Below, one piece after another: positions 1 through 64,000 of a stretch of 64,000 nt of DNA. The first letter of the stretch is position 1. Each line of letters starts with the position of its first letter. The notes beneath the pieces were generated by a model. The model saw only the letters and a program-made list of their open reading frames with translations, did not search any database and had not been told where the DNA came from. Source of the DNA: Methanobacteriota archaeon (GTDB lineage: Archaea; Thermoplasmatota; Thermoplasmata; Methanomassiliicoccales; Methanomethylophilaceae); contig JAEXCH010000010.1 in NCBI GenBank assembly GCA_023402275.1, positions 3,842 through 67,841 of the forward strand, given 5' to 3'. A program made the position numbers and the translations under genes.

Positions 1-3000
1 GAATCTACAACTACAATCATGATGTCGGAACCTACATATCCGGCACAGGGTACAACGGGGTCTTCAATTACGGGACCAACTATTCTCCGACAATATCCGA
101 TCTCATATTCAACGGATGGTATGTCCTGAACAACGGATCAACTTTCAGCGACATAGTTGCTGTATCCAACGGAACAAATGCAACAACTCCATATCCTGAC
201 GTCTATGGAACAAAGAAGAGATTGGAACCAGGTACAGTGGTTGCTGGACACATGTCCTTGATGGCCTTGTATGTCGCAGAGGTGGAATTCTATTTCAATG
301 AGGCGGACGGGGTCGCATCCAGTGTCGCGTCTCCGACACCTTATTCGGTGATGGTCCCGGCCTCAACGCCGACATTACTGGGTGATGCATACTTCAACAC
401 ATTGAATCTTGCAATGCAGAATGCTGATAGTATTGGGGAAACATACAAATTCGATACAGGGGGCAACAGGATGTTGTTCATGGGATGGTACGTATCGAAT
501 GATGGAAGCACCTCTCCTGTATCGACAGATGTCATGTATGGACCGACAACGACCATAACCAACAGCGTCAAGTTGATCGCAGGATGGGGGATAACAGTAT
601 CATTCAGCAACGGTGGCACACCCAGTATAACAGATGTCAATACCAGCATGGACTGGATACCAGGAAACTATGGTTTCGTGGTCCTTCAGGGAACGATATT
701 CGACACCACACATGCTGATATGCCTGATGTGATGCAGGGTAGTAAGGTCCCAACCTCATGGTATGATAAGGAGACAAGTCCATACACATGGTATACTGAC
801 AGTATAACAGCATACACATACAGCGTGACGTTGATACCTGAGTTCAAGGACCTTTTCCAATTCAACATGATGGGAGGGAATCTTGGAACGGTCTATGTTG
901 CATATTCATCATCAGAGACATTCCAGGAGGTCCTGGACCGTCTGTTCGAAAGCCTATACAATAACGTGAACTATCTGGAGATAACAAAATCCGGATTGTA
1001 CTATCAGAATGATGGAACGATCAAGAATCCCGGCGAGAAACCGAATGCCATTTGGTACAAGGATGATGGCGACCCGACCACAGATCACACAACGAATCCA
1101 TCGATAGTATATGTAGGAGCGAATGAGGCCGATCTTGTAAAATGGAATCCCAGTGATCTCGTAGGAACTGACATCCACGCATACATAAGATGGATGGCGG
1201 ACGTAAGTTTCGACAGGAATGTTCCCGATGCCGATGTTGATGCCGGTACATCCGCACATCCGCAGAAGATAACCGGTGTTGATGAAGGGACTCCGTTCTC
1301 ATCGTTATCCTCGATGGTACAAGGTTCATTGACCTACAACACAGCAAATGACAAGACGTTCAAAGGATGGTATGAAGGAGCTGTAAAATACTCCGATCCG
1401 GACGGTACGCCTGCAATAGGTGCACCGAACGTAACAGGCAACCTTACCCTTCTTGCAAAATGGAGTGTCGAGGTGAAATTCTATTATACCGGATCCCTGT
1501 CTTCATTGGGAGGCACTACAGGAATAGATGGCATAGGCACTTATGTGATCATCGAGGTAGGATCGAACAATAAGGTGGGTGTACCATCGTTGACGAAGGC
1601 CGGATTCACATCCGGGCATCTGCTCTGGTATGATAATGGAATTGATGGTATAGTGCCGATAAATATCAGTGGATTCACACATTCCGATGCACCGGAGAGT
1701 TTCGATATCACCCAGGACATATTCGTGAACAAAGTGCTCTACGGAAGATGGTATGCTGACGTTGAGTTCGACCTTTCCGCCAGCAACTCCAGCGGGTTCT
1801 TCACAAGCCTGACCAAGTATCTGTTGGAGGGATCGAAGCTCTCGGAGATAAACGAGGATCTCGATCCCTTTGTGAATGATGTTCAAAAATCGGACTGGAA
1901 CTTTGTGGGCTGGTTCGATAACAGGACAGCGACATCAAGCTACGAGGACCTCGGTATACAATACTACAGAACATCATTCGATTATCTTCCGAATGATGGA
2001 ATCACGCCGACCGATTCGACATCGGTCCATGTGACAGGGAATGTAAAACTTGCAAGCGAATATGTGGTCCTGGTGGATTTCGATTCCGGGTATGAACCCG
2101 GTGAATCCATAGATTCCCAGTATCTGCGTGTGACCCAGCCCATTCCGGATATCACAAGCCCAAGGTTCACTGCCAAACCGACAAGATCCGATGTCACTTT
2201 CATGGGATGGTTCGATACATCCAACGGAAAGAAGCACACAGCGGATGTTCGCGATAGTGATTCTCCCAATACGGAGATGGTCATGAGATCAATGACCCTG
2301 AGGGCAGCATGGTTGGTCACTGTCAGTTTCCATGATCTGGAAGGATACAGGATCAACGGTCTCCAGTTCGCATTGACATCCACGATCATTCAGTATGCAG
2401 GTACCGACGGTATCATGAACACGAATGATGACTATTTCGAAATGGCAGAAGGTACATCGATAAGACAGTTCATAACCGTGGATCCCACAGTGAATGGTAA
2501 GACATTCATATCCTGGTTCGTTGAACAGGGTACACCCAATGGTCTGTACGATGATGGAGATATACTCTACGGATTGAATGATAGGATAACAAGCGACATA
2601 GTCCTGTCCGCAGGATATGGATTTGTGATCCACTTCGATACGAAGGGTGGTACACCTTCGACCATGGCCGATAGGATGGTCATAGAGGGACAAGCGTTGG
2701 TCCTCCCGGAGAAACCGTCAAAGGGAAGCCTGACATTCGAGGGATGGAACGATGGATCGATCACCACAGCTGCTGGACAGACCGTGATCCCAACGTCAGA
2801 GACCACATATTCCGCAAAATGGATAGTAGTGGTCAAGATGTACGATGGCATATCATCCTCGCCCGTAATCTCAATGCAGTGGTATGAGGAGGACGGACCC
2901 AGTTTCATATATTGTCTGACAACAAGCCCAGATTATGACAACAATATCGTGACCGTCACAATAAGATACACAGATATCACTGGAACGCATGAGTTCAAGG

Positions 3001-4385
3001 TCGAGAAGTTCATAGACAGATATGACACATCGATCAATGATTGGGTCTCGTTGTATTCTGTATTCGACGGATGGTTCGACCCTCTCACAGGAGAATACCT
3101 GGCACCGACAGACGATCTTTCAGATATGTTCTCATCGGGTTCGGATTCCCATGCTCTCTTGGCAACTTGGAAAGAGAGAGTGAGATTCTACGAAGGAAAC
3201 AGCCTATTGAAGTCAGAATATGTGAACACAGGTACCTATCTCTCAGCGGAGGTCCCGAATATGATAAGCGGATGGTCCGACATATACAGTCCGACCGTAC
3301 CGTTGAACCCAGATACTTACAGGATAATCAACAGCACTGATTTCTTGGAGATCGGATTCATAACTGTCACATTCGATGCAAATGGAGGTTCACCATCACA
3401 ACAGGTGTTCTCGAACATAGTATCAGGTACCATGATCGGAGCGATAGGTCCTATCGAACCCATCCGCAGCGGGATGTATTTCTCGGGATGGTATGACGGC
3501 AACACAAGATTCTCCTTTACCGATAAGGTGTATGGAGACATCACGTTGGTCGCAAAGTGGGACTCGGTGCCTGTTGATAGGCATACGATATTCGCCACCG
3601 CACATTCCAATGCCCACATCTCTCCGGAAGGCATGATAAGAGCATTGGACGGCGACAGGGTATCGTTCGACTTCTATGTGGATAAGGGATATACTCTGGA
3701 ACTGTTCGTGGACGGCATCCAGGTACAGACCGATCGTTCATCATACACCTTCGACAGAGTGAACAAAGATCATCTGATAGAGGTTAGAGCGGTGCATACG
3801 GACTCGAAGGAAGCAATACACTTCCTGACTGTGGACTGCAATGGAAGGGGAGAGGTCCTTTACAGTAAGGACGGGGGAGCGACATTCATCAGTTACTCTT
3901 CGCCTTTTCCGTTGTACGAAGGTGTGGAGTACATACTGAAGGCAGTACCGTTCGGGACAAGCTACTTTGACAGATGGAGCGGTGACCTATCTGGAACCAA
4001 TCCCGAGATGATCGTATCATACGACGGGAATGCTGATGTGAATGTCACGGCCAACTTCGGAAGTGCGACAGGTGCAGGATTCGGAAGCGGAAGCATGGGA
4101 ATACTGAACATGATATGTGTCATACTGTCCCTGGCAGCAGGCATAATCGTTCTGACATTCGCATACAAGAGGAACTATGAGGGTACAGGCGTCGGAAAAT
4201 CATTGAGGATGTCCGCCCTTCTGGTAGGACTCATATCCGTGGTGTTGTTCCTGATGACACAAGGTTTCTCAGGCTCATACATCCCGTATGACGAATGGAC
4301 CCTGCCTATGGGGATATTGCTGGCAATAACCCTGATACTGTCCGCAGTGAGTTTCAAGTATGATTACGACAAGAAGGAACAGTGA
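1..4385 (+). CDS. Large adhesin-like surface protein with Listeria-Bacteroides (Flg_new / InlB B-repeat) repeats; 5' end lies outside the window
   Basis: The frame of ORF 222..4385 stays open back to base 3 (includes FNGWYVLNNGSTF), so the gene is truncated by the window edge. It has 13 or more repeats of about 70-90 aa with F-x-GW(Y/F) cores (FMGWYVSNDG, FKGWYEGA, FVGWFDNRT, FMGWFDTSNG, FDGWFDPLTG, FSGWYDGNT) and L-x-A-x-W repeat ends (LLAKW, LRAAW, LVAKW). Three hydrophobic segments occupy the last ~100 aa. Confidence 0.8.
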   Translation, partial: IYNYNHDVGTYISGTGYNGVFNYGTNYSPTISDLIFNGWYVLNNGSTFSDIVAVSNGTNATTPYPDVYGTKKRLEPGTVVAGHMSLMALYVAEVEFYFNEADGVASSVASPTPYSVMVPASTPTLLGDAYFNTLNLAMQNADSIGETYKFDTGGNRMLFMGWYVSNDGSTSPVSTDVMYGPTTTITNSVKLIAGWGITVSFSNGGTPSITDVNTSMDWIPGNYGFVVLQGTIFDTTHADMPDVMQGSKVPTSWYDKETSPYTWYTDSITAYTYSVTLIPEFKDLFQFNMMGGNLGTVYVAYSSSETFQEVLDRLFESLYNNVNYLEITKSGLYYQNDGTIKNPGEKPNAIWYKDDGDPTTDHTTNPSIVYVGANEADLVKWNPSDLVGTDIHAYIRWMADVSFDRNVPDADVDAGTSAHPQKITGVDEGTPFSSLSSMVQGSLTYNTANDKTFKGWYEGAVKYSDPDGTPAIGAPNVTGNLTLLAKWSVEVKFYYTGSLSSLGGTTGIDGIGTYVIIEVGSNNKVGVPSLTKAGFTSGHLLWYDNGIDGIVPINISGFTHSDAPESFDITQDIFVNKVLYGRWYADVEFDLSASNSSGFFTSLTKYLLEGSKLSEINEDLDPFVNDVQKSDWNFVGWFDNRTATSSYEDLGIQYYRTSFDYLPNDGITPTDSTSVHVTGNVKLASEYVVLVDFDSGYEPGESIDSQYLRVTQPIPDITSPRFTAKPTRSDVTFMGWFDTSNGKKHTADVRDSDSPNTEMVMRSMTLRAAWLVTVSFHDLEGYRINGLQFALTSTIIQYAGTDGIMNTNDDYFEMAEGTSIRQFITVDPTVNGKTFISWFVEQGTPNGLYDDGDILYGLNDRITSDIVLSAGYGFVIHFDTKGGTPSTMADRMVIEGQALVLPEKPSKGSLTFEGWNDGSITTAAGQTVIPTSETTYSAKWIVVVKMYDGISSSPVISMQWYEEDGPSFIYCLTTSPDYDNNIVTVTIRYTDITGTHEFKVEKFIDRYDTSINDWVSLYSVFDGWFDPLTGEYLAPTDDLSDMFSSGSDSHALLATWKERVRFYEGNSLLKSEYVNTGTYLSAEVPNMISGWSDIYSPTVPLNPDTYRIINSTDFLEIGFITVTFDANGGSPSQQVFSNIVSGTMIGAIGPIEPIRSGMYFSGWYDGNTRFSFTDKVYGDITLVAKWDSVPVDRHTIFATAHSNAHISPEGMIRALDGDRVSFDFYVDKGYTLELFVDGIQVQTDRSSYTFDRVNKDHLIEVRAVHTDSKEAIHFLTVDCNGRGEVLYSKDGGATFISYSSPFPLYEGVEYILKAVPFGTSYFDRWSGDLSGTNPEMIVSYDGNADVNVTANFGSATGAGFGSGSMGILNMICVILSLAAGIIVLTFAYKRNYEGTGVGKSLRMSALLVGLISVVLFLMTQGFSGSYIPYDEWTLPMGILLAITLILSAVSFKYDYDKKEQ

Positions 4386-4398
4386 AAAGATTTACAAA

Positions 4399-4430
4399 GA
4401 GGGTGTTCACACCCTCACTTTAATTTTTTT
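4399..4430 (+). terminator. Hairpin plus T-tract after the adhesin gene
   Basis: Perfect 7-bp stem gagggtg/caccctc with ttca loop (4399-4416), then ttttttt at 4424-4430. Confidence 0.5.
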
Positions 4431-4512
4431 ATCATATCATAAATTAACATATTACCCAATGTGCAAATCATCAGTACAAATAACTTAAATACCCTTACTA
4501 AATCTGTTTTTT

Positions 4513-5154
4513 GTGGCAGTTCATCAGATATCGACTGAATCCCTCTTCGGTTCGAATATATACCTCATAGTCGGAGATAGGACCGTACTCATAGACACAG
4601 GAGTAGATGGAGACAACTCAAAGAACATTGCACGGATCAAAGAGGTCCTCGGAGATAGAGGACTGGATATCATCATACTCACCCATTTCCACTATGATCA
4701 TATAGGTGGTCTGAAAGGAATGGTCGAAGAGTTTGGATCGGAAGCGATGGCAGGGGCAGGAGATGCGCCATATATTGCCAATGCGGATCCAAAATACACC
4801 CTATCGGACATGTTCGACGGAGAACTCTATAGCATGGACATAACCGAATTGGTCGAAGGAGACGTGATCGATCTGGGAGATCATAGGCTGCGTGTGATAA
4901 GCACCCCTGGGCATACATGCGGGGGGATATGCCTTTATGATGAGGTCACACGTTCTCTGTTCTCGGGGGACACGGTGTTCAGCTATGGTGTGGGAAGGAC
5001 CGACTTTCCCTCAGGCTCGAAAAATGAATTGATAGGGTCACTGAGGAAACTCAGTGAATTGGATGTCGGTACGCTGTATCCAGGGCATTCCGAGATAACA
5101 GAAGAAGGTAATAGGGCGATAAAATACGGCCTGATGATGATGGGAGGATTTTGA
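4513..5154 (+). CDS. MBL-fold metallo-hydrolase
   Basis: HxHxDH motif THFHYDHIGG, then PGHTCG and GDTVF; GTG start. Confidence 0.8.
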   Translation: MAVHQISTESLFGSNIYLIVGDRTVLIDTGVDGDNSKNIARIKEVLGDRGLDIIILTHFHYDHIGGLKGMVEEFGSEAMAGAGDAPYIANADPKYTLSDMFDGELYSMDITELVEGDVIDLGDHRLRVISTPGHTCGGICLYDEVTRSLFSGDTVFSYGVGRTDFPSGSKNELIGSLRKLSELDVGTLYPGHSEITEEGNRAIKYGLMMMGGF

Positions 5155-5793
5155 TTGAAGATAGTAAAGTGCGATTTAGCGAAAGGGTTCACCGAGAACT
5201 GTGCGAATGCGGTTGCTGATATAGCCGAGGAAGTGGCTTCAGGCAATCTTATAGTGTATCCTACCGAAACTGTATACGGGATAGGAGCGGACATATTCAA
5301 CGAGGTCGCTGTTAAGAATCTGTTCCTTGCAAAGAACAGACCTTTCGATATGGCACTGTCCGTAGCTGTAAGCGACAGGAAGATGATGGAAAACATCGCA
5401 GTTCTGGATGAGAACGCCGATAAATTGATAGATGCATTCCTACCCGGACCATTGACAATAATAATCGAGAAGAAACCCGACGTCCCGGACCTTGTGACCG
5501 CAATGTCAAAGAAGGTAGGGATAAGGATGCCGGACCATCCGGTTGCAATGGAGATCATAAAGAGAACAGGCCCTATAGTTGCAACATCAGCGAATCTGCA
5601 TTCACATCCCGATGCTACCGATATCGATTCGGCAGTGAAGGACCTGGGGGATGCCGTCAGTATGTATGTTGACGCAGGACCCAGCCCATTGAAGAAACCC
5701 TCGACGATCGTTTGGATAATGAATGGAGAGGTCGAGATAGTCAGACAGGGTGCGATAACGATCAAAGAGATAGAGGATGTCCTCGATGCTTAA
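5155..5793 (+). CDS. tsaC: L-threonylcarbamoyladenylate synthase, YrdC/Sua5 domain only
   Basis: YPTETVYGIGAD, KNRPFDMALSV, PGPLTII, VGIRMPDHP, ATSANLHSHP. At 212 aa it has no Sua5 C-terminal domain. Confidence 0.8.
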   Translation: MKIVKCDLAKGFTENCANAVADIAEEVASGNLIVYPTETVYGIGADIFNEVAVKNLFLAKNRPFDMALSVAVSDRKMMENIAVLDENADKLIDAFLPGPLTIIIEKKPDVPDLVTAMSKKVGIRMPDHPVAMEIIKRTGPIVATSANLHSHPDATDIDSAVKDLGDAVSMYVDAGPSPLKKPSTIVWIMNGEVEIVRQGAITIKEIEDVLDA

Positions 5794-6676
5794 TCCTGAA
5801 GAGTTAACAAAGCTAAGGAAAGCAGGAGAGGTCGCAGCCCAGGCAAGGGATATCGGAATGGACCTTGTGAAAGAAGGTGCGAAACTCTACGATGTTGCTC
5901 AAGAGGTCGAAGGACACATAAGGTCCAAAGGTTGCGGTCTGGCATTCCCATGTAACATAAGCATCAACGAGATCGCAGCACATTATACTCCCTCGGTGAA
6001 CGACACCAAGGTGTTCGAGGTAGGGGATGTCGTAAAGATCGACTGCGGTGCGGAACTGGACGGATATGTAGGGGATACGGCAGGTACGGTCGAGGTTGGA
6101 ACAAGAAGATACCGCGATCTCATAGAAGCATCGAAACGTGCCAGAGATACGGTTGCGGAGTTCGTAGGCGTAGGAACACCTATGGGAGAGATAGGAAGAG
6201 CAGTGGAGATGAGTATCAATCAGGGCGGATTCAAACCCATACAGAATCTCTGCGGCCATCAGATAAAACCATATAATCTGCATGCAGGCGTATCAATACC
6301 CAGTTACTATGATGGGAACACCAACAGATTGACACAGGGGATGATAGTTGCGATAGAACCCTTCGCTACGAACGGTGAGGGAGTGGTCGTCAATGGACCT
6401 CCTGGGAATATTGTAAGGATACTTAGGGAGAGGAAACTCGCAGATCCCAAGGCTCAGGAATTCTTCGAATATGCGAAGGAGGAATTCAAGACCTTCCCGT
6501 TCTGTGCCAGAAGCTGTGATTTCTATGATTCCGAAAAGCACGTCAAGACACTGATAAGGCACGGTGTCCTGTCAAGCTACGCTCAACTCATTGAGGCGAA
6601 GAAAGGCATCGTATCCCAACATGAGCATACGTTCTACATCTCCGGTGAAAGAGCGGAGATCATGACTCTTCCTTGA
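5777..6676 (+). CDS. map: Type 2 methionine aminopeptidase, copy 1
   Basis: AFPCNISINEIAAHYTP, DCGAELDGYVGDTA, CGHQI, EPFATNG, EHTFYI. Overlaps the tsaC 3' end by 17 nt. Confidence 0.9.
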   Translation: MSSMLNPEELTKLRKAGEVAAQARDIGMDLVKEGAKLYDVAQEVEGHIRSKGCGLAFPCNISINEIAAHYTPSVNDTKVFEVGDVVKIDCGAELDGYVGDTAGTVEVGTRRYRDLIEASKRARDTVAEFVGVGTPMGEIGRAVEMSINQGGFKPIQNLCGHQIKPYNLHAGVSIPSYYDGNTNRLTQGMIVAIEPFATNGEGVVVNGPPGNIVRILRERKLADPKAQEFFEYAKEEFKTFPFCARSCDFYDSEKHVKTLIRHGVLSSYAQLIEAKKGIVSQHEHTFYISGERAEIMTLP

Positions 6677-6759
6677 TGCGTATCATGTATCCGTGAGAGA
6701 TCACATGTTCCTTTGAAGGCAAACATGAAATAATCATAATCCTAGTAAGGGACGTTATA

Positions 6760-7650
6760 ATGCTGAATTCCGAAGAATTGATCAAACTGAGAAAGGCCGG
6801 AGAGGTTGCAGCCCAGGCGAGGGAATTAGGTCTAGGGATGATCAAGGAAGGAGCAAAGCTATACGATGTTGCTCAAGAGGTCGAAGGATACATACGTTCG
6901 AAAGGCTGCGGATTGGCATTCCCATGTAATATCAGCATCAACGAGATCGCAGCTCATTATACCCCTTCTGTGAATGACACCAAGGTCTTTGAGATCGGCG
7001 ACGTTGTCAAACTGGACTGCGGAGCGGAATTGGATGGATTCATTGGAGACACTGCAGGTACTGTCGAAGTGGGAACAAGAAGGTACCGTGAACTGATAGA
7101 GGCATCGAAACGTGCCAGAGATACTGTTGCTGAATTCGTTGGTATCGGAACCCCCATCGGAGAGATCGGAGGTGCGGTGGAGATGAGCATAGCTCAAAGC
7201 GGGTTCAAACCTATAGAGAACCTATGCGGACATCAGATAGAGCAATACAAACTGCATGCAGGGATATCGATCCCTAACTACCATGACGGAAATGATGACA
7301 GACTCAAGGAAGGAATGATCATTGCTGTGGAACCATTCGCAACGAATGGGGAAGGAATAGTCGTGGATGGACCTCCGGGAAACATAGTCAGAATGATAAG
7401 GGAAAAGGAAATCTCTGATCCAAAGGCACAGGAATTCCTTGATTATGTGAAGGATGAATTCAGATCATTCGCATTCTGTGCCAGAAGCTGTGATTTCACG
7501 AATGCCGAGAAGCACGTGAAGACACTGATAAGACATGGGGTGTTGTCAAGTTATTCTCAGATGATCGAGATCAGAAAAGGTATCGTATCCCAACATGAAC
7601 ACACCTTCTATATATCAGGAAAGCGCGCAGAAGTGACAACTCTTCCATAA
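6760..7650 (+). CDS. map: Type 2 methionine aminopeptidase, copy 2 (tandem paralog)
   Basis: Carries the same motifs as copy 1 and is collinear over its whole length, with most positions identical by eye. Confidence 0.9.
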   Translation: MLNSEELIKLRKAGEVAAQARELGLGMIKEGAKLYDVAQEVEGYIRSKGCGLAFPCNISINEIAAHYTPSVNDTKVFEIGDVVKLDCGAELDGFIGDTAGTVEVGTRRYRELIEASKRARDTVAEFVGIGTPIGEIGGAVEMSIAQSGFKPIENLCGHQIEQYKLHAGISIPNYHDGNDDRLKEGMIIAVEPFATNGEGIVVDGPPGNIVRMIREKEISDPKAQEFLDYVKDEFRSFAFCARSCDFTNAEKHVKTLIRHGVLSSYSQMIEIRKGIVSQHEHTFYISGKRAEVTTLP

Positions 7651-7689
7651 AGGTTTATTTATCATTTGATGCTACGAGGTGTAAGCAAA

Positions 7690-7777
7690 GCCGAGGTTGC
7701 CAAGCCTGGTCAAAGGCGATGGACTCAAGATCCATTCTCGTAGGAGTTCACCGGTTCGAATCCGGTCCTCGGCACCA
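7690..7777 (+). tRNA. tRNA-Leu (anticodon CAA), CCA encoded
   Basis: Acceptor GCCGAGG/CCTCGGC; anticodon arm ATGGA-CTCAAGA-TCCAT; long variable arm; T arm ACCGG-TTCGAAT-CCGGT; discriminator A, then CCA at 7775-7777. Confidence 0.9.
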
Positions 7778-8039
7778 TATAATCATCACTGCTCGCTACT
7801 CAAATCTTGTTGTTTCTGTTCGTGGTGGGTGTTATTAAAAGAGGTCGATTTATTGGAAACAACACTTTACAAATTACCGAAATTCACAGTGGAATACGAT
7901 AATATTCCATTAATACAATTTAGTGGAAAGGAATTACCCGCTGTAGTGATTTCCTGAACACGATGAGGGTTTCAAAGAAAAAGAAATCAATAACCTGTGT
8001 TATATTGCAACATTATTAGGATGCTGAGGGGTTAATACA

Positions 8040-9902
8040 ATGAAAGAAGGAGTGTTTTCAACAGGACAGACAAAATCGATATACAAGACAAATGAAACGA
8101 TGCCCTTATCATCCGAACAGCAATTTTTTATTGATAAAGCTCTTGATGGGCATAATATCCTTGTTAATGCTTGTATAGGGAGTGGGAAAACAACAGCCAT
8201 TCAGCGCCTTTGTGACGAATTACCGACAGGGAAAAGAATTCTATATCTAACATACAACAAGCTACTAAAGGTCGATGCTCAATCAAAGATAAAAAATACA
8301 AATGTCAAAGTGAGCAATTACCACGGGTTTGCATTCGGAGTGTTGAAAAAACAAAACATTAATGTCGGCGTATCTGATTTGATTCAGACATTCATAAAAA
8401 AGAAACCAAAATTAGACTGCTATGATGTTTTGATAATTGACGAATATCAAGACATCGAAGAGGAAATTTCGAAATTACTTCTCCACATTAGATCAACAAA
8501 CCCAGCAATGCAGATAATAGCCGTAGGGGACATGGAACAGAAGATCTACGATAAAACCACGTTATCTGTGCCAGAATTCATCGAAGGGTTTTTAGGCGAG
8601 CATATCAAGTTAGAATTTACTCATTGTTTCAGACTATCTCCTGATCTGGCTGCCACGCTCGGCCGGATATGGGGCAAAAGCATCATTGGCGTAAATAAAA
8701 ATTGTATTGTTCAGGAAATGAGCGTTAGCGATGTGATCAAGTTCTTATCGACACAGGACCCGAGTGATATTTTGTGTCTAGGTGCACGGGTAGGAGATCT
8801 CTCTACGGCATTGAATGCGTTAGAGCAAGATTATCCGGACAAATTCAACAAAAAAACTGTATATGCGAGCATATCTGAAAAAGATGGAGTAGGGGCAGTA
8901 CAGCCAAAATCAACATCTGGGATATTTACAACATTTGACAGCAGCAAAGGTCTGGAGCGCAGGATATGTGTTGTATTTGATTTCGTTGAATCATACTGGC
9001 AAGTAAGGATCACCAAGCCAAATCAGTCCTATAAGATACTACGCAACATCTTCTGTGTTGCGGCAAGTCGCGGCAAAGAAAGAATCATATTTGTCACCAG
9101 CGGAGAAGCAAGACTCTCTGAGCAAACATTGTCAACAGACACTTCTCAAAACGATATATTTGATGATGTAGACATTTCAGAAATGTTCGATTTTAAATAC
9201 AAAGAAGATGTGGAAAAATGTTATTCGTTGCTGGACGTCAAGCCACTTACCATACCCGAAAACAGTTCAGAAATTTTGATAACGAACAAGGATGGGTTGA
9301 TCGATCTTTCTCCCTGCATCGGAATATACCAGGAAGCTGTGTTTTTCAAAGATTATGATATCAATAAATCGATTGAATTGTGGCTTGAGATCAACAAAGA
9401 TAAAAAATATCTGTATAGAGAAAGGGATGAAAATCTACCGTTGGACAAAAAGATTCTATTTCTTACTTCGCTTGAAACTTCACAGAATCGTTATCTAAAT
9501 CAAGTTACTACACCTTTTGTAAATGACATTGAAAGACAACGAATTGTTGAAAGATTAGGCTCAACCTTCACTACCGATGAAATTGTGCAATATCCGTGTA
9601 TTATCGATTTTTCAGATAAAAACGGTAAACATCTGTTTTCAGCACAAGGATTTACTGACGTCATAAAAAATGGCATGGTGTATGAATTGAAGTTTGTACA
9701 TGAGTTAACTCACGAACATTTCCTGCAATGTGCTTGTTATGTCGTAGCGTTAGGACTCAAAAAAGGCATTCTTTGGAATGTTCGAACAAACATAAAATAT
9801 GAAATTCAAATATTAAACAAATCTAAATTTCTGGATGCGGTTGCAAAAACGACCACCAAAGGATTTTTGAAGAAATATTATGGGCCAAGGGAGGAAAGAT
9901 AA
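8040..9902 (+). CDS. SF1 (UvrD/Rep-like) helicase fused to a C-terminal PD-(D/E)xK nuclease domain
   Basis: Walker A CIGSGKTT; motif II VLIIDEYQD; motif III VGDMEQKIY; FTHCFRLS; FTTFDSSKGLERRICVVFD; CVAASRGKERIIFV. The C-terminal ~230 aa carry FTDVI...MVYELKF...QCACY, a D..ELK..QxxxY pattern as in RecB/Cas4-type nucleases. The coding sequence is AT-rich. Confidence 0.75.
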   Translation: MKEGVFSTGQTKSIYKTNETMPLSSEQQFFIDKALDGHNILVNACIGSGKTTAIQRLCDELPTGKRILYLTYNKLLKVDAQSKIKNTNVKVSNYHGFAFGVLKKQNINVGVSDLIQTFIKKKPKLDCYDVLIIDEYQDIEEEISKLLLHIRSTNPAMQIIAVGDMEQKIYDKTTLSVPEFIEGFLGEHIKLEFTHCFRLSPDLAATLGRIWGKSIIGVNKNCIVQEMSVSDVIKFLSTQDPSDILCLGARVGDLSTALNALEQDYPDKFNKKTVYASISEKDGVGAVQPKSTSGIFTTFDSSKGLERRICVVFDFVESYWQVRITKPNQSYKILRNIFCVAASRGKERIIFVTSGEARLSEQTLSTDTSQNDIFDDVDISEMFDFKYKEDVEKCYSLLDVKPLTIPENSSEILITNKDGLIDLSPCIGIYQEAVFFKDYDINKSIELWLEINKDKKYLYRERDENLPLDKKILFLTSLETSQNRYLNQVTTPFVNDIERQRIVERLGSTFTTDEIVQYPCIIDFSDKNGKHLFSAQGFTDVIKNGMVYELKFVHELTHEHFLQCACYVVALGLKKGILWNVRTNIKYEIQILNKSKFLDAVAKTTTKGFLKKYYGPREER

Positions 9903-10477
9903 TGACGAATTTTGCTATCATCGACACAGAAACCAATTGGAATGATGTAGTAATGTCAATTGGAGCAGTCATCGCCGATGCTGACACATACCAGCCTTTG
10001 TACTCAAAATACTATATCATAACACCCGAACATAGAGTCGGCGGTATGTTCTCGCATGCTTTGTTTTTAGAAGACGAGATGTTGAATTACGAATGCTCTC
10101 GAAAAAAGGCATTGAGCGATCTAATGACATGCTTCGAAAGCAACGGTGTTACAGATATATTCGCTTACAATGCTTCTTTCGATTATCGTCATTTACCCGA
10201 GCTGTCAGATTTTTGTTGGTATGATATTATGAAACTAGCGGCATACAGACAATTCAATCCGAAGATTCCTTCATACTCAAATTGTCACGGCACGGGAAGA
10301 CTGAAATCTGGCTACGGGGTTGAACCCATCCTGAGGTTACTTAGTGGTGATGTAACGTACTGCGAACAGCATAATGCACTTACCGATGCACTCGATGAAT
10401 TGAAAATAATGGTGCTACTCGAACACGGTTTTGATAGTTATGTAAAAATCAAAAAACGCAAGCATGTGCATGAATGA
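9902..10477 (+). CDS. DnaQ-like DEDDh 3'-5' exonuclease
   Basis: ExoI IIDTETN, ExoII AYNASFDYRHL, ExoIII HNALTDALDE. The start overlaps the helicase stop (TAATG), with GGGAGG about 10 nt upstream. Confidence 0.75.
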   Translation: MTNFAIIDTETNWNDVVMSIGAVIADADTYQPLYSKYYIITPEHRVGGMFSHALFLEDEMLNYECSRKKALSDLMTCFESNGVTDIFAYNASFDYRHLPELSDFCWYDIMKLAAYRQFNPKIPSYSNCHGTGRLKSGYGVEPILRLLSGDVTYCEQHNALTDALDELKIMVLLEHGFDSYVKIKKRKHVHE

Positions 10478-10721
10478 ATGAGGGCGGCACACCTCCGGAT
10501 ATGGTGTCAACTTTATCCGTGTAAAACCATGATAACGAAACAATTCACCTTATTCTTACAAAGTATGCGCGTGTGCGAGTTATAAGAACCTTTAATAAGG
10601 ATGATACAATCCTCGCAGTTACGTAAACTCAGGACCCGTCTAGTACGAACACTGAGAGCGCATCCGGAAGGACACGCGCTTGAGCACATCCCCTCGGGGA
10701 ACATTTACGGAGGAATTGAAA

Positions 10722-11198
10722 ATGGCTAAGGCAAAGAAAGAAGCGCCTGATGCAGTCGATGAGAACTTCAACTACATCGTCCGTATCGCAAGCAGCGATA
10801 TCGACGGTCAGAAGAGAACTGTCATCGGACTCCAGAGCATCAAAGGCGTAGGAAAGAGGGTCTCGCAGATCATCGCTAAGAAAGCGGATATTGACCCAAC
10901 AGTGAAGATAGGAACACTTTCGGATGAGAAGGTCAAGGAGATCGAAGCCCTTGTGACATCATATGTTGAATATGCCCCGCACTGGGCCATCAACAGGCAG
11001 ATGGATTACGAGACAGGTGCGGACATGCACCTGATCGGTAATGATCTCGAGATCATCCAGAAAGAGGATATCAACAGAATGAAGATGATCCGCTGTTACC
11101 GCGGAATCAGGCACGAGACACGCCACAAGGTCAGAGGACAGAGGACCCGTTCCAACGGAAGGAAGGGACTGACCATCGGTGTCCAGAGGAAATCCTGA
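10722..11198 (+). CDS. rps13: 30S ribosomal protein S13 (uS13)
   Basis: GVGKRVSQII and the C-terminal RGIRHETRHKVRGQRTRSNGRKG. ATG at 10722 is preceded by GGAGG, which I prefer to the TTG at 10680 in the ORF track. Confidence 0.9.
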   Translation: MAKAKKEAPDAVDENFNYIVRIASSDIDGQKRTVIGLQSIKGVGKRVSQIIAKKADIDPTVKIGTLSDEKVKEIEALVTSYVEYAPHWAINRQMDYETGADMHLIGNDLEIIQKEDINRMKMIRCYRGIRHETRHKVRGQRTRSNGRKGLTIGVQRKS

Positions 11199-11208
11199 GG
11201 TGATTTGA

Positions 11209-11859
11209 ATGGGAGATCCAAAATTCTCACGCAGGTCTTATGACACACCCTCGCACCCTTGGGAAGGCGAGAGGATAAAGAAAGAAGTAGAGGTCGTACG
11301 CGAGTTCGGCCTTAAGAACAAGACAGAGGTATGGAAAGCACAGACCGTCCTCAGGAACTTCAGGAAGCAGTCAAGGGAATTGCAGGCACGCCTCAGGGGA
11401 GGAGATGCACAGGCAAAGATCGAGGCTGACGCACTCCTTAGGAAATGTTCCCGTATGGGTATCCTTCCGGTAACAGGATCGACACTCAACGACATCCTTG
11501 TTCTTTCAGAGAACGACATCCTTTCCAGGAGACTTCAGACAGTTGTCTACGAAAAGGGATTGTCAACAACGATAAAGCAGGCAAGACAGATGATCACACA
11601 CGGTCACATACACATAAACGGCCACAGGGTCACCGTTCCCGGATACATAGTCACGAGGGAAGAGGAGGCATCGGTCGTATACAACGATGTATCTCCGTTC
11701 ACGGATGAGATGCACCCGATGAGGATATCTGCAGAGCAGGCAGCCGCCAACGCTTCAATGAAAGCAGAGGCGGAGGCAAAGGCAGCAGCCGAGGCCGCAG
11801 CAGCAGCAAAGGCAGATGCAGAGGAAGCAGGAATAACACTCGAGGACGGTGAGATCTGA
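11209..11859 (+). CDS. rps4: 30S ribosomal protein S4 (uS4) with an Ala/Glu-rich C-terminal tail
   Basis: N-terminus [19 protein letters not shown]; S4 domain [18 protein letters not shown]. The last ~45 aa are low complexity ([22 protein letters not shown]). Confidence 0.9.
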
Positions 11860-12248
11860 TGGCAACAGCAAAATGGGGAATAGCAAACATATACGCAAGC
11901 TACAACAACGTCATGATCACCCTTACCGACATAACCGGTGCTGAGACCATCGGAAAGGTAACCGGTGGAATGGTCGTCAAGCAGGCAAAGGATGAATCCT
12001 CTCCGTACGCAGCACAGAAGGCGGCAGAGAAGATCGCCGAGGTCGCAAAGGAAAGGGACATCGTAGGGATACACGTCAAGGTACGTGCACCCGGAGGAAA
12101 CAAATCAACCTCACCCGGGCCCGGTGCTCAGGCAGCGATCCGTGCTCTTGCAAGAGCAGGACTCAAGATCGGACGTATCGAGGACGTCACACCTATTCCG
12201 CACGACGGTACTAAGAAGAAGGGCGGTCGCAGAGGACGCAGGGTCTGA
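11859..12248 (+). CDS. rps11: 30S ribosomal protein S11 (uS11)
   Basis: [48 protein letters not shown]. The start overlaps the rps4 stop (TGATG). Confidence 0.9.
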
Positions 12249-12260
12249 GGGGGCACTCCG

Positions 12261-13091
12261 ATGGAGATAGAGATACGCGAAATGGCAGAAAGGAAAGGAA
12301 GCTTCATACTGAAGAACTCGTCCCCTGCCATGGCGAATGCCCTCAGAAGGACCATGCTCACCGACATACCCAAGATGGCAATCGACAAAGTGGAGTTCCA
12401 CCTGGGACCCATTATGGTCGATGACAAGGAGTATGAGAGCGTCACGCCTCTGTTCGACGAGATCGTTGCACACAGACTCGGAATGGTACCTGTTCCCACT
12501 GACTATGAATTGTTCGGCGAACAGGAACACTGTGTCTGTGGCGGAGAGGGATGTCCCAGCTGTACGATAATGTACAGTCTGAACAAGATAGGCCCGTGTA
12601 CGGTCCTTTCCGGGGACATGATGCCTCTCGGCAATCCGGACCTTGCTGTCAAGGACCAGTTCATACCGATCGTAGAGCTTACTGACGGACAGGCTGTCCT
12701 GATATACGCTACTGCGGTTATGGGAACTGCGAAGAAACACGTGAAATGGCAGGCGGCATTCGGTGTGGGGTACAAGTACCTCCCTTACGTCACGATCGAG
12801 GACGCAAGGGCTGGCGATCCCGATACCGTAAGGTCGATAAATGTCTGTCCGAGAGGTGTGTTCGAGATAAAGAACGGAAAGCTGAAGGTCAGGGACATGC
12901 TCAACTGCGGTATGTGCAGGGAATGTGAGGTGATATCAAAGGGAGCGATCAAGGTCGATGCCGATGATAAGAACTTCTATTTCAAGTACGAGACAGATGG
13001 TTCACTGACAGCACAGCAGGTTCTCGACAAAGCGCTTGACATCCTTTCTAAGCAGACGGACGAAGTCTACTCTGAGATAGAAGGTCTTTAA
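12261..13091 (+). CDS. rpoD: DNA-directed RNA polymerase subunit D (Rpo3)
   Basis: Follows S13-S4-S11, the conserved archaeal order. Cys clusters CVCGGEGCPSC and CPRGV...CGMCRECE fit the Fe-S domain of archaeal subunit D. Confidence 0.85.
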   Translation: MEIEIREMAERKGSFILKNSSPAMANALRRTMLTDIPKMAIDKVEFHLGPIMVDDKEYESVTPLFDEIVAHRLGMVPVPTDYELFGEQEHCVCGGEGCPSCTIMYSLNKIGPCTVLSGDMMPLGNPDLAVKDQFIPIVELTDGQAVLIYATAVMGTAKKHVKWQAAFGVGYKYLPYVTIEDARAGDPDTVRSINVCPRGVFEIKNGKLKVRDMLNCGMCRECEVISKGAIKVDADDKNFYFKYETDGSLTAQQVLDKALDILSKQTDEVYSEIEGL

Positions 13092-13121
13092 ACAATAAAG
13101 GGCGAAAGCCCATTCTTCATT

Positions 13122-16100
13122 TTAATAGAAATCAGAGAGTCTGCATTTCTTCACTTTGTCGTTATTGAAGACAGAGTTCATGCTCATCTCGAGGATCATT
13201 ATCCTTTCCTTTGTGTAATCATCGAGTTCATACTTCTCGCTTATGTTCTTGGAAACCTCAAGATACTTCTTGACGCTCGCCTCATGTACTGTCAAGGTGA
13301 GCTGATTGCCGCATTTGCACATACCAGCCAAAGGCATGCGTCTGTACTTCTCGCCGCATTTAGTACATCTTACGGTCTGAGTGCTGAAACTCCTTAGGTT
13401 ACCGGCCATATCCGGAAGGAAGTGTTTGTTGATGATCTTGATGGCGACATCCCTCTCATCCACAGCTCTGATCTTCTTTCCCAGATACAATTGGGCGTCC
13501 ATCTTGTCGGTCATCGATTCCAATGTGGTGTATGCGGAGTTCTTAGGGCCTTCAGAGATGTCGCGGGTATCATGGGTGAATCCCAATCCCTCGTATTGTC
13601 TGGGAGTGCCGATACGGCCTGCGATCAGGTCCATGATCTTCTCTATCTCCTTGGGATCGCGCATATCCATTGCCGCGTAGTAGAACTCCAAAGGGTATGA
13701 TCTGTGACAATCTATGTTGTGGGCCTCCTTATCGATCTCGTTAGGATCGAGCCTTGTTGTAAGAACCAAAGGAGCATCCATCAATCCTCCCCTTCTGTCA
13801 GGAAGGAACGATCTTGAGAAATTCAAAAGACCGTCCATGGCAAGTATCACGCAATCCTCATCCCCATCGCAGTTCCTTCTTTTCGCCGCATGGAAGAAGG
13901 GATGCCCGTAGCATCCTCTTATCTCGGAGTATCCGATTATGCGGCATAGGATGCACCCGGATGTATGTGGTGCCAGACCGAATGTCATATGGCCGATCAG
14001 ATCCTTTCTGTCATTCACATTATAGAATCTGTCAAGACCGTAGAACTCTTCTAATTCATCGTCAAGGAACCTTGCTACCTTGACCAGGAAATCCCCGCAG
14101 TTCTTAGCTGGGATTATATCCTGGACCTTTAGCTCGCATATCTGTTCCTCACTGGTAAGGGGGTCGCCGTTCCAATCGTGGACATACCCTAGCTGGTGAG
14201 CTTTCTCAATGCTCAATCCGATCTCCCTGGGTTTGAAATGTGTGAGCGGGACATCGGTCATATCGTATCTGATGGTTCCATCTTTGAACACGGAAACATC
14301 GTTCTTGACCCTCAGTATCCCCTTCTCCAGAACTTCTGGGGTCTTTGATCTGGATATCAATCCTTCGACGCATCTCAATTCACTTGGCTGCCTTTCCTTC
14401 AGCATAGATAGTGCTGCCGCATACTCCTCGGAGAGATTGATGTTCATCATTGAGGGGCCGGTAGCTCCGTATGCTTTGTTGACCCTGGATGCCACTGTAT
14501 GCGTATCGCATGTCCTGCACCAGGTACGGAATGTCTGATTACTGCATTTGGGACACATCCTCTTTCCCACTTCAATATTCAGTGTGGGCTCGGCACTGGA
14601 GTTCAGACTTATCCTGCTCTTCGATGCTTTGATCGCCGAATCTATATCCCTGCCGTATTGTCCGTCCCTGCCCATCGGGAAAAGGGAGTGGACCTTAGGG
14701 GACATCTCCCTCTCCTTTGCCTTCTCCGGTCTGGCCATTCTCGTTCCGACACGGGTCATGGCCTTTGCTCTTATCTCGAACCCGGCAGCATTGCTGACAG
14801 CAGTAAGGGGATCATTCCCTGTGAACTCCCTTATCGAGATCATCTTTCCATCCTTGATCCCGAGTCCAAGACCGTCTATCAAGGGAAGTGAGTACAATTC
14901 ATCTATCACGACATTGCCATCTATCATACGGTGGGTCGCACACAGGTCCTCAAGTGTCCTCTTCGATATCGGTTCTTTTGGTAATATCAGATTCTTATCG
15001 AATGAACCGTTTGAAAGTATGTGATCCCTGAGTTCGGAAAGTCTCTCTACGTCAACATCCGACCAGAACATGTTGTACTTCGGATGCAAAGGGACTCCAA
15101 GTTGTGAGCACATCTCTTTCGCTCTTTCGTATGTCGGGTCCTCCCAATCCTCGGGAAGTTCGCCCTTTGCCAATATCTCTTCTTTATGCCATTCTATAGG
15201 ATATCCGCATGGTACAAGTGTGTGGTTGTTCTCGCTGAACTCTCCGTAGGGGATGAGTATCTCGCCGTTATCCACTATCTCGACCACATCCTTGCTAACT
15301 GCGATCATCTCTTCCTTGGTCTGACAATGTACCAGATCGCCGTTCTTCAGGATCAGGAATGGTCCGTCAAGGATATCGCACGGTGTAGCGACACAGGCCT
15401 TTCCAGGCCTCTCTATCTTTATCTGTGTACCTAAGGCCATGAACTCATCCATGGCATACATGCTTGCGGGGCTGAATGCCAATGCGGCAAGACCCGCGGT
15501 CCTTGCCCTTCCGTATCTCAATCTGAATCCTCCGACCTTGCAGGGATGACCGAATATGGGCCTCCCAGCAACCAGATCCTTCAGATATGTCATGGATGGT
15601 CTGACGACCTTTTGATCATCCTTATCCTCTTCCGGCGTCTTGTGGGCATCGATGTATTCACCGATGAACTCCCATCCGGGGATCTTCAGTTTATCCACGT
15701 GCTTCTTTAGTTTGGATGCCTTCTGACACATACCTTCGGCAATGACCAGACATGCTCCTCCCCTTACCTTGTTGGTCTCTATCCTGGGGAGGTCCCTGTA
15801 ACCTGATATCTCCATGGTCTCCGTCCCCTCACCGTCTATACAGATCGGACAGTTGCTGACAATAAGATTTATCTCTTGAGAGTTAGGAGAGAACTGAAGG
15901 TGCTGGCATTGTTTGTACAATGGAATCTCCTCATCGAATCTGGCTATCTCTTCCTTGGTCGGTATGTATCTACCTATGCCCAATTCCTGACGTACCATAT
16001 CTGCGATAAGAACACTCATCGCCTGTGCGGTACCGCCTGCTGCACGTATAGGTCCGGCGAACATCAGGTCGATATAATTCGAACCGTCGCCGTTTGTCTT

Positions 16101-16502
16101 GATCTTTGTGTCTGCTATACCTTCGAGAGGTGCCACCAATATTCCTTCTGTAAGGACTGCCAAACCTACTCTGACCGCCCTGTCCACCGCCTGCTCCAGA
16201 CTTTCAGCGGGTCTGTTGGCTATCTCTCTTGCTATCATCAGAGCGACGATCTCACGATTGCCATGTTCCAAAGTGAGTCTTCTGATATCATCGGCAACCC
16301 CATCAACATTATAGTCGGAAAGGAGCTTCTCGACACGTGATGCAAGATCCTCGGCCTGAGGTATCTCAACGAATATCTCCGGGTCCTTTCCCTGGGCCCT
16401 TGCCCTCTCGGCTATCTCATAGCATATGTCATTCTGTTTAGAGAGGTTCTTGAAGTATTCCTTCATCTCATCGCTTGCAGCTACCTCTCCTGCCATGTTC
16501 AA
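13122..16502 (-). CDS. polC: DNA polymerase II (PolD) large subunit DP2
   Basis: 1126 aa. Typical N-terminus (YFKNL...YEIAERARAQGKDPE); Zn-finger clusters CPKCSNQTFRTWCRTCD and CTKCGEKYRRMPLAGMCKCG. No intein-like insertion noticed. Confidence 0.9.
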   Translation of the reverse strand: MNMAGEVAASDEMKEYFKNLSKQNDICYEIAERARAQGKDPEIFVEIPQAEDLASRVEKLLSDYNVDGVADDIRRLTLEHGNREIVALMIAREIANRPAESLEQAVDRAVRVGLAVLTEGILVAPLEGIADTKIKTNGDGSNYIDLMFAGPIRAAGGTAQAMSVLIADMVRQELGIGRYIPTKEEIARFDEEIPLYKQCQHLQFSPNSQEINLIVSNCPICIDGEGTETMEISGYRDLPRIETNKVRGGACLVIAEGMCQKASKLKKHVDKLKIPGWEFIGEYIDAHKTPEEDKDDQKVVRPSMTYLKDLVAGRPIFGHPCKVGGFRLRYGRARTAGLAALAFSPASMYAMDEFMALGTQIKIERPGKACVATPCDILDGPFLILKNGDLVHCQTKEEMIAVSKDVVEIVDNGEILIPYGEFSENNHTLVPCGYPIEWHKEEILAKGELPEDWEDPTYERAKEMCSQLGVPLHPKYNMFWSDVDVERLSELRDHILSNGSFDKNLILPKEPISKRTLEDLCATHRMIDGNVVIDELYSLPLIDGLGLGIKDGKMISIREFTGNDPLTAVSNAAGFEIRAKAMTRVGTRMARPEKAKEREMSPKVHSLFPMGRDGQYGRDIDSAIKASKSRISLNSSAEPTLNIEVGKRMCPKCSNQTFRTWCRTCDTHTVASRVNKAYGATGPSMMNINLSEEYAAALSMLKERQPSELRCVEGLISRSKTPEVLEKGILRVKNDVSVFKDGTIRYDMTDVPLTHFKPREIGLSIEKAHQLGYVHDWNGDPLTSEEQICELKVQDIIPAKNCGDFLVKVARFLDDELEEFYGLDRFYNVNDRKDLIGHMTFGLAPHTSGCILCRIIGYSEIRGCYGHPFFHAAKRRNCDGDEDCVILAMDGLLNFSRSFLPDRRGGLMDAPLVLTTRLDPNEIDKEAHNIDCHRSYPLEFYYAAMDMRDPKEIEKIMDLIAGRIGTPRQYEGLGFTHDTRDISEGPKNSAYTTLESMTDKMDAQLYLGKKIRAVDERDVAIKIINKHFLPDMAGNLRSFSTQTVRCTKCGEKYRRMPLAGMCKCGNQLTLTVHEASVKKYLEVSKNISEKYELDDYTKERIMILEMSMNSVFNNDKVKKCRLSDFY

Positions 16503-17497
16503 ACCTCTTCAGATGCTACGGCCCTCTCCCTGAATATCTTTCTCATCGGTTCCAATATCGCATCGGTGAGTTCTTCCATTCCCTCATCGGTCTCGACCGA
16601 GAAACTCAGGTTCTCGTTGTTCCTGTTCATGACATCGCTTTTGCTCTCTGCGACTATTATAGGTATTCCGGAGAAATTCTTCTTTATTGTTTCAAGCAAA
16701 GCGGTCTGTTTCTCCATATCATAACCGCATGTCTCCGAGGGGTCCATGAGGAATAACATGACATCGGTAAGATATCTCAATGCAAGCACTGCCTGTTTCT
16801 CGATGTCGTTCCTGTCCTCGAACTCACGGTCCAACAATCCCGGTGTGTCTATGATCTGGAACATCCTCCAATCGTCTTTCACGTGACCGATTATTATTCC
16901 CTTCGTAGTGAAAGGGTAAGGTGCGACCTGAGGCGCGGCAGTACTGAGCTTTGCAACAAGGCTGCTCTTTCCGACATTGGGGAACCCTGCGACAACAAGC
17001 GTTGGTATGTTAGGGTCCACAGCGGGAAGTTTCCTGAATTTGTTCTTTGCGTCCTGAAGGAAGAGCAGATCCTCGTTAATCCTCTTGATGTAGGAGGACA
17101 TCCTTCCGTAGAAGCTGTTCTTGATCCCCTCTATTACCTTGGGATCCTTACTTCTCCTGACATCCCTGAGAGAATCGTTCTTCAGTTTATCTATGCGGCT
17201 GGATGCCCAATTCAAAGCCCCTAAGGCCTTCTTGTATCTGTCTATCCCGATGACCAGATCGATGAGTTCAGGGAGGAAGTCCTCCTCTTTCTCTATCCTC
17301 GGGAACTTCTTGATGTATCCGTTAAGTGTGGTAGTGACGATATCGGCAGATGCCGTTATCTTGGCCAGTGTTGTCTTCTTCTTACCGTCCAGTGCATCTG
17401 TCCCTTTCTTTGATATCTTGGATGCCCTCTTGAAGGACTTGTCCATGAGTTCATCCGCAGAAAGGACGGTAGGTACCTTGTAGCTCATTCCGACCAT
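16499..17497 (-). CDS. NOG1-family GTP-binding protein
   Basis: G1 GFPNVGKSS, G3 DTPGLLD, with a Nog1-like N-terminal helical region. Its 3' end overlaps the polC start by 4 nt. Confidence 0.8.
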   Translation of the reverse strand: MVGMSYKVPTVLSADELMDKSFKRASKISKKGTDALDGKKKTTLAKITASADIVTTTLNGYIKKFPRIEKEEDFLPELIDLVIGIDRYKKALGALNWASSRIDKLKNDSLRDVRRSKDPKVIEGIKNSFYGRMSSYIKRINEDLLFLQDAKNKFRKLPAVDPNIPTLVVAGFPNVGKSSLVAKLSTAAPQVAPYPFTTKGIIIGHVKDDWRMFQIIDTPGLLDREFEDRNDIEKQAVLALRYLTDVMLFLMDPSETCGYDMEKQTALLETIKKNFSGIPIIVAESKSDVMNRNNENLSFSVETDEGMEELTDAILEPMRKIFRERAVASEEV

Positions 17498-17571
17498 GGA
17501 TGGGTTATATGCATCCTCTATAATTAAGCATGGATGTCCTTATTATTTTTTAGTAAATATTGTAAGAGGTT

Positions 17572-20500
17572 TTACGCGGATCTGAAAGTGGCTCTTAAGA
17601 GCCAGAGATCAGATTCCCCGGTCGCATCTACTTTCAAAGGTGTAGGTATGACAGCGCTGGGACAATCAATGATGATGACACCTGCTGTTACTTTCCATTC
17701 TCCTGTATCGGATCCTATCATCCTGCAGAGACCTGACATGTTGCTGTTCATATGGATTCCGATCTTAACATTGGGATAGGAGTCCATATTCTTCAGGAAA
17801 TTCGGGGAGGTAATGCCGGTATACACCATCACTCCGAGATACAGATTGTCGGTCAAAACTTCCTTGGGCCTCAGTCCGTAAGGGTTCTCTATGTTGAGGA
17901 GTATGGATTCTATCTCTCCCACAAGATACTTCAATCCTTCCTCAACGAATCCAGAATCGATGAACAATGCTATCCTTATCCCGGAACACATGGTCGAAGT
18001 GGCATCCTTTATCTCCAATGATACGAATATCGACGCTTCGACAAGACATCCCGCAAGCATCTCTATTCCCGATGTTATCGCATGATGTATCGCTGCCTGG
18101 AAGAATGCGGACAGGTCACCCGTACTTTTGAGAGCTTTCATCTCTCCCATGGTCTTCACCGCAGAATCCTTAAGGATCTTCAACATCTGGGTCTTGACCA
18201 TCTCTCCGCTCACAAGACCTCCGCAGTTGCCTGTTCCCGGGGTTCCTTTGGCAAATGTCCAGTCTATTGCTCCGTCAGCTACCCTTTGCCAAGTGTAATC
18301 ATCGTTCTTGGAGTCCTTCTTCGCAGGGGTCTTGTCAACCTCCTTTCCATCAGGTGCTCTGAGTATCACGCACTCCCCTGCAGAAAGAAGGGATGAACCG
18401 GAATTGTTGAGGAATGCTCCGGGAAGATGGATCACCTCTCTTTGTCCTGGTGACAATATCAATTCTTCAATAACATGGACCTTCGTCTTTGGATTGGATC
18501 CAGCATGTATTGTGTATCCTTTCAGGTCCACCTTTGACTTCGTTGCGTTGTATATCTCTATCCATTCGTTATCCCTGTCCTCCCCGGGAGGGTTCAGTTC
18601 GAATTCGTTGATCAGTATCCCTGTCTCGAACGGGATGTTGTATTTTAGATTAACTCCGGCATCTATGGATGCCTTGGCTCCTGGGATAGGGAGCGGGATG
18701 TTCGATAACATTGAACCTATTGCCGGAACATCCGACAAAGAGAATTCCAAATGTTTGTATTGGACCAGATCTGGAAGTAGGATATCGAAAGCAACTCCCT
18801 TCACGGAACCGGTCATGGATATCATGTGTTTGGTGGATCTCATCAAAGGATCGATGTCCGCAGAGACCTCCCAATCCTCTCCCTTGATCCCGGCATTACC
18901 TGTAAGTATCATCTCCTTGCTGGATCCGGATCCTTTCTGTTTTACGGTCAGCGATCCGGACACCGTTAGTTTATCCACGACACAGCTCATTGTCACTGTG
19001 AGAAGGGTCTTGGTGTTGTTGACAAGAGTGGAGAGTTTGGTTGTGAATGTAACGGTGAAACCCATGAACGAGAAACCTATTGTCTGTTTGGACATGTTCA
19101 TATCCACTATCCATTGAACTGCATCCACTGCCTTCTCCATAGCATAGTTGAACAGTTCGTTCAAATTATTCTCTATGAAATCCCCTATGGTCTCCAACGG
19201 TATGATCAATGCATTATACAATCTCTCGACAACAGATGCAACATACTTCGAGAACTCTATCAATGCAGAGTTCAGAATGGACAGAGCATCCATTATCATC
19301 GACATCAATTTCCTAAGGGGTTCCAGTATCGGTGAGAGAAGATCCAACAGGACATTCCAAGCATCATCCAGAAGTGTGTTGCTCGGGGTGTATCCTTTGA
19401 CCCCGGACAATCCCCATCCGCTGGCGACCACGATCTTCAGCTCAATATCGATGTCCGACGATCCTCTGTATGATGAGTCCGAGATGCCGATCGCAGACTC
19501 TATGATCCCGGAGCTTGTTATCGTGTGTTCGAGTTTGTCCGTTATCTTTATTGAAAATGCTGTTGCATATGATGCACCGGTGTTCTCATTGAATCCAACA
19601 TAATGGATACAATCCGAAAGATTGTCCTTAGGACCTTTAACGGAGATGGCGGGGGAAGATGTGTATGAGATGTTTAGTTTCTCCGTGTAGATACTGCCGT
19701 CCCTGTCGGTGAGTATGAATTCATCAGTCGTAGGAAGGTCTATGGTCCCGTTGTATCCGTTGATGTTCATGTTATCGCGGGATTCCTGACAAAGTGTCAG
19801 TATCCGATCGGGGACGTTCGTGCCAACACCCAACAGAAGTATATCTTTCGTTAGAAGTGCTCTGCTGATGTCCTTGATGATCCCGGGTTGTCCTCCAGGT
19901 ACTCTCTCCAAAGCGGCAAGCTGTTCCACGCAATCCTGAACGGCGAGTTCATATTCCCTTATGAATCCCCTGACATCATTGCTTTCCATTATGTTTTCGA
20001 TGATCTTCTTCAGATCCTGATCCTTCAATGTTATCGAGTTCTCTTTAAACGATGCCAGTATCGAATCCTCCACGGATGTTCTGACGTTGTTAATGAACGA
20101 AGGGATCCCGTATATATCGACATAAGCGTTCGATATCACCCTGAATATAGAAGCGTAGAAAGGATCGGAGATGTTCTGTTCCCTTATCGCACTCTCCATC
20201 TTCTTTTCGATCTCCTCATTCCCTTTGGATAATGCGCCCTCAACCGCCTTGCATATAGCATCCATTAACGATTCATCATCATCGGCATCGATGTGCAGAC
20301 TTATGGTTCCCAGGGATCTGTTACTTGCGATACCGACCGCTGCGGAATTGATCACGTTCCTTATCCACTCCCTTATCTCATTGGTCTCCTCTCTATGGTC
20401 GCTTTTGAAATTCGATATCCCATCCCAGGACATTAGATCGACAGAAGGATACTGAATCGAGATACTGGATGCCGGCAATGTTATAGTTTCATTGTTCACA

Positions 20501-21633
20501 AGGACCTTGATATCAGGAACGTTCAATGATCCAGTTCTTCCGCTGAACAGATACCTCTGGCGATCAACGTCCGATCCGTTATCCCTGAGAACACGTTCGA
20601 TGTAAGGGGCGGCAGAGAATTCGTTCCTTTTCGTGAAGAATCCCTTTAGGGAATCCCATGCGTTCAGCAGATCATCCATGAATCCGTCCATCTTATCTAT
20701 CAACAGATTCCCGTAAAGATAATCGAACCATCTCAGGACCAGATCGTCAGATATGGAAATAAGGGCTTGAGAATATACTGCAGAGAGATCGATATCGAGG
20801 TATCCGTCATTGGATACCAGAATGTCTGCCATGTCCACCCTTTCCATATCATTGAAATATCCATCCGATGAACGGAATGCTAGCATCTCTATCAATTTTA
20901 GTGAACTGTCATAGGAAGACCTTACATCATCAGGTGTGATTATCGACATGGTCCCCATGCTTCCGTACTCGCTAAGCGCACCGTATCCGTTCAGCACCCT
21001 GTACTGAGCAAGGGATGATAGTTGGTAGGTCATGATCTGAGATAATGCCGATCCGCTGCCGGATGTCATGTTCTCGAAAAGCGATCCCTGTTCGACCACA
21101 AGAGGCAAAGCACATGTTCCGTCAGAGGATATCTCGACAGTTCTCACAGAGGTCCCGGAACCGGATATGAATTTCGCAGTATAGTGGCCTGTTGCTTTCA
21201 GATAGGTCGGGGTCGAACCCTCCATGAAAATATCCGATGAGGTCATCTTTAGGGATTCTGTTGTAAGGTCGAAATCAAAATCACTGATGGTTATGTCGAC
21301 ACCTTTGTTCATCGATGGGAACTTTGCAGTGATCCATTTCGATGACCGTTCCTTGAAAAGGTCCGCCCGATCTTTCAGTTTACCTGCATCAGGGTCAGTG
21401 CTGATATCGAAGATGATCTCCCCCAGACCTCTTTCTATCGATGTCTTGGTCTCAACCATTGCATTATCTAACGAGTCAAGTTCTGTGACCATATTCTCTA
21501 TTGCTTCTTCACTCTCGTCAACTTGTGTGATCATAACACCGTACGCTGAACCGATTATCAGCAGAACAACTCCGATCACAGCGAACGGCATCTGCCCCTT
21601 CCTTGATCCTCTAAGACTCTTCGAACATCTCAT
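17572..21633 (-). CDS. Giant (1353 aa) membrane-anchored or secreted protein with a lamin-tail domain (LTD)
   Basis: N-terminal hydrophobic segment FAVIGVVLLIIGSAYGV. LTD signature ILINEFELNPPGEDRDNEWIEIYNATKSKVDLKGYTI...DYTWQRV near aa 1000-1120. I recognise nothing in the rest. The alternative start M15 (21591) has a better SD-like GGAAGGGG. Confidence 0.7.
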   Translation of the reverse strand: MRCSKSLRGSRKGQMPFAVIGVVLLIIGSAYGVMITQVDESEEAIENMVTELDSLDNAMVETKTSIERGLGEIIFDISTDPDAGKLKDRADLFKERSSKWITAKFPSMNKGVDITISDFDFDLTTESLKMTSSDIFMEGSTPTYLKATGHYTAKFISGSGTSVRTVEISSDGTCALPLVVEQGSLFENMTSGSGSALSQIMTYQLSSLAQYRVLNGYGALSEYGSMGTMSIITPDDVRSSYDSSLKLIEMLAFRSSDGYFNDMERVDMADILVSNDGYLDIDLSAVYSQALISISDDLVLRWFDYLYGNLLIDKMDGFMDDLLNAWDSLKGFFTKRNEFSAAPYIERVLRDNGSDVDRQRYLFSGRTGSLNVPDIKVLVNNETITLPASSISIQYPSVDLMSWDGISNFKSDHREETNEIREWIRNVINSAAVGIASNRSLGTISLHIDADDDESLMDAICKAVEGALSKGNEEIEKKMESAIREQNISDPFYASIFRVISNAYVDIYGIPSFINNVRTSVEDSILASFKENSITLKDQDLKKIIENIMESNDVRGFIREYELAVQDCVEQLAALERVPGGQPGIIKDISRALLTKDILLLGVGTNVPDRILTLCQESRDNMNINGYNGTIDLPTTDEFILTDRDGSIYTEKLNISYTSSPAISVKGPKDNLSDCIHYVGFNENTGASYATAFSIKITDKLEHTITSSGIIESAIGISDSSYRGSSDIDIELKIVVASGWGLSGVKGYTPSNTLLDDAWNVLLDLLSPILEPLRKLMSMIMDALSILNSALIEFSKYVASVVERLYNALIIPLETIGDFIENNLNELFNYAMEKAVDAVQWIVDMNMSKQTIGFSFMGFTVTFTTKLSTLVNNTKTLLTVTMSCVVDKLTVSGSLTVKQKGSGSSKEMILTGNAGIKGEDWEVSADIDPLMRSTKHMISMTGSVKGVAFDILLPDLVQYKHLEFSLSDVPAIGSMLSNIPLPIPGAKASIDAGVNLKYNIPFETGILINEFELNPPGEDRDNEWIEIYNATKSKVDLKGYTIHAGSNPKTKVHVIEELILSPGQREVIHLPGAFLNNSGSSLLSAGECVILRAPDGKEVDKTPAKKDSKNDDYTWQRVADGAIDWTFAKGTPGTGNCGGLVSGEMVKTQMLKILKDSAVKTMGEMKALKSTGDLSAFFQAAIHHAITSGIEMLAGCLVEASIFVSLEIKDATSTMCSGIRIALFIDSGFVEEGLKYLVGEIESILLNIENPYGLRPKEVLTDNLYLGVMVYTGITSPNFLKNMDSYPNVKIGIHMNSNMSGLCRMIGSDTGEWKVTAGVIIIDCPSAVIPTPLKVDATGESDLWLLRATFRSA

Positions 21634-21778
21634 GGTATTCCATTCCCTACCATGTCGAGGTTCGGGAGGTCTGATATAAAGTGAGAGTTACAGTTAATGC
21701 CGTAACACGTATACTGGGATATGCGTACATTAAAAAAGGAAGTATTATAAGTACTGAGTAAATCACAGGCTTGGTACC

Positions 21779-23410
21779 ATGACTTCAACTATGCAGAACT
21801 ATGCAGTCAAGAAGGGACTTCCGAAGGAGACGAAATCCGTCTGCCCGGAATGCGGGAAGATCCTTGATGCAACCTTGTTCGACAAGGATGGCAAGGTCTT
21901 CATGGACAAAACCTGTCCAGAACACGGAAAATTCTGTGACGTTTACTGGTCCGATACCGAGCTTTTCCTCAAAGCAGAGGATTTTGCTCACGATGGTATA
22001 GGACTCCGAAATCCTATGGATAAGAACCTGAAGGATGGAGAGAACGTCCATGTATTCATCGATGGCCAGAGGGTGGATATGCTCACATGCTCCGCTCTTG
22101 CGAACATCGATCTCACCAACAGATGCAACATGAACTGCCCTATATGTTTCGCCAACGCGAACCATCAGGGATACATATACGAACCGGATGTAGCGACCAT
22201 AATAAGAATGTTGGATGCACTCAGGGCTGAAGAGCCTATAAAATGTACCGCTGTACAATTCTCCGGCGGAGAACCCACGATACACCCCGATTTCGTTGAG
22301 ATAGTAAGGGCAGCAAAAGAAAGACACTTCGCACAGGTACAAGTTGCCACGAATGGAATAGATTTTGCGAAGAAGTATGATTTCCTAAAAGCGTCCTCAC
22401 AGGCAGGACTCAACACAATATACCTATCATTCGATGGTGTCAGCGATGACATCTACCTCCAGGCAAGGGACAGGAAGATGTTCCAAGTGAAACTGGATGT
22501 AATAGCGAACTGCAGGAAACTGAAGGAGGAGACAGGAAAGTGCCCCTCAATCGTTTTAGTTCCTACGGTCGTCAAAGGAATGAACGACCATCAGATCGGC
22601 GATATGGTCAAGTTCGCATTCGATAATGCGGATGTTGTCCGCGGAATAAACTTCCAGCCTGTGGCGTTCACCGGAAGGATAACGAACGAAGAGTTATCGG
22701 AGGGGAGATTCACCCTTCCCGACCTGGTGAAGGCATTCCAGGAGCAGACCGGGTACACAACAAAAGATGATTGGTATCCAGTACCTGTGGTCGCACCCAT
22801 ATCGGATTTCGCGTCGATAATACTCGGCCAGAACAAGGTAACGTTCACAACACACCCTCACTGCGGAATAGCGACATACGTCTTCATGGACGACAAAGGT
22901 GTGGTGACCCCATTCCCCAGATTCATCAAGGTGAAGGAATTCACAGAGGGTCTGGCAGAGATATCCTCGAAGGCTAGCAACGCAAGATTCAAGAAACTGT
23001 ACGTGGCAAAGCTCCTCAAACTGCTGAACAGGTCCATAATCGAGGAGAACCTCCCCGGAGGGGTCACGAAGAAACAGTTCGTGAACATGATGGCAAGCAT
23101 CATGAGCAACAAATCAAAGAAGGCACTGGCATCTTTCTCATGGAAGATGATGTTCTTCGGCGGAATGCACTTCCAGGATTCATTCAATTATGATGTGGAG
23201 AGGGTAAGACGCTGCGGTGTTCACTATATAACACCGGATTGTCAGATAATACCGTTCTGTGCATACAACGGCGGTCCGGAGTACCGTGACGCCATAGAGA
23301 AGAAGTTCTCGATCCCTCTCGATGAGTGGAAGAAGAACAACAAGAAAGGGGCAGAGGAACTTGAGGCTGCAATGATCGTCCCGGATGAGTTGAAGCCCGA
23401 TTCGCCCTGA
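21779..23410 (+). CDS. tes: Radical SAM protein, tetraether lipid synthase (Tes / GDGT-MAS) family
   Basis: N-terminal zinc-ribbon-like CPECG...CPEHG; radical SAM CNMNCPIC; 543 aa. Sits directly upstream of ferredoxin and geranylgeranyl reductase genes. Confidence 0.6.
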   Translation: MTSTMQNYAVKKGLPKETKSVCPECGKILDATLFDKDGKVFMDKTCPEHGKFCDVYWSDTELFLKAEDFAHDGIGLRNPMDKNLKDGENVHVFIDGQRVDMLTCSALANIDLTNRCNMNCPICFANANHQGYIYEPDVATIIRMLDALRAEEPIKCTAVQFSGGEPTIHPDFVEIVRAAKERHFAQVQVATNGIDFAKKYDFLKASSQAGLNTIYLSFDGVSDDIYLQARDRKMFQVKLDVIANCRKLKEETGKCPSIVLVPTVVKGMNDHQIGDMVKFAFDNADVVRGINFQPVAFTGRITNEELSEGRFTLPDLVKAFQEQTGYTTKDDWYPVPVVAPISDFASIILGQNKVTFTTHPHCGIATYVFMDDKGVVTPFPRFIKVKEFTEGLAEISSKASNARFKKLYVAKLLKLLNRSIIEENLPGGVTKKQFVNMMASIMSNKSKKALASFSWKMMFFGGMHFQDSFNYDVERVRRCGVHYITPDCQIIPFCAYNGGPEYRDAIEKKFSIPLDEWKKNNKKGAEELEAAMIVPDELKPDSP

Positions 23411-23422
23411 GGTGGAGTTTAA

Positions 23423-23596
23423 ATGAAAGTAAACGTAGACAAGTGTTTGCATTGCGGAGGATGCGCAGGCTCATGTCCGGTCAATGCAATATTCATGAAC
23501 GATTTCGTTATTGAATTCAACAGTAAATGTACAAAGTGCGGAAGATGCGTCAAGATCTGTCCGGTCCATGCAATATCGATGGAGGCAGCAGAATGA
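23423..23596 (+). CDS. Small 2x[4Fe-4S] ferredoxin (57 aa), absent from the ORF track
   Basis: Translated by hand: MKVNVDKCLHCGGCAGSCPVNAIFMNDFVIEFNSKCTKCGRCVKICPVHAISMEAAE. It has two CxxCxxCxxxCP motifs. GGTGGAG lies upstream, and its stop overlaps the next ATG (ATGA). Confidence 0.8.
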   Translation: MKVNVDKCLHCGGCAGSCPVNAIFMNDFVIEFNSKCTKCGRCVKICPVHAISMEAAE

Positions 23597-24783
23597 AGAC
23601 ATACACATGTGATGTTGTTGTCGTTGGAGCAGGTCCTGGCGGAAGCATGGCAGCGAAATTCTGTGCACAGGGCGGGCTCGATACGATAATGATCGAGAAG
23701 AAGGCCGAGATCGGTGCACCGCTAAGGTGTGCCGAAGGTGTATCCAAGAAATGGTTGGAAGAGGTTGGAATAGTGCCCGATCCGGCATGGATATGCGCGG
23801 ACATGGCCGGAGCGGTGATAAGGTCACCGAGCGGACACGAGTTCAAGCTCGATGAGAAGCACGCCGGTAATGAGGTCGGATATGTTCTGGAGAGACACCT
23901 CTTCGACAAGGCACTCGCAAGGGATGCCGCAGAAGCAGGTTCGAAGATAATGATGCGTACCTCCTGTACCGATGTAATCAGAGAGAACGGAAAACTCGTC
24001 GGTATACGTGCCAAGAGCATGGGAGAGGATATCGAGATACGTGCAAAGGCAATAATCGCCGCTGACGGTTTCGAATCCCAGGTAGGAAGATGGGCAGGCA
24101 TAGACACCAAGTTGGGACTGAATGATATCGATTCATGCATCCAGTACAGAATGGTCAATGCAGATGTCGATCCCGAGTACTGCGAGTTCAATATCGGTAC
24201 CGATACCGCACCCGGAGGATATCTTTGGATATTCCCCAAGGGTAACGGCGTCGCAAATGTAGGAATAGGCGTCATGGCAAAACTCTGTAACAATGCAGAT
24301 CCCAAGAAGTTCCTTGACAAATTCATAGCCGAGGACCCGAGATTCAAGAACAGCCAGGCTGTCGAGATCGTCGGAGGAATGGTATCAACATGCCCAGGTC
24401 TTGACTGCGCTGTGGATGACAACATAATACTTGTCGGAGATGCAGCAAGGATCATAGACCCGATAACCGGCGGAGGAATATGCCATGCATGCAGGACCGG
24501 GATGTACGCAGGAAAGGTACTTACCGAGTGTGCGATAAGAGGCGACTTCTCCAAGGAAGCATTGATGCCCTATGAGAAGATGTGGCGTGACAGGATGGAG
24601 GATAAGCTCTACAGGAACTGGATGGCAAAGGAAAGGCTCGCAGAGCTTGACAATGACACCATTGATAAGCTTATACTGCTGATATCCGACTCTGACATAA
24701 AAGAGGTCAATGTCTATAACCTCCTGAAGGTCATAAAAGAGAAGTTCCCCAAGGTCGTCGAAGGCTTTGAGGACCTGATCTGA
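23593..24783 (+). CDS. Geranylgeranyl reductase family (digeranylgeranylglycerophospholipid reductase)
   Basis: FAD fold VVVVGAGPGGSMAA, later GDAAR. I prefer ATG 23593 (MKTYTCDVVVVG), coupled to the ferredoxin stop, over the 23527 start in the ORF track. Confidence 0.85.
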   Translation: MKTYTCDVVVVGAGPGGSMAAKFCAQGGLDTIMIEKKAEIGAPLRCAEGVSKKWLEEVGIVPDPAWICADMAGAVIRSPSGHEFKLDEKHAGNEVGYVLERHLFDKALARDAAEAGSKIMMRTSCTDVIRENGKLVGIRAKSMGEDIEIRAKAIIAADGFESQVGRWAGIDTKLGLNDIDSCIQYRMVNADVDPEYCEFNIGTDTAPGGYLWIFPKGNGVANVGIGVMAKLCNNADPKKFLDKFIAEDPRFKNSQAVEIVGGMVSTCPGLDCAVDDNIILVGDAARIIDPITGGGICHACRTGMYAGKVLTECAIRGDFSKEALMPYEKMWRDRMEDKLYRNWMAKERLAELDNDTIDKLILLISDSDIKEVNVYNLLKVIKEKFPKVVEGFEDLI

Positions 24784-24787
24784 AAAC

Positions 24788-24810
24788 GTGGCTTCGGCCA
24801 CTTTCATTTT
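24788..24810. terminator. Hairpin plus T-tract between the convergent reductase and mvk genes
   Basis: gtggc-ttcg-gccac (24788-24801) followed by tttcattttt. It overlaps the mvk stop region. Confidence 0.35.
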
Positions 24811-25754
24811 TCTTCTATCTTTGTAGATACCTTCACTCCATCGACACCCGTCTTAACAATGAAAGGCAGGCCGCCGCGTGATGATATCGCATCACATACC
24901 TTTTCAGGATCATCAGTGAGGGCCACCATGCACCCTCCCCCTCCGGAACCTGTCAGCTTTGCGCCGTATGAATATGGCAGGGAGACGTTGACAAGTTTGT
25001 TCAGTTCGTTGCTTGAGACACCTAGTATCGATAAAAGCTTATGATCCTTGGTCATCAATTCCCCGAGACCTACGACATCGTTCGATCCTATGGATATCAT
25101 CCCGTCCAGGGTTATCTGGCCGATCTCATCCACCATGTCGGAAGCGAATCTGTTCCCGTCCTTGTATTTACGGACCTTCTCCACAAGCGGTCCTGTTGCG
25201 GCCCTTATCCCTGTGTATCCTATGACGAATGTCATTGTCGGCACATCTATCTTGGAGATGTTCCATGTATTCTCGTTCTTTGTTATGTCCCAAAGATGAT
25301 CCTCTTCATTTGCCGGTATGTTCAGGGCTATGCCGTGACCATAGGTGGAGGCGGAGGTATCCATGGGACTTCCTCTGCCTTGACTGTAATATTCCGCTTC
25401 AAAGGATTCCTTGGCTATCTCCTTGGGATCCAATGATTTGTTGTTCAGTGCTCTCATGGCGGCGGAGAATGCTACCGAGAGCGCAGCCGATGATCCCAGG
25501 CCGGACCCTGTGGGTATCTTGCTGTCCATGTGAACGGAAACAGGGAGCATGTCGTTGTTGTTCGATATGTATCGCAGATGAGGATTCGCCCTGATATCCA
25601 CGATCTCGTTGTTAATCTTGAATTCATCGGACCTCTTTACCTTGAGGTAGAATCTCCTGTTTATGGCCAGGGCTATTGCCGGTTTACCATAGACCACAGC
25701 ATGCTCGCCCAGTATGACGAATTTGCCCGGTGCGGAGGCCGAGATATCGTTCAT
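24804..25754 (-). CDS. mvk: Mevalonate kinase
   Basis: APGKFVILGEHAVVYG and the GHMP motif PTGSGLGSSAA. Confidence 0.85.
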   Translation of the reverse strand: MNDISASAPGKFVILGEHAVVYGKPAIALAINRRFYLKVKRSDEFKINNEIVDIRANPHLRYISNNNDMLPVSVHMDSKIPTGSGLGSSAALSVAFSAAMRALNNKSLDPKEIAKESFEAEYYSQGRGSPMDTSASTYGHGIALNIPANEEDHLWDITKNENTWNISKIDVPTMTFVIGYTGIRAATGPLVEKVRKYKDGNRFASDMVDEIGQITLDGMISIGSNDVVGLGELMTKDHKLLSILGVSSNELNKLVNVSLPYSYGAKLTGSGGGGCMVALTDDPEKVCDAISSRGGLPFIVKTGVDGVKVSTKIEEK

Positions 25755-26278
25755 TCTGTCAATCCGTATTTGGAGAGGGTCTCTCTTATAGCATCGTTCG
25801 GTGTCCTTTTCTCAAGAAGGGGCTGAGGGATGTCCCACCATCTCTCCTCGAATTCCAGAACAGCGTTCTCATACGCTTCCTCATCCGGGAAATCCTCTAT
25901 CTTGATTCCCATCAGTGCCTGCTGGTGCTCTTTGAAAAGATCCACTTTGAATCTCTTGTTCGTCAGGGAGACCCCAAGGAACATGTCGAAATAGAAGGTG
26001 ACATCAAGGCCCAGATCTATGGGATTGGAGTCGCTGATCATATCAAGTATGCTGTTGGCGGTCATGCTGAAGATAATCTTGCGTTTTGCCTCCTCTGGTA
26101 TGTCCATGTTGTCCACTTCCTCCATGAGCTCGTTGTACCAGAGATCTGAAAGGGCATTGACTCTTTCAGGGGTCTTCTCATAGAGCTGTCTGTGGGCCAT
26201 CTCATCTTGGGACTGTTCGTCATCGCTCATCCCGAATAGGTCTGCGTTTGGGTCATCAAAGTTTATTCTCTCATCCAT
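25751..26278 (-). CDS. Hypothetical acidic protein
   Basis: 175-aa ORF. Its 3' end overlaps the mvk start by 4 nt, and it starts 5 nt downstream of the aminotransferase stop on the same strand. No motif recognised. Confidence 0.5.
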   Translation of the reverse strand: MDERINFDDPNADLFGMSDDEQSQDEMAHRQLYEKTPERVNALSDLWYNELMEEVDNMDIPEEAKRKIIFSMTANSILDMISDSNPIDLGLDVTFYFDMFLGVSLTNKRFKVDLFKEHQQALMGIKIEDFPDEEAYENAVLEFEERWWDIPQPLLEKRTPNDAIRETLSKYGLTE

Positions 26279-26282
26279 TTGA

Positions 26283-27407
26283 TCATCTCAGTTTCTTCAT
26301 TGTGTCAGCCAATATGTCCATTCCGGCATTGATCTTAGACTCATCGGCCGCGTATGAGAATCTAAGATGCCCTTCACCGTATTTTCCAAAGGATGATCCC
26401 GGTGTACAGATCAATCCGTTCTTGACAAGTTCGTTAGCAAGGTTCACGGATGTCATCTTAAGATCGAAGGAAGGGAATGCGTAGAACGATCCCTTAGGAG
26501 GCATCATGCTCATTCCCTCTATCTCGCTGATCCTATTATAGATAAGGTCCCTTCTTCCCTTGAATACCTTCCTTGCGTTATCCAGATAGGGGTCCATAAC
26601 AGGTAATGCGTTAAGTATCCCGAACTGTGCGGGCATGTTGGGGCTGGCACAGAGGTGGTACTGCATCTTTATCAGATCGTTCATGATCTCCGTATCCGAA
26701 CATATGAGTCCCATTCTCCATCCCGTGACGGCCATCATCTTCGAGAATCCGTTGATGACTATTGACCGATCAAGATGTGGCATGAAGGAGCGGTGTTCTC
26801 CCTCGTAGATATAAGCGTCATAGACCTCGTCGGAAAGGATCATTATTTCCTTATCCTCGGCAAGGTCCAATATCGCTTTGTAGGTCTGTTCATCAAGAAC
26901 TCCGCCTGTGGGATTGGAAGGACTGTTAACTACTATCATCTTAGTCCTTTCCGTGATAAGGGATTGAATATCATCCATATCCGGTTGGAACTCCCCATCT
27001 GTCAATCTGTATTCGACAGGGACACCCCCTGCAAGCTGGGTATGAGGCGAATAAATGACAAATCCAGGACTTGGGACAAGGACCTCATCTCCCGGGTCTA
27101 TAAATGCTTGTGTCGCTTCCAACAATGCAGAGGATCCGCTTGGCGTGATCATTATATTATCGGAAGTAAGCTCAGCATATCTGGAGAACCATTTAGCAAC
27201 AGCTTCCCTCAGTTCGATTATCCCCGGGGTAGGTCCGTATTTGTTCAGACCTTCCGATGCTGCCTTGTTCATTCCTTGAATGGCCTCCTTCGGAGGGTCC
27301 AGGTCCGGTTCCCCAAGACCAAGATTGATCGAATTCGGACCGGCAAGATCGAACATCTTCCTTATGCCTGACATGGGAATGGACCCAAGTCTGTCTGACA
27401 CCTTCAT
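26283..27407 (-). CDS. Class I/II pyridoxal-phosphate aminotransferase (aspartate aminotransferase-like)
   Basis: LGLGEPD, SPSNPTGG, and the PLP-lysine motif FSKMMAVTGWRMG. Confidence 0.85.
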   Translation of the reverse strand: MKVSDRLGSIPMSGIRKMFDLAGPNSINLGLGEPDLDPPKEAIQGMNKAASEGLNKYGPTPGIIELREAVAKWFSRYAELTSDNIMITPSGSSALLEATQAFIDPGDEVLVPSPGFVIYSPHTQLAGGVPVEYRLTDGEFQPDMDDIQSLITERTKMIVVNSPSNPTGGVLDEQTYKAILDLAEDKEIMILSDEVYDAYIYEGEHRSFMPHLDRSIVINGFSKMMAVTGWRMGLICSDTEIMNDLIKMQYHLCASPNMPAQFGILNALPVMDPYLDNARKVFKGRRDLIYNRISEIEGMSMMPPKGSFYAFPSFDLKMTSVNLANELVKNGLICTPGSSFGKYGEGHLRFSYAADESKINAGMDILADTMKKLR

Positions 27408-27661
27408 AAGGGGGTTATCTACTGCATATTATATTGTTTTATTTCGGGACTTCCATGAAACCATCGCTTTGATCAGATAATGATAATGATGTGTTAGGTT
27501 CAGTCATAAGGTGTTGGCAGGCGATGGGGGGTTCATCTGAAAAATCATTTCACCTCCGGGCGGATCGATCTAACAAGAAACTGTTACGTCCAAGGATGGG
27601 ATGGGCGTGACGGTCAGAATGGCCATCGCCGGCACGATAAGCTGGCAAGAAGCATAAAGGT

Positions 27662-28108
27662 TTGTTGCGGATAATGGGTGCGGCCGTTATACCTGAGTAC
27701 AGTTGTAGGAAGGACAATCACATTTTCTTATATCAACAGAAGATGACTTTGCTGGTATTGAGGCAGGAAGAATCGGTATCGTATGAGAGATTCTGTGAGA
27801 AACTGGACTCTTATCCCGTGATGATCGAATTGTTGGGTCTGGAGCGTGTCCCTCATCCTGCCACCTTATCGAAATTCTCCAGTATAATTGAACATGAATA
27901 TCTTGATCTTGTTATTACGTGTTTCTATCTCGCCGTAAGGAATGAGGGGCCGATAGCATCATTGGACAGCACAGGACTGTCCGTTTCGTCAGCTTCCAAA
28001 CACATTCTTAGGAGAATTAAACAAATTGGATCATCTACCGATGAAAAGACATCCGTAGTAAGAGGGTTCGTAAAGCATCCTTTATTTGTGAGGTCGAGAC
28101 CAACATGA
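27662..28108 (+). CDS. IS5-like DDE transposase, N-terminal part (first catalytic D)
   Basis: HPATLSKF helix-turn-helix-like region and DSTGLSV. Confidence 0.65.
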   Translation: MLRIMGAAVIPEYSCRKDNHIFLYQQKMTLLVLRQEESVSYERFCEKLDSYPVMIELLGLERVPHPATLSKFSSIIEHEYLDLVITCFYLAVRNEGPIASLDSTGLSVSSASKHILRRIKQIGSSTDEKTSVVRGFVKHPLFVRSRPT

Positions 28109-28566
28109 TACTGTCTGCGGACCTACTGACGAAGAGTGTTCATGATATCATGATCGGAAAGAGAACGGTGGAAAGACTGTCATCAGCGGATATGAGAGTA
28201 TCATATCTGACCGCAGACAAAGAGTATGATTCCGAAGGGTTCTACATAATTGTGAAAGAATGTCTGGGTGATGTGTCCCTCATACCACCCAGGAATACGG
28301 CTGAGAGAAAACATGACAACGAAATAAGAAGGACGAAAGAAAAGAGCAGATCGGGATCAAAATGTATGCCTGGTGATCTCCTGTACAAGAACATCTATCA
28401 CAAATGGGACAACTCAGAAAGTACCAACTTATCCTTCAAGCGCATATTTGGAGAGAATATACTCTCACATAAGGAGCACTCGAAATGCTCAGAGGCATTG
28501 TTCAGAGTGATAGCGTATAACTTGGAACATGTGGATAGATTAGGGTTCACAGGGGAATTCACCTGA
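28105..28566 (+). CDS. IS5-like DDE transposase, C-terminal part (second D and E)
   Basis: LTADKEYDSEGF and a distal E region. It lies in the -1 frame relative to 27662..28108, and this frame is already open and homologous from about 28089. Confidence 0.65.
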   Translation: MILSADLLTKSVHDIMIGKRTVERLSSADMRVSYLTADKEYDSEGFYIIVKECLGDVSLIPPRNTAERKHDNEIRRTKEKSRSGSKCMPGDLLYKNIYHKWDNSESTNLSFKRIFGENILSHKEHSKCSEALFRVIAYNLEHVDRLGFTGEFT

Positions 28567-28596
28567 GGGATGGTTTCATAGAAGCCGAGTTAATAT

Positions 28597-29640
28597 GCTT
28601 TGGTGAAACCATGAACAAAGATTAACCTCCCGCTGTTCATTTCACTCCCGGACGGCTGCTCCGTTAGAAAGAATGGCCGCCCAAGGATGGGATTGGCGTG
28701 CGCAGTAGGAGGGTAACCTCCAGACAAGATAGATTGGCCTCCATTATTAAGGCCACGTCCTCTGTCTTGGAGGGATTGGGTGTTCCGAGGTATTCCTCGG
28801 AATTCAGTAATCGATTGTATGATGTCCATTTGAAGATAGGATGGTTGATAATAAGACAACATCTGGACGTCTCTTTCAGAGAGTTGTGTTCCATACTTCC
28901 TTCGCTGAGGGTATGTAGAGGCCGGATACCAAATCATTCCACGCTGGTGAAGTTCTCTCAAGGGGCGGATGCGAAGTCGATGGATAAGGTGCTGCAGGCA
29001 CTGGCGCATATGCTGTGTTGAACAGAGATGATCATAGCCACGGATGCGACAGGATTCTTGTGTTTCAATGCTTCAAGACATTTCATAAAGATATTGAATG
29101 AAATGCGGTTCCGGTATAACGTGTAAGAGCAACATAATGGGGGATTCTCCAAGGCATCGTTCGCCGTTGACACGGAAACGAAGATGATATTTGGCTTGTG
29201 ATTGTGTGGATCCGCCAATGCCGATGTGAAGAGGATAACGTTCCTGATAGACGATCCGGTCAAGGAGAGATTCGATGTCGCTCACGTGGTCGCCGATAAA
29301 GGATATGATGCGGAATATGTTCATGTTGACATCCATGATAGACTGAATATGGAGGCATTCATTCCTGTGAGGAAGATAGAACCGGCGAGTATGGAGACCT
29401 CCAGAGTAAAGACCTCAGGATTTAACAGAGGGAGAATGAAGTTCTTCTTCGACAAAGAAACATACAACCGAAGATCGCAGGTGGAAACAGTCGTTCCATG
29501 GTCAAGCGTAAGATGAGAGACACAGTCTACAGAATATGTGGGGCTTCCAAACACAAGGGGGCCCTGTTCAGATGCATAGCTCACAATATCAGGAGACTCA
29601 TGGGTGCAGGTCATTCATTATAATATGGTTTTACCAGAGC
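28597..29640 (+). mobile_element. IS5-like insertion sequence, copy 2 (decayed), in tandem with copy 1
   Basis: gcttggtgaaaccat (28597-28612) versus the reverse complement of 29625-29640 (gctctggtaaaaccat). The leader is similar to copy 1 (catttcac..cc..gg.cgg ... ccaaggatggga..ggcgtg). Confidence 0.6.
28698..29516 (+). pseudogene. IS5-like DDE transposase pseudogene
   Basis: A single reading frame carries IATDATGF, VVADKGYDAEY and YNRRSQVETV. It is interrupted by three in-frame stops: TGA at 29019 (coordinate checked), then TAA and TGA further downstream (read by eye), and it ends prematurely. Confidence 0.7.
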
Positions 29641-29686
29641 ATTATTTCGGTCAAACCATTAATAGGGGGATGTACGATATACCTCT

Positions 29687-30070
29687 ATGGCAGTTATGGC
29701 GGGAAGGAATCTGATACTTTTGGATATCGCAGGGATGTTAATACTGGCGGTAGGAGCCTTGAGCATTAGTGGTCTGATCCCTATTCCGAATGCCCTTGCG
29801 ATCTTGATCATGATAATTGGCATGATGATGATCGCAATGTCCTCGTTGTTCATACATCTCTATGGATCCAAAATAAGGAAACAACATAACGAATTCGTAA
29901 GATTCGACAAGGTCAGGAGCGAGGCCAGACTAGTTCCGAATGATCTCGATGAAGGATACATCATCGATTATACCGCAGATCTTGAGAATGCCATAATTTA
30001 CACAAAAAATAGGCTGCATATTGAAGATGAAGATATACAAATCGAACCGATATATAAAGAGATAAATTGA
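29687..30070 (+). CDS. Small membrane protein (2-3 TM helices plus a ~60 aa soluble tail)
   Basis: Hydrophobic N-terminal half (LILLDIAGMLILAVGALSISGLIPIPNALAILIMIIGMMMIAMSSLFI). AT-rich. Ends 18 nt upstream of the HD gene. Confidence 0.5.
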   Translation: MAVMAGRNLILLDIAGMLILAVGALSISGLIPIPNALAILIMIIGMMMIAMSSLFIHLYGSKIRKQHNEFVRFDKVRSEARLVPNDLDEGYIIDYTADLENAIIYTKNRLHIEDEDIQIEPIYKEIN

Positions 30071-30088
30071 ATACAAAATGGTGAAAAG

Positions 30089-31276
30089 ATGTCAAAAGAA
30101 AAAAAAGCACTCAATGCCAACATTCTGTATCTCATGTTCGATACTGCGAATATGCACAGATGGAACGATCACCTAAGAACTATAGATCTTACAGAACTAG
30201 ATAAACAGGCACATAAGGCTGCTATAGCATGGGTCATTGGCAAGTATGAGGAAACAGAGGGAGGTTCAAGTGTAGATTGGACAAAAATAATTGAAAATTC
30301 TCTTTTTTCATTCATACAGAGGTCTGTATTAACTGATTTAAAACCTCAGGTTTTCCACAGAGTCATATCGGAAAAATCCGATGAGGTCAATAAATATGTG
30401 ATGGAAACATTTGACAAGTTCGTACCTGACTCTGATCCAAATTTCAGAAACAGACTTCAAAGATATCTGCGGTCTGATAAAAAATCAAAAGAAGATGACA
30501 TAATCAGTGCGGCACACTATCTGGCAACAAAATGGGAATTTGATGCAATATATGATGCTAACCGCTCCAGGTATGGAATAGAGGAGACAAAGAAGAAAGT
30601 ATATCTTCAAACCAACCAACACAAGGATCTTGCAGGTGTGAAAGAAATATTGTGCAATCAGCTTACATTTGGGTTCATAGATCTGATTGGGCAGCTAAGG
30701 TTCCAGCAAAGATGGGCAAGGACTCCTAGAATACCAAAAACAACTGTCCTGGGTCATTCACTACTGGTTGCTAACATGATATACTTGTGTGATGTTGATA
30801 GAAATGCATCTGACAGACAGATATACACCAACTACTACACAGCATTATTCCACGATCTCCCAGAAGTTCTGACCAAAGATGTTATAAGTCCAATAAAAGA
30901 GAATGTCGCAGGGTTGGCTGAACTCCTTGAATCGTATGAGAGGGAGTTGGTAGAATTGGAGATCATGCCACTGGTACCAGAAGCCTGGCAGAAAGAACTC
31001 AGGACGATGGTCCTTGAACCATTTGAGGGAGTAGAGGATGAAGCATTCCGAGAAAGAACGGGACCCGATATAAAATCCTGTGATATGATGGCTGCATACA
31101 TAGAAGCCAAAGCATCTGTATATTACGGCATATCATCGCGACCACTTGTAGATGGGATAATAAATCTCAAAAAGAATCTTAAAGAGAGAGGAACCAACAT
31201 CGGTGCGAAAGAGCTATTGGAAGATTTGGACGAACTCCTTGATTCTGATGAGTTGATCATTGATTGTTTTAATTAA
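30089..31276 (+). CDS. HD-domain phosphohydrolase, YfbR-like, apparently duplicated (degenerate N-terminal copy plus intact C-terminal copy)
   Basis: C-terminal half: QQRWARTPRIPKTTVLGHSLLVANMIY ... ALFHDLPEVLTKDV (H...HD...D). N-terminal half: an RWNDHLR...ELDKQAHKAA segment lacking the HD dyad. AT-rich coding sequence. Confidence 0.65.
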   Translation: MSKEKKALNANILYLMFDTANMHRWNDHLRTIDLTELDKQAHKAAIAWVIGKYEETEGGSSVDWTKIIENSLFSFIQRSVLTDLKPQVFHRVISEKSDEVNKYVMETFDKFVPDSDPNFRNRLQRYLRSDKKSKEDDIISAAHYLATKWEFDAIYDANRSRYGIEETKKKVYLQTNQHKDLAGVKEILCNQLTFGFIDLIGQLRFQQRWARTPRIPKTTVLGHSLLVANMIYLCDVDRNASDRQIYTNYYTALFHDLPEVLTKDVISPIKENVAGLAELLESYERELVELEIMPLVPEAWQKELRTMVLEPFEGVEDEAFRERTGPDIKSCDMMAAYIEAKASVYYGISSRPLVDGIINLKKNLKERGTNIGAKELLEDLDELLDSDELIIDCFN

Positions 31277-32538
31277 CCAATGGTTTCTTGCCCTCTCATG
31301 TATTTCCTTAACACTTCGGGTATCGTTACGGTACCATCCTTGTTCTGGTAGTTCTCCAATATCGCCACCATGGTTCTGGGAAGTGCCAATCCTGAACCGT
31401 TGAGCGTGTGTATGAACTCGCTCTTGAGATGAGGCTCGGGCCTGAATTTTATCCTTGCCCTTCTTGCCTGGAAATCAGTGAAGTTGGAACACGACGATGC
31501 CTCAAGCCATACGTCATTGGCGGGAGCATGAAGTTCTATGTCATAACATTTGGAGCACGAGAAGCTCATGTCCCCTGTACAAAGCAACAGTACACGATAC
31601 GGCAGACCCAATCCTTTGATGATCTCCTCCGCATTCCCTCTGAGGTCCTCCAGAACATCATATGAGGTATCGGGATGGACAAATCTGACCATCTCGACCT
31701 TGTTGAACTCGTGTACCCTGATTATGCCCTTTGTATCGGCGTGTTTTCCGACCTCCCTTCTGAATGATGGGAGGTATGCTGTGTAGAGAATAGGTAATTG
31801 ATCCTTCTCCAGGATCTCATCCATGAACAGATTCGTGATCGGGACCTCTGCGGTCGGATTCAGGAACATATCGTCCTTTTCCATGTGGTACATGTCCTCT
31901 TTAAGATTCGGATATTGGCCTGTACCTGTAAGGGCCGCCTTGTTCACAACGACCGGAGGGAACACCTCTGTGTAACCCTGATCCATATGTACATCCAGGA
32001 AGTAGTTTATGAGCGCACGTTCCAGACGTGCCCCGTCTCCTTTCAAACAGTAGAATCCGCTCCCTGCTACCTTTACAGCTCTGTCGAAATCTATTATGTC
32101 CAGGGCCTCTGCGATCTCCCAATGTTGTTTGGGAGTGAAATCGAACCTCTTCTTATCACCGTGTTCGTAGATCACTACATTTTCCGTGCTGTCCTTTCCG
32201 ATCGGGACGGAATCGTGAGGTATGTTGGGGATGTTCAGTATACAATCCTCTCTTATCGTTTCAAGTTCGGCCATCCTGCTGTCGTTGGATTTGATACTGT
32301 CGGCGACATCCTTCATCTCGGATATCTTCGAATCCTTTTCCTCTCCCTTCGGCATCTTGGATATCTGCATCGATACTTCGTTCCTTACCTTCCTGAGACG
32401 ATTGTTCTCGTCGGTCAGGGACCTCCACTCGGAGTCCGCGGCAAGGAATCTGTCCAGTATCTCAGTGTCCTTGTTCCTGTTGATGAGCATCTTCCTGATC
32501 ATCTCGGGCTCTGACCTGATAATGTTGACATCCAGCAT
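31273..32538 (-). CDS. serS: Serine--tRNA ligase
   Basis: N-terminal coiled coil; motif 2 LPSFRREVGKH; TAEVP; motif 3 GSGLALPRTMVAILENYQ. Confidence 0.9.
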   Translation of the reverse strand: MLDVNIIRSEPEMIRKMLINRNKDTEILDRFLAADSEWRSLTDENNRLRKVRNEVSMQISKMPKGEEKDSKISEMKDVADSIKSNDSRMAELETIREDCILNIPNIPHDSVPIGKDSTENVVIYEHGDKKRFDFTPKQHWEIAEALDIIDFDRAVKVAGSGFYCLKGDGARLERALINYFLDVHMDQGYTEVFPPVVVNKAALTGTGQYPNLKEDMYHMEKDDMFLNPTAEVPITNLFMDEILEKDQLPILYTAYLPSFRREVGKHADTKGIIRVHEFNKVEMVRFVHPDTSYDVLEDLRGNAEEIIKGLGLPYRVLLLCTGDMSFSCSKCYDIELHAPANDVWLEASSCSNFTDFQARRARIKFRPEPHLKSEFIHTLNGSGLALPRTMVAILENYQNKDGTVTIPEVLRKYMRGQETIG

Positions 32539-32547
32539 TTCGACACC

Positions 32548-32841
32548 TCAGAATTTCTTTTGGCTCAGCGATGTCCATGTACGTTTGTCAGTAAGGACGA
32601 CGACACCGCCTCTGACATCCACTACGACGGATTTTGTGGATTCGGCAAGCGTCTCAGCGATCTCTTTCACATCACCGTCCACAGTGTTGAGGACCTTGAC
32701 CTTGATCAAACGTGCATTCTTGAGCTGAGCGATTATCTCGTTGATCAATCCCACATCTATCCCATCCTTTCCTACGTGCACAGTGGAATTCAGCTCTTTG
32801 GCACGTCTCATCAGTTCCTTTCTTGCGTCCTTTTCCGTCAT
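32548..32841 (-). CDS. YhbY-like CRM-domain RNA-binding protein
   Basis: MTEKDARKELMRRAKELNSTVHVGKDGI...IKVKVL. I use the internal ATG at 32841, which overlaps the rnp4 stop (ATGA). The upstream part of the 220-aa ORF in the track is the rnp4 region read out of frame. Confidence 0.75.
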   Translation of the reverse strand: MTEKDARKELMRRAKELNSTVHVGKDGIDVGLINEIIAQLKNARLIKVKVLNTVDGDVKEIAETLAESTKSVVVDVRGGVVVLTDKRTWTSLSQKKF

Positions 32842-33158
32842 TTGGATCTCTCCTTGTTGTATGGCATCCTTTTGATAGAACCGCAGTCCTGACATCTGGT
32901 CACTATCTTTCCACCTGTCAATCTTACGGTGCTGTTGACACCAGGTATCATGGGGATGTGGCAATCCTTGCAGTATGTGAAGTCCTTCGGAATCTTCACC
33001 CTTGTCTTCATCCCTATGCTCCTTGCCAATTCCACGTATCTTTTCGCAAGGTCTCCCCTTCCATTCCTGAGGGCATCCTCGGAAAGGACTCTCAGTTTCG
33101 ATATGCGTTCTTCGCCTATTGCGGAGATGGCGCCTTTGGAGATACGTCTTTTTGACAT
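32838..33158 (-). CDS. rnp4: RNase P protein component 4 (Rpp21)
   Basis: Basic helical N-terminus (ERISKLRVLSEDALRNG...LAKRYVELARSIGMK) and zinc ribbon CKDCHIP...CQDCG. Confidence 0.8.
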   Translation of the reverse strand: MSKRRISKGAISAIGEERISKLRVLSEDALRNGRGDLAKRYVELARSIGMKTRVKIPKDFTYCKDCHIPMIPGVNSTVRLTGGKIVTRCQDCGSIKRMPYNKERSK

Positions 33159-33206
33159 GGCCTTTGGATAAGGAGTTAAGATACTGATATAAAGATTCTC
33201 TTTTGA

Positions 33207-34232
33207 TCAATGCGTTCTTGAGAATGATAGAACGTAATCCCTCAGTTCTATCTCCTCCTCGCTCAGGTCATCCTTTGCGTCCTCTCTGATGTCCTCTGCA
33301 TACATCTCCCATATGAACACAAAATGGTCATGGAACTCAAGTATCGCATCATCAAGATCGTTCTTTGATACAGTAACACCGAGAGGTTCGTTGCTGAGTG
33401 TCCAAAGGTCATTGTCCGCATCATGGTCCACGTTGGCTACCAGCGGTCCGCTTAGGTCGATACATCTCTCCGATGATATCACCTTCTCGAATGATATGTA
33501 CGGGAGTTCATCAAGCCCGTATATCTCGGATATGCTTTCCATGAATCCGTCATCGGATAGTATGATGTTCCCGCTTACGGTACACGGTCTGTTGAAAAGA
33601 CGTTCATGATCGTCACTGAAAGGAAGGCTGCCGTTGAAATCCAGGGGAAGATCGAATATGTCCGTCTCCAAATACGCGGATTCACCGTCTCTTTTCAATA
33701 TCCCCGTGACATCGCCCATGAATGATCCAGATCCGTCCTCTATTAGGGATACCAACCACTCTTTGTTGACATCCTTGAATGTCCTTTCCTCATCTCTGCC
33801 CCCGAACGATAATCCCAGGCCCCCGAGTCCCTCTGAAAGTGAAAGCACACAGTTCAATATCGGACCTCTGTTCCTAGGATCAGGATATTTTTCAAGGATG
33901 GTATCGTGTCTTTCATCGATGACATCGTTGAGAAGGTCGATAAGGTCCATCAAGGCGGCCTTCAGCAGAGCATCGGGTCCTGTCAACCCTATATCGGCGG
34001 ATGAGGACACATTCATCCCTGCTCCATCGACATAGATGGTGAATCTTGATAAAAGGTCCTCAGGAACATCGTCCTGGAGATGCAGTTCCCTTACAACTAT
34101 GCTCTTCCCTATCTCTCTGAGAAGCCCCTGTACGTTGACCATCACGCTGCCCGCGACATCCACTGGCACACGTTGTCCCTTTGCAGGAAGCACATTGAAA
34201 TCAAAAGCACCCATATTCCGACCCCGAATCAT
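33207..34232 (-). CDS. Hypothetical acidic protein
   Basis: 341-aa ORF upstream of and co-oriented with rnp4. No motif recognised. Confidence 0.5.
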   Translation of the reverse strand: MIRGRNMGAFDFNVLPAKGQRVPVDVAGSVMVNVQGLLREIGKSIVVRELHLQDDVPEDLLSRFTIYVDGAGMNVSSSADIGLTGPDALLKAALMDLIDLLNDVIDERHDTILEKYPDPRNRGPILNCVLSLSEGLGGLGLSFGGRDEERTFKDVNKEWLVSLIEDGSGSFMGDVTGILKRDGESAYLETDIFDLPLDFNGSLPFSDDHERLFNRPCTVSGNIILSDDGFMESISEIYGLDELPYISFEKVISSERCIDLSGPLVANVDHDADNDLWTLSNEPLGVTVSKNDLDDAILEFHDHFVFIWEMYAEDIREDAKDDLSEEEIELRDYVLSFSRTH

Positions 34233-34394
34233 TATCTGATTGTGCGTATATAATCCTCTGGACCACCAAAACCCATGGAAAGGGTTATATGTGCTATGTT
34301 ACTCGCCATTGATAGATAAAATAATAGGACAGCAACAGTCTTTAAATAGAAATTCGGGATTGTCGCTCTATTATATTCCACAAAGGTGGCGCAA

Positions 34395-34913
34395 ATGGTA
34401 AGAAAGCCCGCATCGATGTACAGAAGGATAACAGGACAAGCGTATACACGTCGCGAATACATGGGAGGAGTTCCCGCAAGCAGGTTGAGCCAGTTCGACA
34501 TGGGCAACACAAGCGGAGAGTTCCCGGTAGTTCTCACTCTCAAGGTGGAGAACCGCGTTCAGATCAGACACACAGCCCTTGAGGCAGGACGTATCGCTGC
34601 AAACAAGATGCTCTCTGGACAGGCGGGATCGGCAAACTACCACCTTAGGGTGAGGGCCTACCCACACTGTGTTCTCAGAGAGAACAAACTCGCTACCGGT
34701 GCAGGTGCGGACCGTGTGTCAAGCGGAATGCGTAACGCTTTCGGCAAGAACGTCGGAACAGCTGCAAGACTGGAGCGCAATCAGGCAATACTTACCGTCC
34801 GTGTCACACCCGAGAAAGCAAACGTCGCCAAGACAGCACTCTGGAAAGCATCCATGAAGTTCCCCACCCCCTGCTACGTAGTAGTTGAAGAGGGTCAGGA
34901 ATACATGAAGTAA
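34395..34913 (+). CDS. rpl10e: 50S ribosomal protein L10e (uL16)
   Basis: MVRKPASMYRRITGQAYTRREYMGGVP. ATG 34395 preferred over GTG 34386. A TATA-like tttaaata sits at 34341-34348. Confidence 0.9.
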   Translation: MVRKPASMYRRITGQAYTRREYMGGVPASRLSQFDMGNTSGEFPVVLTLKVENRVQIRHTALEAGRIAANKMLSGQAGSANYHLRVRAYPHCVLRENKLATGAGADRVSSGMRNAFGKNVGTAARLERNQAILTVRVTPEKANVAKTALWKASMKFPTPCYVVVEEGQEYMK

Positions 34914-34915
34914 AC

Positions 34916-35905
34916 ATGTTCGATCTGGACCTGGAGAAGATATCCTCTTGGATAAAGAAGAGGGGATATTCCTCCGTGGCCATTCAATTGCCTGAGGGCC
35001 TTAAGATGGATGCCCTCAGGATATCTGATTCTTTATCAAATTCAACTGACGCTGAGATCATCATACTTGGCGATCCATGCTACGGAGCATGCGATCTTTT
35101 TGTTGATTATCGAAGATATGCTGACGCACTGGTGCATTTTGGTCATTCCCCAATACCACCTCAGGACAGCGATGAGGATGTGTTCTTCGTTGAGGTCAGG
35201 GTGGATGTCGATATCGATGATGCAGTAAGGAAAGCAGCAGACACACTTCCCAAAAGAGTAGGGTTGCTTGCCACAGTGCAGTATCTCGGCCTCATACCAA
35301 GGACGAAGACCGTCCTGGAAGAATGCGGGAAGGAAGTCTATGTAGGGGAAGGTGACGGAAGGATATTCCACCCCGGACAAGTTCTAGGATGCAATTTCAG
35401 CGCAGCAGAGAGTATCGCGGATAAAGTCGATGGTTACCTCTACCTGGGTGAGGGGGACTTCCATCCTCTGGCAGCCGCATTCGGCGTCAAGAAGATGATG
35501 ATGGTCATGAACCCTTTAACAGGAGAGACAAGGTCGGTGGAGGATGCCAAGGAAAGGATGCTCCGCAAAAGATTCGCTGCGATAGAATCGGCAAGGTCCG
35601 CACAGAGCTTTTTGATCCTTGTATGTACAAAGACAGGACAGGACCGTTCCGGCATCGCTGATAGCATTTTCAAAACAATAAAGAACAACGGAAAACAAGC
35701 TTACAAACTGGTGATCAACGAGATCGGACCTGATGCTTTGCTTTCATACAATGTGGACGCATACATCAATACGGCATGTCCGAGGATAGCCATGGATGAT
35801 TCCGCAAGATACCCAAGACCCATGCTGACCGTTACAGAAGCGGAGATAGCATTGGGTATGAAGGATTGGGAAGAGTACGAATTCGACTCAATCACAAATC
35901 CTTAA
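34916..35905 (+). CDS. dph2: 2-(3-amino-3-carboxypropyl)histidine synthase (diphthamide synthesis, Dph2)
   Basis: Three spaced Cys contexts, GDPCYGACD, VLGCNFS and INTACPRIA, as in archaeal Dph2. 329 aa. Confidence 0.75.
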   Translation: MFDLDLEKISSWIKKRGYSSVAIQLPEGLKMDALRISDSLSNSTDAEIIILGDPCYGACDLFVDYRRYADALVHFGHSPIPPQDSDEDVFFVEVRVDVDIDDAVRKAADTLPKRVGLLATVQYLGLIPRTKTVLEECGKEVYVGEGDGRIFHPGQVLGCNFSAAESIADKVDGYLYLGEGDFHPLAAAFGVKKMMMVMNPLTGETRSVEDAKERMLRKRFAAIESARSAQSFLILVCTKTGQDRSGIADSIFKTIKNNGKQAYKLVINEIGPDALLSYNVDAYINTACPRIAMDDSARYPRPMLTVTEAEIALGMKDWEEYEFDSITNP

Positions 35906-35918
35906 TATGCCAGAATAG

Positions 35919-36680
35919 ATGGGCGTCCCGATGTTCACAACACAGGAACTCCTGCACATGGATCTTCCCGACGTAAAGGTTGGAATCGGAAGAGGTACGG
36001 ACTCTGGACACGTTGAGAATAGCGTCCACGCCCTTAACTCAGAGAATATTCAGATATATGATGATCCAAAGGCATTGATAGATGATCTCTTCTCGGGAAA
36101 GATAGATGCTGCAGTCAGGGGGGACATGCCGTCCTCCGAACTCCTTCACATCCTGAAGCAACGTGCAGGTGTTGATGAACTGGAAAGACTGGTAATCATG
36201 GAACCCAAAAGAGGGAAAGCGATATTCATGGCCCCTGTCGGAATAGATGAGGGATGGACCGTGGAACAAAAACACGATATCGCCAAACGCTCCGTGGAAC
36301 TCATGAAGGGAATGGGCGCCGATACTCGCATCGCGGTCATGTCCGGCGGCAGAAGCGAGGACAAAGGAAGGAATCCTGTCGTTGACAGGTCCATAGACGA
36401 TGCAGAGGAACTGGTCGGTATCCTTAAGAATGAGGGTTATGACGCATACAATGCAGAGATACTGATCGAGTCTGCGGTTGAGGAAGCAGATCTCATAATA
36501 GCTCCCGACGGTATAGCAGGCAACCTGATCTTCAGGACATTGCATTTCATAGCTGATGCCATTGCATTGGGGGCACCGGTACTGAATATAGATAAGGTGT
36601 TCATAGACACCTCCAGGGTAAAGACGGAATATATCGACTCGATAATCCTGGCAATGAAACTGGCAGAGGAGAGGAAATGA
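35919..36680 (+). CDS. Phosphate acyltransferase-fold protein, MtxX / methanogenesis-marker-4-like
   Basis: C-terminal IAPDGIAGNLIFRTLHFI, typical of the PTA/PTB fold. Size and layout resemble MtxX. Assigned from memory only. Confidence 0.4.
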   Translation: MGVPMFTTQELLHMDLPDVKVGIGRGTDSGHVENSVHALNSENIQIYDDPKALIDDLFSGKIDAAVRGDMPSSELLHILKQRAGVDELERLVIMEPKRGKAIFMAPVGIDEGWTVEQKHDIAKRSVELMKGMGADTRIAVMSGGRSEDKGRNPVVDRSIDDAEELVGILKNEGYDAYNAEILIESAVEEADLIIAPDGIAGNLIFRTLHFIADAIALGAPVLNIDKVFIDTSRVKTEYIDSIILAMKLAEERK

Positions 36681-37150
36681 TACTCGAGATAGACGGAGGA
36701 TACACCGGAATAAGGTTCTCATCATGCCATTTCATCCCGATGCATGAGAAGTGTTCCAGACTTCACGGACACAGCTACATCGTAAGGATGAGAATGGAAG
36801 GCGAAGTCGACGAGAACGGGATGGTCATGGATTTCGTGATAATCAAGAAGAAACTCAAGATGATGATCGATGAGATGGATCATAAGGTCCTGCTCCCGGC
36901 AAGGTCAAAGATAGTGAAACTTGAGGAGAAGGACGATTCCATTGAAGTCACATCATGCAACAAGAGATACGTCTTCCCGTCGGAGGATGTTCTGCTTTTG
37001 GATATTCCAACAACAACGGCAGAGGAAATGGCAAAGATGATGGCTGAAAGGATGTCTAACGAGATCGATTTCCCAAAGACCGTGAAGAGCATATCCGTCG
37101 GGTTGGACGAGGAACGCGGTCAGACCGCATGGTATACGAAGGTATTGTGA
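36677..37150 (+). CDS. queD: 6-carboxy-5,6,7,8-tetrahydropterin synthase
   Basis: CSRLHGHSY motif; followed by queC and queE. Confidence 0.8.
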   Translation: MILEIDGGYTGIRFSSCHFIPMHEKCSRLHGHSYIVRMRMEGEVDENGMVMDFVIIKKKLKMMIDEMDHKVLLPARSKIVKLEEKDDSIEVTSCNKRYVFPSEDVLLLDIPTTTAEEMAKMMAERMSNEIDFPKTVKSISVGLDEERGQTAWYTKVL

Positions 37151-37819
37151 ATGGAGAAGGCCGTTGTTCTGTTATCTGGCGGGTTGGACTCTACCGTGAC
37201 GTTAGCGATGGCATTGGACCAAGGGATAGAGGCCACGGCATTGAGTTTCAGATACGGTCAGAGACACACCAAAGAACTGGAATCCGCAGGAAATGTTTGC
37301 AGACACTACGGAATAAGGCATGTTGTCGTGGACATTGACCTGACGTCTTTCAGATCCGCTCTGACGGATAACAGCATAGAAGTGCCAACAGACCGAGAGG
37401 GAGAACTGGATAAGGAAATACCCATAACATATGTTCCGGCAAGGAACATAATATTCCTGAGTGTTGCAGCAGGACTCTGCGAATCCATAGACGCTGATTC
37501 GATATACATCGGGGCCAACGCAATAGATTATTCCGGATATCCCGACTGCCGCCCGGAGTTCTTCGAGGCATTCAAGGACATGCTCTCCAAAGGAACAAAG
37601 GCAGGCGTTGAAGGTAACCCGATCGAGATAAGGACCCCCATACTTAGGAACACGAAAGCAGACATCGTTAGGATAGGAAAGGAACTCAAAGCACCTTTGG
37701 ACCTAACGTGGTCATGCTATAACGGCGGGGATAAAGCATGCGGTCATTGCGACTCATGTAAACTCAGACTCAAAGGTTTCGAGGAAGCGGGATACAAGGA
37801 CGAGATAGGTTACGAGTGA
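37151..37819 (+). CDS. queC: 7-cyano-7-deazaguanine synthase
   Basis: PP-loop VVLLSGGLDSTV and the C-terminal Zn cluster CYNGGDKACGHCDSCKLR. Confidence 0.9.
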   Translation: MEKAVVLLSGGLDSTVTLAMALDQGIEATALSFRYGQRHTKELESAGNVCRHYGIRHVVVDIDLTSFRSALTDNSIEVPTDREGELDKEIPITYVPARNIIFLSVAAGLCESIDADSIYIGANAIDYSGYPDCRPEFFEAFKDMLSKGTKAGVEGNPIEIRTPILRNTKADIVRIGKELKAPLDLTWSCYNGGDKACGHCDSCKLRLKGFEEAGYKDEIGYE

Positions 37820-37823
37820 TATC

Positions 37824-38447
37824 ATGAGGATATGCGAATACTTCAGATCGATCCAGGGAGAAGGCATAATGATCGGCGCTCCCACATATTTCATAAGGAC
37901 CGCAGGCTGCAACCTGCGTTGTGATTGGTGTGACACAACCTACGCATGGGACGGAGGAAAGGAGACATCGATCGATGAGATAATGGAGATCCTTGACAAT
38001 ACCCAGAACATCTGCATAACAGGCGGCGAACCTCTCCTTCAGAATGATCTCACGGATCTTATAGAACGACTACTGGATGAGGATAAGAGGATAGTCATAG
38101 AGACGAACGGGTCCGTCGACATCTCTGTCATACCGAATGATGACAGGATAATCATAAGCATGGACATCAAGTGCCCCTCATCCGGCATGTCCGAACGGAA
38201 TATGATGTCCAACCTTGGATACCTTCAGAGGAAGGATCAGCTCAAATTCGTGATCGGGGATAATATCGATCTCAACTATGCTATCAAATTCCTAAGGGAG
38301 AATCCTGTGGATACCAACGTCATATTCTCTCCCGTAGGAGGGATGGACCTTGCTCCGATAGCCGAAGAGGTCATCCGAAGGAAATTGAATGTAAGGGTAT
38401 TGCCCCAGCTTCACAAGATCATCTGGGGAGATAGGAGATCAGTCTGA
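37824..38447 (+). CDS. queE: 7-carboxy-7-deazaguanine synthase (radical SAM)
   Basis: CNLRCDWCDT cluster motif and SIQGEG near the N-terminus. Confidence 0.85.
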   Translation: MRICEYFRSIQGEGIMIGAPTYFIRTAGCNLRCDWCDTTYAWDGGKETSIDEIMEILDNTQNICITGGEPLLQNDLTDLIERLLDEDKRIVIETNGSVDISVIPNDDRIIISMDIKCPSSGMSERNMMSNLGYLQRKDQLKFVIGDNIDLNYAIKFLRENPVDTNVIFSPVGGMDLAPIAEEVIRRKLNVRVLPQLHKIIWGDRRSV

Positions 38448-38780
38448 TCCGAACTTCTTTTTGAGCGCCTGTCTTCTTTTGAAATCGTTGATGCATTCCT
38501 CTACGGTCCCTTCCTCATCGTAGGCCACATGGATACCTGCCTTACCAAGTATGTCAAGACCGTGGGAGCCTATCCCTCCCGTTATTACGGCATCCACTCC
38601 CAATCCGACTATCGCATCGGCAACCTTCATGCCGGCTCCCTCCAGATTTGCGAATTCGTTTGCCACCACCTGATAATCAAGTGTTTCCGAATCAACGATC
38701 AGGAAGTATGGGGCATGGCCGAAATCCTCTGCCACGTATGATTCCAGGGTATCGCCTTCAGCGATCACTCCGATCTTCAT
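38439..38780 (-). CDS. NifB/NifX-family (dinitrogenase FeMo-cofactor-binding fold) small protein
   Basis: DFGHAPYFLIVD motif; 113 aa. Its start overlaps the 3' end of the upstream Mrp gene by 4 nt. Confidence 0.65.
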   Translation of the reverse strand: MKIGVIAEGDTLESYVAEDFGHAPYFLIVDSETLDYQVVANEFANLEGAGMKVADAIVGLGVDAVITGGIGSHGLDILGKAGIHVAYDEEGTVEECINDFKRRQALKKKFGSD

Positions 38781-39625
38781 TTCTGTTCCACCGTTCTTAT
38801 TATCCTGTCAACGATGCCGTTGAACGCCTTTGCCGACTCTGACTCTGGTTCGGCGATGACTATGGGCATTCCCGAATCCCCTGATCTGGCGACTCCCGGC
38901 TCCAAAGGCACACGTCCCAAGAACTGGATGTTCAGGGACTCTGCTGTCTTCTCTCCTCCGCCCGATCCGAAGATCTCCGTGAGTTCACCGCAATGGGGGC
39001 AGATGAATCCGCTCATGTTCTCAACCAATCCTATGATCGGAAGCTTGGTCTGTGCAGCGAAGGTTATCGATTTCCTGCTGTCAAGCAAAGCGACGTCCTG
39101 AGGCGTGGTAACGATCACGACACCATCCGCCTTGGGTATGAGTTGAACTATCGACAAGGCCTCGTCGCCTGTGCCGGGTGGCATATCCACAATAAGGTAA
39201 TCCAGATCACCCCATTCGACATCCTCTATGAACTGTCTTATCGCACCGGATTTTACTGGACCTCTCCACATTATTGCCGCGTCCTTCTCCGGAAGCAGGA
39301 ATGCCATCGACATTATGCTCAATGACGGAGGTACTGAGATCGGTATCAGTTTATCGTTCTCCGCGATGAGTTTCTCATCCTCTATGTGGAACATCTTTGG
39401 GATGTTCGGACCGGTTATATCCACATCCATCAATCCTGTCTGATATCCTTTCAATGAAAGTGCCTGAGCAAGGTTGGATGAGACCGTACTCTTTCCAACC
39501 CCTCCCTTACCGCTCATCACTATGATTATGTGCTTTATCCTCGAAAGACTGTCGTGAAGTCTTGTATCGCTGATGATATCCTCACTGCTCATCATTGGTT
39601 TGGCCATTTGATCTTTCTCCTTCAC
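38777..39625 (-). CDS. Mrp/NBP35-family Fe-S cluster carrier ATPase
   Basis: Deviant Walker A SGKGGVGKST, a DMPPGTGD switch, and CPHCG. Confidence 0.85.
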   Translation of the reverse strand: MKEKDQMAKPMMSSEDIISDTRLHDSLSRIKHIIIVMSGKGGVGKSTVSSNLAQALSLKGYQTGLMDVDITGPNIPKMFHIEDEKLIAENDKLIPISVPPSLSIMSMAFLLPEKDAAIMWRGPVKSGAIRQFIEDVEWGDLDYLIVDMPPGTGDEALSIVQLIPKADGVVIVTTPQDVALLDSRKSITFAAQTKLPIIGLVENMSGFICPHCGELTEIFGSGGGEKTAESLNIQFLGRVPLEPGVARSGDSGMPIVIAEPESESAKAFNGIVDRIIRTVEQK

Positions 39626-39693
39626 ACCTGATTGTTGAGTTCCGATATAGGGTTATCGGAATCGATATATTCCAATGATCACTAACATGGTGC

Positions 39694-40095
39694 ATGCCAT
39701 TAGGTGATCCCGGAGGCGGGAACTTCACATACACCGTGGAAGGACTTCCCGAATCTTTGTTCATGGCCACTGTCCCATGCAGAGATATAACAAGATCGAT
39801 CAGATTCTATAATGAACTGCTTGGGATGGAGACACTATATCAGAATGATAAGGAAGCGGCTGTGAGAAGGAACACGGCCACGATCCTGCTGAAAAGGTCC
39901 GATACCACAGGCATCGATACGGGGATATTCCTGGGCGTGGAGAACCCATATGATCTTCACAGGAGACTTGTGGATGAGGGGGTCATATTCATAAGGGATC
40001 CAATAAGGGCCCCTCTCGGTGTATACACCTCATTCAAGGACGATGACGGCAACATCCTTCACGCGATAGAGATGAAGGCAGAACTGAAGTTGTGA
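39694..40095 (+). CDS. VOC (glyoxalase/bleomycin-resistance fold) family protein
   Basis: RSIRFYNELLGM start of the fold; about 130 aa. Start codon uncertain. Confidence 0.6.
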   Translation: MPLGDPGGGNFTYTVEGLPESLFMATVPCRDITRSIRFYNELLGMETLYQNDKEAAVRRNTATILLKRSDTTGIDTGIFLGVENPYDLHRRLVDEGVIFIRDPIRAPLGVYTSFKDDDGNILHAIEMKAELKL

Positions 40096-40135
40096 GGACA
40101 CAAATGTTTTATCCGCAACCAAACATCCGTGGTCT

Positions 40136-40714
40136 ATGAAGATCATCGCCCTCAACGGCAGTCCCAGATTGGTCGGCAATACCAGCAACATCCTGAACGC
40201 TATGTTGGATGAGATGGAGAAGGAAGGCATCGAGACAGAGCAGATCCAATTGTACTCAATGGACCTCACTCCATGCAACGATTGCAGATCGTGTGAGATA
40301 AGGGGGGATGGAAGATGCATCCTCGAGGATGATGAACTCAATGAGATCGTTGATAAGATGAGGGAGGCCGACGGAGTGATCTTGGCGTCCCCGTGTTATT
40401 ATGGTTCATACTCCTCACAGATGAAGATATTCCTTGAAAGAGCTGGAATGGCCCTTGAGAAAGGGGATATGGGATTGAAACATAAGATCGGAGGGGCGAT
40501 GATCGTCAATGCACATGAAGGAGGATCAATGGCATACTCGCAACTTGTTTATTGGATGCTAAGGAACCAGATGCTTGTATGCGGAAGTAATCCCGTCCCC
40601 ATTGTAACGGCATTGAACTCCCCTCAGTACCTTGAGGATAAGGAAGGAATGAAAGGGGCGATAGGTCTGGCCAAGGAAATGGCCAGGACCATTTTGAGGA
40701 TCAACGGTCTCTGA
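40136..40714 (+). CDS. Iron-sulfur flavoprotein (Isf / NADPH-dependent FMN reductase fold)
   Basis: MKIIALNGSPR flavodoxin-like start and the compact Cys motif CNDCRSCEIRGDGRC. Confidence 0.75.
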   Translation: MKIIALNGSPRLVGNTSNILNAMLDEMEKEGIETEQIQLYSMDLTPCNDCRSCEIRGDGRCILEDDELNEIVDKMREADGVILASPCYYGSYSSQMKIFLERAGMALEKGDMGLKHKIGGAMIVNAHEGGSMAYSQLVYWMLRNQMLVCGSNPVPIVTALNSPQYLEDKEGMKGAIGLAKEMARTILRINGL

Positions 40715-41437
40715 TCAAAAGAAATAGAAACCGCAGCCTTCCGAAACAGAGATCTTAGCAACAGCATCCATCCTCTCAAGGGGTCCGCTGTAACGTCTGA
40801 CCATCATCTTACCCTCTTCAGGTAAGGCTATCGTCAGGACCTCTATCTCCTTTACCAATCTTGCAGCATCATCTGGACTGTATATGCGGCCTGTCCTTGC
40901 TCCTTCCGGAACGGATGCCACTATCTCGCATCCTCTTCTCTCCGCTATTCCCGGCAGCAGGCTGTCATTAGGTCCGAATGAACCGATACATCCCCTTCCC
41001 TTATCCCATGAGAGGGGACATTTCAGACATGCTTCATTCATCTCATCGAATGAGAGCATGTCCCAGCCGGTCAGACGATTCTCCTTCTTTGATGCCGACA
41101 AGACCTTCTCTTTATCGGAATCACTGACCTTATCCATCTCGACCCATCCGGTGCTTACTCTCTTTGCTTTGCTTTTAAGGAGTTCGATATCGGTTTCGTT
41201 CTTCAGCTTGTCCATGTATATCGCATCGGTCTCGGCATTGATCCTGTTCCTTTTCATGAAGGCTTCCCAGTCATCTATGAGAGAATGTGCATCCTCCAAT
41301 GATACGACATCATCGTAACCCGCAAGGTCCTCCATTCCGGCAATGTCATCCACTCTCACTTTCACAACATTCATCCTGAGTTCCCTGCACAACGCACTCT
41401 TTGCGTCCGTCTCACATATTCCGATGCTTATGCCCAT
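40715..41437 (-). CDS. Hypothetical protein
   Basis: 240-aa ORF with a Cys-containing stretch CLKCPLSWDKGRGCIGSFGP. No family recognised. Confidence 0.45.
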   Translation of the reverse strand: MGISIGICETDAKSALCRELRMNVVKVRVDDIAGMEDLAGYDDVVSLEDAHSLIDDWEAFMKRNRINAETDAIYMDKLKNETDIELLKSKAKRVSTGWVEMDKVSDSDKEKVLSASKKENRLTGWDMLSFDEMNEACLKCPLSWDKGRGCIGSFGPNDSLLPGIAERRGCEIVASVPEGARTGRIYSPDDAARLVKEIEVLTIALPEEGKMMVRRYSGPLERMDAVAKISVSEGCGFYFF

Positions 41438-41557
41438 TATCGATCACCTATTCCGAAAATTCGGATACTATTGGAATATGGTAACAGTTTTAATACGTTG
41501 CTTTTAACAATAAAAAAAGCGAAAGTATGAAAACAGCTAGGTATATGAGCATCTGAA

Positions 41558-42049
41558 ATGGCAGACATAAGGATCCGAAAAAGGAAGAGGATGAGAGGAA
41601 AGGAGATCAAAGCGCTATCTGCGGAGCTGGAAGCGGTCATGGGTGTCCCTGTGTTCACAGAGGATGATCCTGTGGACGGGGCTGAAAGTTCCGATTTCGA
41701 TCTTATCTTCGTTGGCAACGACATATACGGAATGATCTACGAAGGGAAACCCTTCCTCACCGTAAGAGGTGTGATCAAATACAAACCCATCAAGAGATTC
41801 GTTACCGTGGACATGGGAGCCGTACCGTTCATAACAAACGGTGCGGACTGCATGGGGCCCGGAATAGTCGAGGCGGATGACTCTATTGCCGCAGGCGATC
41901 TTGTTTGGATAAGGGATGTGAAGAACAAGATGCCTTTGGCGATCGGAATATCGGAAAGGTCCGGAGAGGAACTTATGGAAAAGAAGCCGGGCAAGGCGAT
42001 CAAGAACCTCCACAATGTCGGGGATAAACTTTGGAAGTCCGGAGAGTAA
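41558..42049 (+). CDS. PUA-domain RNA-binding protein (Tma20/MCT-1-like)
   Basis: The C-terminal half has the PUA pattern (ITNGADCMGPGI...GDLVWIRD...PLAIG). Confidence 0.7.
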   Translation: MADIRIRKRKRMRGKEIKALSAELEAVMGVPVFTEDDPVDGAESSDFDLIFVGNDIYGMIYEGKPFLTVRGVIKYKPIKRFVTVDMGAVPFITNGADCMGPGIVEADDSIAAGDLVWIRDVKNKMPLAIGISERSGEELMEKKPGKAIKNLHNVGDKLWKSGE

Positions 42050-42398
42050 GGTATTGTTCGGAAGGAAGAAGAAAGAGCAGACAAAGAAGACATTCGTCGA
42101 TCTCAATGATTATCGGGAACCTATGTATGCGATGTCGGATGCTAGGATCAAGGTCATAGAGATGACATCCTTCCGTGACCTGAAACCCCTGACGGACATG
42201 GCATACAGAGGGAACATACTGGTACTTGATTTCTCAAGGTTCGCGGAAGGGGACAATGTCAAAAGGGAGATGGTGAAACACCTGCTCGCAACAGCCAGGG
42301 ATATAAGCGGTGCATTCACCGAAGTATCCGACAGACTGATGATATTGAGTCCAAGCGGACTAGGCATTGAGAAATGTAAGATCACTTACAAAGGATGA
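42015..42398 (+). CDS. sepF: Cell division protein SepF-like
   Basis: IKVIEMTSFRDLKPLTDMAYRGNILVLDFSRF...ARDISGAFTEVSDRLMILSP matches the SepF/DUF552 core. The start is uncertain (35-nt overlap with the upstream gene). Confidence 0.7.
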   Translation: MSGINFGSPESKVLFGRKKKEQTKKTFVDLNDYREPMYAMSDARIKVIEMTSFRDLKPLTDMAYRGNILVLDFSRFAEGDNVKREMVKHLLATARDISGAFTEVSDRLMILSPSGLGIEKCKITYKG

Positions 42399-42402
42399 TC
42401 AC

Positions 42403-43716
42403 ATGTCTGAGATATCCAAGATAATACACGATCCCCTGCATGGGAGCATAAGGGTTGACGATCCCTTCCTGAAGATACTGGACAGGCATGAGATGCAGAG
42501 ATTGAGGTCAGTCAAGCAGTTGGGACTTGGAAACATGGTATTCCCCGGTGCGAACCACACAAGGTTCGAACATTCTTTGGGGGTGTATCATCTGGCAGGA
42601 AGGATGGCGGACTCGATCGGTCTTTCCAAGGAGGATACTATGGCGGTCAAGGCCGCAGGCCTTCTTCACGATGTTTGCCACACCCCCTTCTCACACACCA
42701 CGGAAGAGATGGTGGAGGACATGACCGGAATGGACCATATGGAGATGGCCAGGAAGCTCATCAAAGGTGAGATAAGGACATATTGCGAAAGGGATGCCGA
42801 TCTCTTCTCCTCACTGCCTCCGATATCCGAGATCCTTGAGAATAACGGGATATCCTCTGATGCCGTATGCGACATCATAGTCTATCCCGAATCAAAGGAA
42901 GGAGGACTCGATGCATTCAATGGGGATCCCAAAAGAACACACTTCTCCTCAAAGGATTTCGCACACCAGATAATACACGGTCCGGTGGATGCCGATCAGA
43001 TGGACTATCTGGTCAGGGATGCACACTACACAGGTGTGACCCACGGTAAGATAGATATCGACCGTTTGATAGGGACAATGAGGGTCCATAACGACAGGGT
43101 GATGATAGAAAAAGGAGGGACAGCAGCAGCCGAAGGGCTTATGGTGGCAAGGTCCCTGATGTATTCTTCGGTGTATTATCACAGGACAGTAAGGATAATC
43201 AAGATGATGCTAACAAAATCAATTGAGGCATCATCCCTCGATGTAAGCGGGATATATCTATGGAATGATGCAGACCTCCTCAATTATCTGATAAAAGAGG
43301 GCAGAACAGCATCAAGGATAGCAAGATCAGTTCAGAACCGCATCCTGTACAAGAAAGTAATAACGAAATTCAGCGAGGACACATCAGAGGACCTTTCGTC
43401 AAGATTGTCCGAGTTCACTGGATACAAACAAAGGAAACAGCTTGAGAAAGAGATAGCTGAAAGGGCAGGGGTCGAAGTATCGGATGTAATAGTCGACATA
43501 CCTCCCAGGACCATACTTCTGTCAAATATGAACATAGGCAAGACTGATGTCTCAATACTTGACCCAGAGGGCAAGGTCAAGACCCTTACAAGATTGTCAT
43601 CCGTTGCTAAGGCGCTTCAATCAAGGGATCCGTTCGGATGGTCGTTGATGATAGCATCTCCCGAGGAACACCGGGAATCCGTTGCTAAGGCGGCCAAGAA
43701 GGTCCTTAACCTTTGA
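42403..43716 (+). CDS. HD-superfamily phosphohydrolase (dGTPase/SAMHD1-like fold)
   Basis: IHDPLHGSI, RFEHSLGVYHLAG, LLHDVCHTPFSH, DADQMDYLVRD. ATG 42403 chosen. Confidence 0.8.
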   Translation: MSEISKIIHDPLHGSIRVDDPFLKILDRHEMQRLRSVKQLGLGNMVFPGANHTRFEHSLGVYHLAGRMADSIGLSKEDTMAVKAAGLLHDVCHTPFSHTTEEMVEDMTGMDHMEMARKLIKGEIRTYCERDADLFSSLPPISEILENNGISSDAVCDIIVYPESKEGGLDAFNGDPKRTHFSSKDFAHQIIHGPVDADQMDYLVRDAHYTGVTHGKIDIDRLIGTMRVHNDRVMIEKGGTAAAEGLMVARSLMYSSVYYHRTVRIIKMMLTKSIEASSLDVSGIYLWNDADLLNYLIKEGRTASRIARSVQNRILYKKVITKFSEDTSEDLSSRLSEFTGYKQRKQLEKEIAERAGVEVSDVIVDIPPRTILLSNMNIGKTDVSILDPEGKVKTLTRLSSVAKALQSRDPFGWSLMIASPEEHRESVAKAAKKVLNL

Positions 43717-45157
43717 CCACACCTATCGGTGTGAGCTTTGCTACCTTGTCGGTCAATCCTGCATCACAAACTACTCTGATGACCTCATCGACATCCTTGT
43801 ATGCTGCCGGAGCTTCCTCGAGTAGTCCTTCTTCCGATCCGTTCCTTAGGTAGATGTTGCTGTTCTTCATCTCGTTCCTTATGTCTGATGCATTGAGATT
43901 GTTGATCGCCGCCTTCCTCGAAAGCTTCCTTCCTGCCCCGTGGCAGCTGGAACCGAATGTCTGTTCCATCGCACCCTTCTTTCCCACGAGAACGTATGTT
44001 CCGACCTTCATATCACCCGGTATGATAACAGGCTGGCCCACATCCCTGTATCTCTGCGTTATCTCGGAACGTCCCGCTGCGAATGCACGTGTGGAACCCT
44101 TTCTGTGAACGAGGACATCCTCTGAATGTCTCTCCACGTCATGCCTCTCCTTCTTGGCTATGTTGTGTGCTACGTCATATACAACATCCAATCCCATGTC
44201 CTCTGCAGAACCTCCGAGGATATTCTCAAAAGATTCTCTTACCCAGTGGGTTATCATCTGTCTGTTTGCCCATGCATAGTTCGCACCGCAGCACATCGCC
44301 TTGTAATAATCATCCCCCAGTTTGGAATCAAGGGGAGCACAGGCAAGCTGTCTGTCCGGGAGTTGTATATTGTTGCTCTTAACGTAACGTTCCATATCTT
44401 GAAGATAATCGGTCGCGATCTGATGGCCACAACCTCTGGACCCACAATGAACTGTTATCGTAACAGTTCCTTCCTTTAGGCCGAAGGTATTTGCAACATC
44501 CTCATCAAAGACATTCTCCACGACATCAAGTTCAAGGAAATGGTTCCCTGATCCCAAGGAACCCAATTGAGGCAATCCTCTCTTTCTGGCCTTATCGCTT
44601 ACAACAGAAGGATCGGCATCCACCATGTGGCCCTTCTCCTCAGTGACTTCGATATCCCTCTCCCATCCGTATCCGTTCTCCACCGCCCACTCGGAACCGT
44701 TCAGAAGTATCTCGTCCAATTCCTTGCTTCCGATCCTGGTCAATCCTTTGGATCCAAGACCCGATGGAACGTTCTTGTAGAGCTCATCAATCAGGGAATT
44801 AACATTGCCGCCGAGATCCTTGACCGTAAGATCGGTCTTTATCAAACGGACCCCGCAATTGATATCGAAACCTATCCCTCCCGGGGAGATCGACCCATCG
44901 TTCGCATCGACAGCAGCAACACCGCCTATCGGGAATCCATATCCCCAGTGTATATCGGGCATGGCCATGGAACTGCCGACGATCCCGGGAAGACATGCAA
45001 CGTTTGCAACCTGTTGAGGAGCATTGTCAGAGCGTATGCTCTCTATCATTCCCTCGCTGGCATATATGACAGCGTTGGTCCTCATGCCTGGGAATTCCTC
45101 TTGAGGTATCTCCCATCTGTTGTCGTCTATCCTATTCAATCTTCCGTTCCATGCCAT
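43706..45157 (-). CDS. rtcB: RNA-splicing ligase RtcB
   Basis: GGIGFDINCG, GSGNHFLE, HCGSRGCGH, SSCHGAGR. Start at MAWNGRLNRID (45157), because the longer ORF in the track runs into tRNA-His. Confidence 0.9.
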   Translation of the reverse strand: MAWNGRLNRIDDNRWEIPQEEFPGMRTNAVIYASEGMIESIRSDNAPQQVANVACLPGIVGSSMAMPDIHWGYGFPIGGVAAVDANDGSISPGGIGFDINCGVRLIKTDLTVKDLGGNVNSLIDELYKNVPSGLGSKGLTRIGSKELDEILLNGSEWAVENGYGWERDIEVTEEKGHMVDADPSVVSDKARKRGLPQLGSLGSGNHFLELDVVENVFDEDVANTFGLKEGTVTITVHCGSRGCGHQIATDYLQDMERYVKSNNIQLPDRQLACAPLDSKLGDDYYKAMCCGANYAWANRQMITHWVRESFENILGGSAEDMGLDVVYDVAHNIAKKERHDVERHSEDVLVHRKGSTRAFAAGRSEITQRYRDVGQPVIIPGDMKVGTYVLVGKKGAMEQTFGSSCHGAGRKLSRKAAINNLNASDIRNEMKNSNIYLRNGSEEGLLEEAPAAYKDVDEVIRVVCDAGLTDKVAKLTPIGVVKG

Positions 45158-45198
45158 ATGATCACCGTGATAGTATCGTGAATGTAAAATAAAGTAGG

Positions 45199-45273
45199 GG
45201 CCGGGACCGAGATTTGAACACGAGTCAAGGGATCCACAATCCCCTAGGATAACCAAGCTACCCTACCCCGGCC
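45199..45273 (-). tRNA. tRNA-His (anticodon GTG) with genome-encoded G-1
   Basis: Reverse complement: G(-1)-GCCGGGG...anticodon arm GGGGA-TTGTGGA-TCCCT...T loop GTTCAAATC...TCCCGGC-C. The extra 5' G pairs with discriminator C73, giving 8 bp. There is one T:T mismatch in the T stem. Confidence 0.75.
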
Positions 45274-45387
45274 ATACAATGTCCGCTGATTATATCTGCT
45301 CCTAATAAAGCTTTTCGCTGGTATCGACGTATGAAGTATGGATATTGATGGCGAAAACCTGTTTTGTAAGTGCACTAACTTTAATTA

Positions 45388-48135
45388 TTGGGGAGAGTGA
45401 TGCGGATGACAGTGTCCCTATCGAAGATGAAGGCAGGAATGTCTGTTCTATTCATAATTGGCATAACCTCTTTGTCGCTGGTCGTATTAGATGAATCCAT
45501 ACCCACTAAAGCCGATCCCATATTGGATATGGGTGAATTCCTGACCGAATTCATACAATATGCGGATAATATCGAATACGATACGCCGGGAACGCCTGAG
45601 ACCATAATTCTAAAACCATTGGCAAGGAATGAGACGGTCGAGCTAGATTTCCAAGGTGTACAATTGAACGGCAGTTCAGTCTACGGCACCGATCCTATTT
45701 TCTTAGTGACGAGTGCCAACCAAGGGACGTATAAGATCTCGAATATCGATATCGTCTTCGGAAGGGATACGGACTTCCTCATCGAGGAAGGAACCGGGAC
45801 TGTCATACTGGATAATGTGAACTTCGGATCACAAGGATATCGTCATGTCGAATCCGGGAGTAAGGAACTCATAATGAACAATTGTTTATTTGGAGGTTCA
45901 TACGGTGAGAACCTGCTCATTAAGAGCGGAAAGGCAAGCATATTCAACACAGTGTTCAGGCCGAATTCGGACGTTCAGATCGAATCAAGCGACAAGGTAC
46001 ACATCGAGAACTGTTTCTTCGAAGGAGCCAGTATAGATATAAAATCAACAGATACTGTCGATCTGGAAGTTCGGAACTGCACATTCTTGGCTGAAAGCTA
46101 TTCTGGTTCTATAAACATGATTGAACCTGCAAGCATGGGCAACAACTCGATAAAGGTCATTGGATCACTCTTTAAAGGTGTGGGGTCCGAAGGGATCGCG
46201 ATAGTGATAAGGGGAGATCACAATGGTGTCATCGAGATAGATAATTGTCAATTCTCGCAGATCATCGGTTCGGCTCCGAAAGTCGATCTCGAATGCAATA
46301 TGTATTTGACCCTATCCAATACGACATTCTCACATTGTGAGACAACAGGTGGAATGCCCATTGTCTCCGTAATTGGTATGCGGGGAGATATATTCAATTC
46401 TACATTCACTCAAAATTCTGTTGGTGATTCATCACTGATTGTCAAAGGATGTTTGAAGGTCGTTGATTCTGTCATCGATATCAAATTCAGTACATTCTTG
46501 GACAATTACTTCGTTGATATCAGTTCTGTGTATAGTCCTGCATCTTTGGAGATAGTCAAAGATCAATTGGAAACGAAGGTGTTCTCCGTCAACAACATCT
46601 TCCTCTGTGTGTTCGGACAGGAGGGCGATCCGACGATAATAACTTCTGAGGCAGGTCTGTTCTCCGATAACGGAGGAACGATAGACAAGGTCATGAATGA
46701 CTCTTCCTCGATATTGGGCGTTATATTCCCGATATATGATGTCCTTACCGGGTGTGATATCATGGATATGTATCCTACCGAATGTATGATGGTAGTTCCG
46801 ATAGTCCCGTTCGGTGATGCAGATGGGAAAGGGGTAAGTGTTTCCGGAATAACCTTTGACCAAAGAGGAAGGGAAAGATCGGGCAATCCTGACATAGGTG
46901 CTGTAAGCATAAAGACGGTACAGTTCAACGCCAATGGAGGGGAGTTCGATATCCCATATGGCAGCGGATTCACTTTGGAATCACAATATTACATGGGGCC
47001 AGGATTCACCGATGTAGCTTGGTCGTGGGCAATGGTCGAGGAGATAGTATATCCTGAGACAGAGTTCGTTGAGTTGAAGCTGGCCCCGCCTTTATCCAGT
47101 GACATCATACCGCCCATTTCAAAGAGGTTGCTGGGGTGGAGCAAAGATCCCTCGGCCGATCTTCCGGATCCCGGATATGTTGACCTAGGTGATGTATATC
47201 TTGATGATTTCGAGGTGGATGAAGAGTATTATGCTGTTTGGGGCGAAGGAAACCTTGCTGTACTTGAACCGGGCAACGGAGTATCGAGATCACTATCTAT
47301 GATACAATCGAACGGTACTGTGAAATTCCCGTCACTTGGAACTGTCGATGGTATGAGCATCAGTAAATGGACCACCGACATATCGGGGGATACTCAGTGG
47401 GATCCAGCCGTTCCCGTTACCTCCAATATCGTTCTCTATGGACAATGGGATTATGTGACATTATCTGTCACATTCGAACCGGAGAATGGCAACGACCCAT
47501 CAACTTCGTATCTAACATACGGGAATAGGATATCGGCTCCGTTGGAACCTTTGTTGGAAGGATATGATTTCAAAGGATGGTATTCCCAAAAGAGCGGAGG
47601 TGAACTCTGGGATTTCAATACCCTCATCATCGAGGACATAGTGCTTTATGGACAATGGGAAGAGATAGTCATACCTCCGGTCCCCCCAGGACCAGACGAT
47701 GAGGATGATGAGGATGATGAGGATGAGAAGAAGACGCCGTTCGAAAGCTCGGATGCCGTCACTGTCGTTGCTGCAACCGCTGCATCCGTTCTCGCAAGTG
47801 TCGGGATCGCAGCTGTCGCGGTCAATTCCTCTGCGGTCGCAGGCGGAATGCCACAGACGATAATGGGAGACAGCATGGGCGCCGAGACCTCTGGTGAGGA
47901 GAAGAACCGTCGCAGCGTCATATTCTATCCGAGGAACGGGAGATCGGAATGGACATCGAATGTATTCTCCGGACGTCAGGTGGACAGACCCAGCGATCCT
48001 ATACCTCCGGAGGGTAAGGTGTTCGTAGGTTGGTCAACAACACCGAACGGAACGACACTGTTCAACTTCATGACATCTATAACGCAGGTCACACACCTTT
48101 ATGCGGTGTATGAGGATGATCCCAAGCAGAAATGA
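45388..48135 (+). CDS. Secreted right-handed beta-helix protein with C-terminal Flg_new repeats (adhesin-like)
   Basis: Signal-like N-terminus. A periodic (I/V)xN(C/T)xF motif appears ten or more times (LDNVNFG, MNNCLFG, IFNTVFR, IENCFFE, VRNCTFL, IDNCQFS, LSNTTFS, IFNSTFT). Flg_new-like LGWSKDPS, FKGWYSQKSGG..LYGQW, FVGWSTTPNG..LYAVY. Also an acidic run and an Ala/Val-rich hydrophobic segment. Confidence 0.75.
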   Translation: MGRVMRMTVSLSKMKAGMSVLFIIGITSLSLVVLDESIPTKADPILDMGEFLTEFIQYADNIEYDTPGTPETIILKPLARNETVELDFQGVQLNGSSVYGTDPIFLVTSANQGTYKISNIDIVFGRDTDFLIEEGTGTVILDNVNFGSQGYRHVESGSKELIMNNCLFGGSYGENLLIKSGKASIFNTVFRPNSDVQIESSDKVHIENCFFEGASIDIKSTDTVDLEVRNCTFLAESYSGSINMIEPASMGNNSIKVIGSLFKGVGSEGIAIVIRGDHNGVIEIDNCQFSQIIGSAPKVDLECNMYLTLSNTTFSHCETTGGMPIVSVIGMRGDIFNSTFTQNSVGDSSLIVKGCLKVVDSVIDIKFSTFLDNYFVDISSVYSPASLEIVKDQLETKVFSVNNIFLCVFGQEGDPTIITSEAGLFSDNGGTIDKVMNDSSSILGVIFPIYDVLTGCDIMDMYPTECMMVVPIVPFGDADGKGVSVSGITFDQRGRERSGNPDIGAVSIKTVQFNANGGEFDIPYGSGFTLESQYYMGPGFTDVAWSWAMVEEIVYPETEFVELKLAPPLSSDIIPPISKRLLGWSKDPSADLPDPGYVDLGDVYLDDFEVDEEYYAVWGEGNLAVLEPGNGVSRSLSMIQSNGTVKFPSLGTVDGMSISKWTTDISGDTQWDPAVPVTSNIVLYGQWDYVTLSVTFEPENGNDPSTSYLTYGNRISAPLEPLLEGYDFKGWYSQKSGGELWDFNTLIIEDIVLYGQWEEIVIPPVPPGPDDEDDEDDEDEKKTPFESSDAVTVVAATAASVLASVGIAAVAVNSSAVAGGMPQTIMGDSMGAETSGEEKNRRSVIFYPRNGRSEWTSNVFSGRQVDRPSDPIPPEGKVFVGWSTTPNGTTLFNFMTSITQVTHLYAVYEDDPKQK
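47695..47727 (+). repeat. Tandem in-frame GAT/GAG repeat encoding DDEDDEDDEDE
   Basis: gacgatgag gatgatgag gatgatgag gatgag: about 3.7 copies of a 9-nt unit inside the adhesin gene. Confidence 0.8.
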
Positions 48136-48151
48136 TCTTTGGGATCGATCA

Positions 48152-48772
48152 TCAATCCATAGGCTGACCTACGGGGATCTTCATGTTCTGCCTTATCTCC
48201 TTTGACATCATTGCATAGAGTCCATAAAGGAATATTAGCAGATAGCAGAGATATCCTATCATGACAGCGAAGAATGCCGGCGTAGTACCGAACAAAGGCA
48301 TGATATCGATCATGCGATAGAGCATGAGAATGCATATCCCGATGAACGTTCCTGTAAGAACGAACCATATCACGCTGACGTACTTGCTCTGTTTCCTTCC
48401 AGTAACATATCCTGAGGACCCAGAAAGAACGAAACCCATTATCACACCTATCGCAGGTATGACAACACTTGTCGTAAAACTCACTCCGACCTGAGCGAGG
48501 TTGGCTGTGAAATAACAAAGTTCTCTTGTTGCAAATGCTGTACCGATGACGAGAATGAAACCGGAAAGCAAGGAGGCCTTGGTCGTGTATGAGCTATCTA
48601 CTTTCAAACCGAATGTCAGCGTCATAACACCGAACACAATACCTCCCATGTTCTGAAGGGATTGATCCTGAAAATCCTCTGCCCTGATGCTTGCCCAGAT
48701 CGTGGTAAGCAGCATTACCAGACCCAAGGTGATCATGAGCACCTTCAATATACGGCCTTCCGATATCTCCAC
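48152..48772 (-). CDS. Hypothetical polytopic membrane protein
   Basis: 206 aa and almost entirely hydrophobic, with about 6 predicted helices by eye. Confidence 0.55.
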   Translation of the reverse strand: MEISEGRILKVLMITLGLVMLLTTIWASIRAEDFQDQSLQNMGGIVFGVMTLTFGLKVDSSYTTKASLLSGFILVIGTAFATRELCYFTANLAQVGVSFTTSVVIPAIGVIMGFVLSGSSGYVTGRKQSKYVSVIWFVLTGTFIGICILMLYRMIDIMPLFGTTPAFFAVMIGYLCYLLIFLYGLYAMMSKEIRQNMKIPVGQPMD

Positions 48773-48863
48773 GATACGGGATTACATGGAATTTATTTAA
48801 ATCATATACATTCTTACAGAATTCAAGATTTTTGGCAAGGGTCAAATACTCTTTAAAGCTTTA

Positions 48864-49412
48864 TTGATGAGGATGACCATCCCAAATAAAGGCGATACAG
48901 CAGAGGTATATCTTGCTGGAGGGTGTTTCTGGGGGTTGGAAAAGGCATTCTCCTTGGTACCCGGTATTTTGGAAACCGAGTCAGGGTATGCCAACGGCGA
49001 TGAACATCTTATCCCGGACTACATGCTCGTATGTTCTGGAAAGTTCAGATATTGTGAGGCTGTGAGGATCGTCTACGATCCAGATGTCATCACTTTAACG
49101 AAATTACTGGACGTTTTCTTCATGGTCATCGACCCCACATTACTGAACCGTCAGGGGAATGACAAAGGGATACAGTACCGAACAGGGATATTCTGGACCG
49201 ATGAGGGATCAGGAAGGATAGTTGAGGAGTACGTCAGAAAGGAAAGGGAGAAGCATGACGAGTTCTTCACGGAGATCGGACCTCTCAAGAATTTCTTCAC
49301 TGCAGAGGAATATCATCAGGATTATCTCGACAAGAATCCTAACGGATATTGTCATATCCCATCGCAGGAATTGGATCACATAAGGGATATGTTCTCACAT
49401 GATTCAAAATAA
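48864..49412 (+). CDS. msrA: Peptide-methionine (S)-S-oxide reductase
   Basis: GGCFWG active-site motif and GNDKGIQYRTGIF. Confidence 0.9.
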   Translation: MMRMTIPNKGDTAEVYLAGGCFWGLEKAFSLVPGILETESGYANGDEHLIPDYMLVCSGKFRYCEAVRIVYDPDVITLTKLLDVFFMVIDPTLLNRQGNDKGIQYRTGIFWTDEGSGRIVEEYVRKEREKHDEFFTEIGPLKNFFTAEEYHQDYLDKNPNGYCHIPSQELDHIRDMFSHDSK

Positions 49413-49491
49413 CCCAGATTTATCATATTCTATCTGTATGTGTCTTATTTCGAGCATAAGGATTATATCATGGGAACGCCAAACATGACCT

Positions 49492-50406
49492 ATGGCAAAG
49501 AGAGATCTGATATCGGTATTGGATATGAAGGATGAGTGGCCGGACCTTGTGGATCTGGCGATAAAGCTCAAAGCAGAACGCGGCAACCACAACGCTCCAC
49601 TGAAAGGAAAGACGTTGGCCATGATGTTCGAGAAGCCCAGTACAAGAACGAGGATCTCCTTCGATGTTGCCATAACCGAGCTTGGAGGACACGCTCTTTA
49701 CATAGATGTATCAAAGATGCAGATGGGCCACGGCGAGACCGTTGAGGATACAGCAAAGGTGATGAGCAGATTCGTCCACGGAATAATGTACCGTGCGTTC
49801 GACTACAAGATGATGGACAAGATCGGAGAGACGGCCACCGTCCCTGTAATAAGCGGTCTTGACAATCTTGAGCATCCGTGCCAGGCACTTGCCGATATGG
49901 TCACGATCAAAGAGAAGAAAGGATCATTCCGCGGAAAGAAACTCGTGTATCTCGGTGACGGCAATAATGTCTGTAATTCGTTGCTCTATTCAAGTGCGAT
50001 AATGGGACTTGATATGATAGCCTGCTGTCCGGCAACAAGAATGCCAAATGCGGAGATAATGCTTGGTGCGGCACGCATAGCCGATGCCAACGGAAGCAAG
50101 ATTATCGCATCCCATGACCCGATGGAAGCATGCAAGGATGCTGACATACTGTACACTGATACATGGATATCCATGGGAGATGATACCTCCGAAGAGAAGG
50201 CGTTCAAGATATTCAAGGCGTATCAGATAAATTCTGAACTCCTGTCCATAGCCAAGGATGACTGTATGGTCCTTCATTGTCTCCCGGCTCACAGAGGTCA
50301 GGAGATAACCGCAGAGGTCATGGATGGCCCGAAGAGTGTTGTGTTCGATCAGGCGGAGAACCGCCTGCATGCTCAGAAAGCTGTTCTATATACACTTCTT
50401 AGATGA
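49492..50406 (+). CDS. argF: Ornithine carbamoyltransferase
   Basis: STRTR, HPCQALAD, DTWISMG, HCLPAHRG. Confidence 0.9.
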   Translation: MAKRDLISVLDMKDEWPDLVDLAIKLKAERGNHNAPLKGKTLAMMFEKPSTRTRISFDVAITELGGHALYIDVSKMQMGHGETVEDTAKVMSRFVHGIMYRAFDYKMMDKIGETATVPVISGLDNLEHPCQALADMVTIKEKKGSFRGKKLVYLGDGNNVCNSLLYSSAIMGLDMIACCPATRMPNAEIMLGAARIADANGSKIIASHDPMEACKDADILYTDTWISMGDDTSEEKAFKIFKAYQINSELLSIAKDDCMVLHCLPAHRGQEITAEVMDGPKSVVFDQAENRLHAQKAVLYTLLR

Positions 50407-51841
50407 TCTGAGAGGATACCAGATCCTCAACGATATCCAAAAACTCCTCTTCCTTTCCCTCGGGTATGGTGGCACCGGCCGCAACATTGTGGCCTCCGCC
50501 ATATCCCCCAACCATTTCTGAGGCGGTCTTCATTATGAATGAGAGGTCCAGTCCCCTATCAGTAAGGGCTCTGTTCGCTCTTGCCGAAACTTTGATACCG
50601 TCATCCGCCTCGGCGAACGCGAATATCGGGAGTTCCCTCTTTGCATCCCCGGAGTTCAGAAGTATGCCGGCGACTATTCCGACCACGGTCTCCCTTATCT
50701 CCGGACCCGCATCGAAGTACTGTACGAATCTCCGCTCTCTGAGAAGTCTGTTCTCTTTGATGTAGGAAAGTGCCGTCGATATGTTCTTCCTGTGATCGGA
50801 ACGGTTCCTGTCCGCATCCTCCATTGCCGTCATGTCACCGAGGCAGATCCTCAATCCGGTTATCGCATCATCGTATCTTCCGCATGAGTTCAGGACGGTC
50901 GCGAATTCCTTCGCATCCCTTAATCCTGTGTGTGAACCGAATCTTGTTATGGTGTAGACCTCTCCGATCAATCGTTTTCTCTTCTCTTCATCATCCAGCA
51001 TGGATAGCAATCTTTCCGTTGCCCTCTCCCTCTCATTGGTATTGAGATCGCTCCATGTCCTCTGGACGCTGCCGTTCTTCAGCGGTATGCCGAGGTCAGA
51101 GAAGAATGCCAGACATCCACCGTTATTGTCGCTGATGCCTGGTATCGAAGGGTCGCTGCTGTATTGCATGAATTGTATCAACGGGCGGTAATCCCTGCCG
51201 AAGTACCTTATGTCATTCTCAGAGGTGACATCGCCTATTTCCTCTGCTTCTTTCAGTATTATCCGGTTGTAACTTACCAGTCTGGATTCCCTGTGGTCCT
51301 GCAGATCCCCCACGGCACCTACGATCGCCAGGAATGCAAGGTCAGAATTGTTGGGATCGATGGTCTTGGACAGAAGATAGGTCATTCCCGCACCGCATAT
51401 CTCGTATGATCCTGATACTCCGTAGGAATGAGGATTGAGATGATGCACCTCGTAGAAATCGTCGATGAAGGTCTGTCTGTTCCTCCATTTATGGTCGGGT
51501 ACGTGGTGATCCGTTATGATGATCCCCGGCCTCTTGAATTCAGATAGATAGGCGCTTCCTAGATCACAGATCCATATGATGTCCTCGGTGGAGTTGTTTA
51601 TGGCATCGATCGTATCCTCGGTGATCTTCTTCTCGAACACCATCGTATAATCCTTGCCCAATCTTTCCAATGTGGTCGCGGCTATGCCGCCCGAGGATAT
51701 CCCGTCCGCATCTATGTGAGTGATCACTCTGACAGTGTCGGCAGCCTTCAAGGTCCTGGCAGCCTTTTCCAGATCATTCAGTAATCGTTTGTCAAAAGTG
51801 CAGGTTCCATCCATATTGACCTTGGCCTCATTCCGTATCAC
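50399..51841 (-). CDS. DHH-family phosphoesterase, archaeal RecJ-like
   Basis: HIDADGISS, ITDHH, and the DHHA1 motif GGGHNVAAG. Confidence 0.75.
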   Translation of the reverse strand: MIRNEAKVNMDGTCTFDKRLLNDLEKAARTLKAADTVRVITHIDADGISSGGIAATTLERLGKDYTMVFEKKITEDTIDAINNSTEDIIWICDLGSAYLSEFKRPGIIITDHHVPDHKWRNRQTFIDDFYEVHHLNPHSYGVSGSYEICGAGMTYLLSKTIDPNNSDLAFLAIVGAVGDLQDHRESRLVSYNRIILKEAEEIGDVTSENDIRYFGRDYRPLIQFMQYSSDPSIPGISDNNGGCLAFFSDLGIPLKNGSVQRTWSDLNTNERERATERLLSMLDDEEKRKRLIGEVYTITRFGSHTGLRDAKEFATVLNSCGRYDDAITGLRICLGDMTAMEDADRNRSDHRKNISTALSYIKENRLLRERRFVQYFDAGPEIRETVVGIVAGILLNSGDAKRELPIFAFAEADDGIKVSARANRALTDRGLDLSFIMKTASEMVGGYGGGHNVAAGATIPEGKEEEFLDIVEDLVSSQII

Positions 51842-51903
51842 GGACCAACCAGAAAAACTATTCCATAAAACCAGATTAATATGAGCAATCCCATCAAGAC
51901 ATC

Positions 51904-52626
51904 ATGAGGACATGTGAGATCCTTCCGGGAGTAAAGGTAACGAACGACAGGTGCCTGATACTTGAAGATGGGCCCACCGTCGTTCTCGGTGATCTCCATC
52001 TCGGTTACGAAAGTGCTCTGGAGGAGGAAGGTATGTACATCCCTAGGATGAATACCCAATCCATCAGGGATGCAATCAACGAAATACTTTCGGAATACGA
52101 ACCTAGAAGGGTGGTTCTTCTGGGAGACATAAAACACGATTTCAAAAGGTCCAAACGCGAGGCAAGGGAAGAGGTCAGGAAGATAGTGGACCTTCTTCTG
52201 GAAGCGGCCGATGTCATAGTTGTAAAGGGGAATCACGACAATTTCCTGCAGAACATCCTGTCAGACATGGGGCTTATGGCCGTGGATCACATAGATATCG
52301 GAGGATTCCGCATGGAACACGGGCATGTGGATTCTCAGGTCAGGCCTGTCATCATCGGTCATGAGCATCCTTCAGTAAGGATACCGGGCGTTATGAGCGG
52401 GGGCATGAAGATACACTGTTTCGTTCATCAGAAGGAGGACGGGGTCATCGTCCTTCCTCCATTCAGTCCTTTCTCTGCCGGCAACGATCTCGTTCTGGAC
52501 GGAAAATGCATCATGGCTCCGGCATTGGGCACTTCAAATTATTCCGAGGCGGACATATACGGGGTGTCCGAGGTAGGGATAATGAAACTCGGAAAACTCA
52601 GGGATGTAATGGATATAAATCTCTGA
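51904..52626 (+). CDS. Calcineurin-like metallophosphoesterase
   Basis: GDLHLG, GDIKHD, GNHD, GHEH. Confidence 0.75.
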   Translation: MRTCEILPGVKVTNDRCLILEDGPTVVLGDLHLGYESALEEEGMYIPRMNTQSIRDAINEILSEYEPRRVVLLGDIKHDFKRSKREAREEVRKIVDLLLEAADVIVVKGNHDNFLQNILSDMGLMAVDHIDIGGFRMEHGHVDSQVRPVIIGHEHPSVRIPGVMSGGMKIHCFVHQKEDGVIVLPPFSPFSAGNDLVLDGKCIMAPALGTSNYSEADIYGVSEVGIMKLGKLRDVMDINL

Positions 52627-52717
52627 TGCCGATGTGAAAAAGGTTCGAAAACCATATGATATAACATCATAGCCTACCCAATTAAATAACTGTATTCTAT
52701 TTCGAGCTTTAGGAGAT

Positions 52718-53764
52718 ATGCATATGTCAATGACTCCAAGAGAAAGAGTAATCTCAGCAATGAAGATGGAAGAGCTCGACAGGCCTCCGGTGGCAATTTT
52801 CACCCAGGCCGCTACGATCGGGCAGATGGACAAGGTCGGTGCCGCATGGCCCGAAGCCCACAAACAGGCAGACCTTATGGCAAAACTAGGAACCGCACAG
52901 GCAGACATGTTCGGATTTGAATGTGTAAGGGCACCATTCTGTCTCACAGCAGAGGCTGAGAGACTCGGATGCAGGGTTCAGGTAGACAAGAAGGACGCAG
53001 CACCCATGATCAAGGAGCACCCGTTCCACTTCGACCCTATGACCGGCGAGTACGATGACCCCGCAGCACTCATGTCCCCTGAGGAGTTCCTTCAGGGCGG
53101 CAGGCCCGCAGAGGCAATCAAAGCAATGGCCCTCATGAAGAAATCACACGGCGAGGAATTCGCTGTTGTCGCAGGTAACACCGGACCATTCACCCTTGCA
53201 GGTCACATGATCAACACCGAGAACATGGTCTTCGGTATGATGATGGCACCCGAAGAGGTATCAAGATGGGTAGCAGGTGTAAACCCTATAGTGAAGGCAT
53301 ACACCCAGGCACTCGCAGATGCAGGTGCGGACGCAATTCAGATGTCCGAGCCTTCCGCATCCACAGATATGCTCGCACCCGACATGTTCGAGGACGCATC
53401 CGGTAAATTCGTAAGGGAGAGCCTTGCAACCGTTAAGGACGCATTCTCGGTCCTCCACATCTGCGGAGACACATACCCCATACTTGACGGTATGATCGCC
53501 ACGAACGTGACAGGAATGTCCATCGAGGAGAAGGTCGACCCCTTCAAAGCGACTGAGAAGGTCAACAAGAGAGCAGTGCTCGTAGGAAACGTAGGATCCG
53601 TCAAGCCTCTCTTCCAGGGAACACCGGAAGAGGTCAAGGCCGCTGCAGAGAACTGCTGCAAGGCAGGATTCAACGTAATATCCTCTGGTTGCGGTGTTGC
53701 ATCAGCAACGACCAACGAGAACATGCAGGCCCTTGTTGACGCAGTTAAGGCCTACAAGAACTGA
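52718..53764 (+). CDS. mtaA: Methylcobamide:coenzyme M methyltransferase (MtaA/MtbA family, URO-D fold)
   Basis: URO-D-like length and layout. Zn-ligand contexts LHICGDT and ISSGCGVA. Lies next to the mcr operon. Substrate subtype is not resolvable by eye. Confidence 0.75.
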   Translation: MHMSMTPRERVISAMKMEELDRPPVAIFTQAATIGQMDKVGAAWPEAHKQADLMAKLGTAQADMFGFECVRAPFCLTAEAERLGCRVQVDKKDAAPMIKEHPFHFDPMTGEYDDPAALMSPEEFLQGGRPAEAIKAMALMKKSHGEEFAVVAGNTGPFTLAGHMINTENMVFGMMMAPEEVSRWVAGVNPIVKAYTQALADAGADAIQMSEPSASTDMLAPDMFEDASGKFVRESLATVKDAFSVLHICGDTYPILDGMIATNVTGMSIEEKVDPFKATEKVNKRAVLVGNVGSVKPLFQGTPEEVKAAAENCCKAGFNVISSGCGVASATTNENMQALVDAVKAYKN

Positions 53765-53858
53765 ATGTAAGAACAAACCCTTTCCAAACCATTTACCATT
53801 TTGTCATTTTGTTTTCGGATGCATATGTTTATTCGTTCACACATCGATACTGTCCCTC

Positions 53859-54569
53859 ATGTCCGACATACTGAGAACCAATGCAGATTATGCAAAGAAG
53901 CTCAAGACGATATTGAAGCTCAGAGCCGAACCTGTTGCGGTGAAACTGATCAAGGAGGGTGATGAATGTCCCGAGGGCCCTAAGATACCCGATTCACAGA
54001 TAAGCCATTGTCAGGCGATATTCCGCGCCAAGAAAGGCGAGTGCATCCGTATGCCGTTCGAGTCCCAAAGCTGCCATGTCGGAGCAGCAGTGCTTGGAAT
54101 GACAGAGACACCGGCCAAGGTGGCGTCCGGCGAGTTCCATGCGGGTGTAGGCATCCATGATTCGGCGGATGCCGCGAAGAGGATGATAGACGACAGGATA
54201 CTCATACCTTACAAGACATCTGGGGAAGTGGTGTGCCCTCTTGAGAAGGCGGATTTCGTTCCGGATGTGGTGGTGATCATAGATGTTGTGGAGAGGATAT
54301 ATTGGATAACCTCGATGATGACCGCTTCCAAAGGAGGAAGGGCGACATTCAGCACAGCCCCGTTCCAATGTGCGTGCGAAGATGTTGTTGCGTTACCAAT
54401 GGTAAATGATGTTCCCAATGTCTCGTTGGGATGCTTCGGATGCAGGAAGAAGACCGATATGGCGCCCGATGAACTCGCATGCGGGATACCTTACGACCTG
54501 ATCCCGGAATACGTCTCTAGACTGGAAAGGTATTCGGAAGGTGCGCTCTCCAAGGCAAAACGCGACTAA
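53859..54569 (+). CDS. DUF169-like protein
   Basis: MSDILRTNADYAKKLKTILKLRAEPVAVKLIKEG resembles DUF169 N-termini (from memory). ATG 53859 chosen because the longer ORF in the track overlaps the mtaA 3' end. Confidence 0.55.
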   Translation: MSDILRTNADYAKKLKTILKLRAEPVAVKLIKEGDECPEGPKIPDSQISHCQAIFRAKKGECIRMPFESQSCHVGAAVLGMTETPAKVASGEFHAGVGIHDSADAAKRMIDDRILIPYKTSGEVVCPLEKADFVPDVVVIIDVVERIYWITSMMTASKGGRATFSTAPFQCACEDVVALPMVNDVPNVSLGCFGCRKKTDMAPDELACGIPYDLIPEYVSRLERYSEGALSKAKRD

Positions 54570-54757
54570 ACCAATTAGTGTTATTTTATTCTGTTTTGAT
54601 GATAACATGTTATACGCTGTTTTTGATAATGTTGTTACCATAGAGAATTTATAAATACTAGGGAAAGGACCAAAACCTACGATATCGGATATTTTCGGTT
54701 CGCCGAAATGTTGAAAAATCATCATTTTTGTTCAAAAACCACATATTTTCGCATGGG

Positions 54758-54766
54758 TTTAAATTA
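54758..54766 (+). promoter_or_regulatory. Candidate TATA box for the mcr operon
   Basis: tttaaatta lies 81-89 nt upstream of the mcrB ATG, in an AT-rich 277-nt intergenic region. A second candidate, atttataaatac, sits near 54645. Confidence 0.35.
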
Positions 54767-54798
54767 GATAATACATTAACCTACCTCGCAAGGGGAAT

Positions 54799-54820
54799 GC
54801 GAAAAACTGACGATTTTCGC
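54799..54820 (+). promoter_or_regulatory. Hairpin in the putative mcrB 5' leader
   Basis: gcgaaaa (54799-54805) pairs with ttttcgc (54814-54820) around an 8-nt loop. It lies 14 nt upstream of the AGGAGG at 54835-54840. Confidence 0.4.
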
Positions 54821-54846
54821 GAATTATTTGAACAAGGAGGTATGAA

Positions 54847-56175
54847 ATGCCAAAATACAAGGACGTAGTTGACCTGTATGACGACAACGGAAAACGCATA
54901 GCGAAAGAAGTTCCGTTGGAAGCCATCAGTCCTCTGCGCAACAATGCGATCAAGAGGATCGTGTCTCTTACCAAGAGAACTGTGGCTGTCAACCTTGCCG
55001 GAATCGAGAAGGCTCTCAAGACCGGTAACATGGCTGGCGCCCAGATCAAAGGGAAAGAGGTAGACATAAAACTTGTCGACAGCGCAAAGAAAATTGCAGC
55101 AGCAGTCAAGGAAAAAGTGCAGGTAGTTGCCGATGACGACACAGTCGTCACAATAAAGGCAGACGGGAAGAGCTTGGTCGTAATAGTACCGGAAGCAAGA
55201 GTGAACTCAGGTGTAGAATACACAACCGGTTTCACTGCAGTAGCATCCGCAGTAACAGAGGCGATCATTGACGAGTTCAAGATCCCCATGTACAAGGCCA
55301 ACATGGTAAAGGCAGCAGTTTGGGGAAGATACCCTCAGACAGTCGGATTCGACGGTGCCAACGTAAAATCCATATTGGACATCCCACAGAACAACGAGGG
55401 AGCAGGTTACGCACTCAGGAACATCATGGCGAACCACGTCGTCGCACTTGTCAACAAGAACGCGATGCAGGGTGTAGCACTCTCGGCAATATTCGAGCAG
55501 TGCGGTGCATATGAGATGGGTGACGCGATCGGAAACTTCGAGAGAAGCCACCTCCTCGGTCTCGCATATCAGGGACTTAATGCTAACAACATGTTGTACA
55601 CCATTGTCAAGAAGAACGGAAAGACCGGAACGGTCGGTACCGTTATCGAATCCCTTATGGCAAGGGCAATAGACGATGGCGTCATATACGTAAAAGAGAC
55701 CCTTCCCTCAGGCTACAAGGTGTACTCCACAAAGGACCTTCCTCTGTGGAACGCATACGCAGCCGTCGGACAGGTCGCAGCCGTCATGGTGAACGTCGGT
55801 GCAGCAAGAGCAGCACAGGGAGTTCCCGGAACCGTTCTGTACTACAACGATCTGCTCGAGCACGAGACCGGACTGCCCGGTGTCGATTACGGAAGATCCG
55901 AAGGAGTCGGTGTCGGTATGTCATTCTTCTCCCACTCGATCTATGGAGGAGGAGGACCCGGTCTGTTCCACGGAAACCACGTGGTCACAAGACACTCCAA
56001 GGGAGTTCTGATCCCCGCAGTCACTGCAGCCAACTGTCTTGACGGAGGAACACAGACCTTCTCGCCTGAAGCAACATCCGGACTCATCAAAGAGGTTTTC
56101 GGAGACATGACTGAATTCCGCACACCTATGCAGGTCGTAGGTGCAGAGGCGAAGAAGATCGCAAAGAAGGTCTGA
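54847..56175 (+). CDS. mcrB: Methyl-coenzyme M reductase subunit beta
   Basis: 442 aa, first gene of the B-D-G-A order, with a typical [13 protein letters not shown] start. AGGAGG lies 7 nt upstream. Confidence 0.9.
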
Positions 56176-56182
56176 GTTGTCT

Positions 56183-56626
56183 ATGTCGAGTGAACCAACA
56201 GTAGATTACGCGGGAATACCACTTCCCGAAGTAGAGATATTCTCAAATGCTCTGCTCAGCGCCGAGACGACCGAAAAGGTACTCAATGCGCTTGAGCCGA
56301 TCGAGCACATCAGACAGATAAACATGACCGGTGAGAGCATATCGAAGAATCTCAACAGCGGTCCCGGAAAAGGGCTACCGAACAACCACTCCGAGCGCAA
56401 GGTGATAAAGGTCGGCGGGCGTGACGTAGAGTTGAGATTCATGGTCGGAGCTTTCTACATCGAATTGGATGTGGACAGCGAAGCACTGCTCGATGAGACC
56501 GTTGAGAAGATCAAGGCAGCCTGTGAGGAAACAATGCCTCTCGGGTTCAGCGTAAATGTAGGAAGATACTCGAAATACAGAAAGACACTCAGAGATTACA
56601 GAGGTGAAAATTATGGCAACATATAA
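56183..56626 (+). CDS. mcrD: Methyl-coenzyme M reductase operon protein D
   Basis: About 147 aa between mcrB and mcrG. ATG 56183 chosen, directly after the mcrB stop. Confidence 0.8.
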
Positions 56627-57389
56627 GAGACAGTTCTACCCCGGAACCACATCCCCTGCTAAAAACAGAAGGAGATACATGGATCCTAAGGCGAACTTGA
56701 AGAAACTTCGCGATGTATCCATGGACGACGTCGTCAGGATAATGGGACACCGCAACCCCGGAGAGGACTACAAATCCATCCACCCCCCGATCGAGGAGGG
56801 CAAAGAGCCCGACTGTCCGATAAGGAAACTTGTCGTACCGATCGAGGGAGCAAAGAAAGGAGACAGGATCAGGTACATACAGTTCACTGATTCGGTCTAC
56901 TTCGCACCGATATCCCCCTACCAGAGGGCATGGATGTACCTTTCAAGGTACAGAGGTATCGACACCGGAACACTGTCCGGAAGACAGATCATCGAGATAA
57001 GGGAGAGGGACCTTGAGAAACTCGCCAAAGAGATGATCGACAATGAGACCTTCGACCCCGCACTTACCGGTATCAGAGGAGCAACAGTTCACGGACACGC
57101 ATGCCGTCTCGATGAGAACGGTCTGATGTTCGATGCCTGGCAGAGATACGTTTGGGACAAGGACAAGAAAGAAGTAGTTTACGTTAAGGATCAGGTCGCC
57201 ATCCCCCTCGATAGGAGGATCGCCGTTGGAAAACCAGCGTCAATGAACGACCTTAAGAAGAGGACAACGATCTTCAGAGCCGACGGCGTGGACATGAGGG
57301 ATGACAAAGAAGTTACTGAATACGGACTCAGGATCCACAAGCTCAGGACACTTGGTGGCTATCAGCCCTTCAATGTAAAGGATGTGTAA
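56613..57389 (+). CDS. mcrG: Methyl-coenzyme M reductase subunit gamma
   Basis: [25 protein letters not shown] is a typical McrG N-terminus. GAGGTG lies upstream of ATG 56613. Confidence 0.9.
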
Positions 57390-57391
57390 AC

Positions 57392-59056
57392 ATGGCCGGC
57401 AAACAGAAAGAAAAGCTTTTCATGGAAGCTGTCAAGAAGAAGTTCAAAGAGGACCCAACCGACATGGAGACGAAATATTACGTCTATGGAGGATGGAAAC
57501 AGTCCAAGAGCAAAGTGGAATTCCAGAAATCAGCAGAGGAGATCGCAAAGAAGCGCGGTTTCCCTATGATGAACGAGGACATCGGTGTCCCGCTCGGACA
57601 GAGGTCATGGATGCCCTACCAGCTGTCACACACTGACATCTATGTAGAGGCAGACGATCTCCACTGTGTCAACAACCCTGCTATCCAGCAGGCATGGGAT
57701 GACATCAGGAGGACCGTCCTTGTTGGTCTCGACTCCCCTCACAGCACGATCGAGAAGAGATTGGGAAAAGAGGTAACACCCGAGACCATCAACTCATATC
57801 TGGAAGTTGTTAACCACACAATGCCCGGTGGAGCAGTTGTTCAGGAGCACATGGCAGAGGTCAACCCTGCATTGGTGTACGACTCGTACGTCAAAGTGTT
57901 CTCCGGAGACGACGACCTGATCGATGAGATCGACTCAAGGTTCGTCATCGACATCAACAAACTCTTCCCCAAGGCTCAGGCAGAGCAGTTGAAGAAAGCG
58001 ATCGGAAAAACCCTGATGCAGGCTGTCCGCGTTCCTACCATCGTAGGAAGGCTCATGGACGGTGCAACTGTATCCAGGCACGCAGCTATGCAGATCTCGA
58101 TGGCTTTCATCTCCTCCTACAAACTCGCAGCAGGAGAGGCAGCTATCGCAGACTTCGCATACTCTGCTAAGCACCAGTCTATCAACATGGGAACCATGAT
58201 GCCCGCAAGGCGTGCAAGAGGACCCAACGAACCCGGAGGAATACCCTTCGGATTCTTTGCTGATATGCTTCAGTCCGACCGTGTCTATCCTGACGACCCG
58301 GGAAGAGCAGTTCTCGAGACAGTCGGTCTCGGTGCAGCGATCTTCGACCAGGTCTACCTCGGTGGATACATGTCCGGTGGTGTAGGATTCACTCAGTACG
58401 CAACAGCGACATACACTGATAACATCCTCGAGGACTACGTCTACTACGCCATTGACAGGATCAATGACAAGTATGGCGGATTCTGTAAATTGGATCCCTC
58501 AAAGTACGACGAGCTCCTCAAACTCGGAGACGACGTCAACGCATACGCATTGGAGATGTACGAGAGATACCCCGCTGTCATGGAGACACACTTCGGTGGA
58601 TCCCAGAGAGCGACCGTTGCAGCAGCAACGACCGGTATCGCCGGATCGATGGCTACCGGTGTAGCAGACTGCGGTCTGAACATGTGGTACCTTTCAATGC
58701 TCCAGCACAAGGAGAGGACAGGAAGGCTCGGATTCTACGGATACGACCTGCAGGACCAGTGCGGTTCCGCGAACTCGTTCTCATACAGGTCCGACGAGGG
58801 TCTGCCTGCTGAGCTCAGAGGTCCGAACTACCCCAACTACGCAATGAACGTCGGTCACCTGTCTGGATACTCCGGTATCGCAAAGGCAGCTCACGTCGCA
58901 CGTGGAGACGCATACACCGCCAATCCCTTCATACGTGTCGCATTCGCAGATCCCAGCTTGATCTTCGACTTCGCGAACATCACGAAGGAGATCGGAAGAG
59001 GTGGACTCAGAGAGTTCGTCCCCGCCGGCGAGAGGACCGCGGTCATCAAAGGCTGA
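57392..59056 (+). CDS. mcrA: Methyl-coenzyme M reductase subunit alpha
   Basis: [44 protein letters not shown]. 554 aa. Confidence 0.95.
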
Positions 59057-59061
59057 TCCCG

Positions 59062-59355
59062 ATGGTGGCAGTAGGGGACATACTGAAGTACATACCGACA
59101 TCGACGGTCGGAAAGGTAACGGATGTCAGGGAGAGGGATGGAAAGGTCTGGGTGAAACTGGACTTCACGAACCTCTACTACGACTTCGAATACCTGAAGA
59201 CCGCAGACCCGTCGGAGTACAAGGCGGTCTCCTACAAAGAGCGTGAAAAGAACACCGCCGAAGGGCGTGAGGGCGCAGAGAAGGCACTTGAAGAACTCCG
59301 CAAAACGGAGGAAGAAGTGGATATCCGTGACTTCACACCAAGCGGCGGTGGATAA
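59062..59355 (+). CDS. Small conserved-looking hypothetical protein downstream of mcrA (possibly DUF2098-like)
   Basis: 97-aa ORF starting 6 nt after the mcrA stop, with a hairpin/T-tract immediately after it. Family assignment is from memory only. Confidence 0.55.
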   Translation: MVAVGDILKYIPTSTVGKVTDVRERDGKVWVKLDFTNLYYDFEYLKTADPSEYKAVSYKEREKNTAEGREGAEKALEELRKTEEEVDIRDFTPSGGG

Positions 59356-59380
59356 ACCCCTTTAATCCTTTTACTTTCAT

Positions 59381-59406
59381 CTCCCTCTTCGGAGGGAGTT
59401 TTTTTT
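59381..59406 (+). terminator. Hairpin plus T8 tract ending the mcr transcription unit
   Basis: ctccctc-ttcg-gagggag (59381-59398) followed by tttttttt (59399-59406). It sits between convergent genes. Confidence 0.6.
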
Positions 59407-59423
59407 AATAAAATAAAAAAAGA

Positions 59424-60638
59424 TCACTTTTTTATGGGCCACATGCCCTTCAGTCTGGCGCCTTCTCTCTCGGGGTCCATTGTGGAAACTTCCAATCCGG
59501 GAACTATCATCCTCACGACAGGTACCTCGGTCTCATCTCTTGTTAGATCGACTGCGATGACCATGTCGAACCCTGCTTTGACCAATCTGTCCAGAACTAC
59601 TTCTATGTCATCAAGTACGTAAGGGGTCGAGAGGTCAGGCATGTCCTTCAGATGTATCTTGTTCTGAAGTTCTGAGTACCATGCGCGGTTGACGGATTTG
59701 ATCTTATCATATCCCATGTCATTGGCTATCCTCAGTAATCTTGCATTGCCTTTGACTCCATGTTTGTGGGTGGTCCTGCTTTGAGCCACTTCGGTGATGG
59801 CCCTTATGCATGCTATCTCGGGATTGAGATGGGTACCAACTCCTATCGTCAAGAGTTCCGGGTCCTTTGTGACAGTATCGTCGGCTGCCGCCCCGATGGT
59901 CGGGACCCCTATGTCATGCGTCAGATCCTTCAGGTATATGTCCACACCCTGTTCTTTGAACAATTTGAGAAGTCTGCCAGGTGTCGATTCCTCATCCACA
60001 ATTACATCCGCGAAAGCTCTTCCCCTATCCTCCATGAGGGACCAGGCATCCCTCTCTATCAACTCGAAAAGCGCATGGAGTATCGCTTCTTCCATAGTGT
60101 TTCCGGATGCTATTCCGTTGGTATGATATCTGAAAAGCTGAAGATCGTCCTCAGGGAAATAAGGATGGAACACCGAACATGCCGGAACCCAGATCGGCAA
60201 CCCCCTGAACATCTCGAAACCCCTGACCCATGCTATCTCAGCATGATCATAGACATCAAGCGTCCTGTAAGGCAGGATCAGGTCCTTTGGATCGACCGTA
60301 AGACCAACATCCATGGCCTGCTCAACGGTACCGTATATCACTTCATCGGATTCCCTGAGTTCTGCGCTGTATCTCTCAACGGCTTCCATGACAGCTGATG
60401 CCTTTGCCTGCTCAGTTGTCACACCCTTGCCGTTGTAATTCTTAACAGCGCCGTCCGCCGCATCCGGTCTGTCGACCGCAAAGACGGGTATTCCGATGTT
60501 ATCAAGAGCTGTTATGTTCTCAGGGTCACAGATGCCTATTTTGGAGAGTATGGGCAAGACCTTTTCCAATGTCTTTTCCGGAGGTATTATCCTTATTCCT
60601 GTCTCTGGCGAATACTTAGAGCACCTGTTCAGTATCAT
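59424..60638 (-). CDS. ycaO: YcaO-domain protein (methanogenesis marker 1; McrA glycine thioamidation type)
   Basis: GKGVTTEQAKASAVMEAVERYSA and NGIASGNTMEEAILHALFELIERDA are classic YcaO motifs. 404 aa. Convergent with the mcr operon. Confidence 0.8.
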   Translation of the reverse strand: MILNRCSKYSPETGIRIIPPEKTLEKVLPILSKIGICDPENITALDNIGIPVFAVDRPDAADGAVKNYNGKGVTTEQAKASAVMEAVERYSAELRESDEVIYGTVEQAMDVGLTVDPKDLILPYRTLDVYDHAEIAWVRGFEMFRGLPIWVPACSVFHPYFPEDDLQLFRYHTNGIASGNTMEEAILHALFELIERDAWSLMEDRGRAFADVIVDEESTPGRLLKLFKEQGVDIYLKDLTHDIGVPTIGAAADDTVTKDPELLTIGVGTHLNPEIACIRAITEVAQSRTTHKHGVKGNARLLRIANDMGYDKIKSVNRAWYSELQNKIHLKDMPDLSTPYVLDDIEVVLDRLVKAGFDMVIAVDLTRDETEVPVVRMIVPGLEVSTMDPEREGARLKGMWPIKK

Positions 60639-60684
60639 GGCTCCGCCGTGATAGCAATGATAGGATTTAATCCCAACACAAGGC

Positions 60685-61233
60685 TCAAATATCGTTGTAT
60701 CCGACGAGGACGCTTGCCAACTTTGGATCGTCCTGAAGCTTGTAGTATTTCCTCATCATCAGATCGCAAGTAGGTGCGGGACTGCATGATATCACATCCT
60801 TGCAGCCATTCTCCGCATTCAATTCGGGGAATGATACCGCAGGCATCACGAACTTCTCTCCCCCCATGCCTTTGACCTCGGGGAACAACACGAAAGCATC
60901 GGACAGCCAGACCACGTCCTCTCTGTTAAGATATTCCTTGGCGGTGAAAGGGAACACCTCAAGACCCATGATAGCCCCTGTATCCGATACAAGGATGACA
61001 GTGGGTTCCGGCGGCGGTCTGAATCTGGGGTCCTTTATGATCGCTATCACGTGATCCCTTTGCAGAGCCTCATCGAAACCCTCATTCTGAACAACGATGT
61101 TGCCCATGGCAATGACCTTTTCCTCCTCGTCTCTCATCTGATCAAGGATATCTTTGTCAAGATAGAATGCATGGATAACTCCCCTCATGTTCCTTATAAT
61201 CTCTAAGGGCTTACTGATGACTTCCTCACTCAT
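60685..61233 (-). CDS. Hypothetical protein upstream of ycaO
   Basis: 182-aa ORF, co-oriented and 46 nt upstream of ycaO. It has no TfuA-like features that I can recognise. Confidence 0.5.
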   Translation of the reverse strand: MSEEVISKPLEIIRNMRGVIHAFYLDKDILDQMRDEEEKVIAMGNIVVQNEGFDEALQRDHVIAIIKDPRFRPPPEPTVILVSDTGAIMGLEVFPFTAKEYLNREDVVWLSDAFVLFPEVKGMGGEKFVMPAVSFPELNAENGCKDVISCSPAPTCDLMMRKYYKLQDDPKLASVLVGYNDI

Positions 61234-61356
61234 CTATGGAAAATGGGAATCTGATTATATACAATTAGCGATAATTGGATGTGTCTTACCTAACCTAATT
61301 ATAGTTGTTCGTAGGACAATCCATTCAAAAGATCGGGTTTGTAAGATGTTTTGGTG

Positions 61357-61680
61357 TCATTCGATCTTTATCGTGACATCCCTTTTAAGTCCGAGTCCTC
61401 CGGCCACTTCAACGGCCTTGACCATCCCGCACGGTACGGGACATGCCGCATGAGGCAGGCTCTCGCTTGCTAATTTATAGACGTCGGTCTCGCACATCTT
61501 CCCCTCCACTTCCGTGTATGGGCAGATGGGTTGAATGGACCAGGACATCCTGAGTACATTGGGACAATCACTGTGTATCTCAATCTCCACCATACCGGTA
61601 TCCGGGTTGCTCTTGGCCTCTATGGTGGTTATCATCTTGCATACGCCACCATCAACAGTGACCTTGCATTCGTCGCTCAT
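61357..61680 (-). CDS. Small Cys-rich hypothetical protein
   Basis: 107 aa with 7 Cys (CKVTVDGGVC, CPNV, CPYT, CETD, CPVPCG). Its start overlaps the stop of the upstream 326-aa gene by 4 nt. Confidence 0.5.
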   Translation of the reverse strand: MSDECKVTVDGGVCKMITTIEAKSNPDTGMVEIEIHSDCPNVLRMSWSIQPICPYTEVEGKMCETDVYKLASESLPHAACPVPCGMVKAVEVAGGLGLKRDVTIKIE

Positions 61681-62657
61681 TCCTCATCACTCCTTAGACG
61701 TATCAGGTTGTTCACTCCGGCCATGCTCCGTATGTCGACCACTCCTATTGCCGCTATCACACGATTGTCAAGTTCGATAGGCGTGACTATGACCCTTATT
61801 CCTTTGTAAGGACCTGATATAGCGATCTTCCTTATTGTCGTACCAGCATTAATTACTTCTTCAAGTACAGCGCCTGTGTAAGCATTGTCTATGACCTTTC
61901 CGGATTCTATCCTTATTCCTAGATTGTCCCTGCTCTTGGCGCATACGGGAAGTCCGCCAACAAGGTCATGTATCGCAAAGGCCAGGGACAATAGTTCATT
62001 GCCCGTGCTCCTGTGGGTCAGTATCTCATCCAATTCGCGCCTTATGTGTAGTCCGCCCAGTAGTTCTATTCCTGCGGTAACGGCACCGAACTCCGCCTTG
62101 TCAGGGGTGGACGCGGTACCGATTATTATGACATCCCCGTCATTTATCTCGAAACACCCTCTTAGTGCCCTCTCCACCCTTTGATCGACAGGATAGTACG
62201 ATCCCGGGAAGATCAGGACGTTGTTCGAGCATACAAGGGTGGTCGCCCCGGTCGCCCCGGTCTTTATGGCCGCATCCCTTTCCTCGCATCCGAACTTCAC
62301 GTTGGATGCCACTCCGGGCACCCTTACCGCACAATCATTCTCTCCGATGGTGAGTTCGCTCACTTTGATGTTCTTCACATCCATTCTCACCGATCTCCAC
62401 GCATCCATGCCCTCCTTTGTGAGGGACACCCCGTTCTTATTGATGGCGATCAGGCCATCCTCTTGAAGCATGTTCAGTATCGTCCTGGTGCTACCCTCCC
62501 CTATATTTAGGAGAGTGGCCAGTCTCTTCCTGCCCAGCGGGCTGTTCTCATTGATGCAATAGAGTGTCTTCCAAACGTGATAATCCTCAAACTTCGGTAT
62601 CGGCCCCCCGAGTCTGGAAGTATGTCTATATGCCATATGGATGTATTGTTCATCCAT
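61677..62657 (-). CDS. Hypothetical protein with an N-terminal winged-helix-like segment
   Basis: GRKRLATLLNIGEGSTRTILNMLQEDGLIAINKNGVSLTKEG looks like a wHTH. I do not recognise the C-terminal ~200 aa. Divergent from atwA. Confidence 0.5.
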   Translation of the reverse strand: MDEQYIHMAYRHTSRLGGPIPKFEDYHVWKTLYCINENSPLGRKRLATLLNIGEGSTRTILNMLQEDGLIAINKNGVSLTKEGMDAWRSVRMDVKNIKVSELTIGENDCAVRVPGVASNVKFGCEERDAAIKTGATGATTLVCSNNVLIFPGSYYPVDQRVERALRGCFEINDGDVIIIGTASTPDKAEFGAVTAGIELLGGLHIRRELDEILTHRSTGNELLSLAFAIHDLVGGLPVCAKSRDNLGIRIESGKVIDNAYTGAVLEEVINAGTTIRKIAISGPYKGIRVIVTPIELDNRVIAAIGVVDIRSMAGVNNLIRLRSDEE

Positions 62658-62739
62658 CCTAAAAACTTAACGCATTCAACAGCTTATTTGTTACCCCCTT
62701 TCCGACACTTTATATGTTTTGTTGACCTTGTGTGTAGAC

Positions 62740-64000
62740 ATGGAAAAGTCGGTCAACCTTTTGACCATTGAGAATGTGACCAAGAGCTTCAACGGAAGAA
62801 TGGTCCTTAACAATGTCAGTGCAAAGATATCCTCAGGAAAAGTTCTTGGTTTGATCGGAAAGAGCGCAGCAGGGAAGAGCGTTCTTATACACATGATAAG
62901 GGGAAGCGAAGGATACGGTCCCGATTCGGGAAGGATCCTCTTCAATGTGAACCATTGCCACAAATGCGGCAACATGGACCTCCCCTTCCCAGGCGTTCCT
63001 TGTTCAAGATGCGGTTCGGAGCCCAAGACCGAAGAGATCGATTATTGGGGGCTTAAGGAATACGATCCCGTAAGGCAGGAACTGAAGGGACACATAGCGA
63101 TAATGATACAGAGGACGTTCGCCCTGTTCGGTGACAGATCGGTCGTGGAGAATGTCTTGGAAGCGATAGATCCCGATGATCCGAAGCGTATAGACAAGGC
63201 CGTCGAACTCTTGGAGTTCGTCAATATGACGCATCGTGCGACCCATATCGCCAGGGATCTCTCCGGTGGAGAGAAACAGAGAGTGGTCATGGCGAGACAA
63301 CTTGCCAAAGAGCCTTTGTTCTTCCTTGCGGATGAGCCAACCGGAACCCTTGACCCGCATACATCCTCGCTCATACACAAGAGACTCGTTGAATACGTGC
63401 AGAAACACAAGATATGCATGGTACTCGCCTCACATTGGCCTGAGGCCATCGTGGAGATGTCCGATGATGCGATATGGCTGGATTCAGGCAATGTCGTTAT
63501 GGACGGGGACCCGAAGAAGGTCACAGAGAAGTTCATGGAGGAATACCACTTCGAAAAGGGTGAGACCTCGGAATTGGGAGAGCCCCTCATTGTACTGGAG
63601 AATGCACAGAAACATTATTTCTCCGTTTCCAGAGGAGTGGTGAAGGCTGTCGACGGGGTCACCTTCGATATCAAGGAGAGGGAGATATTCGCTCTGGTAG
63701 GACTATCGGGAGCAGGTAAGACCACAACATCCAGGATGATCGCGGGCATGACGCCTGCAACATCAGGTTCCGTCAAGATAAAGATCGGTGATGATTGGAT
63801 AGATATGTCCGAAACAGGATTCGCCGGAAAGGGAAGGGCCACACCATACATCGGATTCCTCCATCAGGAGTATACTCTGTACCCATTCGACACAGTACTG
63901 CAGAATCTTTCCACCTCCATAGGAATGAAGATGCCTGCCGAGCTTGCGAAGATGAAGGCCATACAGGTACTTCTGAGTGTGGGATTCCCAAGAAAGGACA
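62740..64000 (+). CDS. atwA: Methyl-coenzyme M reductase system component A2 (double ABC ATPase), 3'-truncated by the window edge
   Basis: Translated by hand from ATG 62740, open to base 64000. NBD1: GLIGKSAAGKS, LSGGEKQR, FFLADEPTGTLD, with an inserted Cys4 ribbon CHKCG...CSRCG. NBD2 begins with LVGLSGAGKTT. It is not in the ORF track because no stop lies inside the window. Confidence 0.8.
   Translation, partial: MEKSVNLLTIENVTKSFNGRMVLNNVSAKISSGKVLGLIGKSAAGKSVLIHMIRGSEGYGPDSGRILFNVNHCHKCGNMDLPFPGVPCSRCGSEPKTEEIDYWGLKEYDPVRQELKGHIAIMIQRTFALFGDRSVVENVLEAIDPDDPKRIDKAVELLEFVNMTHRATHIARDLSGGEKQRVVMARQLAKEPLFFLADEPTGTLDPHTSSLIHKRLVEYVQKHKICMVLASHWPEAIVEMSDDAIWLDSGNVVMDGDPKKVTEKFMEEYHFEKGETSELGEPLIVLENAQKHYFSVSRGVVKAVDGVTFDIKEREIFALVGLSGAGKTTTSRMIAGMTPATSGSVKIKIGDDWIDMSETGFAGKGRATPYIGFLHQEYTLYPFDTVLQNLSTSIGMKMPAELAKMKAIQVLLSVGFPRKD

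Follow-up and report, generated by a model that had tools for sequence, protein, structure and literature searches.

AddA and RecB carry an SF1A UvrD-type motor and, C-terminal to it within a single polypeptide, a PD-(D/E)xK nuclease; RecBCD additionally forms a barrier against linear phage DNA. Gabija likewise brings together a UvrD-family helicase and nuclease activity, and Nhi, Hna, DdmD, ZorD and HamAB all use a helicase and a nuclease to degrade invader DNA without a modification system. To our knowledge, a DEDDh exonuclease is not an obligatory partner of any of the latter group. WRN and S. aureus DinG, in turn, couple a helicase to a DnaQ-like 3'-5' exonuclease. A further family, the UvrD-Cas4-like fusions, joins a UvrD-like SF1 helicase to a Cas4/RecB-like nuclease, and occurs in bacteria and mesophilic archaea in stand-alone or non-conserved contexts, often near restriction systems; an ancillary role in defence has been predicted for it (Hudaiberdiev et al. 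2017, PMC5704561).

We analysed a 64,000-nucleotide stretch of DNA (the window) from an archaeon of the Methanomethylophilaceae, in which an AT-rich islet carries a helicase-nuclease gene directly followed by a gene for a stand-alone DEDDh exonuclease. The helicase-nuclease shares the domain order of AddA and RecB, and ATP-driven unwinding and degradation from DNA ends are its expected, as opposed to measured, activities. It is, however, half their size and lacks AddB or RecC/RecD, and its accompanying nuclease is of the DEDDh 3'-5' exonuclease type, not another RecB-type domain. We know of no Chi-type regulation of the module. Membership of AddAB/RecBCD was rejected, as the AddA equivalog model (TIGR02785) scored 22.4 bits against a cut-off of 707.65 and the islet holds no partner gene.

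The earlier note had found no named system that fits the pair, and this view held: PADLOC-DB 2.0.0 gave no match to a named system, only partial matches of the GajB type, and the literature searched held no named combination of helicase, DEDDh and PD-(D/E)xK enzymes. The best 25 of 36 PADLOC matches were all to GajB-type, RTasHel, C3a187 or RecD profiles. GajB profiles were the best of these matches, but Gabija was rejected: they cover a stretch of no more than about 50-100 residues in the N-terminal ATPase region, no OLD/TOPRIM gene (GajA) lies in the islet, the nucleases have other folds, and loci in which a relative adjoins Gabija contain a separate, true GajB. Nhi, Hna, DdmD, ZorD and HamAB, which differ from the pair in helicase class and domain order, were all missing from these best 25 matches, and the islet has no HamA-like gene; Hachiman, Nhi and Hna were discarded accordingly. 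The UvrD-Cas4-like family is defined by PF12705 (PDDEXK_1), comprises proteins of about 970 aa (example in locus L193) and has no described DEDDh partner, whereas the match of the window protein is to PDDEXK_3, with none to PF12705, so that membership of this family was also rejected. WRN and DinG are SF2 enzymes that carry the exonuclease at the N-terminus and lack a PD-(D/E)xK domain, and their resemblance to the pair is one of logic, not ancestry. The top whole-chain fold matches (TM 0.61-0.70 on the query) were 'helicase/exonuclease' proteins of the giant viruses Faunusvirus, Fadolivirus, Pithovirus and Moumouvirus, which have the same layout of UvrD-like helicase and C-terminal nuclease, but are only 14-15% identical, measure about 1000-1100 aa, belong to viruses of eukaryotes and are not known to have a DEDDh partner.

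Domain architecture of the two proteins

Both open reading frames are intact, and Pfam matches, Foldseek searches and invariant residues agreed with the domains that had been read from the sequence (Table 1). The helicase part matched AAA_19 (4e-13) and UvrD-helicase (1.7e-7), and its Walker A (GSGKTT, residues 47-52), DEYQD (134-138), GDMEQKIY (163-170), motif V-like FTTxDSSKGxE (296-306) and VAASRGK (340-346) motifs were invariant or almost so across 25 homologues. Foldseek searches with the AlphaFold model (pLDDT 84.3) returned PcrA, UvrD and Rep as top PDB folds, although the TM score to UvrD was just about 0.4 and the SF1B proteins RecD2 and Upf1 scored similarly. On its ordered motifs, the helicase belongs to the SF1A UvrD/Rep/PcrA superfamily; a 3'-5' polarity is suggested solely by motif III. 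The core is compact (about 350 aa) and remote from every solved helicase: a sequence-profile search of the PDB gave FBH1 as best match (4e-7) and otherwise only a weak match to HrpA. The label 'UvrD-like' thus stands with regard to motifs and Pfam families, but the compact motor and the FBH1 match qualify it.

Table 1. Positions of the gene pair, its motifs and the borders of the insertion in the window
Feature	Position	Strand	Remarks
tRNA-Leu(CAA)	7690..7777	+	left border of insertion site; ARAGORN, Rfam tRNA 54.7 bits
AT-rich inserted islet, ~2.8 kb	7780..10575	.	contains the two genes only
GAGGGG, possible RBS	8026..8031	+	8 nt 5' of helicase ATG; inferred from sequence reading
Helicase-nuclease gene, 620 aa	8040..9902	+	intact ORF
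SF1 UvrD-like helicase core, aa 23-375	8106..9164	+	Pfam, motifs, Foldseek
Walker A	8178-8195	+	
Walker B (DEYQD)	8439-8453	+	
Motif III (GDMEQKIY)	8526-8549	+	
C-terminal helical region and PD-(D/E)xK nuclease, aa 380-612	9177..9875	+	PDDEXK_3, invariant residues, predicted fold
Nuclease D540	9657-9659	+	
Nuclease E549-L-K551	9684-9692	+	
Nuclease Q563xxxY567	9726-9740	+	
GGGAGG, RBS of exonuclease gene	9889..9894	+	within 3' end of helicase gene; read from sequence
DEDDh 3'-5' exonuclease gene, 191 aa	9902..10477	+	intact ORF, invariant residues, fold matches
ExoI (D8, E10)	9923-9931	+	
ExoII (D94)	10181-10183	+	
ExoIII (H157-D162)	10370-10387	+	
rps13 leader/promoter region of host	10580..10716	+	right insertion border, outside module

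The C-terminal domain is a PD-(D/E)xK (RecB/Cas4-like) nuclease. All of 12 family members matched PDDEXK_3, with a best value of 3.9e-7 and with 24 bits for the window domain at a cut-off of 22, and D540, E549-L-K551 and Q563xxxY567 were invariant across homologues. The AlphaFold model places an alpha-beta-beta-beta-alpha-beta core at residues 519-605, with predicted strands at 519-551, a helix at 558-570 and further strands at 575-591. A profile search of the PDB with this domain gave no relevant match. Membership of the Cas4/AddB-type nucleases was rejected, as PF12705 gave no match and PF01930 (Cas_Cas4) matched weakly (E>=0.03) in 4 of the 12 members.

The second protein is a DEDDh (DnaQ-like) 3'-5' exonuclease. 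Its D8-T-E10, N90-A-x-F-D94 and H157-x4-D162 motifs are invariant in homologues, the PADLOC 'DEDDh' profile matched at 3.7e-9, and the best PDB folds for its model (pLDDT 91.2) were 3'hExo/ERI1, ERI3, CRN-4, the S. aureus DinG exonuclease domain, RNase T and ExoI, with Foldseek E values of 3e-6 to 1e-4 for 3'hExo, ERI3, CRN-4, RNase T and ExoI. A PDB sequence-profile search gave marginal PolC/ExoX matches only. Pfam RNase_T did not match, which places the enzyme in a separate family inside the DEDDh superfamily. The proposed translational coupling of the two genes was borne out: the exonuclease ATG (9902-9904) and the helicase TAA (9900-9902) share one A, and the GGGAGG lies just upstream.

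The islet occupies a variable tRNA-Leu/rps13 hotspot

The earlier note had described the islet as AT-rich, tRNA-adjacent and devoid of replication, capsid, integrase and partition genes, and each of these points was confirmed. Its GC content is 0.36-0.39 (overall 0.38) compared with 0.478 for the window, and the inserted segment contains no gene besides the pair. The tRNA-Leu(CAA) at its left border shares 91-99% identity with its counterparts in related archaeal loci and was the sole match in an Rfam scan of positions 7500-10900; the right border is 85-90% identical to the region immediately 5' of rps13 in four related loci (L111, L121, L122 and L123). In one of these (L121), only 26 nt separate the tRNA from sequence 90% identical to positions 10580-10716. 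At least 20 related loci have a spacer of 150-280 nt between the tRNA and rps13, compared with 2944 nt in the window. Across 80 related archaeal loci, the site is empty in at least 20, holds other cargo in about 17 and never holds the helicase-nuclease/exonuclease pair. The tRNA-Leu/rps13 interval in this Methanomethylophilaceae archaeon is a variable hotspot. The same islet junctions occur in three independent assemblies (L003, L104 and L105), showing that the islet is no assembly artefact. A search for att-type direct repeats of the tRNA 3' end near the islet gave short chance repeats only.

The third codon positions of the module are also distinct, with GC3 values of 0.37-0.41 versus 0.56-0.64 for the adjoining ribosomal-protein and rpoD genes. 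This still bacterial-like composition, together with the fact that no second archaeal instance appeared among the best 80 of 202 matching genomes or the 80 related archaeal loci, would fit a decaying or silent passenger, that is, a bacterial cassette neither expressed nor functional in this archaeon. We consider this highly improbable, given that both reading frames are full length and retain all invariant family residues, that the gene overlap and ribosome-binding sites are intact, and that identical proteins occur in several independent samples of the archaeal lineage.

Distribution of the family and recurrent pairing with an exonuclease

The helicase-nuclease has about 1925 homologues, and 314 clusters at 50% identity match it at E<=1e-30. 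Informative source names are limited to 'AAA family ATPase' and 'hypothetical protein', and this family of about 300 such clusters is uncharacterised. Its distribution is patchy, with 202 matches among 185,579 species genomes. The best 80 of these 202 matching genomes are Clostridia throughout (59-75% identity), which marks the pair as a bacterial import; the cassette came from gut Clostridia, with Oscillospiraceae-like donors. The suggestion that such a helicase-plus-exonuclease arrangement would be an archaeal novelty was therefore not upheld: the cassette is of a Clostridia type and was found in one archaeal lineage only. Sequence conservation across bacterial families and the archaeon is 60-75%. 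At the DNA level, homology to the bacterial loci is confined to the coding positions 8104-10449 (65-73% identity); since the non-coding flanks are unconserved relative to these loci, the ends of an element are undefinable. The module has a higher AT content than its distal flanks in 61 of 70 bacterial loci.

The pair was also found to co-occur elsewhere. The exonuclease adjoins or is fused to the helicase-nuclease in 61 of 80 species loci, as an in-frame fusion in 33, downstream in 18 and upstream in 10, and is absent from the remaining 19; direct reading confirmed four of the fusion proteins (P0096, P0089, P0053 and P0094). No conserved third gene accompanies the pair, the next commonest neighbour cluster occurring in 8 of 80 loci. 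There is strong evidence that helicase-nuclease and exonuclease are functionally linked. Three divergent relatives (P0267, P0343 and P0387) carry an N-terminal DEDDh domain of another family (PF00929). The helicase part of P0343 is 43% identical to the window protein, and BLASTP found no similarity between its exonuclease and that of the window. The obligatory DEDDh partner was recruited on at least two independent occasions, from exonucleases of different families, which suggests a mechanistic need.

Genomic neighbourhoods and competing readings

The assumed anti-virus or anti-plasmid role is plausible, with defence genes as direct neighbours in a number of independent loci. Gabija adjoins exonuclease-less relatives in two independent loci, and genes for type I HsdR, a REase_MTES_1575 helicase, a TOTE AEP and a CHAT-TPR protein lie near homologues. 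Within two genes on either side, PADLOC matched REase_I, mREase_IV, HamB, AbiEii, dGTPase, DrmD and PDC-S41. One member of the exonuclease family overlaps a GmrSD gene in an island of type III R-M, UvrD-PDDEXK_1 and Vsr genes, and one copy sits at a predicted prophage end, adjoining a restriction-endonuclease-like gene. However, the control of genes at least 6 kb away matched 120 PADLOC families, almost as many as the 142 of the near neighbours, so there is no clear local enrichment of defence genes.

The absence of a clear enrichment would also be consistent with an accessory repair or recombination machine, a minimal AddAB/RecBCD-like enzyme for end resection or fork processing on the host chromosome, acquired as improving genome maintenance. 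With its helicase plus RecB-type nuclease, the protein has the architecture of AddA/RecB; PcrA, UvrD and Rep are its best PDB folds, and some relatives end in a C-terminal PcrA/UvrD-type Tudor domain (PF21196), which fits a coupling to host transcription or repair. Many loci also lie amid housekeeping genes (cobalamin/Fpg, sporulation/PhoH, glycolysis), with fpg directly downstream in L004 and recQ close by in L102, and the 60-75% conservation is high for an immune gene. Set against this are the patchy spread, a neighbourhood that is never conserved, the AT-rich, foreign-looking character of the module in most hosts, its absence from all 80 related archaeal loci, its recurrence beside restriction, Gabija, other conflict systems and recombinases, and the AddA score far below the cut-off (22 bits versus 708). 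We therefore regard a repair role as rather unlikely. Should the pair nevertheless be a repair enzyme, it would represent an AddAB-like resection machine in minimal form, of interest for practical as well as evolutionary reasons.

Some copies lie beside mobile-element genes or on mobile elements. The nearest relative adjoins large serine recombinases, a sigma-like gene and PemK; the P0110 copy moves between chromosomal sites with an integrase, an excisionase-like HTH protein, Gabija and an MmeI-type enzyme; and 37%-identical relatives reside on mobilizable plasmids of Rhodococcus and Gordonia, beside a topoisomerase. The helicase-nuclease also partially matches PHROG 1967 'DNA helicase' (3e-29), and copies occur on a few IMG/VR contigs. 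The pair could be cargo of integrative or conjugative elements, large plasmids or prophages and serve these elements themselves, helping them to become established, to compete with others or to act in counter-defence, for instance through degradation of the DNA ends of rivals or host. Against such a service speak the absence of tblastn matches among 50,697 phage records, the mere three matches among 72,556 plasmid records (all actinobacterial; two matched over the full length, with about 37% identity), the two loci among 2.9 million viral contigs in a first IMG/VR scan, with few further copies in a second scan that included the exonuclease, and the lack of a nearby mobile-element gene at the window copy and several bacterial ones. 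We judge this reading improbable; it overlaps, moreover, with the explanation we prefer, immunity, because element cargo of this kind is usually defence. The copies on viral contigs lie beside helicase or restriction-like genes, or within large elements of unclear nature. A provirus or plasmid replication module was rejected: phage, plasmid, viral-contig and neighbour searches gave no conserved module of this kind around homologues, and neither primase, polymerase, capsid nor partition genes were conserved as neighbours.

Proposed mechanism and significance

The pair is best explained as a DNA-processing module that is self-contained, moves horizontally and has three predicted activities, and which, on the best reading of the sequence evidence, would degrade DNA in an end-dependent way. 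Helicase-nuclease and exonuclease probably form a physical complex, and the substrates proposed here are putative. The complex would load at a free DNA end or nick, where the motor would unwind the duplex at the expense of ATP. The PD-(D/E)xK domain would cut one of the unwound strands, and the DEDDh enzyme would trim 3'-ended strands and fragments, so that linear DNA would be destroyed processively, as by RecBCD/AddAB. The outcome would be a sequence-independent, end-dependent innate immunity against viruses and plasmids that spares the circular host chromosome. We put the probability that the module serves as immunity at roughly one in two. A less probable, further-reaching reading is an unnamed three-enzyme immune system, split or fused, that would spread as a bare 2.5-kb cassette among gut Clostridia, would have crossed into a methanogen, and would degrade linear invader DNA from its ends without a modification partner.

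If this reading is true, the cassette would constitute a portable RecBCD substitute for a host from a domain without RecBCD/AddAB. In the case of immunity, a compact design of one helicase and two nucleases would join the defence catalogue, and the locus would clearly exemplify how a defence cassette of bacteria enters a gut methanogen, here at the defined tRNA-Leu/rps13 hotspot. It would thereby inform how archaea living in dense bacterial communities gain immunity.

A helicase-nuclease fusion coupled to a DEDDh exonuclease

Pfam searches of the larger protein returned AAA_19 (4e-13), UvrD-helicase (1.7e-7) and, near the C-terminus, PDDEXK_3. An alignment of 25 homologues revealed that the helicase motifs GSGKTT (Walker A, 47-52), DEYQD (134-138), GDMEQKIY (163-170), FTTxDSSKGxE (296-306) and VAASRGK (340-346) are invariant or nearly so, and that the nuclease triad D540, E549-L-K551 and Q563xxxY567 is invariant. 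When isolated, the C-terminal domain matched PDDEXK_3 in 12 out of 12 members (best 3.9e-7), with the window copy reaching 24 bits against a cut-off of 22. Comparison of the AlphaFold model (pLDDT 84.3, pTM 0.81) with solved structures ranked PcrA, UvrD and Rep best, yet with a TM score of only about 0.4, and SF1B proteins scored about as well; by sequence, the closest solved protein is human FBH1 (4e-7). Within a viral structure library, giant-virus 'helicase/exonuclease' proteins were the best whole-chain matches, with TM scores of 0.61-0.70.

The smaller protein carries D8, E10, D94, H157 and D162, all invariant in the family alignment. Its confident model (pLDDT 91.2) matched 3'hExo/ERI1, ERI3, CRN-4, the S. 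aureus DinG exonuclease domain, RNase T and ExoI, and the PADLOC 'DEDDh' profile detected it at 3.7e-9; a Pfam scan gave no RNase_T match. The helicase stop and the exonuclease ATG have one base in common. The ORFs, their overlap, the GGGAGG, the domain motifs and catalytic residues, together with the profile and fold matches, bear out the earlier note's description of the pair as a UvrD-like helicase with a C-terminal nuclease followed by a DnaQ-like exonuclease.

Positions of the gene pair and surrounding features in the window
Feature	Position	Strand	Size
First Peptidase_M24 gene	5777-6676		
Second Peptidase_M24 gene	6760-7650		
tRNA-Leu(CAA)	7690-7777		
Insertion	~7780-10575		
Helicase-nuclease ORF	8040-9902	same as exonuclease ORF	620 aa
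GGGAGG	9889-9894		
Helicase stop TAA	9900-9902		
Exonuclease ORF	9902-10477	same as helicase ORF	191 aa
Conserved segment upstream of rps13	10580-10716		~137 nt
Second low-GC patch	28100-31276		
Broken transposase-like ORFs	28.1-29.6 kb		
Membrane protein	29687-30070		127 aa
YfbR-like HD-domain protein	30089-31276		395 aa

The two genes form a unit with variable architecture

Across 80 species loci, the exonuclease was fused in frame to the helicase-nuclease C-terminus in 33 (fusion proteins P0096, P0089, P0053 and P0094 were read directly), encoded by a separate gene directly downstream in 18 or directly upstream in 10, and absent within 10 kb in 19. The two genes thus form a unit in 61 of the 80 loci, and this part of the earlier interpretation stands. 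Conservation does not extend to a third gene: the commonest other neighbour cluster is found in 8/80 loci. The more divergent members P0267, P0343 and P0387, in turn, bear an N-terminal DEDDh domain of another family (Pfam RNase_T); the helicase-nuclease of the window and P0343 share 43% identity across 640 residues, while BLASTP found no similarity between the two exonucleases. Different DEDDh families at different ends indicate that a 3'-5' exonuclease was recruited at least twice, which argues that the helicase-nuclease needs a partner of this type.

The exonuclease family was also found without the window-type helicase. In a deltaproteobacterial MAG, one relative comes after a Fic gene. 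Another, 58% identical (locus L193, 8001-8600; GCA_023390115.1, contig JAEWDM010000022.1), overlaps the end of a GmrSD gene in a same-strand run of GmrSD, a UvrD-PDDEXK_1 protein, Dcm, type III Mod and Res, and Vsr. As the window-type helicase family is absent from this island, the exonuclease may be a module common to different defence operons.

At several split loci (L004, 5702-5753, and those of P0002, P0013, P0045 and P0059), the helicase ORF continues for about 50 nt after homology ceases and there overlaps the start of the exonuclease in another frame, with a common 'WRxLQ...' tail; a frameshift at such an overlap would yield the fused form. Extra parts across P0370, P0263, P0085/P0089, P0007 and P0094 comprise an intein (LAGLIDADG and Hint) within the helicase of P0370, a C-terminal DUF6273 in P0263, an N-terminal segment in P0007 named calcineurin-like phosphoesterase by its source, a PcrA/UvrD-type Tudor domain and a C-terminal HTH_17 with a transmembrane tail.

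A Clostridia-type cassette in an archaeal hotspot

About 1925 homologues of the helicase-nuclease can be detected, and searching 1.84 billion representatives with a profile gave 314 clusters at E<=1e-30. Scanning 185,579 species, one genome each, revealed a relative in 202; the best 80 of these 202 matches are all Clostridia at 59-75% identity (Oscillospiraceae, Lachnospiraceae, Christensenellaceae, Ruminococcus). At 75% identity, the nearest metagenomic relative has bacterial surroundings, with large serine recombinases, a sigma-like gene and PemK next to it. DNA similarity between the window and bacterial copies is 65-73% and confined to the coding region. In 61/70 bacterial loci the module has a higher AT content than the distal flanks (median 5 points, maximum 27), and GC falls to 0.36-0.39 at 8-10 kb of the window versus 0.478 for the window as a whole, so that the module looks foreign in most hosts, the archaeon included. 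Genes around the pair are archaeal (rps13, rps4, rps11, rpoD, the large subunit of DNA polymerase II), and the S11 protein clusters with sequences that their sources name Candidatus Methanomethylophilaceae. The Clostridia-only best matches, the bacterial context of the 75% relative and the AT-richness indicate that the pair is a Clostridia-type cassette within one archaeal lineage.

In 80 related archaeal loci fetched via rps13, the genes map, tRNA-Leu(CAA) and rps13 keep this order. Between the tRNA and rps13, at least 20 loci have only an empty spacer of 150-280 nt, and about 17 carry other cargo (0.4-4.3 kb); none of the 80 encodes the helicase or the exonuclease. In the relative L121, sequence 90% identical to the window segment upstream of rps13 starts 26 nt after the tRNA, which delimits the insertion and places only the two genes inside. 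Both junctions are present in the independent assemblies L003, L104 and L105; a search for a flanking repeat of the tRNA end found none, and no integrase was seen in the spacers of L109-L188. Cargo identified by Pfam comprises an ATPase_2/DUF234 protein, a trio of Schlafen-AlbA_2, DUF6994 and YqaJ, a Bro-N protein and an Amt-family transporter; MATE-type efflux, CrcB-like and PEBP-like ORFs were recognized by eye only. The spacer is a general variable hotspot across Methanomethylophilaceae, not a pure defence island.

The segment directly upstream of rps13 is non-coding, is 85-90% identical in related loci from other species and finds no match in Rfam; a conserved promoter together with a ribosomal-protein operon leader is a possible reading. 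Just upstream of the tRNA lie tandem methionine aminopeptidase genes, single-copy at this place in related Methanomethylophilaceae, where the copy is closer to the first window gene (72-83%) than to the second (70-79%). The second low-GC patch (0.384 at 30-31 kb) contains an HD-domain and a membrane protein, adjoined by several broken transposase-like ORFs.

Neighbourhoods and possible function

In many independent loci, the module's immediate neighbours include genes of defence or conflict. Gabija adjoins it in two; further direct neighbours are a type I HsdR, an REase_MTES_1575 helicase, a TOTE-system primase-helicase and a CHAT-TPR protein; one variant of the P0089 locus has a set of Schlafen/Fic, RecQ, PAPS-reductase and SMC; and a restriction-endonuclease-like gene adjoins one copy at a predicted prophage end. 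We compared the module's first and second neighbours on either side (148 genes after removal of redundancy) with 148 control genes at least 6 kb away in the same loci. Strong PADLOC matches in the near set included REase_I, mREase_IV, HamB, AbiEii, dGTPase, DrmD, PDC-S41 and HEC-01B. The near set matched 142 PADLOC families and the distal control, with Cas1/Cas7, RmrA and NsnA, almost as many (120), so no clear local enrichment emerges. The earlier note's interpretation holds in part; its defence role is a reasonable hypothesis, not a result, and we put the probability that immunity is the main role at about 0.5.

Counting against defence, several loci sampled in depth have obvious housekeeping surroundings (cobalamin genes with fpg, sporulation genes with phoH, or glycolysis genes), and the C-terminus of some relatives is a PcrA/UvrD-type Tudor domain, which binds RNA polymerase. 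An accessory role in repair or resection is possible, if rather unlikely. None of 50,697 phage records matched, three actinobacterial plasmid records did (two full-length at ~37% identity), and a handful of IMG/VR contigs carry the module. Phages and plasmids do not carry it regularly, and a role serving mobile elements appears improbable.

IMG/VR 'viral' contigs of 131-146 kb (L010/L011 and L198) encode 50-54%-identical helicase-nucleases, the visible genes being lipoproteins, an RNA ligase and a macro-like domain. L010/L011 has a separate canonical DnaQ-type exonuclease ~2.4 kb downstream, and L198 a 36%-identical member of the window exonuclease family just upstream of the helicase; jumbo phage or megaplasmid are candidates for these elements.

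The pair has three intact catalytic modules and tight genetic coupling, and the tie between helicase-nuclease and a DEDDh exonuclease is apparently obligatory. It is very probably a functional three-activity DNA-processing module; that it is silent in this archaeon, which is compatible with the other readings, seems least probable. The two proteins would form a complex whose UvrD-type motor, with a motif III of SF1A type, would load at a DNA end or nick and unwind. The PD-(D/E)xK domain would cut an unwound strand, as in AddA or RecB, and the DEDDh enzyme would remove 3'-ended strands and fragments, the outcome being processive destruction of linear DNA. Since the module lacks a methylase or any other partner that marks self DNA, free ends would have to provide the discrimination, which would spare a circular chromosome and hit injected viral genomes or plasmid intermediates.

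Relation to known systems

The AddA equivalog model gave the window helicase-nuclease 22 bits against a cut-off of 708. GajB profiles of Gabija reach only its N-terminal ATPase region, and GajA is absent. UvrD-Cas4-like fusions are defined by PF12705 (Hudaiberdiev et al. 2017, PMC5704561), which the window protein does not match, and Hachiman, Nhi and Hna are not among the best PADLOC matches of the window proteins. The module would work like AddA/RecB and helicase-nuclease immune effectors but is a member of none. No description of a helicase, PD-(D/E)xK and DEDDh triad was found in the literature searched or in PADLOC-DB 2.0.0, though a naming after 2023 is possible. The module is real and uncharacterised. 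It is new as a helicase-nuclease variant, and comparison across loci makes an unusually clear case that it is a three-part unit and that it passed from bacteria to an archaeon, where it entered a defined hotspot.
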